Shown: piece by piece, positions 1 through 64,000 of the stretch
Layout: every line of letters begins with the position of its first letter
Numbering within the stretch: position 1 is the stretch's first letter
NCBI GenBank assembly: GCA_963932905.1
Contig: CAWVRN010000002.1
Coordinates: forward strand, 256,001-320,000
Length of the DNA: 64,000 nucleotides
From: an uncultured Bdellovibrio sp.
GTDB taxonomy: Bacteria > Bdellovibrionota > Bdellovibrionia > Bdellovibrionales > Bdellovibrionaceae
Direction of reading: 5' to 3'
The notes under the pieces: generated by a model
The model's database searches: none
What the model was told of the DNA's origin: nothing
The model's input: the letters and a program-made list of their open reading frames with translations, nothing else
Position numbers and translations under genes: made by a program

Positions 1-763
1 GATTTACTTTCACTGGGCTTGTTTGAGGACTTATCAAACGACCTTGTTTTTCAAATTGAGCCACCACCTTTTCATCAGCATGGTAACCTAAAAGTCTTAA
101 CAAACCAATCATGTTGGTATTCGAAGAATTGATTTTAGTGAAAAACGTATTTTGTAAATTTGGATTTGCTTTAATAGCTTTCACTACGGCTTCCATTACG
201 TCTTCATTTAGTTTTGTCAAAAATTCGATAGGGTTTTCCTTGGCTCCTACCACACGAAATATTTCATCAATGCCATCGGCGCCAATAGCGTAAATCCAAG
301 GATCTTGCAATTGTGGTATAGCCCACGGAGTGTTGCTTAAAAAGTCTTGTCCTGCACCGACAACTTTACCATTTTGAATTTTCCAATCGAGGATAGATTC
401 AGCAAAATTATTCAAAGGATCAATTCCCGAATCGATAATGGAAACTGGTACGATAAATTTATCGCCTTCTCTGGCTTTTACCATTTCTACGATTCGGTTG
501 TGTTTGCCTTTTAGAGCGATGAATCGTTCTTGTGCAGTTAGGAAAGATTTAGGTGGATTTACGGTTTTAGTTTTGGGATCTGGAGCGAAAAAGTTTTCTG
601 CTCTTTGAACTTCGATTGGATTATCGACTTCGACGGCCAGCAAATTCAGTTTTTTCTCGACGATGGTCACCGGCTTTTCTGTGACCTTTATTTTTGCATA
701 GCTGTTTAAAGTGAATGAGACTGTGAGTAGTAAGCTTAACAATACGTTGAACCGATTTCGCAT
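1..763 (-). CDS. Secreted S8 (subtilisin-like) peptidase, 3' end truncated by window edge
   Basis: Not in the ORF track. Manual translation from ATG at 763 gives MRNRFNVLLSLLLTVSFTLNSYA (signal peptide) ... VPVSIIDSGIDP, the catalytic-Asp motif of subtilases. The frame stays open to position 1. Confidence 0.7.
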   Translation of the reverse strand, partial: MRNRFNVLLSLLLTVSFTLNSYAKIKVTEKPVTIVEKKLNLLAVEVDNPIEVQRAENFFAPDPKTKTVNPPKSFLTAQERFIALKGKHNRIVEMVKAREGDKFIVPVSIIDSGIDPLNNFAESILDWKIQNGKVVGAGQDFLSNTPWAIPQLQDPWIYAIGADGIDEIFRVVGAKENPIEFLTKLNEDVMEAVVKAIKANPNLQNTFFTKINSSNTNMIGLLRLLGYHADEKVVAQFEKQGRLISPQTSPVKVN

Positions 764-787
764 AGAATCCGCCTTTAGTCTGGGTTT

Positions 788-803
788 TGCAGGATTCGTT
801 CCT
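788..803 (-). promoter_or_regulatory. Possible sigma54 -24/-12 promoter of the S8 peptidase
   Basis: Minus strand AGGAACGAATCCTGCA = GG-N10-GC, about 25 nt upstream of the ATG. Confidence 0.35.
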
Positions 804-893
804 GCCTATATCGGTTTTTAGTCCTTAAACTGTCTACATTTTTGACAGTTCATTGGGGGAATAACTTTTTTTCGCCGACACTCTAGAGTTCTT

Positions 894-920
894 TTAAGTC
901 CGGCTGCGAATTACCGATAA
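894..920 (+). promoter_or_regulatory. sigma28 (FliA)-type promoter
   Basis: TTAAGTCC-N11-ACCGATAA vs consensus TAAAGTTT-N11-GCCGATAA; 9 nt before ATG 930. Confidence 0.6.
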
Positions 921-929
921 ATAGTTAGA

Positions 930-2414
930 ATGTTAAAGAAAAATTCGAATAAGAAAAATTCGGCAGCAGATGATCTACTAAGCTCCTTGCTTGAGGACGT
1001 GGATCAGCTTGATCTTGGTTCCGATGATAAAGAGGAACTCGAGCCGACGTTCTATGGAAGTTCGAATGATTCAGATAAAAAGAAAAAAGATATTTCCGAT
1101 GTTTCTTCTGATTTCTTAATGCCAGCTTTTGAAGCTGAAAAATCAGGAATGAGTGTTGGTCTTAGCACTGGTTCTGATGATGATAGTTCTCCGGATGATT
1201 TCTGGGAACAAGCAGAAAAGATGGCGAATAAAAGTATTAACTTCGGTCAGCTCAATGAATCCGATGAATTCAAAGATCTCGAAAAGAAAAAATCTACTTA
1301 CAAAGGCCCCGAAGCATCCAGTGATTTTCTTGATCAAATCAATGCTCATTTGTCCCCAGTACATAAATCGGGAACTGTAAACACAGGTTCTTCTGACAGC
1401 GTTGGAAAATCGACGTATGATGGTAAATCTATTCCGCAATATGAAGACAGCCGAGCGGAACAAAATGACAGCCGTCTTCTTCAGGGATTGAACCCAGCCA
1501 CCGAGGTCGTACGCGAAATTATATTAGAAAAACCAGAAGTCGTGAATGATGCGACGGTTCCTTTTTCAGCTGTTGACGGTATCGATATTCCTCAAATTTT
1601 AGGTTTGGGTAGCGTAGCGGCCAATACCGATGCGGATAGAACTGTTGCTGTAACTCAGTTCGCGAATAAACAAAATAAATTGAAGAATCAAACGGATCAG
1701 CAGGATTCGCCTCATAAAACTTCGGCAACTTCGCGATTAGACCCTGATATGAACCCGGACGAACGCATCATGCTTGTGACCCAGAAGCCACCGAAGGTGA
1801 ATTCAAGCCAGGTTTCGATCGATGCCAGCTTGGCGCAGGCTGAAAATTTGAGAATGGCTCAAAATCGCATTTTAGATTTAGAAAAAGAAATTGAACGTCT
1901 TCGTCAGGAGAACGACGAAATCTTAACGGCGTCGGAAATCATGCGTACAAAAGCGGAAGAGTACACTCTTCGTCTTTCTAATTTGGAAAAAGAACTAAGT
2001 GAAGGCAAGATTGATTTCAAAAATGAACTAGCTATCGTTAAAGGAACTCTTTCCTTTAAAGAGGCTGACAATCAGAAATTGAAAATGAAAGTCGATGAAT
2101 TAGAATTGCGTATTAAAACGGATTTTAAGAAAATACGTATTCGTGAGCGCGAACTTGAGAATCGTCTAGAATTGGTGAAGGCGGAAAAGCAAGCCATTGC
2201 TAAGTCTAAAGACGAGTTATTGTTAGACTTGCAACGTAAGAACGATCAGGCCAAAGCTGAGATCGATAATTACCGTGAGAAAGTCCAAGAATTAAATAAA
2301 AGTTTAGAAAGTACCCAAAGTCAGATTAAAATGACAGTCAGAGCCCTTCGTATTGCACTTTCGCATATTGAGGACAAATCGGATACTGCAACGCCAATTA
2401 AAAAAGCAAATTAG
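930..2414 (+). CDS. Acidic disordered N-terminus plus long C-terminal coiled-coil protein
   Basis: 494 aa; D/E/S-rich first half, heptad-rich last ~200 aa; operonic with the next gene (2 bp gap). Confidence 0.8.
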   Translation: MLKKNSNKKNSAADDLLSSLLEDVDQLDLGSDDKEELEPTFYGSSNDSDKKKKDISDVSSDFLMPAFEAEKSGMSVGLSTGSDDDSSPDDFWEQAEKMANKSINFGQLNESDEFKDLEKKKSTYKGPEASSDFLDQINAHLSPVHKSGTVNTGSSDSVGKSTYDGKSIPQYEDSRAEQNDSRLLQGLNPATEVVREIILEKPEVVNDATVPFSAVDGIDIPQILGLGSVAANTDADRTVAVTQFANKQNKLKNQTDQQDSPHKTSATSRLDPDMNPDERIMLVTQKPPKVNSSQVSIDASLAQAENLRMAQNRILDLEKEIERLRQENDEILTASEIMRTKAEEYTLRLSNLEKELSEGKIDFKNELAIVKGTLSFKEADNQKLKMKVDELELRIKTDFKKIRIRERELENRLELVKAEKQAIAKSKDELLLDLQRKNDQAKAEIDNYREKVQELNKSLESTQSQIKMTVRALRIALSHIEDKSDTATPIKKAN

Positions 2415-2416
2415 AA

Positions 2417-3538
2417 ATGACTGCCCAAGAAATTGAAAGAAAAACCGAGACGACTCCAAAGAAAATCAAATTGGTGATTAGTAACCTTCATATGGGTAAA
2501 GGTCGTTTTCTTGAAAACGGTGGGATGAATCCGTTAGAAGAGTTTTATTTCAATGAAAAGTTTGTTGAGTACATCAATTACTATTCCAGCGGTATTTACA
2601 AAGACTACGAGGTCGAATTAATTATAAACGGCGATTTCATTAATTTCCTGCAAGTGGATTACAAAGGCCACTTTCTTTCTGTATTGACGGAATCTGTGTC
2701 GCTTGAGCTGCTTAAAAAAGTAGTTAAAGGTCATAAGAATGTTTTTGATGCGCTGGCCTCGTTTGCGGCCAAAGAAAACAAACAGATAACGTATATCATT
2801 GGGAATCAAGATCAGGCGATGTTATGGCCTAGCTGTAAACTCTATCTAAATCAGGTGATAGGCTTTCCAGTCCGTTTTAAAAACATTATGCATTACTTTG
2901 ATGGTTTTCATATCGAACATGGGCATATGTATGATGCAATTAACCGAGTCGATCCTAAAAAGTTTTTTCTTAAAAAGAATTTGCCAGAACCCATATTGAA
3001 TCTACCTATTGGTAGCCATTTTTTTATTGAATTGGTGCTTAAAGTTAAAATGAAGTATCCGTTTATAGATAAAGTGCGTCCATTTAAAAAACTTGTGACC
3101 TGGACTATGTTCAACCATACGAAACTATTTATTTCATCAATTATTGCTACGATTAAATTTATTGTTTCTAACTTTTTCTTTAAGAATAATCCCAGGAAGA
3201 ACTTTTCATTAAAAACGCTATCGAAGATGCTGATTCAGAGCGCATTGTTTCCTGATTTATCGCAATCGGCGCGTCGTCTGTTGAACAATGATAGAATTCA
3301 TACGGTTATTTTTGGCCAATCCCAGGGCTATAAGTATCGCCAATGGGAAATGGACAAGGAGTTTTTCAATGTTGGAAATTGGACAGAGATAACTTCGCTC
3401 GATATTTCATCACTCGGCAAGGTTTCTAAGCTTACTTATGTTCTAATCGAATACCCAACAGACGAGTCACGACCAAGAGCCAGACTAAAAGAGTGGCGCG
3501 GTTATTATCGAATCGAAGAAGACGTCGTAATTAGTTAG
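2417..3538 (+). CDS. Calcineurin-like metallophosphoesterase fold protein with degenerate active site
   Basis: Motif positions VISNLH, NGDFIN, GNQD, EHGH, FGQSQ correspond to DxH, GDxxD, GNHD, HG, GHxH. Confidence 0.8.
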   Translation: MTAQEIERKTETTPKKIKLVISNLHMGKGRFLENGGMNPLEEFYFNEKFVEYINYYSSGIYKDYEVELIINGDFINFLQVDYKGHFLSVLTESVSLELLKKVVKGHKNVFDALASFAAKENKQITYIIGNQDQAMLWPSCKLYLNQVIGFPVRFKNIMHYFDGFHIEHGHMYDAINRVDPKKFFLKKNLPEPILNLPIGSHFFIELVLKVKMKYPFIDKVRPFKKLVTWTMFNHTKLFISSIIATIKFIVSNFFFKNNPRKNFSLKTLSKMLIQSALFPDLSQSARRLLNNDRIHTVIFGQSQGYKYRQWEMDKEFFNVGNWTEITSLDISSLGKVSKLTYVLIEYPTDESRPRARLKEWRGYYRIEEDVVIS

Positions 3539-3548
3539 CACCGACTAG

Positions 3549-3571
3549 CTGGGACTCATGGTCCCAGTTTT
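3549..3571 (+). terminator. Intrinsic terminator-like hairpin
   Basis: CTGGGAC-TCATG-GTCCCAG followed by TTTT. Confidence 0.55.
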
Positions 3572-3616
3572 CCAAAAATATTTGTAGCTTCTATATTTTA
3601 GGGATATTCTTTCTAT

Positions 3617-4534
3617 ATGTCAGGAAAAGACGATACAAACGAAAAAACGATGGTGGCATCGGATACCACCTTAAAAAAAGAATTACTTCGATCCGATAGT
3701 GCTCCTCCGATGCTTGTGGTTCTGATGGGACCGCCGGGATATCAAGGAAAACAGTGGGCGTTGACAGATGCGTTTGTAATTGGCCGTGCAATTGAATCTA
3801 ATGTATTTATCGACGATAAAAGTCTTTCACGATCGCATGCGCGCATCGATATCAAGGGTGACAAAGTTTACGTTGTCGATTTAGGTTCAACAAATAAGAC
3901 AATCGTGAACGGACAAATTCTTCCGCCCATGGTTTTGTGCGAATTAAAAAACAATGATCAAGTTAAAACGGGTAATGTTATTTTCAAGTTTCTAGAAACT
4001 GGAAATATTGAAGGCTTAACAACACAGATGTTGTTCGAAAAAGCGAACCGTGATGCTTTGACTGGCGCGTACTCGAAAGGGGCACTGCTTGAAAAAGGCC
4101 CTGAATCGATCAAGCGCTCTGAGGTTTTGAATGAAGCCCTAAGCGTAATTGTATTTGATATCGATTTTTTCAAGAAAATTAACGACAGCCACGGACATCC
4201 TTGTGGTGACTTCGTGCTAAAAGATATGGCTCGTGTTGTTTCAACAAAACTAATTCGTTCAAACGATTTTTTCGCACGTTATGGTGGTGAAGAATTCGTA
4301 CTGATTCTAAGCGGCACTCCAGACAAGGTAGCTGCAGAGATCGCAGAACGGATTCGTACAACGATCCAAAACCACGAGTTCAAATTCGATGGCAAGATAA
4401 TCCCAGTGACCGTTTCAGTTGGCGTCACCTCAAAACAACCCAACGATACTCAATGGCAATTCATCTTCGATCGCGTGGACAAAGCACTCTACACCTCAAA
4501 ACAAACAGGCCGAAATAAAGTCACCATCGGCTAA
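3617..4534 (+). CDS. dgcB: FHA-GGDEF diguanylate cyclase, Bdellovibrio DgcB type
   Basis: N-terminal tail with EKT motif, FHA motifs IGR/SRSH/GSTN, GGEEF signature, RSND I-site. Confidence 0.85.
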   Translation: MSGKDDTNEKTMVASDTTLKKELLRSDSAPPMLVVLMGPPGYQGKQWALTDAFVIGRAIESNVFIDDKSLSRSHARIDIKGDKVYVVDLGSTNKTIVNGQILPPMVLCELKNNDQVKTGNVIFKFLETGNIEGLTTQMLFEKANRDALTGAYSKGALLEKGPESIKRSEVLNEALSVIVFDIDFFKKINDSHGHPCGDFVLKDMARVVSTKLIRSNDFFARYGGEEFVLILSGTPDKVAAEIAERIRTTIQNHEFKFDGKIIPVTVSVGVTSKQPNDTQWQFIFDRVDKALYTSKQTGRNKVTIG

Positions 4535-4540
4535 AAGGTA

Positions 4541-4599
4541 CCTCCTAACATTCTGGAGCCCGCAGCGTTAAACGCGCTGGATACCAGAATAGTAGGGGG
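4541..4599. other. Long bulged hairpin after dgcB
   Basis: CCTCCTAACATTCTGG...CCAGAATAGTAGGGGG outer stem; CAGCG/CGCTG inner stem. Confidence 0.55.
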
Positions 4600-5088
4600 G
4601 CTCAAGTCGCATCTGTATATAGATAGAGCAATCACGAAAAGACGAAAACGTAAACGGTACCTCAAACGGCTACGCCCAAAGGTTTTCCGGTCCGTCCACC
4701 GTGCACCAGCGTTTCGCGCAGATGCATTTTGGCTCTGTCAAAATTTTTTGCAAAATTAGCTGCGCTCAAGATTTGCCATAAAAAATTCTTATCCCAAACT
4801 GTTCATCTCAAACCAATACAATCTGATTTCCAGTGTCTAGAGTTTATCCAAACTTATACTTATGATTCGGGGTCAATTTGACCTTTTCTCGTTGGCCTTT
4901 GCGTTGCTTAGTAGATAAGCAGAGCGCGGGTTTGAATAAGAGGGCTATTTCCCGCGATCGAGTGAGTAGGCGCAGGTTTCATGAGGTGAATGAAAAAGGC
5001 GGCTAACCACTAGAAAGTAAAAAGGAAAATTTTTTTACTGAAAAAAATAGAAAAAATTAACCTAATTACCAAGTCGAGGGTCTAAACA

Positions 5089-5703
5089 ATGGGAAAAGAT
5101 TTACTAATCTTAACTGACAATGAGCTTGTGCAGGAGATTAAGACAGGAAACCGGAAAGCCTTCTCTGAGATCGTAAAGAGGCACCAAAAATCGTTGCTAC
5201 GTATGTCGCTTCGATTTGTAAAGGATTTAGATATGGCAGAAGACGTAGTCCAAGAAAGCTTCATCAAAGCGTTTGAAAAGCTAAATGCTTTCGAAGGACG
5301 TTCTTCTTTCAAAAGCTGGTTGTTCCAAATCGCAGTAAACACGGCGAAGAACAAACTGCGTGAACGTAGACGAGCAACGACGGATATTGATTCCGTACAG
5401 CTGGCGGTGGGAGCTGTGGCAGAATCATCGCTGGTACACTCGGCACTGTCACAAGAAATACAAGAAGAGATTGATAAGTTACCAACTAAACAACGAACCG
5501 CTTTGATCTTACGAGTATACGAAGATTTAAGCTTTAAGGAGATCGCAGATATTATGGAATGCCCATACGACACAGCGAAAGCTAATTACAGACATGCGTT
5601 GATGAAGTTAAAAGATAGTTTCGAACAAAAATCAGATATGAGTGTATCAGAATCATTTGGTGGTTTTTACTCTGAAGTCGCGCAATACGTGGAGGTTGAA
5701 TAA
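5089..5703 (+). CDS. ECF (RpoE-like) RNA polymerase sigma factor
   Basis: Region 2 AEDVVQESFIKAF..FKSWLFQIAVN and region 4 LSFKEIADIMEC. Confidence 0.92.
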   Translation: MGKDLLILTDNELVQEIKTGNRKAFSEIVKRHQKSLLRMSLRFVKDLDMAEDVVQESFIKAFEKLNAFEGRSSFKSWLFQIAVNTAKNKLRERRRATTDIDSVQLAVGAVAESSLVHSALSQEIQEEIDKLPTKQRTALILRVYEDLSFKEIADIMECPYDTAKANYRHALMKLKDSFEQKSDMSVSESFGGFYSEVAQYVEVE

Positions 5704-5704
5704 T

Positions 5705-6175
5705 ATGAACCCAAGAACTTTACCTCCAGATTTAAAACCGACGGAAAGAATGTTGAAACGACTTGAGGCCGCTGAGCCCGAACCGCAGTTGCCAGAGTCA
5801 GAAGATTATTACCAAATGTTGCATGATAAAATAATGGCGCAGGTGGAAACAAAGGAAATTAAACCGCCGCCTCCGCCGATCAGAAAAACTCAAGCTTTGT
5901 TAAAGCGTCACTGGCGCAACGGATTGTATCTAGTGACGATGAGTGCATTAGCCGCTGTTATCAGCGTGAAAACAGTAGGGAATATTGATACTCAAGTTAA
6001 TCAAAATCATGCCGTAATAAAATTCCAGAATGAAGACCAATTAATAGGTCTATTGAAAGATGCGCCGGAAGTTTTGGACAACACAGTGTTGTCCTCATAT
6101 AACTCTCAAGACTTAATGAGTGATGATCTATATTCAAATATAGACTTGACCAAAGATGTATTCGACTCGATGTAG
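5705..6175 (+). CDS. Putative membrane anti-sigma factor
   Basis: Starts 1 bp after the sigma gene stop; single hydrophobic segment GLYLVTMSALAAVISV. Confidence 0.6.
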   Translation: MNPRTLPPDLKPTERMLKRLEAAEPEPQLPESEDYYQMLHDKIMAQVETKEIKPPPPPIRKTQALLKRHWRNGLYLVTMSALAAVISVKTVGNIDTQVNQNHAVIKFQNEDQLIGLLKDAPEVLDNTVLSSYNSQDLMSDDLYSNIDLTKDVFDSM

Positions 6176-6205
6176 ATTGCTTATATAAATTAACAAACTA
6201 AAAAT

Positions 6206-6242
6206 AGTAATAAGCCCTGAAGTACTTTCGGGGCTTATTACT
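6206..6242. terminator. Strong hairpin overlapping the RBS region of the next gene
   Basis: AGTAATAAGCCC...GGGCTTATTACT, perfect 12-bp stem ending 2 nt before ATG 6245. Confidence 0.65.
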
Positions 6243-6244
6243 TT

Positions 6245-6715
6245 ATGACATACACTAAAACTATTCTTGTTCTATTTTTCCTGAGTTTTTCTGCACTAGC
6301 AGAGGTCGATCGACAGGTTAAAAAATTCGAAGACTTGTTTATTTGGAAAATTTCAGATGAATTGAAACTGACACAAAAAGAAGAAACGATCGTTGCCGAA
6401 ATTGTCAAAGACACTAATAAAAAGAAACAACAGTCGAACGCGGACCTTGAGGCTTTATATAAAAAGCTAAACGAAGAAACGACGGAGTCAGGAAAAAGGA
6501 CGGCCTTTAACAAAATCAGAGCCCTTCATAAAGCGCAGCTGAATATTACTTTAGAAGAATTAGATCGCTTAAACAAAGGTGTAGGATTAAAGCGCCTAGG
6601 TCAGTACTTAGAAGTAAAACGAGATCTTTCAGAGAAAATCAAAAACGTTTGGTCACAAACGGAAAAAAAAGGCGACAAAGTGTTGCCGCCACCCAAAGTT
6701 ATCGAAGAGAAATAG
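6245..6715 (+). CDS. Secreted helical protein, Spy/CpxP-like
   Basis: Signal peptide (ALA), ELKLTQKE motif, all-helical; third gene of the ECF locus. Confidence 0.55.
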   Translation: MTYTKTILVLFFLSFSALAEVDRQVKKFEDLFIWKISDELKLTQKEETIVAEIVKDTNKKKQQSNADLEALYKKLNEETTESGKRTAFNKIRALHKAQLNITLEELDRLNKGVGLKRLGQYLEVKRDLSEKIKNVWSQTEKKGDKVLPPPKVIEEK

Positions 6716-6801
6716 AATTTCCAGGCAGTCAGCCCAGGCATCGGGCAGCCAGACATCTATAAGTATGGACTTAGATTTGATCTGACACTAGTTGAAGTAA
6801 T

Positions 6802-6906
6802 GGCACTTCTAGAAACGAGAGGCGAGGTTTGGAGCTTCGCCGTTCTTTCCTAGGAAGCGCCACAAAAAGCTAAGTGGTGCATGACCAAGTAGCGTATAGA
6901 AGTATT
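6802..6906 (+). repeat. 105-bp inverted repeat, left copy
   Basis: Reverse complement matches 9067-9171 at 104/105 positions. Confidence 0.95.
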
Positions 6907-7039
6907 TGTTTTTGGACCGGATTTTGAATTTGAAAATATAGTGTGAGTTTACGCCAATTGAGCTGGCTCTCTGCAATTTAAAATTGAGACTCAGTTAACA
7001 ACTGAAAAGCAATTTTCGGCTGTATCAAAAGGAGACATT

Positions 7040-8503
7040 ATGTTTGGTAACAAAACTACAATTACCTACGTGATAGTGCTGTTCAGCTTAAACATATTTT
7101 TTTTTGAAAATTCTTTTGCGCGAACCTCCCGAGAAGTGGTTAATGATAAATTTGAAAACGTTGGACTCATTCACAATCGCGGAAAAAATGTATGCACTGG
7201 AACAATCATAAAACATGGAGTTATTTTAACTGCAAAACATTGTTTTGGATCCCGTGAAGTTGGAGAACTTGGCGCAAGTCATCTTTCTGTCTCATTTATC
7301 TCTGCGAGATACCCACTAACAAAAGCTTTCTTAATTAATGGAAATGACATTAAAAGAATTGTTCCCGATACCGGAAACAATGATATAGCCTACATGCTCT
7401 ATGAACCCAAGGCTACTGAAGAAAAAATAGATTTAGTCGTTAGTCAGATTCAGCTTTCTGTTCCAAGTAAAGGAATGCCAGCCTTGATCATCGGCTATCC
7501 AACTCAAACCAATAACCCCGAACATTTATCAAAAATTATTTCAAGAAATTGCTCTTTTGACGGAGTTTCTTCTGAATACACCCAGATGGTTCTATCAAAT
7601 CAATATCACGGCAGACTCTACCAAACTTCCTGTGCCGGTTTTTATGGAAACTCAGGAGGACCAGTCATTATTCGTGACAATTTAAATCGTCTCAAGCTTA
7701 TTGGCGTCGTTGCACATACTTTTTCGGTTGATTCATTCGGCCAGATTCTCGAAAAGAGAATTGAAACAGATCCCTTCGGTCAATACATCGCCGATGCAAA
7801 TGTGTCTTTGCTTTCTGATGCAAAATCACTTTCTAATGTTTTATCCCTCGACATCACGAAAATTCATAACAACGCACTACTGAGTGATGAATTGACTCAA
7901 TTAGGCCCTCTCAGAGAATACAGATCATTTGATTTAGATTCGGATGCTTTTTCATTCTTTTATCCTCAGTTAAAAAAACCTGCATTAGATGAGTCTTTTG
8001 AAACCCAATCTGTTGAAAAAATCTTTCGACGGCGAAGCGAGTACGGTGATGCGAATTTAAACTGTTCCTCACAGTTTAACAGAGTTAAAGTTGCATTTGA
8101 TAACATTATTAAGAAGAACAAGCTGGAATCCAAATTCTCTGACGAAAATTTTTACGTAGCTTTGTCTTGCAACGGCCTGGGACCAGACGCCAACTATAGC
8201 TTTGGAGTTTTATTTCTAACTGGAGAAATCGTAAATCTTATGGATACCGACGGAAAATTAACTTGCTTGATTTCACACGAGTTGAGCCATCGTCTACTGA
8301 AACATGATCGTATTCGAGTTGGGCAAGCCCAGCAAGAGCTAGATGCGGACGCTCTGGCTACAATTTTAACGGTTCGCAGTGGCTATCGCAAACAAGACTG
8401 CCGTGATTTTGTTGGCGAGACTTCAGTTTTTGATGCTCACTTAGACGGGTATCCATCAAGCTTTGAAAGGCTGCTAAATATTAATAGGATGATTTTTCCT
8501 TAG
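7040..8503 (+). CDS. Secreted trypsin-like (S1) serine protease fused to an M48-like zinc metallopeptidase domain
   Basis: Signal peptide; LTAKHC, NDIA, GNSGGP triad motifs; C-terminal HELSH...ELDADA zinc motifs; AAGGAG SD. Confidence 0.85.
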   Translation: MFGNKTTITYVIVLFSLNIFFFENSFARTSREVVNDKFENVGLIHNRGKNVCTGTIIKHGVILTAKHCFGSREVGELGASHLSVSFISARYPLTKAFLINGNDIKRIVPDTGNNDIAYMLYEPKATEEKIDLVVSQIQLSVPSKGMPALIIGYPTQTNNPEHLSKIISRNCSFDGVSSEYTQMVLSNQYHGRLYQTSCAGFYGNSGGPVIIRDNLNRLKLIGVVAHTFSVDSFGQILEKRIETDPFGQYIADANVSLLSDAKSLSNVLSLDITKIHNNALLSDELTQLGPLREYRSFDLDSDAFSFFYPQLKKPALDESFETQSVEKIFRRRSEYGDANLNCSSQFNRVKVAFDNIIKKNKLESKFSDENFYVALSCNGLGPDANYSFGVLFLTGEIVNLMDTDGKLTCLISHELSHRLLKHDRIRVGQAQQELDADALATILTVRSGYRKQDCRDFVGETSVFDAHLDGYPSSFERLLNINRMIFP

Positions 8504-8542
8504 CTTAAACCCCTGGCTATTTTCCAGAGTCGCTTTCGCTAC

Positions 8543-8686
8543 CTGAGCTTTTATGACCAGACGATGCAGGAATAGTTCCAACGTTTAAGCCAATTAGTGC
8601 TATTGAAGATTGGCCAATATTTGCATGAGGCCTGGCTCCACATATCAATAAGATCTTTCCGCGAAAGTCTGGTAACGAAAGCTCAG
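8543..8686. other. Long-range inverted repeat / structured element between convergent genes
   Basis: 8543-8562 CTGAGCTTTTATGACCAGAC vs reverse complement of 8667-8686 CTGAGCTTTCGTTACCAGAC (17/20). Confidence 0.6.
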
Positions 8687-8722
8687 TCGACGACTACAAC
8701 TAAGCATTCAAAACTTAGGGTT

Positions 8723-9025
8723 TTAGGGGCACTGAACAGCATAAAGCTTTTGCGGATTTTCGTTTAGAGGAAGGCGCAAAGAATTACCAACCTTGTATTG
8801 ATCTGAAAAAGGATATTTCTCGCTTAAGATGATCTCGGCACCAAGACTACCTTTTGCAGGGTTAATTATTTTGTAGGTAACACCCATTTCCTCGTCTTTT
8901 ACGCAGCCACCAATTTTAAAGATAGTCTCAGCATTAGTTCCTACTGTTTGCTGAATGTAGTGGTTCAAAGTGAAATAGGTAACAGCGACGAGAACAATCA
9001 ATCCGATTATGATTTTTTTCAGCAT
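8723..9025 (-). CDS. Small membrane-anchored hypothetical protein
   Basis: MLKKIIIGLIVLVAVTYF N-terminal anchor, two Cys; start may instead be 9043. Confidence 0.7.
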   Translation of the reverse strand: MLKKIIIGLIVLVAVTYFTLNHYIQQTVGTNAETIFKIGGCVKDEEMGVTYKIINPAKGSLGAEIILSEKYPFSDQYKVGNSLRLPLNENPQKLYAVQCP

Positions 9026-9066
9026 GTCTAAATGTATAATCAAGATTTAAATCTGTCCAGTAATCC

Positions 9067-9171
9067 AATACTTTTATACGCTACTTGGTCATGCACCACT
9101 TAGCTTTTTGTGGCGCTTCCTAGGAAAGAACGGCGAAGCTCCAAACCTCGCCTCTCGTTTCTAGAAGTGCC
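9067..9171 (-). repeat. 105-bp inverted repeat, right copy
   Basis: See 6802-6906; single mismatch at 9074. Confidence 0.95.
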
Positions 9172-9245
9172 CTATTCTTAGACGCAGTTACGGGAACTAA
9201 TGAAACTTAATGCCCATTATTTCTGGCTGTCTGATGAAACAGAAA

Positions 9246-9299
9246 CCTATTGTCGGTAGTGTCGGATCGAATTTAAATTTCTGCACTACTTACGATAGG
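9246..9299. terminator. Bulged hairpin immediately downstream of the L,D-transpeptidase
   Basis: CCTATTGT/ACGATAGG and GTAGTG/CACTAC stems. Confidence 0.45.
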
Positions 9300-9301
9300 C
9301 A

Positions 9302-10885
9302 CTACTTAAGAAGTCCTTGTGCTAACAATTTCTTATAAAGCGCGCTATTTAATCCGTAATAGTCATCAAAGAACTGAATTTTATTTCCTGATTCCGCTAC
9401 CGTGAGGCTCACGATGTATATCGTTAACGGTTTGCTTAAACGAATTCCTGTGTCTTTTTCTATTTTCTGTCCTGGCTTTGCAACCGTCGCATCGATCTTT
9501 GCTCGTGTCCAAGTCGTACCCTTTAGAAGGTATTCGGCGAAATCCAGTGGTTTTTCTAAACGTACGCAACCAGAGCTTAATAGACGGTAGTTATTCTTAA
9601 ACAGATGACGATCGCCCGTATCATGCAAATAAATCGAATATCTATTTGTCATTGGGAACTTAACTACGCCCAAAGCATTGTCATAGCTTGGTTGCTGCAC
9701 GATTTGAAAATCGATGTTGTTGCGACTGACATTCGCCCAATCGATACTAGCGGGATCAACTTCCTGATCTGTCTTTAAATTGATAATTTTATAACCGTGT
9801 TGTTTTAGGTAGCCTGGATTTTTCTTCAAGATAGGAAGCTTATCTTTAAAGAAGATATTCATCGTCGCGGTCCACGTTGGATTCAAAATAACCGATTGGA
9901 CTTTGTCTTTCATTAACGGAGTTCTGCGGCTAGTTTGGCCACCGATAGCTTTAAACTGCATGATATAATCATTAGAGTTAATATCAGCGTCTTGCACATA
10001 AAACATTTGATTCGCTATATTGGCAATCGCATGTCTTGATTCAAGGACATCAGACATCCAGCGAACTTTTTCAAGGTTCAATTCAGTTTCGCGGACGCGA
10101 CTGCGTATTTCTGAATTGATCAAGCGCCATGTTTTTGAATCTTTACTTAAGCCTTTTTCAAATGGAACAGACAGATCCAATTGAATATTTTTTAAAACAG
10201 CATCAAATTCAGAGTCATACAGTGGGCTTTCATTAGAAATTCCGTACCCAAGCAAATTCAGCTTGGCCTTAATCGCCGCTACGGATGAATGAGATTGGCC
10301 AAATAGTATTGTATTGGTCGGTTTTTCAACAGTTACCCAAAGATTTCTATCTTCTATGTCGCTCAGGCGAGCGAGAACTTTTCTTAAGCCAGAATAAAAT
10401 TTATTTTTTGGAGCCACTTGATTGTACAAGTTTGCGAATGTCGCTGCAGAAACCGTCGTTAGTAAATTCCATTGAGTGAATGCTTTTGGTTCGTACTTAA
10501 CATCGTCATTGATTTTTCGAGGATCAATTCTACCACCGACTGTGTGAATGATTGATTTTAAAAGATTCTCAGCGACGAATAATTCAGTTTTTAAATCTGT
10601 TGGGCCATTTTGTTTAACAAGTTCAGTTATGTTCTGAAATTGGTAATCACCGGCGCTTAGGCCATGCGATTTAATAGCTGTTCGAATCGCCTCTAGGTCG
10701 CCCAAAGAAATGGCCCACTGTCCGTTGCGTGCAAAGATCGGTTCGAAATTTCTATTTTGATAAGTTTTTTTCAAATAGGTCGGCGCCGTTGGTGTTGTGG
10801 CGAAATAATTATTTAATTCTACGGCGGTCTGTGCGAATACGAAAGAACTTAATGCCGTGATGGCGATAAAAAGGCGTACTAACAT
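9302..10885 (-). CDS. L,D-transpeptidase, YcbB/LdtD family
   Basis: Signal peptide, scaffold and PG-binding region, NPTW, NALGVVKF, IYLHDT, SSGCVRL. Confidence 0.9.
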   Translation of the reverse strand: MLVRLFIAITALSSFVFAQTAVELNNYFATTPTAPTYLKKTYQNRNFEPIFARNGQWAISLGDLEAIRTAIKSHGLSAGDYQFQNITELVKQNGPTDLKTELFVAENLLKSIIHTVGGRIDPRKINDDVKYEPKAFTQWNLLTTVSAATFANLYNQVAPKNKFYSGLRKVLARLSDIEDRNLWVTVEKPTNTILFGQSHSSVAAIKAKLNLLGYGISNESPLYDSEFDAVLKNIQLDLSVPFEKGLSKDSKTWRLINSEIRSRVRETELNLEKVRWMSDVLESRHAIANIANQMFYVQDADINSNDYIMQFKAIGGQTSRRTPLMKDKVQSVILNPTWTATMNIFFKDKLPILKKNPGYLKQHGYKIINLKTDQEVDPASIDWANVSRNNIDFQIVQQPSYDNALGVVKFPMTNRYSIYLHDTGDRHLFKNNYRLLSSGCVRLEKPLDFAEYLLKGTTWTRAKIDATVAKPGQKIEKDTGIRLSKPLTIYIVSLTVAESGNKIQFFDDYYGLNSALYKKLLAQGLLK

Positions 10886-10887
10886 AC

Positions 10888-11175
10888 CTATTCCGCCTTC
10901 AAGACGTTAAGTTTGTTGTCCGTCGTAATCTTGATAATAGTCTTTTGACTTTGGCTTTTTGAAAGTACGGAAAGAACCGCTTCAAAATTTGGAGCTTTGT
11001 TATCTAAATACAAAACTTGAGACGCATTTTTTAAAACGATGATTTTTCCATCGTCGTCTTCTTTGATTTTTAGAACAGTATCCGTAACAAGCGATGCTAA
11101 GTTATTAGCAAGCGCATCTGAAATGCCGAAGAAGAAGATAATCAACATCGAAATGGCAAATAAAAAATATTTCAT
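10888..11175 (-). CDS. Small secreted hypothetical protein
   Basis: Signal peptide; 2 bp gap to the LDT gene. Confidence 0.7.
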   Translation of the reverse strand: MKYFLFAISMLIIFFFGISDALANNLASLVTDTVLKIKEDDDGKIIVLKNASQVLYLDNKAPNFEAVLSVLSKSQSQKTIIKITTDNKLNVLKAE

Positions 11176-11250
11176 AGTGACCCCAATTTGGAGTCACATA
11201 TAGCGCGAACTTTAAATTAATTGTATTACGGAATCACGGGTTGGAAAAAA

Positions 11251-13128
11251 TTACTTAAGGATAATTAGTTTGCGAATCACACATTTACGGATATCCCCAA
11301 GCAATTTAGTCATTTCTGGGCTTTCGAATTCTTCCTGTAACACCCTTGGTTTTAATACTGTGATCACGTCATGAATTTGAATGGCCTTCGACTTTTGAGT
11401 TACCTTTCGGTCAAAGGCAATCCAAGGCGATTTAAACCCGCAGCTCAGCTTATTTGTGCCTTGGCTAGAGGCATCTTTGAACGAAATGATATATTCAGAA
11501 ACCCTTGGGTAACTAAGTCCCAGGTCAGTGAATCTTTTATCCACTCGATCAGCGATTTGCGATAGGGCCTGGTTTTCCCATAAAAGAAACCCTACACCCT
11601 GATTGGATTCATAGAAGGCATTCATTTCTTTGAATTCGTAGCTGAATTCAAGGTCGCGTGTGATCCGCGACATCAACGAAAATGGTGTGAATTTTACATC
11701 CGTGACTGTTTTCACATTGCTTGCTGTCCATTCAAGTAAACGGAATTGAAGGGAATCCAAAGACGACCGCAGTTGATCTCCGGTCCATTCCGTCGCGGCA
11801 ACTCCTGACAAATTCAGTTTAGTTTTGACGTGGACATACGGTTTTTTTACGTCGGCGTATTCAACTTGAATGACAGTGCGATTCTTTTTGTAGTCTGTAG
11901 GAGGAATGTCTTTTTCGCGCGGATTTTCAGGGTCTAAAAGGACGGCTACGCGACCGGAAATATCAGGCAGTGGTTCTTTAGTGAAAACCATGCTATTCGT
12001 TGCATCTAGCCAGCGGGGCTTGCCTTGAATTTCAACGTACGTGATGGCGTGATTTTGAACTTTTGTGCTTGGTAATTTTGGATTTTCAAACTGCATGTTA
12101 TCGCCGCGATAGACCCAAGCGACATAACTTTTGTAGCCCAGTTTTCTAAGTATGGCGGCAAGTGATGCTGAATAGTCTTTGCAATCGCCGTAACCGCTGC
12201 GAGCAATTTCAGCTAGTGGGCGAGGTATCATCGCGCCTTTTACACTGCGCCAGTCACCCAAATATCGAATGTGAGTTTGCAGGCGATCAATAATGAGTTC
12301 CATACGGTCCTCATCGCTTTTCAGTTTTTTTGCATCTTGATAAATCTTCTCGTGCATTTCGGGTAATGGTTCATTCAAAACAAGTTCATGGCTGGTCGTG
12401 ATAGACTTCATCATTTCCTTCGACCACGTTTTTTCGGACGATATTTCAATATGTGGGACAAGTCGTCGAGTTAAATAGGAATCTTTTTCTTCCACTGGGT
12501 TAATGTAAATTGGCTTTTTCTGACTGACATTAATATAGAATTTGCCCTTTTCTGTTTTGGCTTCTACGGCCAAGGAATCTATCTTGTCGCTGATGCTGTA
12601 AAATATCGGCATTTCGCTTTCGATGTATAGATTTTGCTTAATCGAATTCTCGCGCCAACCAAAATATTCAATTGTTCCAAAATAGTTATCAACCGACAGA
12701 GTGTGGGTTTCCATGTTCATTTTAAAATACAGTACTGATCCGACTTGAACGTTAGGAAAGGCTATAGAAACTTGGTTGTCGTTATCGAAGCCGTCTTTGC
12801 TGGACGCCAGGGGCTTATCTTCAATGGAATTGCTTTCGACTTTAGAAATGGAATCCCCATTTTTGGTATACGCTTCGATGCTAGTGATTTTTGATAAATA
12901 TGGTGGATAGGTAAATTTGTAGAAACCAAATTCGCGTCGGCCGGTTTCATTTAGAATTTCAACTTCAAATTCGGAAACACTTTTGTAATGGCCGCTCTTT
13001 TTAACTTGATAGTATTGATTCACTTGAAGAAATTTATGACTGGCTTCTTCGGGTCGCTGTAGCCGGGCTTTTGCCGAAGGTGAGAAAATAAATATCAGTA
13101 ATAGGGTAAGAGCAATCAAATGTTTCAT
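11251..13128 (-). CDS. DUF3857 + transglutaminase-like domain protein
   Basis: Signal peptide; FPNVQVGSVL (DUF3857); GDCKD, NHAI, WLDAT Cys-His-Asp triad. Confidence 0.85.
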   Translation of the reverse strand: MKHLIALTLLLIFIFSPSAKARLQRPEEASHKFLQVNQYYQVKKSGHYKSVSEFEVEILNETGRREFGFYKFTYPPYLSKITSIEAYTKNGDSISKVESNSIEDKPLASSKDGFDNDNQVSIAFPNVQVGSVLYFKMNMETHTLSVDNYFGTIEYFGWRENSIKQNLYIESEMPIFYSISDKIDSLAVEAKTEKGKFYINVSQKKPIYINPVEEKDSYLTRRLVPHIEISSEKTWSKEMMKSITTSHELVLNEPLPEMHEKIYQDAKKLKSDEDRMELIIDRLQTHIRYLGDWRSVKGAMIPRPLAEIARSGYGDCKDYSASLAAILRKLGYKSYVAWVYRGDNMQFENPKLPSTKVQNHAITYVEIQGKPRWLDATNSMVFTKEPLPDISGRVAVLLDPENPREKDIPPTDYKKNRTVIQVEYADVKKPYVHVKTKLNLSGVAATEWTGDQLRSSLDSLQFRLLEWTASNVKTVTDVKFTPFSLMSRITRDLEFSYEFKEMNAFYESNQGVGFLLWENQALSQIADRVDKRFTDLGLSYPRVSEYIISFKDASSQGTNKLSCGFKSPWIAFDRKVTQKSKAIQIHDVITVLKPRVLQEEFESPEMTKLLGDIRKCVIRKLIILK

Positions 13129-14186
13129 TGCGCGGCTCCTTTTTTCAGGTCAGCAACTAGATCTTTTAAGCCTTGAGATGGCTTTTCATGTGTTTCTAGT
13201 TTTTTTACCGTATTCATAAACTTCTCAAAATCTTTTCCGCATAACGTATATAGGTTTTCAAAATCACTCATATCTTGGAGGTATGTTTTATATACGATCA
13301 GACGAGCGTTATTTAAATCGATCGTATCGAATTTTGAATAGCTGTCGGTAATTAGTTTCGGTTTTACCTTTTCTGCAAAGTTAGTTTGGATTTCTTTAAA
13401 TCGAGACCGACGAAGTTCTTCTTTTTGTTCTTTCTGATCAGAATACCATTTTTCAACCGATTTAATTTCAGAAGTAATAAATTCTGAGAATTGTTTTTCA
13501 TCGATATTTTCGTTGCGGACCAATTTCAGCGTCTCCGAATTCTCGCCTTCCTTTTGTTGGTAGTATAGCTCCATCCCTTTATTTCCTAAGAACGTAGCAA
13601 GGCGTTCATTGAAATCTGCTTCGCTTTTGATAAACAAAGTCGCGTGGACAGATTCGTGGATAATTGTATTTACTAAATCGTGGTCTTTGTAGCGTAGCAT
13701 GCTGGAAAGTAGTGGATCTTTAAACCAACCGAGCGTCGAATACGCCGATACGCCACGTACATAGACATCAAAATTTTCAGCTTTTAACGATTCCGCTTCC
13801 TCTTTAGCATCAGCTTCAGCAAAAAAACCTTTGTACGGCATCTTGCCCACAATCGGAAAGCCCCATAAATGAGTTTCCAGTTTCCATTTAGGCGATGCGC
13901 TGACAACGTAACTTACATAAGGGCGATCTAATTTTACATAGGTAGAGTAATTCTTTTTAACATTGAGTTTTAATTTAGATTCAGCAAATTGCCTGACATC
14001 TTGAGATAATAAAAGTTTTTGTTTTTCGTTAGGTTCCAGCTTAGGGTCATTCAAAGCGTCTTCGATGGGAACTCGTTGATTCAGTAGGCTAAGCTGGTTG
14101 TAAGCACTTTTAGCAAGGTAGCCAATTTGGCAACTGGCCGTCATAAATCCAATAGCTAAAACAAATGTAATCTTTAGAGCATCCAT
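13125..14186 (-). CDS. Putative aminopeptidase lipoprotein (DUF2265 family)
   Basis: Lipobox TASC; AYSTLGWFKDPLLS; HESVH...FNERLA zinc motif. Confidence 0.85.
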   Translation of the reverse strand: MDALKITFVLAIGFMTASCQIGYLAKSAYNQLSLLNQRVPIEDALNDPKLEPNEKQKLLLSQDVRQFAESKLKLNVKKNYSTYVKLDRPYVSYVVSASPKWKLETHLWGFPIVGKMPYKGFFAEADAKEEAESLKAENFDVYVRGVSAYSTLGWFKDPLLSSMLRYKDHDLVNTIIHESVHATLFIKSEADFNERLATFLGNKGMELYYQQKEGENSETLKLVRNENIDEKQFSEFITSEIKSVEKWYSDQKEQKEELRRSRFKEIQTNFAEKVKPKLITDSYSKFDTIDLNNARLIVYKTYLQDMSDFENLYTLCGKDFEKFMNTVKKLETHEKPSQGLKDLVADLKKGAAQ

Positions 14187-14746
14187 GTAATACCAGCACG
14201 AATGGAACTATCCTCAACATTGGATTTGTTGCCATTAGAATCTTTGGATTCTGTCCGCCAGGCTTCGTAACTGAGTTTGATTCCAAATGATTCGGACAAC
14301 GCAAACTTAAGACCTGCACCATAACTGGGTGAGGTAGAATTGATAGGATCCGTGTCGTAAACAAATACGCCAGCATTTTTTGTTGTTAATGTTTTCTGGA
14401 TCTGGGCAATACCGCCCTTGATATAAGGCTGCACCATCGCTTTTCTATCTGCTAACATAAAGATTAACGACGAATCGTAGACAGCCATTTTTTGCAAAGA
14501 GGTTTGTTGCTGAAAACCGGTACCATTAAAAATAGTTTCTTCGCGAAGGATCGAAGCATCCGTATAACTTAACTCGACAGCCATTTTTTCCATAAAGTAG
14601 AAGGAGACGGATCCAGTGGTGGACTCTGTATTGTTATAATTCTGATTATTGTAGTAGGTTTTTTTCTGCGCGTAAGAAACGGAAACTTCTGTTAAAAACG
14701 CAAAACTTTTTAGACTCAAAAGTAGTAATAATATAAGTATACGCAT
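14174..14746 (-). CDS. Outer-membrane beta-barrel protein (8-strand type)
   Basis: Signal peptide from ATG 14746, amphipathic strands, PYIKGG, terminal RAGITWML. Confidence 0.75.
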   Translation of the reverse strand: MRILILLLLLSLKSFAFLTEVSVSYAQKKTYYNNQNYNNTESTTGSVSFYFMEKMAVELSYTDASILREETIFNGTGFQQQTSLQKMAVYDSSLIFMLADRKAMVQPYIKGGIAQIQKTLTTKNAGVFVYDTDPINSTSPSYGAGLKFALSESFGIKLSYEAWRTESKDSNGNKSNVEDSSIRAGITWML

Positions 14747-14830
14747 ACTTATATTGTATGCCCATTTTCCCGGAGCGTCTTTAAATTCCAGGTGGTCCAG
14801 GACCGAACACAGACCGAGATCCAAAGACCT

Positions 14831-15757
14831 TTAGCGAGCTAAAAAACTAGGATTGAAGAAAACGTGGAATGAGTAACGTAAGTGAATAAAACCATCACTT
14901 TGTATCATTTCTTTAGGTGGATTTGGAAACACTTTAGCGTCCTCAAATGCGCGTATAGACGACTGATCAAAAGGCCTCTGTCCCGATTCTTTTAGAAGAA
15001 TGGCTTTACGCAAATGCCCTTGGGGATCTATTAAAAACTCAATCTGAGTAATCCAAGTTTTCTTGGCGATATTTTGAATGACATTACGGCGATCAAACTG
15101 ATCGATCGCATTGCGAACATGGGTTTCCCAGCGATAGCGAACTAAATCCTCAACCCGCGCATAGAAAGTATAGAACTGGTATTGATCCGTATTCAGTGCC
15201 GTGAAATCACCGACAGAAACATCTTGTGGAAGCGATTCTCCAACTGTTGATCTCATATATTGTTCTTTAGGAAACAGCTCCACCGGTTTGTAATCTTCAT
15301 TATTTTTGCCACCGCGTTTTACAATCACATCGCCATCATTTTGCTCGGAAATAGATTGTAATTCCTGTTTGATTTTATTTTCTAATAGTTCACGTTGATA
15401 TTTAGGAATATTGCTATTTCGGTTTTGAGTTTTCCCGGTTTCTTTAGCTTGAGTTTCTAAAATCACGCGCTGACGTTTTTCTGACAGAAAACGAGCGGGA
15501 TCATAAACCTTGGTATCATCCTGCATACGTTCAGGGGCATCAGCTTGACGTACAATTTGTTGCTTGGGTTGTTTTTCTTGAAGAACGACTTCTAGTAATG
15601 ATGGTTTTTCTACCGGGACTTGACCCGAAGATGGTGGGGTAAAGCTAAGCAGGTAACTTTTAGGCACAAGCCATATAATCGCCACCAAAACTAAGTGGAA
15701 AATCAGGCTCAGAGCTAAGGCTAGGGGCAGGTACTGTTTCGCTCTCATTCGTCTCAA
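14831..15757 (-). CDS. TonB/TolA C-terminal domain protein
   Basis: N-terminal TM with SLIFH motif; C-terminal ESGQRPFD...FPNPP. Confidence 0.8.
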   Translation of the reverse strand: MRRMRAKQYLPLALALSLIFHLVLVAIIWLVPKSYLLSFTPPSSGQVPVEKPSLLEVVLQEKQPKQQIVRQADAPERMQDDTKVYDPARFLSEKRQRVILETQAKETGKTQNRNSNIPKYQRELLENKIKQELQSISEQNDGDVIVKRGGKNNEDYKPVELFPKEQYMRSTVGESLPQDVSVGDFTALNTDQYQFYTFYARVEDLVRYRWETHVRNAIDQFDRRNVIQNIAKKTWITQIEFLIDPQGHLRKAILLKESGQRPFDQSSIRAFEDAKVFPNPPKEMIQSDGFIHLRYSFHVFFNPSFLAR

Positions 15758-15794
15758 TCTAGAACAATTTGGACCCGTTTTCCACTAAAATGGC

Positions 15795-15821
15795 TCAAGT
15801 TTGATACAAAAATGACGATGA
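15795..15821 (+). promoter_or_regulatory. sigma28-type promoter
   Basis: TCAAGTTT-N11-GACGATGA upstream of the PilZ gene. Confidence 0.55.
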
Positions 15822-15869
15822 ATGATACAATAAATGAACATTTTATATGTGAGTAATCGGGGGTATCTT

Positions 15870-16376
15870 ATGGGAAAAGTCATTGACATCGTAGATCGCA
15901 TTAAGTCAACAAAACGATCGCCTACAACAGCCAAAAGCAAGGCGCCTGTCATGGATATCACAGAAGTCAGAAAAGAAATGATTAATAGCGAACGTAGAAC
16001 GGTAAAACGTACTATTTTGACTGAATTTATCGGCGCTTTCGTTATTCTTCCAGATCAAGGATTGTTAAAAGTTTCAGTATACGACATTTCAGACAACGGT
16101 ATCGCGTTTGATATCGATACTGAAAAGCCTATTTTCAGAGAAAATGAAGAAGTCGCAATGCGAGTTTATTTAAACTATAAAACTTATTTTGGTTTTGTAG
16201 TGAAAGTTCAAAATTCACGCTTTGTTCCGAGTGAAGGTGTTGTTCGTCACGGAACTCATTTCATGAAAGGCACGTTGAATGACGTTGCACTACATCATTT
16301 CGTAAAATTCATCGAAACCGTAAGCGCAAGTTTAAAAACTGACGACGGTGACATTCAAGTTTCAAATATATCTTGA
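15870..16376 (+). CDS. PilZ-domain (c-di-GMP receptor-like) protein
   Basis: RRTVKR (RxxxR) and DISDNG (DxSxxG) motifs; GGGG SD before ATG 15870. Confidence 0.8.
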   Translation: MGKVIDIVDRIKSTKRSPTTAKSKAPVMDITEVRKEMINSERRTVKRTILTEFIGAFVILPDQGLLKVSVYDISDNGIAFDIDTEKPIFRENEEVAMRVYLNYKTYFGFVVKVQNSRFVPSEGVVRHGTHFMKGTLNDVALHHFVKFIETVSASLKTDDGDIQVSNIS

Positions 16377-16443
16377 TCTGCAACCTTCTTAAGATGATCC
16401 TATGAACAGCAGTCGTTGTTCTTAGGATTAATCTGCAGAGGGG

Positions 16444-17808
16444 TTGTACAAATTGAGCAAAAATAATAACAGCAATAACAATAGTTCAAATCCAAAAAAG
16501 AAAAAAATCGTAGTCGATACGAACGTGATTCTTTTCGATTCTCAAGCTCTAACTAAGTTTGGTGAAGCCGATATTCACATTCCTATGTCGGTTATTGAAG
16601 AGATCGATCGTTTTAAACGTGATCAAGGTGAAAACGGGCGAAATGCACGTCAATTCAGCCGCTTCATCGACGTTCTAAGAGAAAAAGGTTCATTATCTCA
16701 AGGTGTTCAAATTGATGGTCATGGCGAAACATTTGTTTACGTTAGCACAGATTTGATGGCTCATGGCCTGAACGCAGAATTAAACCAAGAAAAAGCAGAC
16801 AACAGAATTTTGATGACAGCGATTGGCTTACAAAAGCAACATCCTCGTCACAAAGTTGAATTAATCACCAAAGATATTAATCTTCGTATCAAAGCCGACG
16901 TTTACGGTATCATCGCCAAAGATTACGAGCCGACAAACGCGGACGTCGCTGATCTATACGAAGGTTACCAAGAGATCGAATTGACATCGGAACAAATCGA
17001 TCAATTCTATCGCGACAAAAAATTCACGCCGGCAGCAGGGCATAAACTGATTGCGAATCAATATTTGATTATCAAAAATCCATCGAATCCAAATCATTCA
17101 GCCGTTGGACGTTATTCCGTCGCGGAACAAAAGATTGTTCCTTTATTGACTCCGTCAGACAGCATTTGGGGTATCCATGCTCGTAACGTTGAGCAGGCGT
17201 TTGCTTTAGATTGCTTGTTGAACGATGAAATTTTGTTTGTTTCCTTGGTGGGTAAGGCCGGAACGGGTAAAACATTGCTAGCGATCGCTGCCGGGCTGCA
17301 CAAGACATTAGATGAAGGCCGTTTCCAAAGATTGCTAGTGTCGCGTCCGATTTTCCCAATGGGTCGTGATATCGGTTATCTACCTGGCGATATCGAGCAA
17401 AAGCTGAATCCGTGGATGCAGCCTATATTCGATAACGTAGAGTTTTTGATGGGCGCTGATAAAAAAGCGGCGGGTCGTGCGCAAGAATTGATCAATCAGG
17501 GTATGTTAAACATCGAGCCATTAACGTATATCCGTGGTCGCAGTATTCCGAAACAATATTTGATCGTAGATGAGGCGCAAAACTTAACCCCTCACGAAAT
17601 TAAAACAATCGTGACAAGGGCCGGTCGTGGAACGAAAGTTGTCTTGACTGGAGACGTCTACCAAATCGATAATCCCTACGTCGATTCAGCAAATAGCGGT
17701 CTGACGTACGCAGCAGAACGTTTCAAAGGTCACGGTATCGCGGCCCATGTAACGTTAACTAAAGGTGAGCGTTCAGAGCTAGCTGAATTAGCAGCAAATA
17801 TTTTATAA
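16444..17808 (+). CDS. PhoH2 (PIN domain + PhoH ATPase)
   Basis: VVDTNV PIN motif, GKAGTGKT Walker A, GYLPGD, DEAQN; start may be TTG 16453. Confidence 0.92.
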   Translation: MYKLSKNNNSNNNSSNPKKKKIVVDTNVILFDSQALTKFGEADIHIPMSVIEEIDRFKRDQGENGRNARQFSRFIDVLREKGSLSQGVQIDGHGETFVYVSTDLMAHGLNAELNQEKADNRILMTAIGLQKQHPRHKVELITKDINLRIKADVYGIIAKDYEPTNADVADLYEGYQEIELTSEQIDQFYRDKKFTPAAGHKLIANQYLIIKNPSNPNHSAVGRYSVAEQKIVPLLTPSDSIWGIHARNVEQAFALDCLLNDEILFVSLVGKAGTGKTLLAIAAGLHKTLDEGRFQRLLVSRPIFPMGRDIGYLPGDIEQKLNPWMQPIFDNVEFLMGADKKAAGRAQELINQGMLNIEPLTYIRGRSIPKQYLIVDEAQNLTPHEIKTIVTRAGRGTKVVLTGDVYQIDNPYVDSANSGLTYAAERFKGHGIAAHVTLTKGERSELAELAANIL

Positions 17809-17825
17809 TAAAATCGGGATTTGAA

Positions 17826-18242
17826 ATGGGTCATAATATTCAGTTTGATAAAGGTTATACATTCAACTTGTCAGTCCAAGTGACTGACGAGATGGTCAGA
17901 AAATTCGCCGACATGTGCGGTGACTATAATCCTATCCATCTGGATGATGAGTACGCCAAAGGCACTCGTTTCAAACAAAGAATCGCTCACGGTATGATCG
18001 TGGGCGCTTTATTTTCTAGAGCTTTAAACGATTGCATGGGCGCAGGCGGAATTTACTTAAGCCAAACCATGAAGTTCCTGCAGCCGGTTTTAATCAACGA
18101 CACGATTCACATGGAATTTCTAGTCACAGCAATGCGCAAAGAAAAAGGTATCGCAACGGTAGAAACTCTAGCTAAAAAAGCGAACGGTGAATTGTACGTT
18201 AAAGGTGAGGCTATCGTAATGGTTTCATCCGCCGTTAGCTAA
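17826..18242 (+). CDS. MaoC-family dehydratase
   Basis: GDYNPIHLD...IAHGM motif. Confidence 0.9.
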   Translation: MGHNIQFDKGYTFNLSVQVTDEMVRKFADMCGDYNPIHLDDEYAKGTRFKQRIAHGMIVGALFSRALNDCMGAGGIYLSQTMKFLQPVLINDTIHMEFLVTAMRKEKGIATVETLAKKANGELYVKGEAIVMVSSAVS

Positions 18243-18301
18243 ATGACACTACAGAAATGTGATTCAATCTATTTTCGTTAAATATACGCGATTCTGAGAT
18301 T

Positions 18302-19651
18302 TCATTTTTTGTGAAGCTGCCCAATGATTTTTTGTCGATAGGAAAAAATGGCTTCCACATCTTTTCGTATAAAGGGTGTCAGCAACCACTTGCCAATGAT
18401 CGAACCCGGTACCCGAAACGTAACGTCATCACGTATCAAAGTTCCCCCTGCAACGTCGTGAAAAGAGTGTACGTGATACCATTTGGTATAGGGGCCTTTT
18501 AGTTGTTCATCCACAAATAGTTCGTCAGGTTGCCACTTTGAAATTCGGGTGCGCCATTTTACTGGGATGCCGTGAATCTTAAGTTTGTAATCGATCAAGA
18601 TATTTTCTGCGATTTTGTCTGCCGATTTATGAGTTATTTTAAAATTCAGCCAAGGCGGTGTGATTTGCTCTAAGTTTTCGGCCAAGCTAAAAAAGTGAAA
18701 TACTTTGTCTTTTGGAAGTGGAATAAATTGGTCGGCGTTGTGGTAGTTATCTAAAAAATTATCATTTCCATATATATTGTCTAGAGCGCCCTGAAAGCTA
18801 TTAAATTCAAAATTAAAACCGGTACGAAGTAAGCGATTAGCCAGAACCCTTTGACTGGCTATTACAACCGAAGCCATTTCTCCTAAAACTAGTTTCAATA
18901 TTTTTTCAGGAGTTCGCATGACAAAGGGGAATCCCATTTTTTTTGAATACACTCGGGTAAGATCAGAATTTTTAATTGGTTCTGGGCTGGTTAAATTATA
19001 TGGGCCCTTGAAACTAGGATTGCTGATGGCTTCATTTACAAACCGCACGACATCAGAAATGTGGACCCAGCTTATCCACTGATTTCCATTGCCTAGAATT
19101 ACAGGAGCCATTTTGCGAAGAAAGCCCCCGTTCTTAGATAGAATAATTCCAAGACGCATATTTACGACACGTACATTATAGTGCTCTTCAATTTTTGTGG
19201 TTTCTTCCCACTCGGTACAAAGTTCAGCTAAAAAACCTTTACCAGCGGGCCAGGATTCGTCAAAAATTTTTCCAGCATCTTCGCCGTATATTCCTATTGC
19301 GGAGGCAGAAATAAATACTTTAGGGCGGTGTGATTCCGGAATAGACGTGATGCTTTTCACCAAATTGCGAGTTGTGTCTAGCCTTGAGCTACGCAGTTGT
19401 TTTTTGCGTTTTGTGGTCCAAGGCTTGTCGGCGATGCCTTCGCCCGCCAAGTTAATCACTACGTCTTTGCCGCTGATGGCATTTGTGGTCAGGGAAGTAT
19501 CTTTATCCCAGAGGTAAACATTGTTTGGGTTCAGTCCCACGACTTTTTGGGGATTTCTTACCAATGCGAAAACTTCATGCCCTTGGATCTGTAATTCAGT
19601 GACCAAGGCTTTTCCTACTAATCCACTAGCGGCAGTGATTAGGATCTTCAC
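18302..19651 (-). CDS. TIGR01777/YfcH-family NAD-dependent epimerase fused to a C-terminal SRPBCC domain
   Basis: ITAASGLVG, VINLAGE, SASAIGIYG; C-terminal NLEQITPP...FVDEQLKGPYTKWYHVH. Confidence 0.85.
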   Translation of the reverse strand: MKILITAASGLVGKALVTELQIQGHEVFALVRNPQKVVGLNPNNVYLWDKDTSLTTNAISGKDVVINLAGEGIADKPWTTKRKKQLRSSRLDTTRNLVKSITSIPESHRPKVFISASAIGIYGEDAGKIFDESWPAGKGFLAELCTEWEETTKIEEHYNVRVVNMRLGIILSKNGGFLRKMAPVILGNGNQWISWVHISDVVRFVNEAISNPSFKGPYNLTSPEPIKNSDLTRVYSKKMGFPFVMRTPEKILKLVLGEMASVVIASQRVLANRLLRTGFNFEFNSFQGALDNIYGNDNFLDNYHNADQFIPLPKDKVFHFFSLAENLEQITPPWLNFKITHKSADKIAENILIDYKLKIHGIPVKWRTRISKWQPDELFVDEQLKGPYTKWYHVHSFHDVAGGTLIRDDVTFRVPGSIIGKWLLTPFIRKDVEAIFSYRQKIIGQLHKK

Positions 19652-20169
19652 AGCGCACTCGGTTGTTTGTCGTAAATTAAATCACTTATATTAAAACCTC
19701 GCGTTTTTAAATTTTCTAAAATCATTTCGAGTGTTGAATTATCCATCTGGGCTGTTCTTGATAAGATAAACAGTGATTTCATATTTGGTCCACTGACGAC
19801 TGCCCATTGATAGTTCTCGTCTAGATCGACGATCCAATAGTCACCTTTTCTAAAAAATCCAAAATCCACTTGTAATTTCGCTGGCGCAAGACTGTCTTTT
19901 GCTGCGGCGGTACCGGAAATAGAAGTGATTTGTTTTTCGCCTTTGTAGCATCGATTTAAGACACTGACTTTACCACTTTCTAGCAGTTGGTATTCTGCTG
20001 TCGACCATTCGCATAGATTTTGGAAAAAATTGGGTTTGTGCGCGATTTCATACCATTTTCCCATATATCTATTTAAGTCTATGTTTTTAATGACTTCGGG
20101 ATCGCGCCCCTCTTTGGACCAACTTAAAGATCCGCATAGAAACATCAGAAGGAATATAAGTAGTCTCAT
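19648..20169 (-). CDS. blc: Bacterial lipocalin (Blc family)
   Basis: DLNRYMGKWYEIA, GDYWIVDLD, LFILSR motifs; signal peptide from ATG 20169. Confidence 0.88.
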   Translation of the reverse strand: MRLLIFLLMFLCGSLSWSKEGRDPEVIKNIDLNRYMGKWYEIAHKPNFFQNLCEWSTAEYQLLESGKVSVLNRCYKGEKQITSISGTAAAKDSLAPAKLQVDFGFFRKGDYWIVDLDENYQWAVVSGPNMKSLFILSRTAQMDNSTLEMILENLKTRGFNISDLIYDKQPSAL

Positions 20170-20206
20170 TTTGAACTCCAGGTTAGATTTAATTTCCTTT
20201 GATTGT

Positions 20207-20250
20207 TGCACAATAGATGTATAATGTAAATACTGTGCATATATTGTGCA
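20207..20250. promoter_or_regulatory. CarH/LitR-type operator in a divergent promoter
   Basis: TGCACA(20207)/TGTATA(20218) and TGTGCA(20234)/TGTGCA(20245), each pair 11 bp apart; perfect 9-bp inverted repeat TGCACAATA...TATTGTGCA. Confidence 0.6.
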
Positions 20251-20269
20251 GTATAAAAGTAGGGTAAAT

Positions 20270-21220
20270 ATGCAGAATATGAATATCAAAGTCGTCGTCC
20301 AAATCACGGGAATAAATGAAAATACCCTAAGGGCCTGGGAACGACGCTACAAAGTTATAGAACCGGAACGGGGCGCTGACGGGCGACGTTTATACTCTAA
20401 AAAGGACGTCGAGAAAATAGCTCTACTATGGAAGTTGGTAAAAAAAGGGTACTTAATAGGTACATTAGCTAACATGTCCAACCAGCAGCTGAAAAAAATG
20501 GAAATGGAAGGTTCCGAGATTGAACTCTCTGCCGAGTCATCCAATGTTTTGAACGATACCCAAGTTGAAAAAGAACAAGTGCACCTGAATACCATTATTG
20601 ATTCGTTGAAAAAATTCAATTTGGATTCGATTCAACAAAGCCTTCAACGGGCACGATTTGAATTGAGCCCTCAAACGATCATCAGTGATCTTATTCTACC
20701 TTTATTGCGAGAGGTAGGAATTAGAGTGGCCGAGGGGACACTCAGTATTTCCCAGGAACATCTGCTGTCCAGTTTGCTGCGTGATCATTTAGGAAATTTG
20801 TATCAATCTCTCTCTCCTTACGATTACAAAAAGAAAATAAATTCAGAAAAAGTTTTGCTGACGACGCGTGAAGGAGATCTTCACGAATTTAGCATTTTGC
20901 TTGCGGCCATATTATGCCGTATCCATGGATACGAAACTTATTATTTGGGGCCCAACATGCCAGTCAAAGATTTGGCTCAGGCTTGCCAGCAATTCAAAAT
21001 AGACATTTTGATTTTAGGACTGGCCAGTTTACCAGTTAAAAATGAAATGATCACAGCAAGTGATTTTATTAGTGAACTAGATCAATTAGCTCCTAAAAGA
21101 ATTCAGTTTCTATCTGGCGGTGCCGCAAAAGTTTCAAGCGGAGCCATTAAATCCGGTAGAAAATATTTAAATTTCTCTTCGATTCGGGATTTAGAATCAT
21201 TTCTGTCGAGCGCGACATGA
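20270..21220 (+). CDS. MerR-HTH plus cobalamin-binding regulator (CarH/LitR family)
   Basis: TLRAWERRY MerR motif; QEHLLS and GDLHEF..YLGPNMP B12-binding motifs. Confidence 0.88.
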   Translation: MQNMNIKVVVQITGINENTLRAWERRYKVIEPERGADGRRLYSKKDVEKIALLWKLVKKGYLIGTLANMSNQQLKKMEMEGSEIELSAESSNVLNDTQVEKEQVHLNTIIDSLKKFNLDSIQQSLQRARFELSPQTIISDLILPLLREVGIRVAEGTLSISQEHLLSSLLRDHLGNLYQSLSPYDYKKKINSEKVLLTTREGDLHEFSILLAAILCRIHGYETYYLGPNMPVKDLAQACQQFKIDILILGLASLPVKNEMITASDFISELDQLAPKRIQFLSGGAAKVSSGAIKSGRKYLNFSSIRDLESFLSSAT

Positions 21221-21230
21221 AGGGGGCATT

Positions 21231-22481
21231 GTGAAAATAGCAGTTGTCGGCAGTGGAATTAGCGGCTTGGCTTCAGCTCTGATATTGTCCACCAAGCATG
21301 AAGTTTCTTTGTTCGAGGCGGAAGGACGCCTGGGAGGCCATGCGCATACTGTTAAGATAACAAATGAAGCCGATAAAGGTCTTGCGGTCGACACAGGATT
21401 TCTGGTTTACAATACAATCACTTACCCACATTTTACCAAATTCTTAAAGTATCTGGATGTGAAAACAGTGGAATCAGATATGAGTTTAGCAATTCAGACA
21501 AAACACGGCCTTGAATGGGCGGGCACCAATTTATTTACAGTTTTTGCGCAAAAGAAAAATATTTTTAATTTCAAGTTTCTATTGATGCTTAAAGAAATTG
21601 TTTCTTTTAATGACCAAGCAGAGGAAAACCTAGTTTTATCGCGAGAAAGAAAATGGACACTGTCTGAACTCGTTAGTTACAGAAAACTAAGTGATAAATT
21701 TTTAAAATGGTATTTGTTGCCGATGACCGGTGCTATTTGGTCCATGTCTTATGCCCAGGCGTTGCAGTTTCCGGCAGAGACTTTTCTGACTTTTTGTATT
21801 AATCACCATTTGCTGCAAGTTAATGGTAGACCCGTATGGAGGACAATTGAAAATGGGTCTGTCAATTATGTAGATAAAGTTAGCGCTAAATTGAAATCGG
21901 TTTTTCTAAACTCGCCTATTGAATCGATAGAGCAAGAAAATGGAATGCTTGTGCTATCGACTCAGGGAAAGAAATATCAGTTTGATAAAATTGTTCTTGC
22001 GACTCATGCCCCAACGTCCTGGTCATTGGTGAGAACGGTTTGTCCTGAAATGGCCAGTTTACTGCAGCCTTTACGAACTAACCCAAATAAAGTGGAACTG
22101 CACAGAGACAGTAAAGTGATGCCTATAAATCGGCAATGTTGGTCTTCTTGGAATGTATGCTCCCAAGATAAAGTAAACGACGAAACTAGTATTCGACTGA
22201 CTTATTACCTAAACAAATTGCAACCTCTAAAGACACATCATGATTACTTTATAACTTTAAATAATCCGGCTCCCGTTGACGGTGTGGAGCAAGTCTTTAC
22301 TTATCATCATCCACAGATGGATTTTGCAACTATTGCTGTCCAAAATAAACTATCAGAGTTTCAGGGAAGAAAGGGAATTTATCTTGCCGGAGCTTGGACC
22401 CGGTACGGGTTTCATGAGGACGGCATTTTAAGCGCTGTGAATGTGGGGCAGCTTTTAGGCTGTAAAGAACCATGGAGTTAA
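21231..22481 (+). CDS. FAD-dependent oxidoreductase (COG2907, UfaD-like)
   Basis: VVGSGISG, RLGGHAHT, VDTGFLVYN, GFHEDG. Confidence 0.9.
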   Translation: MKIAVVGSGISGLASALILSTKHEVSLFEAEGRLGGHAHTVKITNEADKGLAVDTGFLVYNTITYPHFTKFLKYLDVKTVESDMSLAIQTKHGLEWAGTNLFTVFAQKKNIFNFKFLLMLKEIVSFNDQAEENLVLSRERKWTLSELVSYRKLSDKFLKWYLLPMTGAIWSMSYAQALQFPAETFLTFCINHHLLQVNGRPVWRTIENGSVNYVDKVSAKLKSVFLNSPIESIEQENGMLVLSTQGKKYQFDKIVLATHAPTSWSLVRTVCPEMASLLQPLRTNPNKVELHRDSKVMPINRQCWSSWNVCSQDKVNDETSIRLTYYLNKLQPLKTHHDYFITLNNPAPVDGVEQVFTYHHPQMDFATIAVQNKLSEFQGRKGIYLAGAWTRYGFHEDGILSAVNVGQLLGCKEPWS

Positions 22482-23251
22482 ATAAATACTTTTTATCACC
22501 GGATGCTCAAGTATTGATTGGCGAAGGGTGGGTCTATCACGGAAGGCCTGCCGATACTGCTATGGGAAAACCAGGGAATCATTTCAAATATTCTCTGTTT
22601 AATCTATTGATCCCACTTCATCAAAAGAACGCACTTTCTAGCTTGAAACGATTTTCGTTTCTGTCATTGAAAACAAGCGACTATTTATCAGGAAGCGACG
22701 GTGATTTATTCACCAATGCCAAAGAATTCATTCAGCAAAATTTGGGATTTGCTCCCGACGTAATTTGGTTGCAAACGTTGCCTAAAATTTTGGGATATTC
22801 ATTTAATCCGATCAGTTTTTGGTTTTGTTATTCAAGTAATAGACTTGACGGCATTCTATGTGAGGTTAACAACACATTCGGTGATCGCCACTTCTACTTC
22901 GTTAAAAGCCTTGATGGTTTGCTGCAAGAAACCCATATGCTGCCAAAACAGTTTCATGTTTCTCCGTTTTTTCCCATTTCGGGCTCTTATACGTTTGAGT
23001 TTTCTTTAGAAGCAATGGTTTCTGATATTAAAATCACTCTTAAAGATATAGGCAAAATCAAACTTGATACAAGGCTATTCCTAAATTTGGAAATCTTGTC
23101 AAATAAACAACCATGGGAGATTTTTAAAAAATATAAATGGCTTACGGTCGCCGTAATTTTTCGTATCCATTTTCAAGCGTTCAGACTTTGGCTGAAAGGA
23201 ATAAATTTTTATCGGCGTCCAAGTCCTCCGGAGGAAAGGTTTACTTTATGA
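22472..23251 (+). CDS. DUF1365 protein (UfaO-like)
   Basis: FNPISFWFC, EVNNTFGDRH, KQFHVSPFF. Confidence 0.9.
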   Translation: MELNKYFLSPDAQVLIGEGWVYHGRPADTAMGKPGNHFKYSLFNLLIPLHQKNALSSLKRFSFLSLKTSDYLSGSDGDLFTNAKEFIQQNLGFAPDVIWLQTLPKILGYSFNPISFWFCYSSNRLDGILCEVNNTFGDRHFYFVKSLDGLLQETHMLPKQFHVSPFFPISGSYTFEFSLEAMVSDIKITLKDIGKIKLDTRLFLNLEILSNKQPWEIFKKYKWLTVAVIFRIHFQAFRLWLKGINFYRRPSPPEERFTL

Positions 23252-24429
23252 TTAACACGTCTTATTCAACGCGACTCATTTTCAACGCGCTAGAAAAAAC
23301 ACACTCTGGGAGTGTAAAAATTAGAATTGAAGGACAAAGGGAAGAAGTCTTTGGAGAGGGCCCTGTTGTCGCGGAAGTTTTTGTTAAAAGTCCTAAAATA
23401 TTTCGCGATATTGCATTAGGCGGTGATATTGCTTTAGCGGAGGCCATTATTGCTGGAAATTTAAAAATTTCCGATGAACCGGCATTTATCGAGTGGGCTT
23501 GTCGTAATGACGAAAATTTGAAACGAGCCATACATGGAACTTTTATGGGTACTTTGTTTTCGCGGATTAAATCCTTTTTGCGCCCGAATACAATTGAGGG
23601 CGCCAAGAAGAATATTATGGCCCACTATGATTTGGGAAATAAATTCTACCAAAGCTGGCTAGATCCATCTATGAGCTACTCATCTGCCCTGTTTTACAAT
23701 CCAGAATTCAAAGAAGATTTTACTCAGGCCCAGATGAATAAATATGACCGAATCATTGATGAGTTAGAAATCAAGCCCGGTGATCACGTTCTTGAAATCG
23801 GGTGCGGATGGGGCGGATTTTTTTCCAGAGCTATTGAACGCACCGGATGTAAGGTCACTGCGGTTATGAATTCGCCCGCTCAGGCCAGTTTTAACCGTGA
23901 ACTCATTGCTAGGAAACATTTAGAAAATCACGTTAATTTAAAGCAAATAGATTATCGCGAAATCAGTGGTACATACGATAAAGTCGTATCCATCGAAATG
24001 ATCGAAGCCGTCGGCTACCAGTTTTGGCCGACGTACTTTAGCAAGGTTTCAGAATCGTTAAAAACCAAAGGTAAAGCCCTTATTCAATCTATCACGATAA
24101 AAGAAGATCGGTTCGACGAATACAGGAAAAATCCAGATTTTATCAATACCTATATTTTCCCTGGTGGTATGCTATTAACAAACGAGGCTGTAAGATCTAA
24201 CGCAGAAGCGCGTGATTTGATGGGAGCCACGCCATTTGAATTTGGTTTGAGCTATGCAGAAACTTTAAAACGCTGGCGCGATCGTTTTCGAAATTCATTT
24301 AAGAATCAGCTATTGCCTGAATTTGACGAAAAATTCTTTCGACTGTGGCACTTTTATTTGTCTTATTGTGAAGGTGCATTCAACGCTAACCGTATTAATG
24401 TTGCTCACTTTTCATTGGAGAAAAAATAA
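23248..24429 (+). CDS. Cyclopropane-fatty-acyl-phospholipid synthase family methyltransferase (CfaS/UfaM-like)
   Basis: NIMAHYDLGN, LEIGCGWG, SIEMIEAVG, YIFPGG, YCEGAF; ATG overlaps the upstream stop. Confidence 0.92.
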   Translation: MINTSYSTRLIFNALEKTHSGSVKIRIEGQREEVFGEGPVVAEVFVKSPKIFRDIALGGDIALAEAIIAGNLKISDEPAFIEWACRNDENLKRAIHGTFMGTLFSRIKSFLRPNTIEGAKKNIMAHYDLGNKFYQSWLDPSMSYSSALFYNPEFKEDFTQAQMNKYDRIIDELEIKPGDHVLEIGCGWGGFFSRAIERTGCKVTAVMNSPAQASFNRELIARKHLENHVNLKQIDYREISGTYDKVVSIEMIEAVGYQFWPTYFSKVSESLKTKGKALIQSITIKEDRFDEYRKNPDFINTYIFPGGMLLTNEAVRSNAEARDLMGATPFEFGLSYAETLKRWRDRFRNSFKNQLLPEFDEKFFRLWHFYLSYCEGAFNANRINVAHFSLEKK

Positions 24430-24971
24430 TGCATAAATCAATTCATTCCGGTTTTAAAATTCTATTTTTGATTTTTTCAATTGTCTTGTCGTCGTGCTCA
24501 AGCATTACAGTCGATGCTTATAAAGGCCAAACTCCGGCATTTAACTTTGAAGAATTTTTTTCAGGAAATTTGGAGGCCAACGGTGTTTTCCAAGATAGGT
24601 CAGGTAAAGTCATTAAACAAATCCATTGCAAAATGAGAACAGAAAAAAAAGGTGATGATATCCTGATCCACGAAGACTTTGTATATTCCGATGGGATCAA
24701 AGAAAATAGAACTTGGATTATATCAAAAGGGAAAGACGGAAATTTGGTCGGTAGAGCTGGCGATGTTCTGGGCGACGCCAAAATTTCCACATCTGGTTTT
24801 GCATTTAATATGAACTATGTCCTTAGATTGAAAGTTGGGGACGATACAATCGATGTGAAAATGGATGATTGGATGTATCGAGTGAATGAAAAGCTCGTGA
24901 TTAACAAAACTAAAATGTCAAAATGGGGCTTTCACCTGGGCGATGTCTCTTTAGTCATCGAGAAAAAATGA
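24429..24971 (+). CDS. DUF3833 lipoprotein
   Basis: Lipobox LSSC; FFSGNLEANG, EDFVYSDG, MDDWMY. Confidence 0.88.
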   Translation: MHKSIHSGFKILFLIFSIVLSSCSSITVDAYKGQTPAFNFEEFFSGNLEANGVFQDRSGKVIKQIHCKMRTEKKGDDILIHEDFVYSDGIKENRTWIISKGKDGNLVGRAGDVLGDAKISTSGFAFNMNYVLRLKVGDDTIDVKMDDWMYRVNEKLVINKTKMSKWGFHLGDVSLVIEKK

Positions 24972-25675
24972 AATTTGTAGTTTTTTATTTTTTAATTGTT
25001 ACTGTTGCGGTAGCTGAAGTGTTGGTGGGCAAAGCAACTAATGATCAGGGTGAATTTGTATACACCGAAGAACATGTTGTAGATCGCGACGACCAAGGTC
25101 GCGCCAAACATATTGTCACGACCTATTTCGATCCCAATGGAAGAAAAATTGCACAGATGGACTCGGATTTTGAAGGCAAGCTTTCAGCTCCCAATTCAAA
25201 ATTCGAAGATTTCAGATTTGATCGAGTGTTTGAAGGGAAACATTTGAAAATTGACAACAAAGACGTTTATCAAATAGCCGAGTTTAACTCCAAGAAAAAG
25301 GTAAAAACAACAGATCTTGAATTCAAGACTGATTTGGTTTCGGGGCCAGGATTTGATAACTATATAAAAGAAAATTTAATTCGCAAAAAGGTCTCCAAAA
25401 GTTCAGTGCATTTTTTAGTTTTGCCTCGGCACGACTATTATCGATTTGAAGTTATCGCAAAAGGCACTAGTTCTGATTCAAATCAGGAATATGTGATCAA
25501 ACCGTCTCTTGTTTTAAGCTTGTTTGTTAAAGAAATCAGAATTTATTATGACGAAAAATCGGGACTTTTAAAACGATACGTAGGGCTATCTAATCTACCG
25601 TCGGCGCTGGATAAACCACAGTCAGTGACGATTGAATACCAAACTAAAGCTTCTCCAAAGTCGGAATCGTTGTGA
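24968..25675 (+). CDS. Secreted hypothetical protein in the cfa/ufa operon
   Basis: Signal peptide from ATG 24968; VYTEEH, GPGFDNYI, YVGLSNL; 4-bp overlaps on both sides. Confidence 0.75.
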   Translation: MKFVVFYFLIVTVAVAEVLVGKATNDQGEFVYTEEHVVDRDDQGRAKHIVTTYFDPNGRKIAQMDSDFEGKLSAPNSKFEDFRFDRVFEGKHLKIDNKDVYQIAEFNSKKKVKTTDLEFKTDLVSGPGFDNYIKENLIRKKVSKSSVHFLVLPRHDYYRFEVIAKGTSSDSNQEYVIKPSLVLSLFVKEIRIYYDEKSGLLKRYVGLSNLPSALDKPQSVTIEYQTKASPKSESL

Positions 25676-26184
25676 TATCGAATAGGTTGGTTCGTTTCAT
25701 TCAGTTTAATCTACTTTGGTTTTTGACGGCTTTTTTGGCGAAAACAGAATATATTAATTTTTTACTTATATTCTTTTTGGCTCTGCTTTTTTGGGATTTG
25801 CGGTTATCCAATACCAAACAAAGACTGATGGCCGTATTTGTGGTGGTAGTTGGTTTAGGATTTGATTTTGTTTGTCAGCGGCTGGGAGTTATCCGTTTTA
25901 TTGGTGGTGAAGGCCTTTTTTTACCTAGATGGTTAATTGCACTCTGGATATTGTTTGCATGGGTCGTTCCTTCTTTAATTATCCAATTTAAAGACAGACG
26001 GATTTTATTGGCTTGTTTGTCATTAGTTTTTGGTCCGCTAAGTTACTATTCAGGAGTTTCTTTTGATATCCTTAACGTTACCGATGTGTCTTTCTATTGG
26101 ATTTACGCAATCTTTTGGGGAATTTTTATCTATCTAGTTCATTTTTTAACTCACTCTAAAATCGAGGTTACTAGTGGAAATTAG
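25672..26184 (+). CDS. DUF2878 membrane protein
   Basis: Multi-TM; PRWLIALW and GPLSYYSG motifs. Confidence 0.8.
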   Translation: MISNRLVRFIQFNLLWFLTAFLAKTEYINFLLIFFLALLFWDLRLSNTKQRLMAVFVVVVGLGFDFVCQRLGVIRFIGGEGLFLPRWLIALWILFAWVVPSLIIQFKDRRILLACLSLVFGPLSYYSGVSFDILNVTDVSFYWIYAIFWGIFIYLVHFLTHSKIEVTSGN

Positions 26185-26956
26185 AAATAGAAATGTCGTT
26201 ATTACAGGATCAAGTCGTGGCATTGGCTGGGAATTAGCACGTGCCATCGCGAAAGAAGGGGCCACTCTTCATTTAGTTCAACGCACTTGGGATAGCAAAA
26301 AAATCGATGAGCTCAAAAACTTAGGTGCCGCTAAAGTAGTGACGTGGACCTGCGATCTGACTCAAACCCAAAACATAATTGATTTAGGAAAAAATTTAGC
26401 CAAAGAGAATATTGATATTTTAGTTAACAATGCGGGAATATTAACAGGTGAGTTGTTAGAGAAACAATCTGATAACGAGATCGTAGACGTTTTTCAGCTT
26501 AATCTAGTGGCTTCAGCTTTGCTGATTAAAGCCGTGCTGCCTTCGATGATCAATCGGCGTAGTGGAAAAATAGTAAATAACACCAGCGTATCGGCTTACA
26601 TGCGTTTTCCATGCGCTACGACATATGCTGCGGCGAAAAGTGGATTGCTGGCTTTGACAGAATGCTTGGAAACAGAATTGACGGGTACGGGAGTAAACAC
26701 ATTATCACTGGTTACCCCGGGAATTAAGACCGACATGTTTGACCAAATTAAAACTTCTTATGGGAAATATTTTGATTCGCCTTCAGACTATATAACGGCT
26801 GAGGCCTACGCTCAGCAAATTGTCGGTGCGATTAAAAAAGATAAAGCTTATTTAATGCCTTCGGGAGCAACTCGATTTGGATTGTTTATGACCAAATACA
26901 CGCCAGGGATTTTCAAGAAATTTGTGATAGGAAATTTTAATAGGAATCAAAAATAA
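26174..26956 (+). CDS. Short-chain dehydrogenase/reductase
   Basis: TGSSRGIG, NNAG, YAAAK. Confidence 0.92.
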   Translation: MEIRNRNVVITGSSRGIGWELARAIAKEGATLHLVQRTWDSKKIDELKNLGAAKVVTWTCDLTQTQNIIDLGKNLAKENIDILVNNAGILTGELLEKQSDNEIVDVFQLNLVASALLIKAVLPSMINRRSGKIVNNTSVSAYMRFPCATTYAAAKSGLLALTECLETELTGTGVNTLSLVTPGIKTDMFDQIKTSYGKYFDSPSDYITAEAYAQQIVGAIKKDKAYLMPSGATRFGLFMTKYTPGIFKKFVIGNFNRNQK

Positions 26957-26961
26957 GACGA

Positions 26962-27666
26962 CTATAAATGTTTTTCAAAGTAGTTCTGCAAAAATGTTTT
27001 GGCAGCAGCGATATCAGGCTTTTTTAATATCAGAGTTTCTACATTCGTCATGACAGATTGGGAAAAACCGCATGGGTACATTCCACGAAATGCCTTCGAG
27101 TCTGCAAATAAATTGATCGCAGCGCCATGATAGGTGATCCATTTTTTTACTGCAATTCCCAGTGAAGCCACTTTTTGACCATGTACCCAAACTCCTGTTT
27201 CTTCAACAGGATGGCCTTTGTAGTCGTGTTGGGGTTTGCGATTTTCAAGATCTAGTGTTTTGCCTTCAGCATTTATATCCAACGATTTCAACCATTCAAT
27301 AATGCCATTTTCTAACTTACGTAAATGTCCAGCCACGTTTTGTTGTTCGTTGGCCGGGCGACTGGCATGTTTTAAATTGATGATGGGATAGATCACCAAC
27401 TGCGAAGGTCCGTGGTAGGTAGCGCGGCCACCTCGACTAATTTCGGCGATGGGGCCATCCCAAGAAAATACGTCGCCATCTTCGGTCGATCGCCCTAACG
27501 TTACAATTTCAGGATGAGTGCAAAATACAATTATGCCCGGCAAGTCCATTGAATGCACACGTTCAACCAATTCAAGTTGTCGCGTGTTAGATTCAAAATA
27601 ATCAATCAAACCCCAATCTTGTATTTCCATCTTTGTTTGACCAGTTTTGTCTTGATTCATTTGCAT
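26962..27666 (-). CDS. lipB: Octanoyltransferase LipB
   Basis: RGGRATYHGPSQLVIYPI, KVASLG, TYHGAAIN, PCG. Confidence 0.92.
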   Translation of the reverse strand: MQMNQDKTGQTKMEIQDWGLIDYFESNTRQLELVERVHSMDLPGIIVFCTHPEIVTLGRSTEDGDVFSWDGPIAEISRGGRATYHGPSQLVIYPIINLKHASRPANEQQNVAGHLRKLENGIIEWLKSLDINAEGKTLDLENRKPQHDYKGHPVEETGVWVHGQKVASLGIAVKKWITYHGAAINLFADSKAFRGMYPCGFSQSVMTNVETLILKKPDIAAAKTFLQNYFEKHL

Positions 27667-27672
27667 AAAGCC

Positions 27673-27819
27673 TTACTTGAGCCAAAAGTCTTGATTCTCT
27701 ATGTCTTTTGTTAAATCCGCCGGAACAGCTGCCACTATTTGTCCACAGTTGGATTTAATAGAATAGTCATATCAAGAGAGTACATTTAAAGCCACTAAAC
27801 CAACCAATATTTTTTTCAT
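27673..27819 (-). pseudogene. 48-codon secreted/lipoprotein-like ORF interrupted by an in-frame TGA
   Basis: Manual translation MKKILVGLVALNVLS*YDYSIKSNCGQIVAAVPADLTKDIENQDFWLK*; fills the lpdA-lipB gap almost exactly. Confidence 0.5.
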
Positions 27820-27821
27820 AA

Positions 27822-29264
27822 TTACTTCGTTGCTGTCGGCGCGGGGGCCGGAGTGTGAAGAGGTTTTTGAATAATATGAATCGCGTGTCCTAATGTCGCT
27901 TCTGCCGCTTCCATCATAGTTTCACCTAACGTTGGATGAGGGTGAATAGAAAGAGCTAAATCTTGTAAGCGTGCACCCATTTCGATCGCGACAACGGCTT
28001 CAGAAATTAAATTTGAAGCTTCAGGGCCTACGATATGAACACCAAGTAGAACATCGTTTTCGGATGCGATCATTTTTACGAAACCATCCGTTTCCATCAT
28101 CGAAACGGCACGACCGTTGGCGCCGAATGGAAATTTTGCGATTTTAAGATTTTTGTAACCTTTAGCGATTGCTTCAGATTCTAGCATACCAGCCGACGCG
28201 ATTTCTGGATCCGTGAATACAACCGCTGGGATTGTTTTCGCGTCGAAGGCACGTGGCGCGCCTTTGATGATTTCGGCCACCATAACGCCTTCGTGAGACG
28301 CTTTGTGGGCTAACATCGGCTGACCACATAAATCGCCGATTGCGAAAATAGTTTTAACATTTGTTCTGCGTTGAGCATCTACTTTTACGAAACCGCGATC
28401 ATCAATCTGAATACCGAGTTTTTTCAATGTCGGTTGATCGCCATTGGGACGGCGGCCTACAGTCACTAAAATCTTATCCGCTTTCAGAGTTTCTGTTTTG
28501 CCGTTCAGTTCATACGTAACTTCGTATTCGTTGCCAGTTTTCTTTTGTGACTTAGCTTTTGCCTGGTGAATCACTTTCACGCCCGATTTTTTCAATTTGC
28601 GAGCTACTACTTGTGAACAATCTGGATCCGCAACGCCAGCTAGTAGTGAATCTGCCGCTTCAAGGATAGTCACGTCTGTGCCTAGTTTCTTCATGTATGA
28701 AGAAATCTCAAGCCCGATATAACCCCCACCGATAGTCACCATGCGTTTTGGAATCGCATCTAAATCTAAAGCGCCAGTTGATGACACGATATTTTTTTCA
28801 TCGAATTCAAAACCAGGAATTTGTATTGGGCGTGAGCCTAATGCCAGGATGATGTACTGAGTTTGCAGAGTTTCTTTACCTTTACTGGATTGTACTTCGA
28901 TCTGTGTCTGCGACACAAACTCAGCGGTTCCATTGAAAATAGTAACTTTGTTACCTTTCAATAATTGATTCACGCCGCCGCTCATTTTATCGCAAACAGA
29001 TTGTTTCCATGCGACCATTTTTTTAAAGTCTATCTTAGGTTTAGAAACTTCGATCCCCATTTCTGGAAAACCGTGTTCGACTTTATCTAACCAGTGGGCT
29101 GCCGTGATCATCGCTTTAGACGGGATACAACCTACGTTCAAACAAACGCCACCCAGTTTTTCTCGTTCGACGATCGCCGTGTTTAAACCCAGCTGCGCAC
29201 ATTTAATCGCTGCTACGTAACCACCAGGACCGCTACCAACTACTACTACATCAAATTTTTGCAT
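27822..29264 (-). CDS. lpdA: Dihydrolipoamide dehydrogenase (E3)
   Basis: GSGPGG, GGVCLNVGCIPSK, HPHPTLGE. Confidence 0.96.
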   Translation of the reverse strand: MQKFDVVVVGSGPGGYVAAIKCAQLGLNTAIVEREKLGGVCLNVGCIPSKAMITAAHWLDKVEHGFPEMGIEVSKPKIDFKKMVAWKQSVCDKMSGGVNQLLKGNKVTIFNGTAEFVSQTQIEVQSSKGKETLQTQYIILALGSRPIQIPGFEFDEKNIVSSTGALDLDAIPKRMVTIGGGYIGLEISSYMKKLGTDVTILEAADSLLAGVADPDCSQVVARKLKKSGVKVIHQAKAKSQKKTGNEYEVTYELNGKTETLKADKILVTVGRRPNGDQPTLKKLGIQIDDRGFVKVDAQRRTNVKTIFAIGDLCGQPMLAHKASHEGVMVAEIIKGAPRAFDAKTIPAVVFTDPEIASAGMLESEAIAKGYKNLKIAKFPFGANGRAVSMMETDGFVKMIASENDVLLGVHIVGPEASNLISEAVVAIEMGARLQDLALSIHPHPTLGETMMEAAEATLGHAIHIIQKPLHTPAPAPTATK

Positions 29265-29282
29265 AATAATTCCTTTATAGTC

Positions 29283-30944
29283 CTAGTGCATATCCAGCAT
29301 TAACAAAGCCGGTTTTTGAATGCGACCCAAGAACGCTTTCAAGAAACGAGCGGCTAATGCGCCATCGATTAAGCGGTGATCTGCAGTGATTGTGAAGTTC
29401 ATATATTTCTTGCTGATGACTTTGCCTTCAGCTGTAAGTTCTAAGCGATCTTGGATTTTGTACATGCCAAGGATAGCCACTTCAGGATGATTAATGATCG
29501 GAGTCGCATACGTACCACCCACAGAACCGATGTTTGTGATAGTGATGGTTGCACCCTTCATTTCATCTGGTTTCAATTTACCGTCACGTGCACGTTTAGA
29601 AAGATCAATGATTTCTTTAGAGATATCTAAGATCGACTTGTTATCCGCTTGTTTCACAACGGGAACTAGTAACCCATTCGGAGTGTCCGCAGCGAAACCT
29701 AAATTAAAGTACTTCTTGTAAACGATTTCTTGCGCGTTATCGTCAATAGATGCATTGAACGCTGGGAATTCACGGATTGTTGCGATTAGCGCTTTCATCA
29801 CGAACGGTAAGTAGGTCACTTTCGTTCCCGCTTTTTCAGCGATATCTTTCATGGATTCACGGAAGTGAACTAGTTCCGTTACATCCACCTCGTCCATCAA
29901 CGTAAAGTGAGGGATAATGTGTTTTGCCATTTGCAAGTTTTCAGCGATTTTTTTACGAATACCTTTTAATGGAACGCGTTCTTCAGCCGTAGCCATCGTT
30001 GACGAGTAACCTGGTTTAGGGAACGAGATTGATCCATTGCTAGTTGATGTTGCCGGAGCTTTCGCGCCGATTGAAACAGAATCCAATTGTTTTAAAATAT
30101 CTTCACGGGTCACGCGGCCTGCTAGACCTGTTCCTGTCACACCGTTGATGTCGACTTGCATTTCACGCGCTAAACGACGAGTTGAAGGAGTTGCTAAAAC
30201 TTTTGAATCCATTACCGGCGGATAGAAAGACGTGCTTGCTGAAGCGCCGTTTGTAGCTGCGGCCATCGTTGCCTGAGCGTGTGGCAGGGGAGCTTTCTGA
30301 GTTTGAGCAGGAGCCGAGTGCGTAGTTGCCGAAGCTAATGCTGCTTGAGTTCCACCAGATGTAGTGAGTGTTAATAGAACAGATTCTACTTTCACAACGT
30401 CACCAGCTTTGAATTTTAGGTCTTTAACTGTTCCACCTTTGGTTGTTGGAACTTCAACAGTCGCTTTATCAGTCATAATTTCAGCAACGGATTGATCTGG
30501 CTTAACAGCGTCGCCTGTTTTTACTAACCATTTGATGAGTTCCCCTTCAGTAACGCCTTCACCTAGTTCAGGAAGTTTTAATTCATACGTTCCACCGCCA
30601 GTAGCGGCACCCGCAGATACAGTCGTCGTTGGAGGATTGAATGCGTGGCCATTAGTTTGTGCAGGCGCTGCCGTTGTTGTAGCCGCTGCTTTTGCAGCAT
30701 TTGCACCTGATTCTTCTAAAGTAAGGATCGTAGATTCAACTTTGATTACCTCACCAGCTTTGAATTTTAATTCTTTCACAACGCCGGCGCGTGTAGTGGG
30801 AACTTCTACAGTGGCTTTATCAGTCATGATTTCGGCAACTGATTGGTCTGCTTTCACTGAATCGCCTGGCTTCACCAACCACTTGATTAATTCACCTTCC
30901 GTTACACCTTCTCCTAGTTCCGGTAACTTTAAGTCAAATGCCAT
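29283..30944 (-). CDS. pdhC: 2-oxoacid dehydrogenase E2 acyltransferase with two lipoyl domains
   Basis: Two LPELGEGVTEG..MTDKATVEVP lipoyl domains, E3-binding ATPSTRRLA, DHRLIDG. Confidence 0.88.
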   Translation of the reverse strand: MAFDLKLPELGEGVTEGELIKWLVKPGDSVKADQSVAEIMTDKATVEVPTTRAGVVKELKFKAGEVIKVESTILTLEESGANAAKAAATTTAAPAQTNGHAFNPPTTTVSAGAATGGGTYELKLPELGEGVTEGELIKWLVKTGDAVKPDQSVAEIMTDKATVEVPTTKGGTVKDLKFKAGDVVKVESVLLTLTTSGGTQAALASATTHSAPAQTQKAPLPHAQATMAAATNGASASTSFYPPVMDSKVLATPSTRRLAREMQVDINGVTGTGLAGRVTREDILKQLDSVSIGAKAPATSTSNGSISFPKPGYSSTMATAEERVPLKGIRKKIAENLQMAKHIIPHFTLMDEVDVTELVHFRESMKDIAEKAGTKVTYLPFVMKALIATIREFPAFNASIDDNAQEIVYKKYFNLGFAADTPNGLLVPVVKQADNKSILDISKEIIDLSKRARDGKLKPDEMKGATITITNIGSVGGTYATPIINHPEVAILGMYKIQDRLELTAEGKVISKKYMNFTITADHRLIDGALAARFLKAFLGRIQKPALLMLDMH

Positions 30945-30975
30945 GTACTCTCCTTCCTTGTACTATAAATTTTTA

Positions 30976-31893
30976 CTAAATTGATTTTTCTAATTTTAAA
31001 TTTTCTTGATTTGCTTGTTTGTTCTTGCGAATCACGCCTTCTAAGAAAAATTCACCTGCGCGATAAGAACTGCGAACCAAAGGACCAGACGCAACGTATA
31101 GGAAGCCCATGCTTTCGGCGACGTCTTGCCAGTATTTGAATTTCTCTGGAGTAATGAATTCAATTACTTTCAAGTGACGTTCGGTCGGTTGCAAGTACTG
31201 ACCAAATGTAATCACATCACAGCCTACCGCGCGCAAATCGCGAAGCGTTTCCATGATTTCGTCATCTGTCTCGCCAAGGCCAAGCATCAAAGACGATTTT
31301 GTGTACATATTCGGTTTGTGTTCTTTTACTGTTTTTAAGACTCCCATCGTTTGATCATAACCCGCACGTGGGTCGCGAACTGATGACGTTAAACGACGAA
31401 CCGTTTCGATATTTTGAGCAAACACATCGGGTTCGCTGTCAGCCAGTTGCTGGATTAATTCTTTATTGCCACGGAAATCAGGAGTCAGGATTTCTACGAT
31501 TAAATCTGGTTGCAATTTTTTGATAGTAGAAACTGTGCGTGCAAAATGGGAAGACCCTTGGTCTTCAAGGTCATCGCGATCAACGCTGGTGATGACGACG
31601 TATTTCAAATCCATTTGAGAAATTGAGTACGCCACCTTTTCTGGTTCGAAAGGATCAATAGCGCCTTTTGGATTTCCTGTTTTCACGTTACAGAAACGAC
31701 AACCACGCGTGCACACTTCACCCATTAACATAAATGTTGCCGTACCACCGCTCCAACATTCGCCCATGTTGGGGCACTTGGCTTCTTGGCAGACAGTGGC
31801 TAATTTTAATTCGCCTAAAAGGTCTTTAATTCGAGTGTAATTTTCACCGCTCGGAGCTTTCACTTTGAGCCATGACGGTTTTGGTGCGCGCAT
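30976..31893 (-). CDS. lipA: Lipoyl synthase
   Basis: [12 protein letters not shown] and CTRGCRFC clusters, RSSY. Confidence 0.96.
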
Positions 31894-32048
31894 GCTTCCA
31901 TTTCCTTTTTTTTAAGAAAACTAGGTATTTACTCTAGTTAGTAGAGTATGTAGCTTAATGCACTTCATTCGGCAATGCGACGGAAAAATATTTTGTAAAA
32001 TTTGTTAAAAAAGCATTTAACCAAAGAGCGAAATAAAAGGGCGGAGAC

Positions 32049-32744
32049 ATGAAATTAGAGCTAAAAATGAAAAAGGGAATGCTTAAAAAACGCTATAAGC
32101 GTTTCTTTGCAGATATTTTTTATGAAAATCAACTAGTTACGGCGCATGTTCCGAACACAGGAAGCCTAAAATCCTGCCTATTTGACGATCAAGATTGTTA
32201 TTTTACCGAAAGTGACGATCCGAATCGCAAGTTAAAATACACTCTGGAAATTGTTTCAACCCCGACCGGATTTGTGGGAGTTAACACAAGGACTCCCAAC
32301 GACATGATGAAGGACGCCGTCAAAGCGGGCTGGTTAGACCATTGGAAGGAATACCCAGAGGTAAAACCTGAGTTTAAATTAAATGCAGAAACGCGCCTAG
32401 ATTTTAGAATCAGCAACGGAGATAAACACCATTTTATCGAAGTCAAAAATGTAACGTTAAAAAATGGTACGTCAGCCGAATTCCCTGACGCTGAAACGAC
32501 TCGTGGGCAAAAACATTTAAAAGAATTGATGCAGTTAAGAGAACAGGGGAATGGTGCCGAGATTGTGTTCTTTATTCAACGAAGTGATGTCGATAGTTTT
32601 AAACCGGCTAAAGACATAGATCCTGAATACGCGCGATTGTTAAAACAAGCTGACGAGGTCGGTGTGCGTATTACGCCAATCGTGTGTGATGTGACTTCGT
32701 CGTCGATTTCACTGACTAACAGAGTACTGCCGATCCAATGGTAA
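32049..32744 (+). CDS. sfsA: Sugar fermentation stimulation protein / nuclease SfsA
   Basis: KRYKRFFAD, HVPNTGS, IEVKNVT, FPDAETTRGQKHL. Confidence 0.93.
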   Translation: MKLELKMKKGMLKKRYKRFFADIFYENQLVTAHVPNTGSLKSCLFDDQDCYFTESDDPNRKLKYTLEIVSTPTGFVGVNTRTPNDMMKDAVKAGWLDHWKEYPEVKPEFKLNAETRLDFRISNGDKHHFIEVKNVTLKNGTSAEFPDAETTRGQKHLKELMQLREQGNGAEIVFFIQRSDVDSFKPAKDIDPEYARLLKQADEVGVRITPIVCDVTSSSISLTNRVLPIQW

Positions 32745-33745
32745 AATCATTTTTTGTAATTTTAGTTTTCAGTGCGTCTCTCTGTGCGACAGAGCATTTT
32801 TTCAATTACAGCGACATCACCTCGCCGGGAGAGATCACAAAATTTCCGGCTAACTTTGGGTCATTTCGTCAAGGCATGAGTTTCTCCGGTTCACTGAACG
32901 CCTTGAGCCGAATGTCTTACAAGCCGAACATGGCGGAATATAGAACAGATCGATCACCTGTAGCGATTGAGCCAAGAGTGCTATCATCTGGACTTGGGCA
33001 AAGCTGGGGTGGTTGGGGTTTTGTGATTGCCAATGATGTCGAGAAAATAAAATTACAATCCGATGAGTTGGAAAGCACTGAAGATTTGCGATCGATCCAA
33101 GTGCACTTGGGATCGGGGTTAAAACTATCAAAAATGTGGAATATCGGTTGGAGCTTGACGTTGAACAATGATCAGAAACTAAAAACCGAATTGATCACTA
33201 ATTCTGCAGATAGCGATAGGCCACTCAGATTTGTGGAAAGTCAGAAAGAAGCGTATTCCACTCAAATTGGATTTGGTTTCTTGATGGAATCCGAGTCTAT
33301 CATTATGGGAACTCACTTGAAAACTCCCAAAGTTCTGGTTTCTCAAAACGGCAAATTGAAATCTAGATACTTTTCTGTATCACAAAATAAAGTTGTCAAA
33401 GACGATGCGGAACAAAACTATAATTTAACTTCAAATTTTGAATTCGATTTTGGTGTGAAATTTGGAACGAAAGGGTTCTCTTATTCGGTTTCGGATACAT
33501 ACTTTTTCGAAGGGACTCACGCTTTAAAGGCGGGATTTGAATACATAGGGTCCTGGGGGCGAGTTTCTACAGGATTCAGTCGCCATCAGCAGGTTCAGGG
33601 AAGTGAGTTTCAGTGGTCAGTTGGATTCTGTCGTTCAGAAAAAGATTTCGAATGGGGGGTTGGCCCGTTCTATCGATCATTTCAGGACACGGCGGTCGAT
33701 CGCAATGAGGTTGGGGTACTTTACTCGTCTCAGATTAATTATTAA
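32738..33745 (+). CDS. Putative outer-membrane beta-barrel protein
   Basis: Signal peptide, Gly/aromatic amphipathic strands, terminal aromatic residue. Confidence 0.6.
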   Translation: MVKSFFVILVFSASLCATEHFFNYSDITSPGEITKFPANFGSFRQGMSFSGSLNALSRMSYKPNMAEYRTDRSPVAIEPRVLSSGLGQSWGGWGFVIANDVEKIKLQSDELESTEDLRSIQVHLGSGLKLSKMWNIGWSLTLNNDQKLKTELITNSADSDRPLRFVESQKEAYSTQIGFGFLMESESIIMGTHLKTPKVLVSQNGKLKSRYFSVSQNKVVKDDAEQNYNLTSNFEFDFGVKFGTKGFSYSVSDTYFFEGTHALKAGFEYIGSWGRVSTGFSRHQQVQGSEFQWSVGFCRSEKDFEWGVGPFYRSFQDTAVDRNEVGVLYSSQINY

Positions 33746-34309
33746 GAACTGGCCCCTTACTTTGCATTTGGAATAGTATTTGTTTAAGGCTCATTTATTG
33801 CGAGTGAGCCTCTCATGACTAAAATTCACTGTCCCATTTGTTTTAAAAAGCCGATGCGAGCTAAATACTCGAACTCAAGCGTTAGGAAATCCGGATTCTT
33901 CTACAGATCTTCTGATCGCAAATCCGTGCAGCGCTATTATTGCTCTCAGTGCAGGAAGTATTTCTCTTCAGCCACGTTTGGAGATTGTTTCAAGCAAAAG
34001 AAGCGACACCTGAACTCTAAGATAGCCCGTCTTCTTATCTTATGGTCGAAGAAGAGACTCGGCGTATTTTAGGGTATAACGTGGGTCAGGGTGAGTTGAA
34101 GAAGGTTGGGTTTGACCCGTTGTTTACGATTAACCATACGTGCGCGACTTTAAGAGCTAGGACTTGTAGATTGATCCGAAGAACTTGGTGCACTACGAAG
34201 AAGCCGGAAATGCTTAATTTACATTTGGCGATAGTGTGTCTTCATCATAATTTGAATTTAAAGAAATTAAATCGCCCCTTAGCTGCAGGCTAAGGGGCCA
34301 GTTATTAAT
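33741..34309 (+). mobile_element. Internally deleted IS-like element (IS1/IS1595-like Zn-ribbon transposase remnant)
   Basis: TIRs ATTAAGAACTGGCCCCTTA (33741-33759) and TAAGGGGCCAGTTATTAAT (34291-34309), 18/19 match; two transposase-like fragments inside. Confidence 0.7.
33815..34293 (+). pseudogene. Fragmented transposase
   Basis: CPIC...QRYYCSQCRKYFS zinc ribbon (33815-34072) and an out-of-frame C-terminal NHTCATLRARTCRLIRRTWCTTK piece (34042-34293); far too short for a full DDE domain. Confidence 0.7.
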
Positions 34310-34458
34310 TTATAATAAATTACATATATTTATGTATAATAGATAAGTGATATTATATACTTATATTAATAATTTTATTAATAATAAAAAATATATTTGA
34401 CATTTTACTTAGAATAATGCATAAAGTCATAACCAGTAATTTTAACAAAGGAAATTGT

Positions 34459-35001
34459 ATGCAAATTTTTAAGAGTAACGACAATAAACCACTATCGACT
34501 AAGAACGGTTCTGCTTCGCTTATCTTGATCTTATTAAGTTTCGTAACTTTGGTAACGTCAAGATCCCAGGCCGGAACTTTTACTATACCGATATTTCAAG
34601 ATGCACTTACGTGCTCAGATCAATTAGTTACAACTAGCGATTTAAGCTTTGAAAACCTCAATGCTTATTTCTCTATATCGAATGGAAGCTTGTATAAATT
34701 GGAATTTAAAATAAATCCCATGAGGATTGTGTCAGCAGATCTTATTTACCCTCAAACATTCTCAGGAGCATACGATACGGCAAGGGGGCTAACTCTTTAT
34801 TCATGCTCAAGCCAAAAAACTCACAAAAAATATTTTTTAGCTCATGGAAAAAGAAATATGGGATTGAATATCTACAAGTATGATTTATTTGTTTTATTGC
34901 CAATCACAAAACAAACTCCCTTAGTTGATAGAGTCCAAACACTTGTCGACCTCAGAAAAGGTTCATGGCAGCCCGCACTTATGAGCACTTCAAAAAAATA
35001 A
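34459..35001 (+). CDS. Orphan secreted/membrane-anchored hypothetical protein
   Basis: AAGG SD before ATG 34459; hydrophobic N-terminal segment; follows a very AT-rich tract. Confidence 0.6.
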   Translation: MQIFKSNDNKPLSTKNGSASLILILLSFVTLVTSRSQAGTFTIPIFQDALTCSDQLVTTSDLSFENLNAYFSISNGSLYKLEFKINPMRIVSADLIYPQTFSGAYDTARGLTLYSCSSQKTHKKYFLAHGKRNMGLNIYKYDLFVLLPITKQTPLVDRVQTLVDLRKGSWQPALMSTSKK

Positions 35002-35073
35002 TACAACAATAAAGCGAATACCTCCGGTGCGCTGGAGGTATTACGATGCCTCATAGAGGCCCCTCTATAAAGC

Positions 35074-35106
35074 AAAAACCCCGTAAACCTTGCGGCCTAC
35101 GGGGTT
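35074..35106 (-). terminator. Intrinsic terminator of the DsbA-family gene
   Basis: Minus strand AACCCCGTAGGCC-GCAA-GGTTTACGGGGTTTTT. Confidence 0.75.
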
Positions 35107-35141
35107 CCCCCTCAGAATCAATACTTATAGTTTATAAAGAA

Positions 35142-35921
35142 TTATTTCTTAGCTAAATGTTTATCAATAACATCTTTGAATTCATTAAATGGAAGTGCTC
35201 CACGCAATGAAATGCCGTTGATCACGAAACCTGGAGTTCCACGGATTCCGAATTTTTGAGCTTCTTCCATGTCGGCTTGGATACGTTTAGAGATTTTTTC
35301 ATCCTTCAAGTCTTTTTCTAATTTAGCCATGTTGGCGCCAACGTCTTTAGCTGCTTTTTTCAAGAAGCCTTCTTTTCCTGATTTAAGTTCACCTTGGTTT
35401 TCGAAAACTTTATCGTGGAATTTTTCAGCTTTAGCATGATCTTGCATAGCGATGGCTTCGTAATAACGAGCCGCTGGTTCTGCCATTGGATGGAAATCTA
35501 AAGGTAAATGTTTGAATAGTACGCGAACTTTATCGCCATATTCGGCTTTAACTTGTTTTACTGTTTGATAACCGCGAGAGCAGTATGGGCACTCAAAATC
35601 AGAGTATTCAACGATAGTCACAGGAGCGTCTTTTTTACCAAAGATCACGCGTGATTCATCGATTTCTGGCTTAAGTGGGTTAGCGTATTCAGCATCACGC
35701 TGATTTTTTTCCTCATTGGCCATTTTCTCTTGTTGTTTTTTCTGAGCTTCCTGAGCCGCTTTGTTTACGACTTCGATGAATTTTTCAGGATCTTTCTCAA
35801 TCGCTACGAACATGATTGATGGATCTTTCTCAACAGCTTCTTTAAGTTGTTTTGCAGATGGAGCACACTGTACTAATACAAACGCGCCGGCAACCAAAAC
35901 TAGTTTCATTAAATTTCTCAA
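35142..35921 (-). CDS. DsbA-family thioredoxin lipoprotein
   Basis: Lipobox-like LVQC; EYSDFECPYC; GTPGF; probable TTG start at 35921 after a GAGG SD. Confidence 0.9.
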   Translation of the reverse strand: MRNLMKLVLVAGAFVLVQCAPSAKQLKEAVEKDPSIMFVAIEKDPEKFIEVVNKAAQEAQKKQQEKMANEEKNQRDAEYANPLKPEIDESRVIFGKKDAPVTIVEYSDFECPYCSRGYQTVKQVKAEYGDKVRVLFKHLPLDFHPMAEPAARYYEAIAMQDHAKAEKFHDKVFENQGELKSGKEGFLKKAAKDVGANMAKLEKDLKDEKISKRIQADMEEAQKFGIRGTPGFVINGISLRGALPFNEFKDVIDKHLAKK

Positions 35922-36051
35922 ATTATCCTCCGATTTAGATGAACTTTTCATTCAAAATAGTTTTGCATCTTTCACTTTAATTAGGAATCAAAAAGACTTG
36001 AATCGTTGCGCCAAACTTTCAGGTCCAAAGTCGTTACTCCAAAACTATACT

Positions 36052-36078
36052 TAAATTTATCGATCAAGCTGCCGACGA
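36052..36078 (+). promoter_or_regulatory. sigma28-type promoter
   Basis: TAAATTTA-N11-GCCGACGA. Confidence 0.45.
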
Positions 36079-36125
36079 GTCAGTGTTAACCCTAGGCAAT
36101 CAACAAGAACAACCGGGAAAGATCT

Positions 36126-36776
36126 ATGAGAGTATTTTTTGTAACCATAATATTGTCACTGAACCTACATGCTGGACTTTTGTATACCTACAATCAACTT
36201 ACAGTAAAAGATTTGGATCAAATGAACACGCTAGTTAAGAACAAACTTAAAGAATCTAAAAGCGCTGATGCTGGCAAAGTTGTTCCTATCAAAGAAGGTC
36301 TGCAGGCCGTTTTTAGTCGTCCGAACGGTGATGATATGATCGAAAAAATTTCTCCGCCATTAAGAGCAGTATTGGAACAGGAAGATGCAACTGAGAAAGT
36401 ATTTTCTGATCTTGTGACCGAGGCAACGAATGCACTAACGAACACTAAAAACTTTAAAAAAGAAGTTCAAGTTACCTACGCTATTTTTCTAGAGAATATC
36501 ATATCTGAATTTAAGCCAAATTTGAAGAAAGAGGCGTTCGAATACAAAATCATTAAAAAAATTGCGGATGCGGAAATCGAGTTAACTAAAGACGCTCAGA
36601 AAGATCGCAAACTAAGACTGATGCAAGAAAGTGCTTCACCGAGTGCAATTGCTAAAAAAGTATTGGCAGATTTTGAAGAAAAATTAAAAGCACCTCCGGT
36701 CGTACCGGATGAAAATGCACCAATGCCAGCAGCCGGGGAAGATGAAGCTAAAAACAAAGAAGCGGCACCACAATGA
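36126..36776 (+). CDS. Secreted hypothetical protein
   Basis: Signal peptide, helical, P/A/E-rich tail. Confidence 0.75.
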   Translation: MRVFFVTIILSLNLHAGLLYTYNQLTVKDLDQMNTLVKNKLKESKSADAGKVVPIKEGLQAVFSRPNGDDMIEKISPPLRAVLEQEDATEKVFSDLVTEATNALTNTKNFKKEVQVTYAIFLENIISEFKPNLKKEAFEYKIIKKIADAEIELTKDAQKDRKLRLMQESASPSAIAKKVLADFEEKLKAPPVVPDENAPMPAAGEDEAKNKEAAPQ

Positions 36777-37762
36777 ATAAAATATTTTTATTTTTATTCA
36801 GTGTAGTGGTATTGGCTCAAACGCCGGTTTTAACTCCGGCATCAGCGCTTTCTGTGCAAGAGACAGAAACTCCGTTGAATTATAATACTTTTCTATTGAG
36901 CGTGATGGGGGCATCGGAATCTATAGTTGGATTCAATAATTCGATAGCTCCGACGGCGGTGCTTTGCAAAGAGATACCCCGCCCTGAAAAAGTAGAATCA
37001 AGAGTCAAAGTCGAAGGCGAGCAAAAGTCTAGCTCTGTAGATGAAGCAAATTTCAACTTCCGATCGGATGGAAATCCAAATAAATCGAAAATTTTATCGC
37101 AAACCTGTACGACAGACCAATTTGAAATTTTAGAAAAATGCTATCCACCTTTAGCGGATAAAATTAAACGCCGTGAAATTAGTTTCAATGATATTCAAAA
37201 AATGCCTAATGAAGGATTTCGTATTCGTGGCTATGGAAAATCAATTGAAAACAGTCGTTCTTGGGAATTTCACCATGAAAATCGGGCTAAGCAAGACATC
37301 GGTGTGACTGTATTTGATGGTTATAATTTTGGCAAAGGAACCGTTTCTGCGTCTGAATTGATGTTTTTCCCACGTAAACAAATTCAGCATTATACAAAAT
37401 CGGATAGTGCCATCGAAGTCACTTTGTCAAATGGCGAGAAAATGAAATTCAATTCGAAGACAGGTGCTGTTGAATCTGGTGTAGTGACCGAATCTAGATA
37501 CGCTAAGGGTAGCAAGCCCAAGTTTACCTACGAAGGTACGGGTGTCATGATTCAAATGGAAGGCAGAGAAGGCAATGGACGCAGTTTTGTTGAAACTGCG
37601 AAAAACGCAGTGATTACAAAAAAAGGTTTCAAACCCTGCATCGTTTCAGCTTCTGAACTTTGGCCCAATCGAAATTCAGAACGCGCAAATAATTTCAGAT
37701 TCGCTACTGATGAAAGTCTGGATGCTTGGTTGAAGCAATCCAAATGCGGTTTCAGTTTATAG
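36773..37762 (+). CDS. Secreted hypothetical protein
   Basis: Signal peptide, several Cys, 4-bp overlap with the upstream gene. Confidence 0.75.
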   Translation: MNKIFLFLFSVVVLAQTPVLTPASALSVQETETPLNYNTFLLSVMGASESIVGFNNSIAPTAVLCKEIPRPEKVESRVKVEGEQKSSSVDEANFNFRSDGNPNKSKILSQTCTTDQFEILEKCYPPLADKIKRREISFNDIQKMPNEGFRIRGYGKSIENSRSWEFHHENRAKQDIGVTVFDGYNFGKGTVSASELMFFPRKQIQHYTKSDSAIEVTLSNGEKMKFNSKTGAVESGVVTESRYAKGSKPKFTYEGTGVMIQMEGREGNGRSFVETAKNAVITKKGFKPCIVSASELWPNRNSERANNFRFATDESLDAWLKQSKCGFSL

Positions 37763-37791
37763 TTTTGATTTTTTTTCAGTCTCATTTTGAC

Positions 37792-37818
37792 TCAAGTTTT
37801 TTTTTGAAAATCCGATCT
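37792..37818 (+). promoter_or_regulatory. sigma28-type promoter
   Basis: TCAAGTTT-N11-TCCGATCT upstream of the 37906 operon. Confidence 0.55.
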
Positions 37819-37905
37819 GTGATGTAAGCAAGAAATTTGCGCTGAAGGAATCAGCGACAGTTTCTAAGAATCACTAAATCCTTTGAAAGGAGTTCGGGGG
37901 TAATT

Positions 37906-38184
37906 ATGTTTTTACAAGGTAACCTACAAAACGTTTTTGATGCACTTTACACACTTGGCGCTATCGATCCTGTTCTTAAGAAAGATTGGAAGCAAATGAC
38001 GAGTGAATTCGAAAACCATATGGATTCTGTTTACACCGGTTTTAAATTAATTAATTCATGTTCACATGACTTCAATGTTTTGCTTCAAGAGATGGGCAAA
38101 ATGGATGAAAAAATATTACAGTACTTAGCCATGGAGGTAGCTCGTGAATTCTGTGAGTATCAAGATCGTTCGAATCTTCACTAG
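37906..38184 (+). CDS. Small hypothetical protein
   Basis: 92 aa ORF with GGGG SD. Confidence 0.75.
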   Translation: MFLQGNLQNVFDALYTLGAIDPVLKKDWKQMTSEFENHMDSVYTGFKLINSCSHDFNVLLQEMGKMDEKILQYLAMEVAREFCEYQDRSNLH

Positions 38185-38650
38185 TGCTTTAGTCTTCTTT
38201 GGCACGATCAATGTCAAAGCTTGGGAAATCGATATGTCTCGAAGACAGCTTGAATTTTCTGAAGTGAAAGAAGTCGATCAGTCAGCGAAAAATTTAAACA
38301 CGACAGAAACGACAAGTGTATTTGAATCTATGTTCGAGTCGACGGGTGCAACTCAAGATATCGTTATCTTGAATACTGAAAAAGGTTTTGTGCCGGAAAC
38401 AATTACGCTTAGAAAAAACAATGTGTATCGTTTTCATGTTGTGAATGTGAACGAGAAAAATAAAAATATTAGCTTTAAGTTTGATGCTTTCGCAGAAAAC
38501 CATAATACGATTTTTGGTAAACCCAAAGTTTTCCAAGTTCAACCCAAACAAGATGGCATTTTTAGTTTCCACTGTCCCGAGACAGAACTAAAAGGCAAAG
38601 TCGTAATTATTAATTCTGACAGTCGAGGCCTCGCAACTAGCGGAAAGTAA
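38144..38650 (+). CDS. Secreted cupredoxin-fold protein
   Basis: Signal peptide; GFVPETITL...GIFSFHCP...KGKVVI cupredoxin pattern with an incomplete Cu ligand set. Confidence 0.7.
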   Translation: MNSVSIKIVRIFTSALVFFGTINVKAWEIDMSRRQLEFSEVKEVDQSAKNLNTTETTSVFESMFESTGATQDIVILNTEKGFVPETITLRKNNVYRFHVVNVNEKNKNISFKFDAFAENHNTIFGKPKVFQVQPKQDGIFSFHCPETELKGKVVIINSDSRGLATSGK

Positions 38651-38659
38651 GGAAAAACT

Positions 38660-39760
38660 GTGTCAACCATTAGCAGCGTTTTCGATGATGCAATTAAACA
38701 GAACATGTCCGTTATATGGCCGTTCATGGAAGATCCGCAAGTGTCGGAAATATTAATCAACGGTCCTGAAGAAATTTTCGTGGAAAAAAAAGGAAAACTA
38801 GAACGTGTTCCTGCGCGTTTTCAGGATGACGATGTGTTGTTAGCTGCGGTTAATTCCATTGCTCAAAGTGTTGGTCGTCGTATCAACGAAGAAAATCCCA
38901 GATTAGATGCTCGTTTAAAAAATGGCTCGCGTATAGCGGCCGTAATTAAACCGTGTTCACTCAAAGGCACGATTGTCAGTATTCGTAAATTCACTCAAGC
39001 TAAAATTTCTTGGAACGACTATGTGAAGCTAGCTTTGTCACCCAAAGGTGCATTGTTTCTAGCGATCTGCATGCGTTTGGGAAAAAATATTATCGTCAGT
39101 GGTGGAACTGGATCAGGAAAAACAACATTGCTCACTTTGCTATGCGGTCACATTCCCCCAGGTCAACGTATTATCTGTATTGAAGATTCGAATGAATTAA
39201 AAATTAACTATGAACACGTCGTTTTCTTTGAAACTCGCCAGGCCGATGCTCAAGGCAAAGGTGAAGTTTCGATGAAGGATCTGTTAAAATCATCACTGCG
39301 TTTGCGACCAGATCGCATTATCGTGGGTGAGGTTCGTGCATCTGAAGCGATCGAGTTGATCAACGCCATGAACACTGGCCACAAAGGTTGCATGGGAACT
39401 GTGCATGCGAACACTCCCGATGACGCTATCATCCGTTTGGAAGCCCTTGCTCAAAGCGGCGAGGCGCAAATCAGCGAGAAGGCACTGCGTTCGCAAGTGT
39501 CATCTGCGGTCGACATCATCGTCCAGGTGAGCCGCTTGTCTGACGGTTCTCGCCGAGTGACTGAGATCAGCCAAGTGCGTGGTTTTTTGCCAGATGGATC
39601 TTATAACGTAGTGCCATTGTTCAAGATTCCGCGTCTTGTTAAGAAGGGCGACAAGCTGGAAGGGACGCTGGAACCGACCCAAAATAAGCCCTCTTTCTTT
39701 GGTGAGATTGTCGACAACAACCTGTTATTCGATAAAGATCTATTCGTGCCTACCAAATAG
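38660..39760 (+). CDS. tadA: CpaF/TadA-family pilus assembly ATPase
   Basis: SEILING, GGTGSGKTT, LRLRPDRIIVGEVR, MNTGH..GTVHAN. Confidence 0.88.
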   Translation: MSTISSVFDDAIKQNMSVIWPFMEDPQVSEILINGPEEIFVEKKGKLERVPARFQDDDVLLAAVNSIAQSVGRRINEENPRLDARLKNGSRIAAVIKPCSLKGTIVSIRKFTQAKISWNDYVKLALSPKGALFLAICMRLGKNIIVSGGTGSGKTTLLTLLCGHIPPGQRIICIEDSNELKINYEHVVFFETRQADAQGKGEVSMKDLLKSSLRLRPDRIIVGEVRASEAIELINAMNTGHKGCMGTVHANTPDDAIIRLEALAQSGEAQISEKALRSQVSSAVDIIVQVSRLSDGSRRVTEISQVRGFLPDGSYNVVPLFKIPRLVKKGDKLEGTLEPTQNKPSFFGEIVDNNLLFDKDLFVPTK

Positions 39761-39842
39761 GCTGTATTTGAATTGCGTTAAGAAGATAGAAAATTTAAGA
39801 AATCCTATAGACTTAGCCTAGGTCGGCAGATTAAATACCCGT

Positions 39843-40814
39843 GTGTTATTTAGCTGTAAAATATCCAATGCATTTATTAAATATCTCGAGAACAGAAATG
39901 AAGATTTATCTTTCGTTTATGATTCTTCGGATTTTCCGATCGATCTTTTGCAAGATCCATCAGCTTGGATGTCAGCGCCTGATTTAGAATTCCTAATTTC
40001 TAAAATCGTAAATCAGCCGTTCAAAGAACGAACAATGGATTTAGTCAAAGACGTTGGTCACCAAACGCCAAACTTGCATGCGTGGGGGGTTTTAGACAGC
40101 GTTTTGAAAATGATTTCGCATCCTCGTGAAGTATTTAATCAGCCCGATCGTTTTATTTCTTATTTCATTTCGCCCGAGCCACCGATTGAAAATCTGGTTC
40201 GCACGAGTCATTCGATTGCATTTGATTTGCCGCTCATTGCTGAGCAATATCCACTTGTTTCAAAATACTTGATGTCCGCGTTTGAGGCGTTGCCTTTATA
40301 CACAGGCAAATCATTGGGGCAGTGCTCGTGGCAGCATATTCATGTTAAAATCAACTGGCCAAGTGAAAGTGAAACGCTAGTTAAGAGCGATGCTCAGGCT
40401 GCGCACTTAAGCCCAACGTTCTTACAAAATATCATCGAAGAGCTTCAAACGAATCAGAAAAACTTAGAAGAAAAAAATCGCGAGTTGATGCAAAAGAACG
40501 TGCAACTTCTATCTGCGCAGAAAGAACTGAATAAAAACAATCCCGTATCTGCGACTGACATCGAACAAATTCAATTAAAAATATACGTCAATAATGATTT
40601 AGATTTAAATCAAATTAGCCAGAACTTGGCTCGCTTACATGACTACATGGTGCGTGCTCAGCAGTTAATCACAATGTTAACTGGCCAAATTAAAATGAAT
40701 TCTGGAATCAAAGAAATCATGAGAAGGATTGATTGGGATCACGTAAAATCACAATACCCAGTTACGATCTTGGAAAGTATGGAAGCCTTAAGGAAACTAC
40801 AAAAGAAAAATTAA
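39843..40814 (+). CDS. Hypothetical sensor-like domain + coiled-coil protein
   Basis: 323 aa; N-terminal globular region, central coiled coil, no kinase ATPase motifs. Confidence 0.65.
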   Translation: MLFSCKISNAFIKYLENRNEDLSFVYDSSDFPIDLLQDPSAWMSAPDLEFLISKIVNQPFKERTMDLVKDVGHQTPNLHAWGVLDSVLKMISHPREVFNQPDRFISYFISPEPPIENLVRTSHSIAFDLPLIAEQYPLVSKYLMSAFEALPLYTGKSLGQCSWQHIHVKINWPSESETLVKSDAQAAHLSPTFLQNIIEELQTNQKNLEEKNRELMQKNVQLLSAQKELNKNNPVSATDIEQIQLKIYVNNDLDLNQISQNLARLHDYMVRAQQLITMLTGQIKMNSGIKEIMRRIDWDHVKSQYPVTILESMEALRKLQKKN

Positions 40815-40826
40815 TTAGGAGAGCAA

Positions 40827-42098
40827 ATGCCAGTAATTAAAAATGTACATGCCCGAGAAATTCTAGACAGTCGTGGTAATCCAACTGTTGAAGTGGAAGT
40901 GACCACAGAAAACGGATTTATTGCCCGCGCCGCTGTTCCATCAGGTGCTTCGACAGGTGCCCATGAAGCGTGTGAACTTCGCGATGGCGAAAAAAATCGC
41001 TATCAAGGTAAAGGCGTATTGAAAGCCGTGGCTCATGTGAAAGAAAGAATCGCTCCCGAATTACTTGGCCTTCACGTTGATGATCAAGTTTACCTAGATA
41101 AATTTTTAAGAGAATTAGATGGCACTGAAAACAAAACAAACTTAGGCGCGAACGCGATTCTTGGGGTTTCGTTGGCGGTGGCGCGTGCGGCGGCGATGGA
41201 ACATGGCATGCCTTTGTATCGCTACATCGGTGGATCACAATCACATAAATTACCTGTGCCTTTGATGAACGTATTGAACGGTGGGGCCCACGCCAATAAC
41301 GGTCTTGATATTCAGGAATTTATGATCGTTCCAACCGTAAAAAATTCGTTTTCTGAATCAGTTCGCGCAGGCTCTGAAATTTTCCACACACTAAAAAAAA
41401 TCTTAAGCAAAAAAGGACTTTCAACCGCAGTTGGTGACGAAGGTGGTTTTGCTCCGGTGTTAAAATCAAATCAAGAAGCAATGGATTTACTGACAGAGGC
41501 AATTTTAGAGGCAGGTTACGAGCCAGGACAAAATGTTTTCCTAGCACTGGATGTGGCGGCTACTGAAATGTACTCAGATGGCAAATACAAATGGGAAAAG
41601 AATTTGATTTCTGCGTCTGAGTTGCAAAATATTTACAAATCTTGGTCAGAAAAATATCCGTTGATCAGTATTGAAGATGGTTTCAGCGAAGACGATTGGT
41701 CGTCATGGCAAGCCAGCACTCAACAATTGGGTTCAACATTACAACTTGTTGGTGATGATTTGTTCGTAACTAATCCAAAACGTTTGAAGCAAGGTATTGA
41801 AAAGAAAACGGCAAATGCATTGCTTGTAAAAGTAAATCAAATCGGAACATTGACTGAAACATCGGAAGCAATTCAGTTAGCTCAGAGAAATAAATATAAA
41901 ACAGTAATGTCACACAGAAGTGGTGAAACAGAAGATTCAATCATCGCGGATTTGGCAGTTGCATTTAACTGTCACCAAATTAAAACAGGAAGTTTGTGCC
42001 GCTCTGATAGAACGGCCAAGTACAATCAACTCCTAAGAATCGAAGAGGAATTAGGAGAAGCGGGTTGGTACTGGGACAAACTCGCTTTCTCAAAGTAA
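40827..42098 (+). CDS. eno: Enolase
   Basis: [34 protein letters not shown]. Confidence 0.98.
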
Positions 42099-42108
42099 TT
42101 TAAACTGA

Positions 42109-42525
42109 CTACCAGATTTCCAGCGCGTCAATTCCAACATTGCTCAGCGCTGGAAGTTTTTTGTTGATAGGGCTGCATAAGCGACGTTTGTGAAAGAATT
42201 CACCTAACGAATGATATTTAACTGGTTCAGCTCGGAACCATCCATTTAATTGAAATTTCGCCACTTCACCTCTATCAAAAGCAAAACCACGGTATTGATT
42301 TAAGCGATAGCCACGTTTGCCAGCACACGGATTTTTCACATACGTCACTTTGCCAGATGAATATATTTTTTGAATGTTCATCGCAAGGTTATCTAACGCT
42401 TGTTGGTTTTGTATTTCCTGTTGTGATTGAATAGCCTCTGTAGAGAGTTTTTCAGCTCCATCCACTTCCGTTGCAAAAACGCCAGCTGAAAATACTAAGA
42501 TAGATAAGATCAGTTTTGCAGTCAT
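42109..42525 (-). CDS. Secreted hypothetical protein (acidic/Gln-rich pro-like region, cationic two-Cys C-terminus)
   Basis: Signal peptide ending VFA; AAGGA SD. Confidence 0.75.
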   Translation of the reverse strand: MTAKLILSILVFSAGVFATEVDGAEKLSTEAIQSQQEIQNQQALDNLAMNIQKIYSSGKVTYVKNPCAGKRGYRLNQYRGFAFDRGEVAKFQLNGWFRAEPVKYHSLGEFFHKRRLCSPINKKLPALSNVGIDALEIW

Positions 42526-42569
42526 ATTAGGTCCTTTTGTTTTAGATCTTCTTATTCAGGATTTGACGG

Positions 42570-42585
42570 TGCAAAAACTAAACCT
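42570..42585 (-). promoter_or_regulatory. Possible sigma54 promoter
   Basis: Minus strand AGGTTTAGTTTTTGCA = GG-N10-GC. Confidence 0.35.
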
Positions 42586-42711
42586 GGTGTCCGCTTCAAA
42601 TGGTTGGGATTCCAGGTAGTTTCCAAGCCAAAAGGGTCACTTTTCTTGTCTAAAAATTAGTCGATGCAATAAATTCGAAACTCTGCGATACATCAAGCGT
42701 GAGGGGGGGAT

Positions 42712-43437
42712 ATGAGATTCAAATCAGTATTAGTTTTTGCGGTGATATTCTTCGTTGGTTATAGCGCGCTAGCAGACTATCAATGGGGCTTTGCCGATAT
42801 GAGCTTGAATTACCTAGATTGGGATAATGGCACAGAAACTAAATCAACAAAAACTGACTTCACGTACTTGGAATTGGAAGGCGGTGCCCAACATACCTGG
42901 GGTGACCTCTATGGATTTTTCGATATTGAAAATGTGGGCAAAACGGGCGGCGATGTTCGTACTGCTTCTAAAGCCTCTATAAATTTTTATCTGGGTGGTA
43001 CTAAGTTTGGTTTGTATGCGCATCAATACACATTCAGTTCTTTAGGTTTCAGTGAACAAAACCGAGTGATTGGTTTTGGCTATGTATGGTCAGGTAATGG
43101 ATGGTGGTTTAAGCCCTTCCTTGGCTTTCACGATGTTTCTCAAACATTTTATAGCGGTAGCAATGGCTACATGGGTGGTTGGGTTATGGGGTATAATTTT
43201 GAAGTTTTTGGGCAAAAGTTTTTCTTTGCTGACTGGCATGAGATCGAATTTGAACGTGATGTTCGCTATGCCGCCGGCAATGGTGGCAGTCGCCAAGGCA
43301 CGAACGGTGCTTTATCGATTTGGTGGGCTTATAACGTGAATATTTCAGTTGGGCAGCAGTGGCGCTATGCCGCGAATAAATTGGGGACTGCGGGTGATAT
43401 GACGGCTTGGATTTCTACTTTGAAATGGAACTACTAA
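42712..43437 (+). CDS. Tsx/OmpK-family outer-membrane channel
   Basis: YLELEGG..WGDLYGFFD motif; beta-barrel with terminal aromatic residue. Confidence 0.82.
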   Translation: MRFKSVLVFAVIFFVGYSALADYQWGFADMSLNYLDWDNGTETKSTKTDFTYLELEGGAQHTWGDLYGFFDIENVGKTGGDVRTASKASINFYLGGTKFGLYAHQYTFSSLGFSEQNRVIGFGYVWSGNGWWFKPFLGFHDVSQTFYSGSNGYMGGWVMGYNFEVFGQKFFFADWHEIEFERDVRYAAGNGGSRQGTNGALSIWWAYNVNISVGQQWRYAANKLGTAGDMTAWISTLKWNY

Positions 43438-43474
43438 CCCCCGTTTTTTAATTCAGGTTAGGGGTACTTATTTT

Positions 43475-44251
43475 CTAATGAGTTAGCAATGATAGCGAAA
43501 ACAAAGTGGCTGGCCAGGCGGTTAGCCAGATCCAGAAGAAGCGGTTTAGGCCGAAACAGAAATAGACGGCTAGGTGGAAAACTACTGCGAGTGCGAAATA
43601 GAGTTGGCTGGCGTTGGGTGCGAATAATAGCCCGAGTACAGAGAGTTCGAAAATTAAAGTTCCGATTCCAAGGGTAAGGTTAATGGCTTTTTGATTGGCT
43701 AGCTGTGCGGCTGTATTTTGAATGTCTGGGAATAGACTTCTTGATAGAAATGCGGGGATCGCTTGGCCGTTTTGCCATTCTTTGTGTTTTATTTTTGCTA
43801 GGCCGGCTTTGAAATAGGAATACAAAGTGTGGGTAGCTATATAGATCAATCCTATTTTTGTGAATCCTAGGGTGGCTACTATGGTGCCGGTCAGTACTAC
43901 AAATGTCATCATGTCGCTGCCACCGTTAAAGGCGCCTCGGAAACGAATGCAGATGAGTAAGTGAGTTAAAAATAGCCCGGTAAATATCGCTGCATGTGGA
44001 TATAGGGTAGCGGTGCAGGCAAGTAGTATCTGTAGAATCGCTATTTTTTGCAGCGATGATATGGAAAATAGGTTTTCAACCCATTTTTTTTTCAAAGGCA
44101 AACCCTGTTCTAAATCGCATCGTAGGTTATTATAACTCCACACGTATCGAAAATTGGTTTGCCTTGATAGAATAAAAATTTCGATCGCTTGAAATAGCAT
44201 CGTGAATGACAGTAGGCGAGTTGTGATTAATAAACTTGCTTCTAATGTCAT
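43475..44251 (-). CDS. HTTM-domain membrane protein (SdpB/VKGC-like)
   Basis: Multi-TM; FNGGSD, YFKAGLAK...WQNGQA, FHLAVYFCFGLNRF. Confidence 0.75.
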   Translation of the reverse strand: MTLEASLLITTRLLSFTMLFQAIEIFILSRQTNFRYVWSYNNLRCDLEQGLPLKKKWVENLFSISSLQKIAILQILLACTATLYPHAAIFTGLFLTHLLICIRFRGAFNGGSDMMTFVVLTGTIVATLGFTKIGLIYIATHTLYSYFKAGLAKIKHKEWQNGQAIPAFLSRSLFPDIQNTAAQLANQKAINLTLGIGTLIFELSVLGLLFAPNASQLYFALAVVFHLAVYFCFGLNRFFWIWLTAWPATLFSLSLLTH

Positions 44252-44724
44252 GCGATCGCCAGTGGTAATTTTTCTGACGTGTAAATATCTATTTCCTCAT
44301 TTGGATTTTGAGCGACAATTTTAAATTGGAATTCGTTGTGGTGCGGAATTTCGTGTTTTAGTTTCACCCGCAGTAATGAACATAATAGTTGGAATGTCGT
44401 TAAGTTTTCCAAATCAGATTTTTCAAAATTAGGTTTATGCAATTGCAATTCTTGAATGTCGCGGGCAAATTGTTCGACGACACTGGACTGCATAAGTGTG
44501 TCATTCACTTGGTGATTAAAAAATAAGCGTGATGATTTACGGGATTGGGTGAATGATAACTTTTTCCATTCCGTGTCTAGAGACATCTTAAAATAAACGA
44601 CAAAAGAAAACGCAATTTGATCAAAGAAATCCCATCTTGGAAATAAGCTGCGGATTAAGCTTAAGAAAATTGAAAACCGAAACGGCATGGTCCTAAGAAT
44701 CGCACCGATTGCTTTTAAAAGCAT
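44248..44724 (-). CDS. HTTM partner protein (SdpA/DUF5819-like)
   Basis: FPRWDFF motif near the N-terminus; 4-bp overlap with the HTTM gene. Confidence 0.55.
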   Translation of the reverse strand: MLLKAIGAILRTMPFRFSIFLSLIRSLFPRWDFFDQIAFSFVVYFKMSLDTEWKKLSFTQSRKSSRLFFNHQVNDTLMQSSVVEQFARDIQELQLHKPNFEKSDLENLTTFQLLCSLLRVKLKHEIPHHNEFQFKIVAQNPNEEIDIYTSEKLPLAIA

Positions 44725-44781
44725 CAGGCTTAGGTCGAGTCTGAATATTTTTTTTCAATTAATCAGCGTAAACTAACAACT

Positions 44782-45096
44782 ATGTTTATAAAAAAACCGT
44801 TCGCGTGGACTCGCAGTTTAATTAATCGACCTCTTGTAATGCTCTATCTTTGCTTAGCCTTCGCTTTTGTGAACTTTGTCATTAACGGTAATATTTACAG
44901 GCTCTGGAACCTGAACAACGAGTATCAAAAAATGTTACAGAGAATGGAAAAAAATCAAAAGGTTATTGCGCAGCTTAACCAAGACATTGCTAAAATGAAA
45001 GATCCACTTTATATTGAGCGCCAAGCTATTGAAAAACTGGATTTAGTAGAGGAAAACGACCTAATTTTTGTGTTCCCAACAGAGCAAACTAATTAA
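44782..45096 (+). CDS. ftsB: Septum formation initiator (FtsB/DivIC family)
   Basis: TM + coiled coil + DPLYIERQAIEKLDLV..E..FVF. Confidence 0.75.
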   Translation: MFIKKPFAWTRSLINRPLVMLYLCLAFAFVNFVINGNIYRLWNLNNEYQKMLQRMEKNQKVIAQLNQDIAKMKDPLYIERQAIEKLDLVEENDLIFVFPTEQTN

Positions 45097-45226
45097 GAAC
45101 TCTTGAGCTGACAGACGCTTTATGTCGATTAGAATCCTCTATGAAATCTTGATGGAAAATTGGCAAAATTTGACTGGACAATTTGAGTCTAAAAAATTAG
45201 ATATATTACTCTAGACCGGGGGATTT

Positions 45227-45517
45227 GTGAAAATTGAAAAATCTCAGTTTGAATGGACAGCTAATCGTATTCACTCGTTGCGCTTGCGCTTGGGCTGGAG
45301 CAAAAGCGATTTAGCACGCCGCTTAGAGTGCAGCTTGGAAACAGTGAATGCTTGGGAATTAAGTCAGATGAAACCAAATCCTGATCAATTGCCAATGTTA
45401 GAATTTATTGAAAAACAAGCCGAGTATATTTCTCTTGAAGTTCATGTCTGCCCGATTGCAGAAACACAATTAGAAAAATCATCTCGTTCGCAAATTCCTT
45501 TAGACGAAATAATGTAA
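45227..45517 (+). CDS. XRE-family HTH protein
   Basis: LRLRLGWSKSDLARRLECSLETVNAWE. Confidence 0.8.
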   Translation: MKIEKSQFEWTANRIHSLRLRLGWSKSDLARRLECSLETVNAWELSQMKPNPDQLPMLEFIEKQAEYISLEVHVCPIAETQLEKSSRSQIPLDEIM

Positions 45518-45574
45518 TTTCCTAGCGATTAAGCTTTTGCATTATTGGCGCATCCTCACTATTCTGTGCGCCAA

Positions 45575-48157
45575 ATGAAACGTTTATTTTTAGTCGACTC
45601 AAGTTCCCTATTTTTCAGAGCCTTTTATGCCATCCGTCCTTTAACATCCCCAAGCGGACTTCCTGTTAATGCGATCTATGGTTATCTTTCTATGATTTTA
45701 AAATTAATCAAAGATGAACGACCCGATTATTTAGCGTTTTGCTATGATCGTAAAGAGCCAAGTTTCAGAAAAGACATTTATTCCGAATACAAAAGCAATC
45801 GCACGGAAATGCCAGACGATTTGCAAAAGCAAATGCCTCATATTAAAAAAGTATCGGATTTATTAGGAATCAAAGCCTATGAAGTGCCAGGATTCGAGGC
45901 CGACGATATCATCGGTTGTCTAAGTGAGTGGGGATTAACCCAAGATCTTGCCGTGTATATAGTTAGTGGAGATAAAGATTTCGCTCAGCTAGTTAAACCT
46001 AACGTGTTTTTGTACGACACCATGAAGGATACAAAGATTGATGAAAAAGGAGTGATCGAAAAATGGGGAGTCTCTCCTAAACAGTTTATCGATTATTTGG
46101 CGATCGTTGGTGACTCATCTGACAATGTCCCAGGCGTCAAAGGTGTCGGGCCTAAAGGTGCGATTAAGTTGATTGAAGAATACGGTACGTTAGAAAATGT
46201 TTACGAAAATATCGATAAAATTGAAGGTAAATTAAAAATTAAACTAGTCGAAAATAAAGAGAACGCATTTTTGTCTAAAATTCTTGTCACTATAAAAACG
46301 GATTGTATCAGTGATGTAAATTTAGAGGAATTAACATATAAATTAAATAGCAATCCAGAATTAGATGCGTGGCTAGACGAATTGAATTTTAAAACATTCA
46401 AAAAGACTATAGCTGATTTAGCTGGATTGCCACCCATGATTCACACGTCACCTTCAGCCTCGGCAACGACAGTCACCGAGCCTAAAAGTAAAACACCTGC
46501 CGCCCCACCTATTCGTTATGTAAAGCAGGATGAGGCGGTGCAAACGTCGTTAAATATGGATGCCGTTAAGATTATCGTTTCGTCTGCGGATTTAGATCCG
46601 TCGCAAAGTTTCTTCTTTGTGTGGGATGAACAGGTTTATGCTGTCCAAGCTGCCAAAGATTTGGTGAAGCTAAATTTAGATAAGTCTTGGGGGGATCAGT
46701 TTAAGAAATGGTCATGGTCAGGATTTGATTTAAAGAGTGTGTGGAAAAAACTTGGCACTGAACTAGATAGTATCAAGGTTGAATGTGATTTGATGATCGA
46801 CGTAAATACATTAACTTCAAAAGATGCCTCTACTTTTCTGAAGGCAGCCAAAGCCATGGGGCAGGCGGAGTTAACAGAAGAGTCTCCACTGTCGGAAGTT
46901 GTGGCTAGTATTGTTGAAATGCGGTCCTTGGTTACTGCGCAGTTAAAGGAAAACGATTTCGGTTCTGTATTAAGAGACGTTGAATATCCTTTGATTGCGG
47001 TTTTGGCGAAAATTGAAAATGCAGGATTTGTTGTTGATACAAAACAGCTCAGCCAGTACAGCGATGAATTGCAAAAGCAAATCGCTGTTTTGGAAAAAAA
47101 TATTCATGAAGTCGCCGGTGAAGAATTTAATATTGGTAGCCCGAAACAGCTGAGTCAGATTTTATTTCAAAAAATGGGATTAGAATCTTCTAAGAAAACA
47201 AAAACAGGATTTTCAACTGACAATGAAGTCTTAGAAAAACTAAATCATCCAATTGCCTCTTTGATTTTGGATTACCGTGAAATTACCAAATTGAAATCGA
47301 CCTACGTAGATTCATTGCCTAACCAAGTGAATCCAAAAGATCATCGGATTCACACGACATTTTGTCAGGCATTGACGGCGACGGGCCGACTTTCTAGCAA
47401 TAATCCCAACTTGCAAAATATTCCGATTAAGACCGAGCGGGGGCGTCGAGTACGCCAAGCTTTTGTGGCAGGTCCTAATCATAAAATCTTGTCGGTGGAT
47501 TATTCTCAAATTGAGCTACGTATCCTGGCTCACTACAGCAACGATAAAGGTTTAATTCAGGCATTCGAAAGCGACTTAGATATTCACGCGGCGACGGCCA
47601 GTGAAGTGTTCGGTGTTCCGGTCGGCGAAGTCACGAGTGATTTGCGAAGAATTGCTAAAGCGGTTAATTTCGGGATTGCCTACGGGCAAGGGGTTTTTGG
47701 ATTAAGTGAAACACTGGGAATTCCGCGTGCGGAAGCAACTAAAATTATAGCAGACTATTTTACAAAATTTTCGGGTGTGCGGTCCTATATTGATGATACG
47801 ATTAAATATGCTCATGAGAATGGTTTCGTTAAAACACTTCTTGGTAGGAAAAGAATCATTAGTGAACTGAGCGCTAAAAATCCGGCGCTTAAGAAATTTG
47901 GCGAGCGGGCTGCAATCAATGCCCCAATCCAGGGTTCCGCAAGTGATATCGTAAAACTGGCTATGATTAAATTAGATTCAAAAATTAAATCTAAAATGAT
48001 TTTACAAGTACATGACGAATTACTTTTTGAGGCGGACGAGGAGACTCTGGTTAAAGAATTACCATTGATAAAAGATATTATGGAAAATATAGTGGAACTT
48101 AAAGTGCCTTTAAAAGTAAACTCTCAAATTGCATTAAATTGGGACGAAGCACACTAA
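45575..48157 (+). CDS. polA: DNA polymerase I
   Basis: 5'-3' exo motifs (EADD, GDKD, GDSSDN), DYSQIELR, KAVNFGIAYG, QVHDEL. Confidence 0.97.
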   Translation: MKRLFLVDSSSLFFRAFYAIRPLTSPSGLPVNAIYGYLSMILKLIKDERPDYLAFCYDRKEPSFRKDIYSEYKSNRTEMPDDLQKQMPHIKKVSDLLGIKAYEVPGFEADDIIGCLSEWGLTQDLAVYIVSGDKDFAQLVKPNVFLYDTMKDTKIDEKGVIEKWGVSPKQFIDYLAIVGDSSDNVPGVKGVGPKGAIKLIEEYGTLENVYENIDKIEGKLKIKLVENKENAFLSKILVTIKTDCISDVNLEELTYKLNSNPELDAWLDELNFKTFKKTIADLAGLPPMIHTSPSASATTVTEPKSKTPAAPPIRYVKQDEAVQTSLNMDAVKIIVSSADLDPSQSFFFVWDEQVYAVQAAKDLVKLNLDKSWGDQFKKWSWSGFDLKSVWKKLGTELDSIKVECDLMIDVNTLTSKDASTFLKAAKAMGQAELTEESPLSEVVASIVEMRSLVTAQLKENDFGSVLRDVEYPLIAVLAKIENAGFVVDTKQLSQYSDELQKQIAVLEKNIHEVAGEEFNIGSPKQLSQILFQKMGLESSKKTKTGFSTDNEVLEKLNHPIASLILDYREITKLKSTYVDSLPNQVNPKDHRIHTTFCQALTATGRLSSNNPNLQNIPIKTERGRRVRQAFVAGPNHKILSVDYSQIELRILAHYSNDKGLIQAFESDLDIHAATASEVFGVPVGEVTSDLRRIAKAVNFGIAYGQGVFGLSETLGIPRAEATKIIADYFTKFSGVRSYIDDTIKYAHENGFVKTLLGRKRIISELSAKNPALKKFGERAAINAPIQGSASDIVKLAMIKLDSKIKSKMILQVHDELLFEADEETLVKELPLIKDIMENIVELKVPLKVNSQIALNWDEAH

Positions 48158-48200
48158 CCTGGCCTAGATATTTTCGTTTTAATAGGATAAGATAGAGCTA

Positions 48201-49601
48201 GTGAAACTCTTTTTCCGAAGCTTATATTTACTATGTTTTTCAATTGTGACTGCGGTTCTTTTTTTAAACTGCTCGAAAGGGTCGGACTCAAATCCTGGAT
48301 CTGATCCTGCATCTATGGCGACATCAGAATCAATTCATTGGCTTCAGGAATCCACTTACAATTTCCTTGGCGTCAATTATCCAATGAAAATGGGAAAATT
48401 CATTTCGCCCAGCTTACCTCAGAATGTCTATTTCCAATGGATAGAAAACGGCTGTCAAAAAAACTGTCGTACGGTCGTGATTGTAAATCCTTATGGCGGA
48501 ATCGATTGGTCTGATGATGAAGGTGATAAAAAATGGTTACAGCGAAATGGTGCCGCAAACGGGGCGCTTTATGCCGATGAGGAAGGTCCTGGTTTTATTG
48601 CCGGTTCATCTATTGGGACTCTCTATTATAAAAAGCAAACTTCCAGTGAAGCTGCCAGTATGGGTGCCGTATTTTTGCCAAACAAAGTTTCTGTTCTTGT
48701 CGTAAGCCACCGTTTCTATCGAGGTCGCAATTTAAAAAACTATATTGAGGAATTTCAAAAAGTAGTATCATTCTTTGTCGAAAGTGGAACAATTGATCCA
48801 AATCGTATGGCTTTTTTTGGTGCATCACTCGGGGGATTTATTTCTCTTCATTCTGCTTTGGATTTTAAGTATCCCCCTAAAGCATTGGCGTTGTTAACTC
48901 CGCTTATTGATCTAAAAAAACAAGTTCAATTTTTAGATAATCTGCCAACGTTAATTTCAGATTCATCAGTAGTGACAGCGTACGGAGAATTTTTTGATCC
49001 TTATTTGCGCCGAATATTTGATTTTACGGGCGGTCGACCTGCTCAAGTACCTGATGCCTACCAACCCTATACGATAGAAGGTATCGTACCAAGATTAAAA
49101 TCAAAAGCGTTAATACTTCACGATACTTGGGATACTTTGACTCCTGTTTCTGAGGCAATTTCTTTGCAACAGCAATCAAGCGCATACTCCAATATTGTTT
49201 TGTATCAACACGCAAGCCCGATAGTGTGGAATACATTTAAGAAAGATCATTCGCAGACAGGTGAAGGGCTGAATCCTGAAAATACCTGGCCGTGGTACAG
49301 CCTATTTATTTATAGTCAGTTGTTGGATTCAACAGAGACGATTGTTCTTTACTATGACTATTCAAAGTTCACGACATCGCTCATCGATGCTAAATCCGCT
49401 GCTGGTCGATCTCAGGATATATCGTGGCTTAGGAACAGGATGCTTGATTTATGTTCTACACGCGTACGCTTGATCGACTATACTGGACAAATCGGTGAAG
49501 TTACGGGACGATTTTATGTCCAGCAAATTATGCTCAATGTCTGGGGTTATAGCCGTCCAGAAAACTTAATCTGTGACGATTTAAAAACATACACGTTCTA
49601 G
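48201..49601 (+). CDS. Alpha/beta-hydrolase lipoprotein
   Basis: Lipobox FLNC; GASLG nucleophile elbow; downstream Asp (WDTL) and His candidates. Confidence 0.75.
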   Translation: MKLFFRSLYLLCFSIVTAVLFLNCSKGSDSNPGSDPASMATSESIHWLQESTYNFLGVNYPMKMGKFISPSLPQNVYFQWIENGCQKNCRTVVIVNPYGGIDWSDDEGDKKWLQRNGAANGALYADEEGPGFIAGSSIGTLYYKKQTSSEAASMGAVFLPNKVSVLVVSHRFYRGRNLKNYIEEFQKVVSFFVESGTIDPNRMAFFGASLGGFISLHSALDFKYPPKALALLTPLIDLKKQVQFLDNLPTLISDSSVVTAYGEFFDPYLRRIFDFTGGRPAQVPDAYQPYTIEGIVPRLKSKALILHDTWDTLTPVSEAISLQQQSSAYSNIVLYQHASPIVWNTFKKDHSQTGEGLNPENTWPWYSLFIYSQLLDSTETIVLYYDYSKFTTSLIDAKSAAGRSQDISWLRNRMLDLCSTRVRLIDYTGQIGEVTGRFYVQQIMLNVWGYSRPENLICDDLKTYTF

Positions 49602-49727
49602 CATTGCGTTAGTTTTTTTTACTCAGTTTCACTTCTATACAGCGAATATTTTTAAGACGTTTTGGGCCTAAATATTTTTTTAAAAGCTATTCGTTGTGGA
49701 TGAAAACCATTTAAAAGGGTGTGGATT

Positions 49728-49754
49728 TCAAGTCGTAGGTTACAAAACCGAAAA
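49728..49754 (+). promoter_or_regulatory. sigma28-type promoter
   Basis: TCAAGTCG-N11-ACCGAAAA. Confidence 0.5.
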
Positions 49755-49792
49755 ATAAGTACGCGGTTTTTTTACGATAGGAGGGCCCTTAA

Positions 49793-50260
49793 ATGCAGTC
49801 CAATAATCAACCTTATAGATTACCGTTCCAAACGAAAATCGTCTTCGGTTTCGTCCTTCTTTTAACTGTGGCATTGATATCTAAGTGGGCTTTTTATTCT
49901 TTTGTCCATGTTCATCAGCCGTCTCAAAATGAGCAACAGTTATCGGGTATAAAAAGCCAGGTGGCAGAGATCTGTTTGAAAGAAGAATCCAAAAGTATTA
50001 AATCGACTTCAGAAGCGAATGAAGACGATCAAGATTGGATTAATTTTAAAGCGCCAGAGTATTGTAAGTGTTTATCGAGTCGTTTGGTTTCTTACTGGGG
50101 CGAAAAATCTAAAATAGACCAAATAAATAAGATCAGTCGTGATGAGGTCACTGAATATATAACGACTCAGTTAAAAGGCGAAGAATCTAAAGGTTTCGTT
50201 GATTTTTGTTTATCGAAAGCTCAGAAAGTTTCATCTAAGAAAACAGCGAGTGCACAATAG
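49793..50260 (+). CDS. Membrane-anchored Cys-containing hypothetical protein
   Basis: One TM; C, YCKC, C pattern; GGAGG SD. Confidence 0.75.
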   Translation: MQSNNQPYRLPFQTKIVFGFVLLLTVALISKWAFYSFVHVHQPSQNEQQLSGIKSQVAEICLKEESKSIKSTSEANEDDQDWINFKAPEYCKCLSSRLVSYWGEKSKIDQINKISRDEVTEYITTQLKGEESKGFVDFCLSKAQKVSSKKTASAQ

Positions 50261-50265
50261 GCGGA

Positions 50266-50835
50266 CTAGTCAGTTTCCCAGCCAACAACACGTCCACCTT
50301 CGAAATAAACAACACGTTTTTCTTGTTTAAAACCGTCCGAGGTGGATACTGTGCGCAGGTAACGCCACTTTTCATTTTTATAAAGTGCATTTCCTGACGA
50401 TTCTATATTTTGTGGATCTCCCCAACTTTTCTTGACAAGGTCGTTGGGCATTCCGATGGCGATATCCTGATTGTCGATGACTCGTTTGTATTTGTTGGCC
50501 AGTTCAGTGGGGCGATTCAGAATACGAGTTTTCATTACCCATTTTTGTTTATCTTCGTAGTCCGTGTTTCTTAGAAAACTAAGTTGTTCTTCTTCAGATG
50601 CAAACCATGGAAGTAATTTCGAGTATAAAGATTTATCTTGCTGAGTGATCAGATTTTTTTCTAAATCGCGAATTTTATTTTTGTACATGCCCGGAGTTTG
50701 CGTCGATGATCCACCAGACGCACTGTCGGGATCAGAATTTTCCATGTGTTGACGGCGCTCGATTTGAGCACAACCAGAAACTAGACCAATCACGGTCACT
50801 GCATACATTAATTTGGTAAAAATATATTTAGTCAT
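50266..50835 (-). CDS. Lipoprotein with BamE/SmpA-like C-terminal domain
   Basis: Lipobox VSGC; IGMP..VKKSWGDP..EKWRY..VYFEGGRVVGW. Confidence 0.7.
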   Translation of the reverse strand: MTKYIFTKLMYAVTVIGLVSGCAQIERRQHMENSDPDSASGGSSTQTPGMYKNKIRDLEKNLITQQDKSLYSKLLPWFASEEEQLSFLRNTDYEDKQKWVMKTRILNRPTELANKYKRVIDNQDIAIGMPNDLVKKSWGDPQNIESSGNALYKNEKWRYLRTVSTSDGFKQEKRVVYFEGGRVVGWETD

Positions 50836-50903
50836 GCTTTCATTCTAGCTCAGCTATCAAAAAACTTGCAGACTAGAGTTTGATTCTCGTACAATGGTCA
50901 AGA

Positions 50904-51812
50904 ATGAGTGATTCAAAACCGGATGACAAAGACCAGGCGTTGGCTGATGCGCGAGACAAAGTCTCGACTGATCTGCTGGATAAAGCCATCCAAGACAATA
51001 GTCCAGAGTTCCTACAAGAACTAGAAGCTATATCAGAAATTGGAAATGAAAATCTAGATATCGAACTGGTAGATCTTGATCTAATCATGGAGCAACAGCG
51101 GGCGAATAGTTTAAAAGCCCGAGCTAATAGATTAGTGAGTCATTTGAATCAATTAGCTATAAAAATATTTTACTTTGTTAAAGCCAGTTTGCTTACGTTT
51201 GCTAAGGAAACAGCACCTTACTATCTGAAGAAGTTACTAGCTCTACTAAAGTCTGGCGGCCAAAGTCTAGGTCATCAGCTTGGCAAAATTAAAACGTTCA
51301 GCAAAGTACAAAAGATTGTTTTGGTTTTAATTATCGCCGGGGTGGTCGGTTTAGGCTTTACCATTTTTAAAATTGCAACCAGCGGCTTGATCAAAGATGA
51401 CGAAAAACTTTTTGTGCACTCGATGGAAGAACTTGCAGCACAGAAGTTTATCTACGATACCGGTGACGTGGAAGATTTCTATAATTCCCCGCGCGTAAGC
51501 CAGAACATCATGTCGCTACGTCGTATTGTTGTTAATATTCAAAGATCTAAAAATTCGGGGACTAATCCCATGGGTGCGTTTGAATTATATATCCAGGGAA
51601 ATTCTTCGGATGTGATGGTCGAAATTACTGACCGCGAAGCCGAATTGTTAGATCGTATTCAAAGCCAAATTCGCGCGTTTTCCTATGACGAATTAGATAC
51701 TGTTGAAGGCAAACGACGTATGTTAGATAAAATCATCCGTGATTTGAATGAGGACCTTACCAAAGGTAAGGTCACTCAAATTTATTTTAAAAACTTTGTA
51801 TTGAAAAAATAA
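50904..51812 (+). CDS. fliL: FliL-family flagellar basal body-associated protein with long N-terminal extension
   Basis: TM followed by IVVNI...ELDTVEGK...GKVTQIYFKNFV. Confidence 0.78.
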   Translation: MSDSKPDDKDQALADARDKVSTDLLDKAIQDNSPEFLQELEAISEIGNENLDIELVDLDLIMEQQRANSLKARANRLVSHLNQLAIKIFYFVKASLLTFAKETAPYYLKKLLALLKSGGQSLGHQLGKIKTFSKVQKIVLVLIIAGVVGLGFTIFKIATSGLIKDDEKLFVHSMEELAAQKFIYDTGDVEDFYNSPRVSQNIMSLRRIVVNIQRSKNSGTNPMGAFELYIQGNSSDVMVEITDREAELLDRIQSQIRAFSYDELDTVEGKRRMLDKIIRDLNEDLTKGKVTQIYFKNFVLKK

Positions 51813-53063
51813 TTACGCTGGTTTCTGTTTAAAATTCATTACATCAATATCGTAATACTTCAGTCGATCGTGTAATGTACTTTTCGGCATCCCTAATTCT
51901 AAAGCCGTTAATTTTTGATTTCCTTTATTGGCCGTTAGGCGCTTGATAATCATTTGCTTTTCAATTTCCTTAATAATCGGTAACTGTTGCCCAGTGCGGG
52001 GATTAACCATATCACTTTCTAATGACGATTCTGAAACATCTTTATCCAACAATCTGCCAATGTGTCCTTCCGTAATTATCTCGTGCGGGTAAAGCGCGCT
52101 ACAGCGGGCCACTAAATTTTTTAACTCACGAATATTTCCTGGCCAGTTGTATTTTTTCAATTCAGTGATAGCCGCGAAGGAAAAACGGACGCGAAAGTGT
52201 TTGCAGAATTCACCAAGTAACGTATCGAAATCTTCCATGCGATGGATTAAATCAGGCGGAGAAATCTGAATCACATTCAAGCGATAGTATAAATCTAAAC
52301 GAAATGTTCCTTGGCGAATATTTTCAGAAAGATTCTTGTGTGTCGCCGCCATAATGCGAACATCTGTTTGGATCGTGCGATCGGAACCAACCGGGCGGAT
52401 TTCACTATTTTCAAGTGCACGCAGTAGTTTCGCTTGGATTGAATAGGGCAGGTCACCAATTTCATCTAAAAACAGTGTTCCACCACGTGCTGATTCAAAT
52501 GCTCCTTTGCGATCAGAAACTGCCCCAGTAAAACTGCCTTTTACGTGACCGAATAGTTCTGATTCTACCAGTGTTTCCGTCAACGCCGAACAGTTTACAC
52601 AAACGAGTGGGCCTTCGCTGCGTCGGGAACTTTGGTGAATGGCTTTGGCAATGACTTCTTTACCTGTTCCCGAGGATCCAAGCATCAAAATGGGGAAGTC
52701 GGATCGAGAGCCATAGACTAAACTGTTCAATTCTTCGTTCCAGATATGGTTTTTGCTAGTCAAGGGAAACTGCGTTTTTTCTTCGGGGGTTACGATTTGA
52801 AATTCGAGGTCGCCGACAGTGATAATATCATTGTAATTAAGCACGGTTTCGGTGATAGCTTCGCCATTTACGAAGGTGCCTTGTTGGCTTCGCATATCTT
52901 TTGCAAATAAGCGCCCGTCGCGAAATTCAAAGCGGACGTGGCGTTCGCTGACGTCCGCCGAGTTAACTGGGTATTGACAGTTTTTATCTGTTCCTAAGGT
53001 CATAAAGTCAGAAATCGCGACGGCAATGCCTTGGGTGGAAAGAGGCTTAATAAGATAGTTCAT
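51813..53063 (-). CDS. FHA-domain sigma54-dependent transcriptional activator
   Basis: FHA (VSERH, GTFVNG), [31 protein letters not shown]-terminal Fis-type HTH. Confidence 0.9.
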
Positions 53064-53209
53064 TTGAATCTCCTTTGTTTCTGGTGGTTAGTTACAAAGG
53101 AAGCGCCAGGTTTGAGTGGTCTCTAGAGTGAGTCATTTCGAATAGAACCTTTTTACCAATTTCGATTCTAAGACTTGAGAAATACGAAGGTCCTTGATAC
53201 AGCTAATGC

Positions 53210-53782
53210 ATGACTTTTGTTAAATACATCAAGAGCTGCACGTTAGCGAAGGATTACCCAAAAACGGGGCAACCTGAAGTCGCCTTCGTCGGACGCTCAA
53301 ATGCCGGTAAATCGTCGTTAATCAACACTATCTCGAATCAAAAAATTGCCAACGTCAGCGGTACGCCTGGAAAAACGCGTTTGCTGAGTTTTTTTGATTT
53401 TAATAACGAATTCGTTCTGGTGGATATGCCAGGTTATGGATTTGCGGCTCGCAGTCATGAAGAACAGGACGACTGGAAAGTCATGATCGAAAGTTACCTA
53501 AGCACGGCTGAAAAACTGAAAGCGATCGTGCTAGTGATGGATATTCGCCGTTCTTGGAGCGAAGACGAAAAAATGATTCAAGAGTTTTCAGAGCATATTG
53601 GCGTTCCCTTAATTGTGGCGCTAACTAAAGCCGATAAACTATCACGTTCGCAAATTATGAAGCGAATGGACGAATTTAATGAAGATATTCAGCTAAAATA
53701 TAAATACCCTATATCGTCGCTTAAAAAAGACGGCGTTGATGATTTAAAGAAACAGCTGTATAAATTTATAAATAGGAAGTGA
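53210..53782 (+). CDS. engB: Ribosome biogenesis GTPase EngB (YihA/YsxC)
   Basis: GRSNAGKSS, TPGKT, DMPGYG, TKADK. Confidence 0.93.
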   Translation: MTFVKYIKSCTLAKDYPKTGQPEVAFVGRSNAGKSSLINTISNQKIANVSGTPGKTRLLSFFDFNNEFVLVDMPGYGFAARSHEEQDDWKVMIESYLSTAEKLKAIVLVMDIRRSWSEDEKMIQEFSEHIGVPLIVALTKADKLSRSQIMKRMDEFNEDIQLKYKYPISSLKKDGVDDLKKQLYKFINRK

Positions 53783-53792
53783 GATACTAAAT

Positions 53793-54545
53793 ATGCTACG
53801 AATTGGGGTTATTCCTTCACGATTGAAAGCCACTCGGTTTCCCGATAAACCCCTAGCCAAAATAGCCGGCAAATCCTTAGTCCAAAGGGTCGTAGAACGT
53901 ACTCTTAAAAGCCAAAAATTAGATAAAGTCATACTAGCGACCGATAGCCAAGCTATTGCTGATGAAGTAAACGGGTTAAATTGTCAGGTTGTATTCACGG
54001 ATCCTAATTTACCCTCGGGAACGGACCGGGTTCATGCGGCTGTTCAGGGTTTAAATCCTGATATCGTGATCAATATTCAAGGCGATGAGCCTTTGATTAA
54101 CCCAGAAGTGATCGATCAGTTAGTAAGCGCTTTAGAACAGGATTCGGCACTTGATTTAGTAACTTTGGGGCAAGATTTTAAGTCGGCTGAAGAGTTTCAA
54201 TCTCCTAACAATGTCAAAGTTATTTTGAATGATAAATCCCAGGCCATTTATTTTAGCCGTTTTCCGATTCCTTACTCTAGAACAGAAATTACAGATGAAT
54301 TGTTTCCCAGTCCCGTTGTTCTCAAACATATTGGCCTATACGGCTTTCGTAACACTTTTTTGCAGACTTTTTGTCAAACCCCGGTGTCAATTTTAGAGAA
54401 AAGCGAGTCTCTTGAGCAGCTCAGGGCGATGAGTCTAGGTGCCAAAATAAAGGTCATCAAAACCCATCATTTTTTTCAAGGAGTCGACGTTCCAGAGGAT
54501 ATACAAAAAGTTGAAAATTGGATAAAATTAAATCATGAAAAATAG
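53793..54545 (+). CDS. kdsB: 3-deoxy-manno-octulosonate cytidylyltransferase
   Basis: IPSRLKATRFPDKPL, SGTDR, NIQGDEP, HIGLY, ESLEQLR. Confidence 0.95.
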   Translation: MLRIGVIPSRLKATRFPDKPLAKIAGKSLVQRVVERTLKSQKLDKVILATDSQAIADEVNGLNCQVVFTDPNLPSGTDRVHAAVQGLNPDIVINIQGDEPLINPEVIDQLVSALEQDSALDLVTLGQDFKSAEEFQSPNNVKVILNDKSQAIYFSRFPIPYSRTEITDELFPSPVVLKHIGLYGFRNTFLQTFCQTPVSILEKSESLEQLRAMSLGAKIKVIKTHHFFQGVDVPEDIQKVENWIKLNHEK

Positions 54546-56289
54546 CCAACTTCGCATCTCGACAAAAAAATCAGTTAAAAAACCTATGAAACAAAAATAC
54601 ATCTTCGTAACGGGCGGTGTGGTCTCTTCCATCGGTAAGGGATTAGCAGCAGCCAGTTTAGGTGCTTTGCTGGAAGCCAAAGGTATGAAAGTTACGATTA
54701 TGAAAATGGACCCGTACATCAATGTCGATCCAGGAACAATGTCGCCGTTTCAGCATGGGGAAGTGTACGTAACCGAAGATGGCGCAGAAACGGATTTAGA
54801 TTTAGGTCACTACGAGCGTTTCACATCATCGATCATGACTCGCGCGAACTCCGTTTCTACGGGCCAAATTTACGATACAGTTATTCAACGTGAACGTCGC
54901 GGTGATTTCTTGGGTGGTACGGTTCAGGTTATTCCCCATATCACGGATGAAATTAAACAGCGTGTGTATCACTGTGCTCAAGGTAACGAAGTTATCATCG
55001 TTGAAATCGGTGGAACTGTCGGTGACATCGAAAGCTTGCCATTCCTGGAAGCTGTTCGTCAGTTACGTACAGAGTTAGGACCAGATGGTTCGGTATTAAT
55101 TCACGTAACCTACGTTCCTTATATCGCGGCAGCTGGGGAACTGAAAAGTAAGCCTACTCAGCACTCAGTAAAAGAACTTCAGCAAATCGGTATGCAGCCT
55201 GATTTCCTAATTTGCCGATCTGAAAAAGCGATTGATTATAGTTTAAAGAAAAAAATCGGTTTGTTCTGTTCATTGCCGCCAGAGAGCGTGATTGCCGCAC
55301 AGGATTCTTCGACAATTTACGAAGTTCCCATGCGCTTGCATCAAGAAAAACTGGATGATTTAGTTCTTAAGAAATTAAATTTAAAAGCATCACGTTTTGA
55401 TTTTTCGGGCTGGCAGCAAATCGTCTCTTCAGTAAAATCTCCAAAGTACAAAACGACAATTGCGGTTGTGGGTAAATATGTTGATTTGAAAGAATCATAC
55501 AAATCATTGCATGAATCGATCATTCACGGTGGTATTGCCAACGATTCATCGGTTGAAATTGTTTACGTGGATTCAGAAAAGCTAAATGAAAAAAATGTTC
55601 ATCATCATTTAACTGGTGTTAATGGCGTCCTTGTCCCAGGGGGATTCGGTGCCCGCGGTGTTGAAGGTAAACTGGCCGCGATTAAATACGCTCGAGAAAA
55701 CTCGATTCCTTATTTTGGAATTTGTTTCGGTATGCAATTAGCAACGATTGAATTTGCACGAAACGTTTGCGGTATCAAAGACGCAACGTCACGGGAATTC
55801 GTTGATGAAAAAGAACGTAAGGGACAATTCGTTATTGATTTCATGACTGAACAAAAACACCTAATGCAAAAAGGTGGGACTATGCGCCTGGGATCATTCC
55901 CATGCGATATTGCTAAGGGCACAAAAGCGTATGAAGTGTATAAAAGCGAGAAAATTTTTGAACGCCATCGTCATCGTTATGAATTCAACAATCAATTTAA
56001 AGATTTGTTAGAGAAAAAAGGATTACGTGCGTCTGGTATTTGTAAAGAACGTAATCTTGTTGAAATCATTGAATTGCCAGATCATCCCTGGTTTGTAGCC
56101 GTTCAGTTTCATCCAGAATTTAAATCGACGCCACTTAAGCCTCACCCTTTGTTCCGTAGCTTTATTGAAGCCACATTGGGTAAGAAAGCTAAGAAATCGG
56201 CGTTTACTGCTAAAACGAATGTTAAATCATCAAACGTTAAGGCTAACTTGAAAATGAAAGAGAAAGTTAATGCAAGAACGCATTCTTGA
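54535..56289 (+). CDS. pyrG: CTP synthase
   Basis: FVTGGVVSSIGKG, DPYINVDPGTMSP, GICFG, QFHPEF; alternative start 54586. Confidence 0.97.
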   Translation: MKNSQLRISTKKSVKKPMKQKYIFVTGGVVSSIGKGLAAASLGALLEAKGMKVTIMKMDPYINVDPGTMSPFQHGEVYVTEDGAETDLDLGHYERFTSSIMTRANSVSTGQIYDTVIQRERRGDFLGGTVQVIPHITDEIKQRVYHCAQGNEVIIVEIGGTVGDIESLPFLEAVRQLRTELGPDGSVLIHVTYVPYIAAAGELKSKPTQHSVKELQQIGMQPDFLICRSEKAIDYSLKKKIGLFCSLPPESVIAAQDSSTIYEVPMRLHQEKLDDLVLKKLNLKASRFDFSGWQQIVSSVKSPKYKTTIAVVGKYVDLKESYKSLHESIIHGGIANDSSVEIVYVDSEKLNEKNVHHHLTGVNGVLVPGGFGARGVEGKLAAIKYARENSIPYFGICFGMQLATIEFARNVCGIKDATSREFVDEKERKGQFVIDFMTEQKHLMQKGGTMRLGSFPCDIAKGTKAYEVYKSEKIFERHRHRYEFNNQFKDLLEKKGLRASGICKERNLVEIIELPDHPWFVAVQFHPEFKSTPLKPHPLFRSFIEATLGKKAKKSAFTAKTNVKSSNVKANLKMKEKVNARTHS

Positions 56290-57253
56290 TTTAGCAAAGT
56301 CCGTATTAGAAATCGAATCCAAAGCTATCATCGACAGCGTCCGCTATCTAAATGCGGACTTTGTAAAGGCGGCGGAGTGGATTTTCCAATGCAAAGGTAA
56401 ACTCGTTGTGACGGGTATTGGTAAATCAGGCCAGATCGCACGAAAGATAGCGTCTACGTTTTCCTCAACGGGAACGCCTGCAATTTATTTGCACCCAGCT
56501 GAAAGCTCACACGGTGATTTAGGTATAGTTTCGGAAAATGATATCGTTTTGGCCATGTCCTACGGTGGAGAAAGCTACGAATTAAATACCATAATGACTT
56601 ATGTAGCTCGCAAAGGGATCAAGCTGATCGCCATGACTGGAAATTTGAATAGTTCGTTAGCCAAAGCAGCTCAGGCCGTGATTTCTGTTCGGGTTGAAAA
56701 AGAAGCCTGTCCTTTGCAGTTGGCACCAACGGCTTCAACGACGACGACATTGGCTATGGGTGATGCTTTAGCGATGTCTGTATTGATGCTTAAAGGGTTC
56801 ACTACTGAAGACTTTGCTCAATATCATCCTGGTGGTAGTTTAGGTTTTAAATTATTAACTCGCGTGAAAGATATTATGCACGTCGGTGATGGGCTTCCTA
56901 TCGTTAATCTGGACACTGAAATTAAGTCAGTTCTTTCTATCATGACTCATCGAGATGTTCGCGGGTGTGCGGGCGTTGTTGATGCTAAAGGTGATTTAAC
57001 AGGTGTGGTAACAGACGGTGATATTCGTCGACGTCTAGAAAAAAATCAAAATCCTCTCGATGGACAAGCGAAAGATTTGATGACGTTAAATCCACGCACT
57101 ATCGATGCCTCAGAACTGGCTGAGAAAGCGCTTTTCATGATGGAAGAGTTTCGTATTCAAATGTTATTTGTTCTTGATAAAAGTTCTGCAAATCCAAGAA
57201 AACCGATCGGTTTGCTGCACCTTCAAGATTTGATCAAAGCTAAAATTAAATAG
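56270..57253 (+). CDS. kdsD: Arabinose-5-phosphate isomerase (SIS + CBS)
   Basis: TGIGKSG, HGDLG, APTASTT, HPGGSLG, CBS pair. Confidence 0.93.
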   Translation: MQERILDLAKSVLEIESKAIIDSVRYLNADFVKAAEWIFQCKGKLVVTGIGKSGQIARKIASTFSSTGTPAIYLHPAESSHGDLGIVSENDIVLAMSYGGESYELNTIMTYVARKGIKLIAMTGNLNSSLAKAAQAVISVRVEKEACPLQLAPTASTTTTLAMGDALAMSVLMLKGFTTEDFAQYHPGGSLGFKLLTRVKDIMHVGDGLPIVNLDTEIKSVLSIMTHRDVRGCAGVVDAKGDLTGVVTDGDIRRRLEKNQNPLDGQAKDLMTLNPRTIDASELAEKALFMMEEFRIQMLFVLDKSSANPRKPIGLLHLQDLIKAKIK

Positions 57254-57296
57254 AATTCGATATTGTTTTAAAAGAGATCCCTATCGACCACACTTT

Positions 57297-57305
57297 GGGG
57301 GGGGG
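57297..57305 (+). repeat. G9 homopolymer
   Basis: Nine consecutive G, 6 nt upstream of a short ATG ORF (57312-57338). Confidence 0.8.
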
Positions 57306-57635
57306 CTTCTAATGAAATATTTTGTTTTAGCTCCTTGATTAAGGAATTTCAGACGTTTTAGTAAAGCAAAACTATTTTCAGTTACCTAACTAGTTTCTAT
57401 TTTTTTATTATATTTATTAATGTAATCCTGATGTTCATCCATCGGGTTTTTTATTTTCAGAGCCTATGTTGCCGAATTTTCTCTAGCGATAAGTCTAGTG
57501 TCTGAATAATTTGCCTAACTAATTGGTCGAGTAGCTAGACCATTATCAAAGGGATTTGTTGCCCTCATGTGCTAATTTTTTCACAATAAAACTAATAAGT
57601 TGGAAAAATTTAGGACATAACGAGGAATCACGCGC

Positions 57636-58145
57636 GTGTTAGAAATTCATAAAAAAATGAGTTCAATTAAACTCTTAGCTTTTGATGTCGACGGTGTATT
57701 GACCGACAATCACGTTTGGATGAACGAAGTAGGTCAATGGCGCCGAATGTTCTCGGTGCGTGACGGATATGGAATTCAGATGCTGCGTGAGAATGGTTAT
57801 CAAATGGCTTTCATCACAGGCAGTTTTAGTGATGATGTGCGTGAGCGAGCGCGTGTCCTTAAAATGAATTTCTTCTACGAAGGCAGCTTAGACAAATTGC
57901 CAGCGTACGAAGACATCAAATCAAAAACAGGCCTAAAAGATTCCGAAATTCTATATATGGGAGACGACTTGTTCGATCTTCCTTTGATCGAACGTGCTGG
58001 CGCGGGAATTACCGTACCCGAAGCCGTTGATAAAATTAAATTACAAGCTGACTACGTCACGACTCAGAGTGGTGGCAAAGGGGCAGTTCGCGAAATCTGT
58101 GAAATGGTACTAGCGCATGGATTTTATAGAGGGAAGTTAGCATGA
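57636..58145 (+). CDS. kdsC: KDO-8-phosphate phosphatase (HAD)
   Basis: FDVDGVLTD, RDGYG, YMGDDLFD, GGKGAVRE. Confidence 0.93.
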   Translation: MLEIHKKMSSIKLLAFDVDGVLTDNHVWMNEVGQWRRMFSVRDGYGIQMLRENGYQMAFITGSFSDDVRERARVLKMNFFYEGSLDKLPAYEDIKSKTGLKDSEILYMGDDLFDLPLIERAGAGITVPEAVDKIKLQADYVTTQSGGKGAVREICEMVLAHGFYRGKLA

Positions 58146-58891
58146 GAAAAATATTTTGTTATTTAGCCGCATTGCTGATGTTAAGCACGACGGCCTATCC
58201 AAAAGAAATGATTCAGTTACCGACCGAAGAACTTGCCAGAGAAAGCGTAACGCCAGTATTTGATATTAATGATTCTGTTCGTAATAGAAATATCGTAACT
58301 AAAGAAAAATTTGAAGGCGCGATTTTCTATGGCTGGGCACTGACTGAACCTATCGCAAACGTTAGTAAATTAGGCGTATCTGGATACTATCACCGCAATG
58401 AAGACGATGCCTACGGTTTGATTTTTATGAAGAATTTTGCCGGCGTTTCACACTACGCGAAACAATTGAATGAACAGTACAAACTTGATTTTACTCGCGC
58501 ACCAATGCCAGAGGCTAGCTTAATGTTTGATTACAACATAAAGGCGTTCTATGGAAAAATGAGTATTTCAAAAAATACTGTAACTAACTATCACTTCTTT
58601 GGTTCATTAGCTGGTGGAATGATCAAATACCAAAATAAAACCTATCCCGCAATTGCGACGGGATTAGGTCAGAAGTTTTACTATGATAAAAACTTGTCGT
58701 TCCGTTTTGATTTCAGAGTGTTTTTTAACCAGGCACCGATTCCATTTTTAAAGTGCGAGCCAGGAAAGCATGAGGGTATTAAGAATTCGACAACGGATTC
58801 GTGTAATGAGGCCGCTCCTAGCTATTCAGATTTCTCGGAACGATTAACGATTACGTCAGTTATTGATATTGGTGTGAGTTACTTATTTTAG
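58142..58891 (+). CDS. Outer-membrane beta-barrel, gliding-motility GltA/B-like
   Basis: Signal peptide, FYGKMS, GLGQKFY, terminal GVSYLF; tandem paralogue follows. Confidence 0.7.
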   Translation: MRKIFCYLAALLMLSTTAYPKEMIQLPTEELARESVTPVFDINDSVRNRNIVTKEKFEGAIFYGWALTEPIANVSKLGVSGYYHRNEDDAYGLIFMKNFAGVSHYAKQLNEQYKLDFTRAPMPEASLMFDYNIKAFYGKMSISKNTVTNYHFFGSLAGGMIKYQNKTYPAIATGLGQKFYYDKNLSFRFDFRVFFNQAPIPFLKCEPGKHEGIKNSTTDSCNEAAPSYSDFSERLTITSVIDIGVSYLF

Positions 58892-58907
58892 GACTAGGTG
58901 AAAAGAA

Positions 58908-59678
58908 ATGAAAAAACTATCGATTGTTTTACTTTGTCTACTGTTAGGATCTTTTTCTAAAGCCCAAGAGGCTGACAACGAAGATCTAGATGTTATCGAG
59001 CTTGAATTAGAAAAAGCGAAACCTAAGCCACAGGCTAATAAGAAAACATCTTCGACGTCACAAACCGAAACAAAAGAAAACAACTTTTCGGATTTGGCTA
59101 CCTTGGTGCCATTTTCTGAAGTTTCTGTTTTGCAAAAACGTTTCTTGCCAAAAACTGGCCGTGGACAAATCTTTGCCGGTTTGTCATTAACTACAAATGA
59201 CCCTTTCTACAACACGGTGGGTGCGACGTTAAAAGGTAGCTATTTTTTAAGTGAAATGTGGGGAATCGAAATTCAATATTACAATTTAACTTCAAGTGAA
59301 GCTAGGGCGACTAAAGAGCTCTATGATGTTCAAAATATTGGAACGGATAGTTTAAGCTACACTAAACAGTATCTGGGAGCCAATGTAGTCTGGGTTCCTA
59401 TTTACGGTAAGTTAACTTGGTTTAACAAAAAAATTGTTCCATTTGATTTCTATTTTGGTTTGGGTGGTGGTCAAACGACGACTCATACCAAAAGTGGAAT
59501 TGGAACTGTTCAACTTTCGACGGGACAAATTTTCGCCATTAATAAAAGTTTCGCCATTCGATGGGATTTTAGTTGGAACTTTTTCAGCGCAAAGGCCATC
59601 AATGAAGAGGGGGATATAAACAATCTATTCTTCTCAGCAGGAGCGAGTTTCTTCTTTCCGGAGGCTAAATACCGATGA
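58908..59678 (+). CDS. Outer-membrane beta-barrel, gliding-motility GltA/B-like
   Basis: VLQKRFLPK, NDPFY, PIYGK, FDFYF motifs typical of deltaproteobacterial TIGR04565-type barrels. Confidence 0.75.
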   Translation: MKKLSIVLLCLLLGSFSKAQEADNEDLDVIELELEKAKPKPQANKKTSSTSQTETKENNFSDLATLVPFSEVSVLQKRFLPKTGRGQIFAGLSLTTNDPFYNTVGATLKGSYFLSEMWGIEIQYYNLTSSEARATKELYDVQNIGTDSLSYTKQYLGANVVWVPIYGKLTWFNKKIVPFDFYFGLGGGQTTTHTKSGIGTVQLSTGQIFAINKSFAIRWDFSWNFFSAKAINEEGDINNLFFSAGASFFFPEAKYR

Positions 59679-61237
59679 AAAACTTAACCCTTCTACTTAC
59701 ACTCTGTTTTATTTTGTTCTGTGCTCAGTCGTCAGAGGCTAAAACGACTCGTAAGGTAATTAGATCAAAACCGACTTCAGGTATTCGCGATAGTTCGCTC
59801 AAGCAGCAACTTTCAAATGCATTGTCGTTAGCGCAGTCGGGGCAATATCAACCGGCGGCTCAAGCGTTATTTAATTTAGTAAAACGAAAAGAATTTGAAA
59901 GCGAACGTCCTCAGATTAAATATATATTAGGCAAAATGCTAGTAGCGATGAACTATTCGCAAGTGGCGGCCTACCAATTTGTTGACGTGATTCGATCAGA
60001 TAATCATCGCTATTTGAAGAAAGCTATTGAAGAACTATCGATCGTTGCCGATGGGTTGGGCGATGATACACTTTTGAATTACGCCGTTTCTAAAGTAGAC
60101 GTAAATGATTTCCCTGAAAAAAACAAAGACATGATCTATTTCCGTATCGGCGAGATCAAATTAAAAAATAAAAAATTCGAAGACGCCGCCCAAGCATTTA
60201 ATCGCGTGAATGTCGGTAGCTCGTATAACAATCAAGCTTTGTATTTGAAAGCGTTGTCGTATTTGGAAATGAACAAGCCCGATCCAGCTATTTCAGTATT
60301 CCAACAATTATTAGATCATCGTAAAAATAGCGGTGTGACTGATACAAATCGTGTGTCTGCGTTGATGGGTATCGCACGGGCCTTGTACCAAAAGCAAGAT
60401 TGGGATTCTTCTATCGAAGCCTATTCGAATGTTCCTCGCGATCATTTTTACTGGCATGATGCCTTGTTTGAGCAGTCTTGGGCGATGTTTAGAGGCGCCC
60501 GATTTAGGTCGGCGTTGTCTAACTTCCAATCATTGCATTCTGCGTATTACGAAGATTTCTACATTCCTGAATCATTGTTACTAAGAGCCATTGTCTATTT
60601 ATATGTCTGCAAATATGACGAGATGGAAAAAGTTTTATCTTTATACAATTCGATTTATGAACCTGTACGGTTGAAAGTTAACAGTTTCTTAAATGCGAAC
60701 TCTGAGCCTGGTAACTACTATTTGGAATTTGAAAAAGCACTTGGTCTAAAGAAAAAAGACGAAGGTGTATTGTACAAATTGCCATATATGGTTTTGAAGA
60801 ATCTACGCGAAGAAGGTGATATCAAACGTAGTCTAAATTACTTAAAGAAGATCCAAGATGAAAAGAATCGAATCGAAACCAGCGGATCTTTTCGCGTGTC
60901 TGGTTTAGGTCAATACTCCGTTCGTGTTTTAAATACACGTATCAAAAATACGAAAATTTTGATTGGCGAGATGGTTAAAGTACACTTACAAAATATGAGT
61001 GACGAATTGAAAGATCTGTCGGAACAAGCCAGTTTCATCAATTACGAGCGTTTAAGTTCGAAGAAAGATTCGGCTAAAAAGAAAATAGCGGGCAAAGATC
61101 TGCCGCAAATGATCGATTCAAATATCGATCGTGAGTTTTACGTACAAAATGGTTTTGAATTCTATCCATTCAAAGGTGAGTTTTGGTTGGATGAAATTGG
61201 TAATTACCACTATTTAGGAACTCAAAGTTGTGAATAA
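59675..61237 (+). CDS. Secreted TPR protein, GltC-like
   Basis: Signal peptide, TPR helices, DALFEQSWA, C-terminal YPFKGEFWLDEIGNY. Confidence 0.75.
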   Translation: MKNLTLLLTLCFILFCAQSSEAKTTRKVIRSKPTSGIRDSSLKQQLSNALSLAQSGQYQPAAQALFNLVKRKEFESERPQIKYILGKMLVAMNYSQVAAYQFVDVIRSDNHRYLKKAIEELSIVADGLGDDTLLNYAVSKVDVNDFPEKNKDMIYFRIGEIKLKNKKFEDAAQAFNRVNVGSSYNNQALYLKALSYLEMNKPDPAISVFQQLLDHRKNSGVTDTNRVSALMGIARALYQKQDWDSSIEAYSNVPRDHFYWHDALFEQSWAMFRGARFRSALSNFQSLHSAYYEDFYIPESLLLRAIVYLYVCKYDEMEKVLSLYNSIYEPVRLKVNSFLNANSEPGNYYLEFEKALGLKKKDEGVLYKLPYMVLKNLREEGDIKRSLNYLKKIQDEKNRIETSGSFRVSGLGQYSVRVLNTRIKNTKILIGEMVKVHLQNMSDELKDLSEQASFINYERLSSKKDSAKKKIAGKDLPQMIDSNIDREFYVQNGFEFYPFKGEFWLDEIGNYHYLGTQSCE

Positions 61238-64000
61238 ACTAAATATTTTAACATCACTATTCATCCTAACGGCATCGACACCAGTTTTTGCAAAAAAGAC
61301 TATCGGGGAATTGTTTTCCAACGTGGGATTAGAAAATCGCGGTGGTAAACTATCTAATAGTAATAAAGGCGTTTATTCGATCCCGAAACCAGGCGAAATT
61401 AAATTTGAAAACAGAACCGAACATAACTTAGATGCGATTAAGCCAACTAAATCCTATGAAATCATGAATTCGCAGAACCTTTCGGAAATTGCGGAATATG
61501 AGAAAATTCTGGATGAACAAATCGCGGAATTATACAAGTTAACTCGCAAGTTCAAAGACTCTGATAAACGAGGGGAACTGTGGGTTCGGTTAGCTGAATT
61601 GTACGTGGAAAAAGGCTCGCTGATTGACTATCGACGACAGAAAGAATTTGACGTTCGCTTGCAGCAGTTTAACAAAGGTAAATCTAAAGTTAAGCCGACT
61701 TTAAATAACGAAGAAGCGAAGTCATACTTCAAAAAGTCAGTTCAGTTGTACGAATGGTTTCAAAAGGATTTCCCAAATGATCCTAAGATTCCTCAAGCAT
61801 TATACTTTTTAGGGTTTAACTATTTTGAGTTAAATGAACCCAAAAAGGGGGAAAAATACTATTCTGAATTATCGGAAAAATTCCCAAATAGTTCATTCGT
61901 CGATGAAGCTAGTTTTGCTCTGGGTGAGTACAATTTTGAAAACGAAAACTGGAAAGAGGCTTACAAGCGCTATTCTCCGGTCATCAAGAATAAGAAGCAT
62001 AATTTAAATGCTATGGCGACCTATAAGGGTGCGTGGTGTTTATATCGCTTAGGTAGAAATCAAGAAGCTCTTAAGTACATGGAATACATCATCAAGCTGA
62101 ATAAACAAGCGAGTGATCGTGATTCTAAAAAGCAGCTAAAAGCGAAACTAGAGGTTGAAGCTCTTAGAGATATCGTTGTGTTCTACGCTGCCGCAGGCGA
62201 TGCGGATAAAGCATCGGAGTATTTTGCTCAGATGGTCGGAGATCAGTCGTTCTCTTACATTGAAAAGCTGGCCTATTACTATTTAGATAAAGGATATAAA
62301 GACGCAGCCCATAGAACTTTCAAGTATTTGATTGATCAACGTCCCACCGATCCAAAAGCATTTGAATACCAATACCAAATCGTTCAAGTGTATTTTTATG
62401 CTAAAAATTCACAAACGTTTAAAACCGAACTGTATCGCTGGATTCGTGACTACGGACCGGCTTCGGCATGGTTTAAAGCCAATCAAGCCAATACTGAGTT
62501 AACAGAAAATTCTATGAAACTCCGTGAAAAAACGCTGCGAAATTGGACTTTGCAACAGCATCAAACGGCGCAAAATTCACGAACGCCTAATTCGCAAAAA
62601 CTGGCAGCTGAAGGCTATCAGTTGTACTTAAATGAATTTACAAATTCACCTCAAACGGCTGATATGCATTTCTATTACGGTGAGTTGCTGTACGATAGCA
62701 AAAAATTTGATGAAGCTGGAATTCAATATAAATGGATTGTGGATAATGCGCCGGAAAGCAAGTTCTACGAAAATGCAGCGACAGCATTGCTAATTTCAGT
62801 GGAAAAAAGTTTGCCTGACGAAAAAGATTTGGCTCAAAGAAACACGAAAAGTTTAGAACCAATTCCTTTGAGCCCAACGGTCGATCGTTTTTTGAAAGCA
62901 TCAACGTGGTATTTAGAGAAATTGCCTAATTCGAAAAAAGCGCCAGAAATTAAATTCAGACAGGGTCGCTTGATGTATCAATACAATTATTTCGAAGACG
63001 CATCTAAAATATTCCGCGAGATCGTTCGGAAATATCCAAATACTAAATATGCTGAGTACTCGGCGAATCTATTGCTTGATATTTACAACTTGAAGAAAGA
63101 CTACGGCGGCCTGGAAATGGCGGCGACCGAGTTATTGAAGAATGAAACACTCGCTGGAACAAAAGCAGGACAAGAGATTAAAGAAGTTCTGGAAAAAGCT
63201 AGCTTCAAAAAAGGGCAGGATTTAGAGCAAGACAAAAAATATAAAGAGAGCGCGGATGTGTTCACTGCATTTGCTCAGCAAAATTCAAAGTCGAATTTAG
63301 CTATCACGGCGTATTTCAACGCCGGCGTTAACTACGAGAAATCGGGTGAAAATGAAAAAGCCAAGAATGCGTACTTGCAAGTGTTGGCGTCGAAACAAGA
63401 TAATAAAGATCTTAAAGATAAATCGAAGTTATTCGTCGCTAAGTTGTATCAAGAAGCAGCTTTGTTTGATGAATCGATTAAGCTTTACAAGCAATTAGTG
63501 GCTGAAGCAAAAAAACCAGAGAACGCGAAAAATTATATCTACAATATTGCGGTAATGAAAGAGGCCATGGGCCAATATCAATCCGCAATCAAAGACTATG
63601 AAACGTACTCTGAGTTAATTAAAGGTTACAAAGAACGTTTGGAAAACATGTTTCAGTTGGCTGAACTTTATAGAAAAACGGAAGCATGGTCGAAAGCACA
63701 AGCCAAGTACATGGAGTATATCGATAGTGGAGCACCACAAAGCGAAAAATTCGTGGAAGCTTTATATTGGATTGCGTTTGTTCATAATCGTAAAGGTTCT
63801 AGTCAAGCCTATTCCTACGAAGACCGCTTGATTGCGATGCAAAAACGTCTAGGTGGATCGACGGGTGGTAAATGGGCGGCGATTGTTAAACTGCGCCGCT
63901 CAAAAGATACGTATCATGATTTCACTGAAATTAAAATTCCGGCCAATCCTGAAAAGCAAAAGAAAGCCGTGGATGAAAAAGTGGGTTTGCTGAATAAATT
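61230..64000 (+). CDS. Large secreted TPR protein, adventurous gliding AgmU/GltD/AgmK-like, truncated at window end
   Basis: Not in the ORF track. GTG at 61230 gives MNKLNILTSLFILTASTPVFAKK..RGELWVRLAELY..; TPR-like text continues to the window end. Confidence 0.75.
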   Translation, partial: MNKLNILTSLFILTASTPVFAKKTIGELFSNVGLENRGGKLSNSNKGVYSIPKPGEIKFENRTEHNLDAIKPTKSYEIMNSQNLSEIAEYEKILDEQIAELYKLTRKFKDSDKRGELWVRLAELYVEKGSLIDYRRQKEFDVRLQQFNKGKSKVKPTLNNEEAKSYFKKSVQLYEWFQKDFPNDPKIPQALYFLGFNYFELNEPKKGEKYYSELSEKFPNSSFVDEASFALGEYNFENENWKEAYKRYSPVIKNKKHNLNAMATYKGAWCLYRLGRNQEALKYMEYIIKLNKQASDRDSKKQLKAKLEVEALRDIVVFYAAAGDADKASEYFAQMVGDQSFSYIEKLAYYYLDKGYKDAAHRTFKYLIDQRPTDPKAFEYQYQIVQVYFYAKNSQTFKTELYRWIRDYGPASAWFKANQANTELTENSMKLREKTLRNWTLQQHQTAQNSRTPNSQKLAAEGYQLYLNEFTNSPQTADMHFYYGELLYDSKKFDEAGIQYKWIVDNAPESKFYENAATALLISVEKSLPDEKDLAQRNTKSLEPIPLSPTVDRFLKASTWYLEKLPNSKKAPEIKFRQGRLMYQYNYFEDASKIFREIVRKYPNTKYAEYSANLLLDIYNLKKDYGGLEMAATELLKNETLAGTKAGQEIKEVLEKASFKKGQDLEQDKKYKESADVFTAFAQQNSKSNLAITAYFNAGVNYEKSGENEKAKNAYLQVLASKQDNKDLKDKSKLFVAKLYQEAALFDESIKLYKQLVAEAKKPENAKNYIYNIAVMKEAMGQYQSAIKDYETYSELIKGYKERLENMFQLAELYRKTEAWSKAQAKYMEYIDSGAPQSEKFVEALYWIAFVHNRKGSSQAYSYEDRLIAMQKRLGGSTGGKWAAIVKLRRSKDTYHDFTEIKIPANPEKQKKAVDEKVGLLNK

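Follow-up and report, generated by a model that had tools for sequence, protein, structure and literature searches.

Positions 6762–9285 of the window, the 64,000-nucleotide stretch of an uncultured Bdellovibrio sp. that was analysed here, are read as a 2.5-kb transposase-less cassette of the 'mobile insertion cassette' (MIC) type, an interpretation to which a probability of about two in three (0.68) is attached. The unit is bounded by terminal inverted repeats (TIRs) of an IS481-family type, contains no transposase and is missing from an otherwise syntenic site in close relatives, which bears out one of the possibilities raised by a sequence-only reading of the locus, namely that of a non-autonomous mobile cassette. 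Both ends of the unit contain a core of about 110 nt, a previously undescribed motif whose conservation exceeds that of the transposon ends and which stands nearly always in front of a gene.

On this interpretation, accessory secreted proteins are acquired and reshuffled in this bacterium by way of small cassettes that have IS481-type ends but no transposase and that are placed in otherwise conserved neighbourhoods. The mechanism is already known in Bacillus and Xanthomonas, and a search of the literature found no description of such cassettes for this bacterial group or for the IS481 family. Should the core control expression, it would represent a mobile regulatory module and offer a handle for finding strain-specific secreted proteins.

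Anatomy of the unit

The unit contains a pair of inverted arms, in which 6802–6906 and the reverse complement of 9067–9171 match at 104 of 105 positions, just as had been claimed, and the single mismatch (at 6899, TATAGA versus TATAAA) is in the hexamer that had been described as -10-like. The boundaries that had been drawn at these arms have been moved outwards, by 40 nt on the left and 114 nt on the right, to give a unit of 2,524 bp from TIR to TIR (Table 1). The 105-bp arms are the inner core of a longer structure of approximately 190 nt, referred to here as the long end, which begins with a 27-bp TIR and continues through a second subterminal TIR-like repeat and a -10-like box to the ~110-nt conserved core. 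Outward of the arms, similarity interrupted by insertions and deletions extends to 6762 and 9285; the left end has undergone a deletion, and the right one a duplication of 44 nt. As the left TIR has lost the conserved TGTAG tip, the window copy may no longer be mobile.

The match of 104/105 in the core falls to a weaker 18 of 32 positions just inward (6907–6938 versus 9035–9066) and to 3 of 10 directly outward (ungapped), a pattern read as a signature of gene conversion. Near-identical cores beside far more diverged flanks would be best explained by conversion between the inverted copies.

Table 1. Features of the cassette and its immediate flanks, in window coordinates
Feature	Position	Strand	Evidence and remarks
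p156, conserved flank, last gene of the ECF sigma triad	6245..6715	+	Stop codon TAG at 6713-6715; tblastn
Spacer, p156 stop codon to left TIR	6716..6761	.	6722-6757 matches the G097 spacer inverted (BLASTN plus/minus, 29/36 identical)
Left TIR	6762..6788	+	Tip degenerate, AGTAT for TGTAG; nhmmer TIR profile, genome-wide E 0.0057; 18-20/27 against four IS termini
Left subterminal module remnant	6789..6801	+	Second TIR-like repeat deleted; ends in -10-like box TTGAAGTAAT; long-end alignment, promoter reading by eye only
Left core (left repeat arm)	6802..6906	+	R1 model 129 bits; terminator-like inner hairpin 6821-6841, then GTTCTTTCCT
Left post-core stretch	6907..6942	+	Poorly conserved; sigma-70-like TGGACC-18-TATAGT at 6913-6942, promoter scan 9/12
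Cargo gene 1, putative secreted trypsin-like protease fused to M48-like HEXXH domain, 487 aa	7040..8503	+	Pfam Trypsin, Trypsin_2, weak Peptidase_M48
Cargo gene 2, small protein with hydrophobic N-terminus, 100 aa from ATG at 9025	8723..9025	-	ORF list
Right post-core stretch	9031..9066	-	Poorly conserved; sigma-70-like TGGACA-17-TACATT at 9059-9031, promoter scan 9/12
Right core (right repeat arm)	9067..9171	-	R1 model 127 bits
Right subterminal module	9172..9258	-	Second TIR-like repeat, -10-like box, ~44-nt insertion duplicating the junction; alignments
Right TIR	9259..9285	-	TGCAGAAATTTAAATTCGATCCGACAC; nhmmer genome-wide E 0.0021; 19-21/27 against IS termini
L,D-transpeptidase (YkuD) gene, conserved flank, convergent with p156	9302..10885	-	Pfam YkuD

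The ORF list and Pfam agree with the earlier description of two convergent accessory genes, each preceded by a copy of the repeat that is oriented in the same way relative to the gene. Neither a transposase nor an integrase is encoded inside, the only sizeable ORFs being the trypsin-M48 gene and the 100-aa gene, neither of which has a transposase domain. In the proposed arrangement, two inward-facing ~190-nt long ends would bracket two genes, one for a secreted trypsin-M48 protease and the other for a small membrane protein. The protease ORF matches Pfam Trypsin with an E-value of 7.8e-15 and Peptidase_M48 weakly (21.8 bits against a cutoff of 20.3). The product of the second gene, which is 100–106 aa long depending on the start (8723–9025/9043, minus strand), matched no Pfam family. 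Soil metatranscriptome contigs that are 95–99% alike map only to 7052–8477, with none on the core, and such contigs give neither starts nor strands; no RNA run of the window organism was found.

As far as contigs show, the repeat is not an assembly artefact, a concern that the sequence-only reading had itself raised. A 3,411-nt contig from run X1, corresponding to 6971–10381, crosses the right arm with 5 differences, and both arms are covered piecewise by contigs of runs from two other studies; run X1 may itself be the sample behind the window assembly.

The arms had also been considered as the crossover sites of an invertible segment, in which a phase-variation switch would flip the 2.1-kb interior. 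A 105-bp near-perfect inverted repeat with its copies 2.1 kb apart would suit homologous inversion, and in the related genome G097 a 36-bp stretch of the flanking spacer has the opposite orientation, but there is no recombinase among the 10 annotated ORFs of 2417–13128, and the contigs of four runs contain no alternative joints, with the proviso that contigs drop rare variants and a rare inversion could escape them. Moreover, flipping would leave each gene behind an identical core, so that little would change, and the same repeat family also occurs as single copies and in tandem arrays. Inversion is consequently regarded as highly improbable, and this part of the sequence-only reading has been set aside.

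Empty sites, terminal repeats and putative mobility

The comparison with relatives that had been proposed, in search of an empty site, gave a positive answer. Four relatives keep the synteny of eight flanking genes, and the closest of them are empty between the same two convergent genes. The interval from p156 to the L,D-transpeptidase gene, which is 2,586 bp in the window, measures ~90 bp in G097 and ~16 bp in G008, and DNA homology with G097 ends at the p156 stop (window 6714) and resumes exactly at the L,D-transpeptidase stop codon (window 9302). G077 and G060 have a different pair of genes, DUF1588/1592 and DUF1552, at this position. By tblastn p156 is found in four genus relatives at 64–90% amino acid identity with synteny kept, and the L,D-transpeptidase gene is found in eight of nine. 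The trypsin-M48 protease gene is present in none of the nine genus relatives; among 181 other genomes of the family there is one match, to the trypsin half only, and a set of 5.8 billion proteins contains only three homologs. A protein 98% identical to it, P0001, is encoded on a contig of 2,235 nt. The cassette would have entered as accessory DNA where two conserved convergent genes meet at their 3' ends.

Other members of the repeat family also bound strain-specific genes. The C38 unit (1,053 bp from TIR to TIR) is missing in G097 and G085, where its flanks lie 23 bp apart, and at C7:98631, where an inverted TIR forms the right boundary, G097 has 38 bp in place of the element and its gene. 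On C14, homology with five relatives begins at query positions 2032–2041, the TIR tip being at 2034, and G097 itself contains a ~760-bp unit with inverted TIRs around a 23S_rRNA_IVP gene. Wherever such a locus was examined, relatives lack the long end together with the gene beside it.

The earlier observation that a target-site duplication is lacking stands, since none was found when the window unit was compared with the empty site of G097. Nor was a convincing duplication seen at the C38 unit, the minimal unit of G097 or either copy of the insertion sequence described below, and a candidate at C7:98631 (ATTATTT) sits 146 nt outside the TIR. Movement of these units by transposition is accordingly putative, and decay, recombination or an atypical mechanism may lie behind the missing duplications.

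That the whole unit is not bracketed by a target-site duplication would also suit a different history, in which a small non-autonomous element (MITE) inserted separately on the two sides of genes that were acquired otherwise, giving the two long ends, so that the unit only looks like a composite transposon and never moved as one. On C4 and C14, convergent genes do have solo long ends at their 3' ends, many copies of the TIR and module are present in relatives, and the different indels at the two window ends suggest separate histories. However, while the outer TIRs are clear, the inner inverted TIR that would make each long end a complete MITE is weak: at the expected place, only two of the 15 ends tested exceed the 95th percentile of shuffles (C9 with 3.9 and C14 with 1.8, against 1.0). 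Furthermore, no empty site was found that is missing merely ~200 bp, and the joint absence of long end and gene noted above also speaks against separate insertions, which are thought quite unlikely to account for the unit.

The cassette reading is strengthened by the relationship of its ends to an insertion sequence in the same genome. A TIR profile run with nhmmer identifies 23 sites in the genome at E below 0.06, and inverted pairs 1–4 kb apart are formed by the window pair, by pairs on C7, C12 and C38, and by two on C3. The two C3 pairs are two copies (85% nucleotide identity) of a 1,228-bp element, of which the genome has no further copies. This element contains a single intact 348-aa ORF with the Pfam domains HTH_29, rve and rve_3, and its transposase passes the NCBIfam model NF033577, 'IS481 family transposase', with 279.3 bits against a cutoff of 224. 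The window TIRs are identical to the termini of the IS at 18–21 of 27 positions, the random expectation being about 26%. Because the TIR is common to the units and to the 1,228-bp IS, an IS481-family transposase could in principle act in trans to move such units, and the two intact copies with matching termini are the candidate mobiliser in this genome.

The sequence-only reading had regarded a known IS end, scattered independently of accessory genes, as damaging to its case. The repeat does belong to a family of IS-type ends, but its distribution is not independent of accessory genes. An autonomous IS with a long end was not encountered, in that an IS481 transposase gene follows none of the 22 cores and is found at none of six further loci with TIR and module in relatives. 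At locus L048, a fragment of a Mutator-family transposase comes next after the core.

The conserved core and its putative role

The recommended search for further copies of the repeat revealed eight full core copies in the window genome and one to three in those relatives that have it. The core is present in 9 of 120 other genomes of the family and in one of six genomes of another family, and so occurs in two families of the class. Across five lineages, mean pairwise identity is 0.78 for the 3' block of the core, 0.63 for its hairpin and 0.67 for the TIR, compared with 0.53 in the remainder of the module and 0.32 past the core. From its conservation across these lineages it is concluded that sequence constraint acts on the core in its own right.

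The TIR and module lie directly upstream of seven of the eight cores in the window genome. At 10 of the 14 core loci of relatives the expected upstream position has no TIR: nine yield nothing at E up to 1, and at the tenth a TIR falls within the core. The core is therefore more than just a component of IS ends. In G089 it is found midway in a 1.45-kb islet and not at its edge, and in G097 three long-end-plus-gene units form a head-to-tail array. Manual curation places a plausible co-oriented gene within 400 nt of 18 of the 22 copies; mechanical ORF calling gives co-orientation for 21 of 22 versus 13 of 22 in a mirror control, which counts as weak evidence.

Loci without a TIR are also what gives substance to the view that the core is primarily a host cis-regulatory element (an RNA leader, sRNA or operator) for accessory secreted-protein genes, and that the IS481-type ends are secondary, either having captured the core or having had it seeded beside them. 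The window would then hold two independently regulated facing genes and not one mobile unit. This view is favoured by the greater conservation of the 3' block relative to the TIR, by the frequency of co-oriented genes in the curated set, by the three-unit array and by the copy in the other family, which is one of those without a TIR at the expected place and lies ~200 nt upstream of a signal-peptide gene. In addition, conservation in most copies starts directly after a -10-like nnnAAT box (by eye), and the named helix pairs of 18 sequences contain 77 G.U cells versus 12 A.C cells, a count that is biased as the structure was taken from the plus-strand fold and many cells are inherited. The presence of a TIR and module at seven of eight cores in the window genome weighs against it, as does the fact that the window unit has inverted TIR bounds and is missing as a block from relatives. 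The 13 of 22 in the mirror control, the marginal covariation and the lack of a matching Rfam family count in the same direction, and ~110 nt at 60–80% identity before unrelated genes across families would be hard to explain without mobility. A primarily cis-regulatory origin is hence held to be possible but rather unlikely.

With regard to structure, the core hairpin folds with a z-score of -3.5, and a GTTCTTTCC tract is nearly invariant among core copies. The excess of G.U over A.C cells, with the bias noted above, is also taken as a pointer to the strand of a putative RNA. A terminator or attenuator signal is flagged in both window copies, and strict terminator criteria pick out 9 of 22 core copies versus 21 of 1,100 shuffles. 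Covariation in the hairpin is marginal, whether expressed as paired cells (74.7% versus 73.2% in shuffles, 8 of 500 being as high) or as a score (0.160 versus 0.146, 42 of 500 being as high). RNAalifold returned 16 pairs with no compensatory change from eight copies, and no consensus fold from a gappy 21-copy alignment. Rfam 15 contains no match to the core and none to 6000–10000 at E up to 1; with the limit relaxed to E 10, the only matches in 6755–7045 are three sub-threshold ones that all fall outside the core. ARAGORN found no tRNA in 6000–10000.

A number of more specific signals were considered and rejected. Sigma-70-like hexamers follow the core in both window copies, where those on the right would put a transcription start at or adjoining the ATG at 9025, but the stretch is only 32% conserved and such sites are not enriched, with 6 found versus 6.2 expected from shuffles. 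A sigma-54 promoter at the invariant TGGCAC was discounted as the downstream TTG lies 2 nt nearer than such a promoter requires and position -12 lacks a GC (by eye). The attack-phase sigma-28 (FliA) promoter of Bdellovibrio is given in PMC3627812 as TTAAG-N16-CCGATA, and relative to the consensus in that account the spacer of CTAAG ... GCGTATAA in the 3' block is 2 nt too long (by eye). A conserved small ORF starting from ATGGCAC was likewise dismissed, since in-frame stops occur within 11 codons of the start in approximately 9 of 21 copies and no ATG is present in the right window copy (by eye).

Within the mobile cassette, the core is probably a portable expression module, in which a leader or attenuator hairpin in the sense of the gene, together with the conserved 3' block, would be set before whatever gene follows. 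The suggestion of a dispersed leader or promoter element made by the sequence-only reading survives in part, in that the core is found dispersed, with diverse accessory genes downstream of it, and is constrained in sequence; its activity as a promoter or leader is putative. A tentative and rather doubtful extension would have the core act as a portable regulatory leader, either as a structured gene-sense RNA or as an operator, that plugs any gene behind it into one host regulon, such as a predator's secreted-hydrolase programme. The IS481-type ends would then spread tag and cargo together, building dispersed or tandem co-regulated sets without an integrase.

Comparison with known systems

The nearest counterparts are the MICs, which in the account given by PMC4337579 are known as TnXax1-related elements of Xanthomonas and from Bacillus cereus. 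According to this account, the Bacillus MICs can carry an endopeptidase gene and some of those of Xanthomonas have 5-bp target-site duplications. The window unit fits the definition published for such elements, with inverted TIRs that match an IS, no transposase inside and a presence/absence pattern with an empty site, but no target-site duplication was found at it. Solo repeats and tandem clusters of units are reported in PMC4337579 and are likewise seen in the window family. In contrast to the elements of that account, the repeats of the window are of the IS481-family type, no target-site duplications were found, and the ends consist of a ~190-nt conserved module whose structured core is more conserved than the TIR and also occurs free of it.

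A second comparison is with MITE-flanked composites, for which PMC6382973 describes a 439-bp MITE of Acinetobacter that flanks class 1 integrons, as well as MITE-297, which encloses a region of 76 kb, and mentions that MITEs can carry outward-facing promoters. As in the composites presented there, two short transposase-less copies bracket cargo in the window and the parent IS is deduced from TIR similarity. The long ends of the window differ in having no convincing second inner TIR, and what they enclose is a protease gene, carried by an environmental bacterium of predator type, in place of plasmid-borne resistance genes.

The window family and integron cassettes with their attC sites both combine a repeated structured site with diverse accessory genes, mostly of unknown function and including toxin-antitoxin pairs, and both form tandem arrays. 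In the window family, however, the element is located 5' of the gene and not 3', and its copies are dispersed and often inverted. An integron cassette was rejected for the window itself, where there is no integrase, no R''/R' core sites of attC could be seen by eye, and the copies are inverted and 5' of the genes.

The target of IS481 is NCTAGN. A YTAG-N-TGTAG reading at 4 of 16 ends resembles this target, and the C3 element is like other members of the IS481 family in its match to NF033577, its one transposase ORF and its TGT-initiated inverted ends. The window unit differs in that it is without a transposase and has only the 27-bp terminus in common with the IS.

Finally, repeats of the Correia and ERIC type are short and dispersed, form a long hairpin in transcripts and are found upstream of genes, with possible promoter or terminator effects; they are complete small palindromic units present in high copy number. 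The core of the window resembles them in its dispersal, its hairpin and its upstream position, but is asymmetric, of low copy number and tied to strain-specific cargo.

The cassette and its genomic site

The two repeat arms, which the sequence-only reading had described as near-perfect inverted repeats, are borne out with exact coordinates, being identical at 104 of 105 positions once the right arm is reverse complemented, with the sole mismatch at 6899. Similarity is much weaker just inward of the arms (18/32 positions) and just outward (3/10, ungapped), although on the outer side it persists once insertions and deletions are allowed. The arms enclose two convergent genes, encoding a protease and a 100-residue protein, each preceded by a repeat arm that is oriented identically with respect to its gene, and no transposase or recombinase is found inside the arms. 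The region is covered by contigs of public runs from three studies, and one contig of 3,411 nt, from a run that may be the source sample of the window itself, covers 6971-10381 and so crosses the right arm. No inversion or deletion joints are seen over the cassette in these contigs, which are blind to rare forms.

The order of eight flanking genes is kept in four relatives of the genus, and the interval between the stop codons of p156, the conserved 156-residue gene on the left, and of the L,D-transpeptidase gene (LDT) on the right differs from genome to genome (see table). DNA homology to G097 breaks off at the p156 stop codon and returns at the LDT stop codon. LDT is present in 8/9 genus relatives and the protease gene in none of the nine. 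Elsewhere, one of 181 other genomes of the family has a match to the protease, restricted to the trypsin half at 31% identity, and a search of 5.8 billion proteins returns three homologues, of which a single one has the fusion in full length, in diverged form.

Two further observations concern the flanks. A 36-bp piece of the spacer after p156 (6722-6757) matches the G097 spacer solely in inverted form (29/36), and a 7-mer beside the LDT stop codon also appears flipped. Either the short spacer as a whole may have turned round along with the cassette, or the sequence may act as a bidirectional terminator with a partly palindromic structure. Further left, at 3617-4534 and 5089-6715, lie an FHA + GGDEF diguanylate cyclase gene and then an ECF sigma factor gene with ORFs of 177 and 156 aa, the latter secreted-looking; all are kept in four relatives. 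This ECF group seems to adjoin the cassette by chance, as other copies of the core do not lie beside ECF genes.

Features of the cassette and its family (positions without a prefix are window coordinates; C numbers are contigs of the same genome, G000; other G numbers are relatives)
Feature	Location	Strand	Description
Left repeat arm (core)	6802-6906		
Right repeat arm (core)	9067-9171		inverted
Protease ORF	7040-8503	+	487 aa; Pfam Trypsin E 7.8e-15; weak Peptidase_M48, 21.8 bits (cutoff 20.3)
Small ORF	8723-9025	-	100 aa; no Pfam family
Left terminal inverted repeat (TIR)	6762-6788		
Right TIR	9259-9285		inverted
Window TIR pair on contig	C2:262764/265286		inverted pair
Other inverted TIR pairs	C3, C7, C12, C38		two on C3, one on each of the others
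IS481-family copies, 1,228 bp	C3:27886-29117; C3:190768-191999		outside the window
p156-LDT interval	G000		2,586 bp; cassette
p156-LDT interval, stop to stop	G097		about 90 bp; empty
p156-LDT interval	G008		about 16 bp; empty
p156-LDT interval	G060		2.5 kb; unrelated DUF1588/1592 + DUF1552 pair, no core
p156-LDT interval	G077		3.7 kb; same unrelated pair, no core

Terminal repeats and the IS481 family

The 105-bp core is not the terminus of the transposon, the true ends of which lie further out and are inverted repeats of the IS type. In most core copies the similarity extends upstream by about 75 nt, and at C7:98631 comparison with relatives reveals that the strain-specific segment finishes, beyond the gene, with the initial ~27 nt of this upstream stretch present twice in inverted form, the outer copy adjoining the conserved flank. 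A profile search with this TIR motif, TGTAGAAGTTTAGACTTGATCTGACA, finds 23 sites in the genome at E < 0.06, many of them forming inverted pairs 1-4 kb apart. The left window TIR, which is missing the TGTAG tip, matches four IS termini at 18-20 of 27 positions and the right one at 19-21, where random expectation is ~26%. The long end begins with the TIR, followed by a subterminal direct repeat of its inner half, then a -10-like box (TGnAATAAT, by eye) and finally the core; in the window, the second repeat is missing from the left end, and the right end carries a ~44-nt duplication. Support is weak for an inner TIR that would make each long end a complete MITE in itself. At C49:14062 a long end with a GGCC-type interior runs into a terminal (GATGA)n simple repeat at the contig end.

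The two TIR pairs on C3 correspond to a 1,228-bp element present twice (85% nucleotide identity), each copy containing a single intact 348-aa ORF (92% amino acid identity between copies) with Pfam HTH_29, rve and rve_3 domains and an NCBIfam NF033577 'IS481 family transposase' match of 279 bits (cutoff 224). No further copies of this transposase occur in the genome; in relatives the element is found in G060 (85-88% nucleotide identity) and G008 (~72%). IS481 targets NCTAGN, and the YTAG-N-TGTAG seen at 4/16 ends resembles this target, which is only a lead; a convincing target-site duplication, one of the hallmarks of transposition, was looked for at five units and found at none. An IS481 transposase gene follows none of 22 cores and is absent from all six further loci with TIR and module in relatives, and among these loci no autonomous IS carrying a long end was found. 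Beside the C20 core, a 404-aa ORF (C20:39832-41046) convergent with the long end weakly resembles an rve integrase core, scoring 25.7 bits in Pfam, which is below the cutoff, and 31 bits against NF033577; it may encode a remote DDE transposase belonging to a different element.

Other members of the family behave similarly. The C38 unit, 1,053 bp from TIR to TIR, is absent in G097 and G085, where the flanks are 23 bp apart; at C7:98631, G097 has 38 bp in place of the element and gene; and the C9 segment measures 3,769 bp against 1,161 bp in G097. C7:59385 and C7:33311 both lie within replaced segments, and at C14 homology to five relatives starts at query 2032-2041, the TIR tip being at 2034. 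G097 has a ~760-bp minimal unit with a 23S_rRNA_IVP gene between inverted TIRs, as well as a head-to-tail array of three units in one orientation (locus L091, G097:C78:5500-10500, about 2438-5000), each a TIR or module remnant, a core variant and a gene, downstream of what appear by eye to be thrS and infC. Cargo is varied and comprises the protease fusion, a fatty-acid desaturase, a Gp49/HTH toxin-antitoxin-like pair, the 23S_rRNA_IVP protein, a weak trypsin-like protein and several family-less signal-peptide proteins. The earlier proposal of a non-autonomous mobile cassette is essentially right, with its boundaries, parent IS family and family-wide behaviour now defined.

Some loci show further detail. 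In the C12 cassette (C12:50631-51911) the desaturase gene is split into ORFs of 150 and 143 aa, whereas G085 has an intact 358-aa desaturase behind a full core, and the cargo gene is therefore apparently broken in G000. At L038 (G089:C7, query 340-426) a ~85-nt stretch, 91-96% identical in most genomes of its genus, borders the 1.45-kb islet that holds the core and may be a tRNA gene acting as an insertion hotspot. A distinct ~140-nt repeat at L087 (C4:172800-176800, about 641-780), with no relation to either the TIR or the core family, has many matches in G097 and also occurs in G077; 14/16 G097 rows at E up to 1e-8 fall on it or its neighbourhood.

Distribution and possible role of the core

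Searched with a profile, the 4.55-Mb genome as a whole yields eight full copies of the core, which is ~115 nt long (two on C2, three on C7, one each on C12, C20 and C38). All have E values of 1.8e-27 or better and they are 63-99% identical; partial matches also occur. With a covariance model built from these own-genome copies, the core is detected in 9/120 other genomes of the family, among them 5/9 relatives of the same genus, at one to three copies each, and in 1/6 genomes of another family of the class; it is detected in none of 75 genomes of the remaining 11 families sampled. The core has no Rfam match and is an undescribed motif. A second subfamily (…GGAAAGTTCAGG…GACC…) occurs in L091 and at C9:60407 and C12:54641. 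At L040 (G077:C156) the core is split by a ~35-nt insertion that itself fits the TIR profile (E 1.3e-05), and may record an element end inserted into the core of another element.

Mean pairwise identity over five independent lineages reaches 0.78 in the core 3' block, against 0.67 in the TIR, 0.63 in the 5' hairpin and 0.53 in the remaining module, and drops to 0.32 immediately past the core. The TIR is missing at its expected position at 10/14 loci of relatives, and in G089 the core sits inside the islet, away from its edge. The 5' half of the core forms a long hairpin (z = -3.5 for the window copy), the inner stem of which, with a nearly invariant GTTCTTTCC tract, is terminator-like in both window copies and satisfies strict criteria in 9/22 copies. 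Covariation gives marginal support: the paired share of cells is 74.7%, compared with 73.2% in shuffles, and 8/500 shuffles reach that level. G.U cells exceed A.C cells by 77 to 12, which leans towards a single-stranded structure in the sense of the gene, although the structure examined was itself derived from a +-strand fold. A plausible co-oriented gene start lies within 400 nt of the core in 18/22 copies by our own curation; a mechanical count of co-orientation gives 21/22, against 13/22 in a mirror control.

Conservation, independence of the TIR, hairpin, covariation, strand and gene context together point to a role of the core's own. On the best reading, it would be a portable expression module that precedes the cargo, combining a leader or attenuator hairpin with the conserved 3' block. 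Readings as a sigma-54 or sigma-28 element or as a small ORF were rejected.

Near identity of the window copies and known composite structures

The two window ends carry different indels, and a third close copy of the core, at C7:59385, is 96% identical. Gene conversion between the inverted paralogues, which lie 2.1 kb apart, may explain the near identity of the window arms, since a sharp island of identity is what such conversion would give. As a whole, the cassette is a variant of an already known kind, itself new, and it resembles the MITE-flanked composite structures described for Acinetobacter (PMC6382973).
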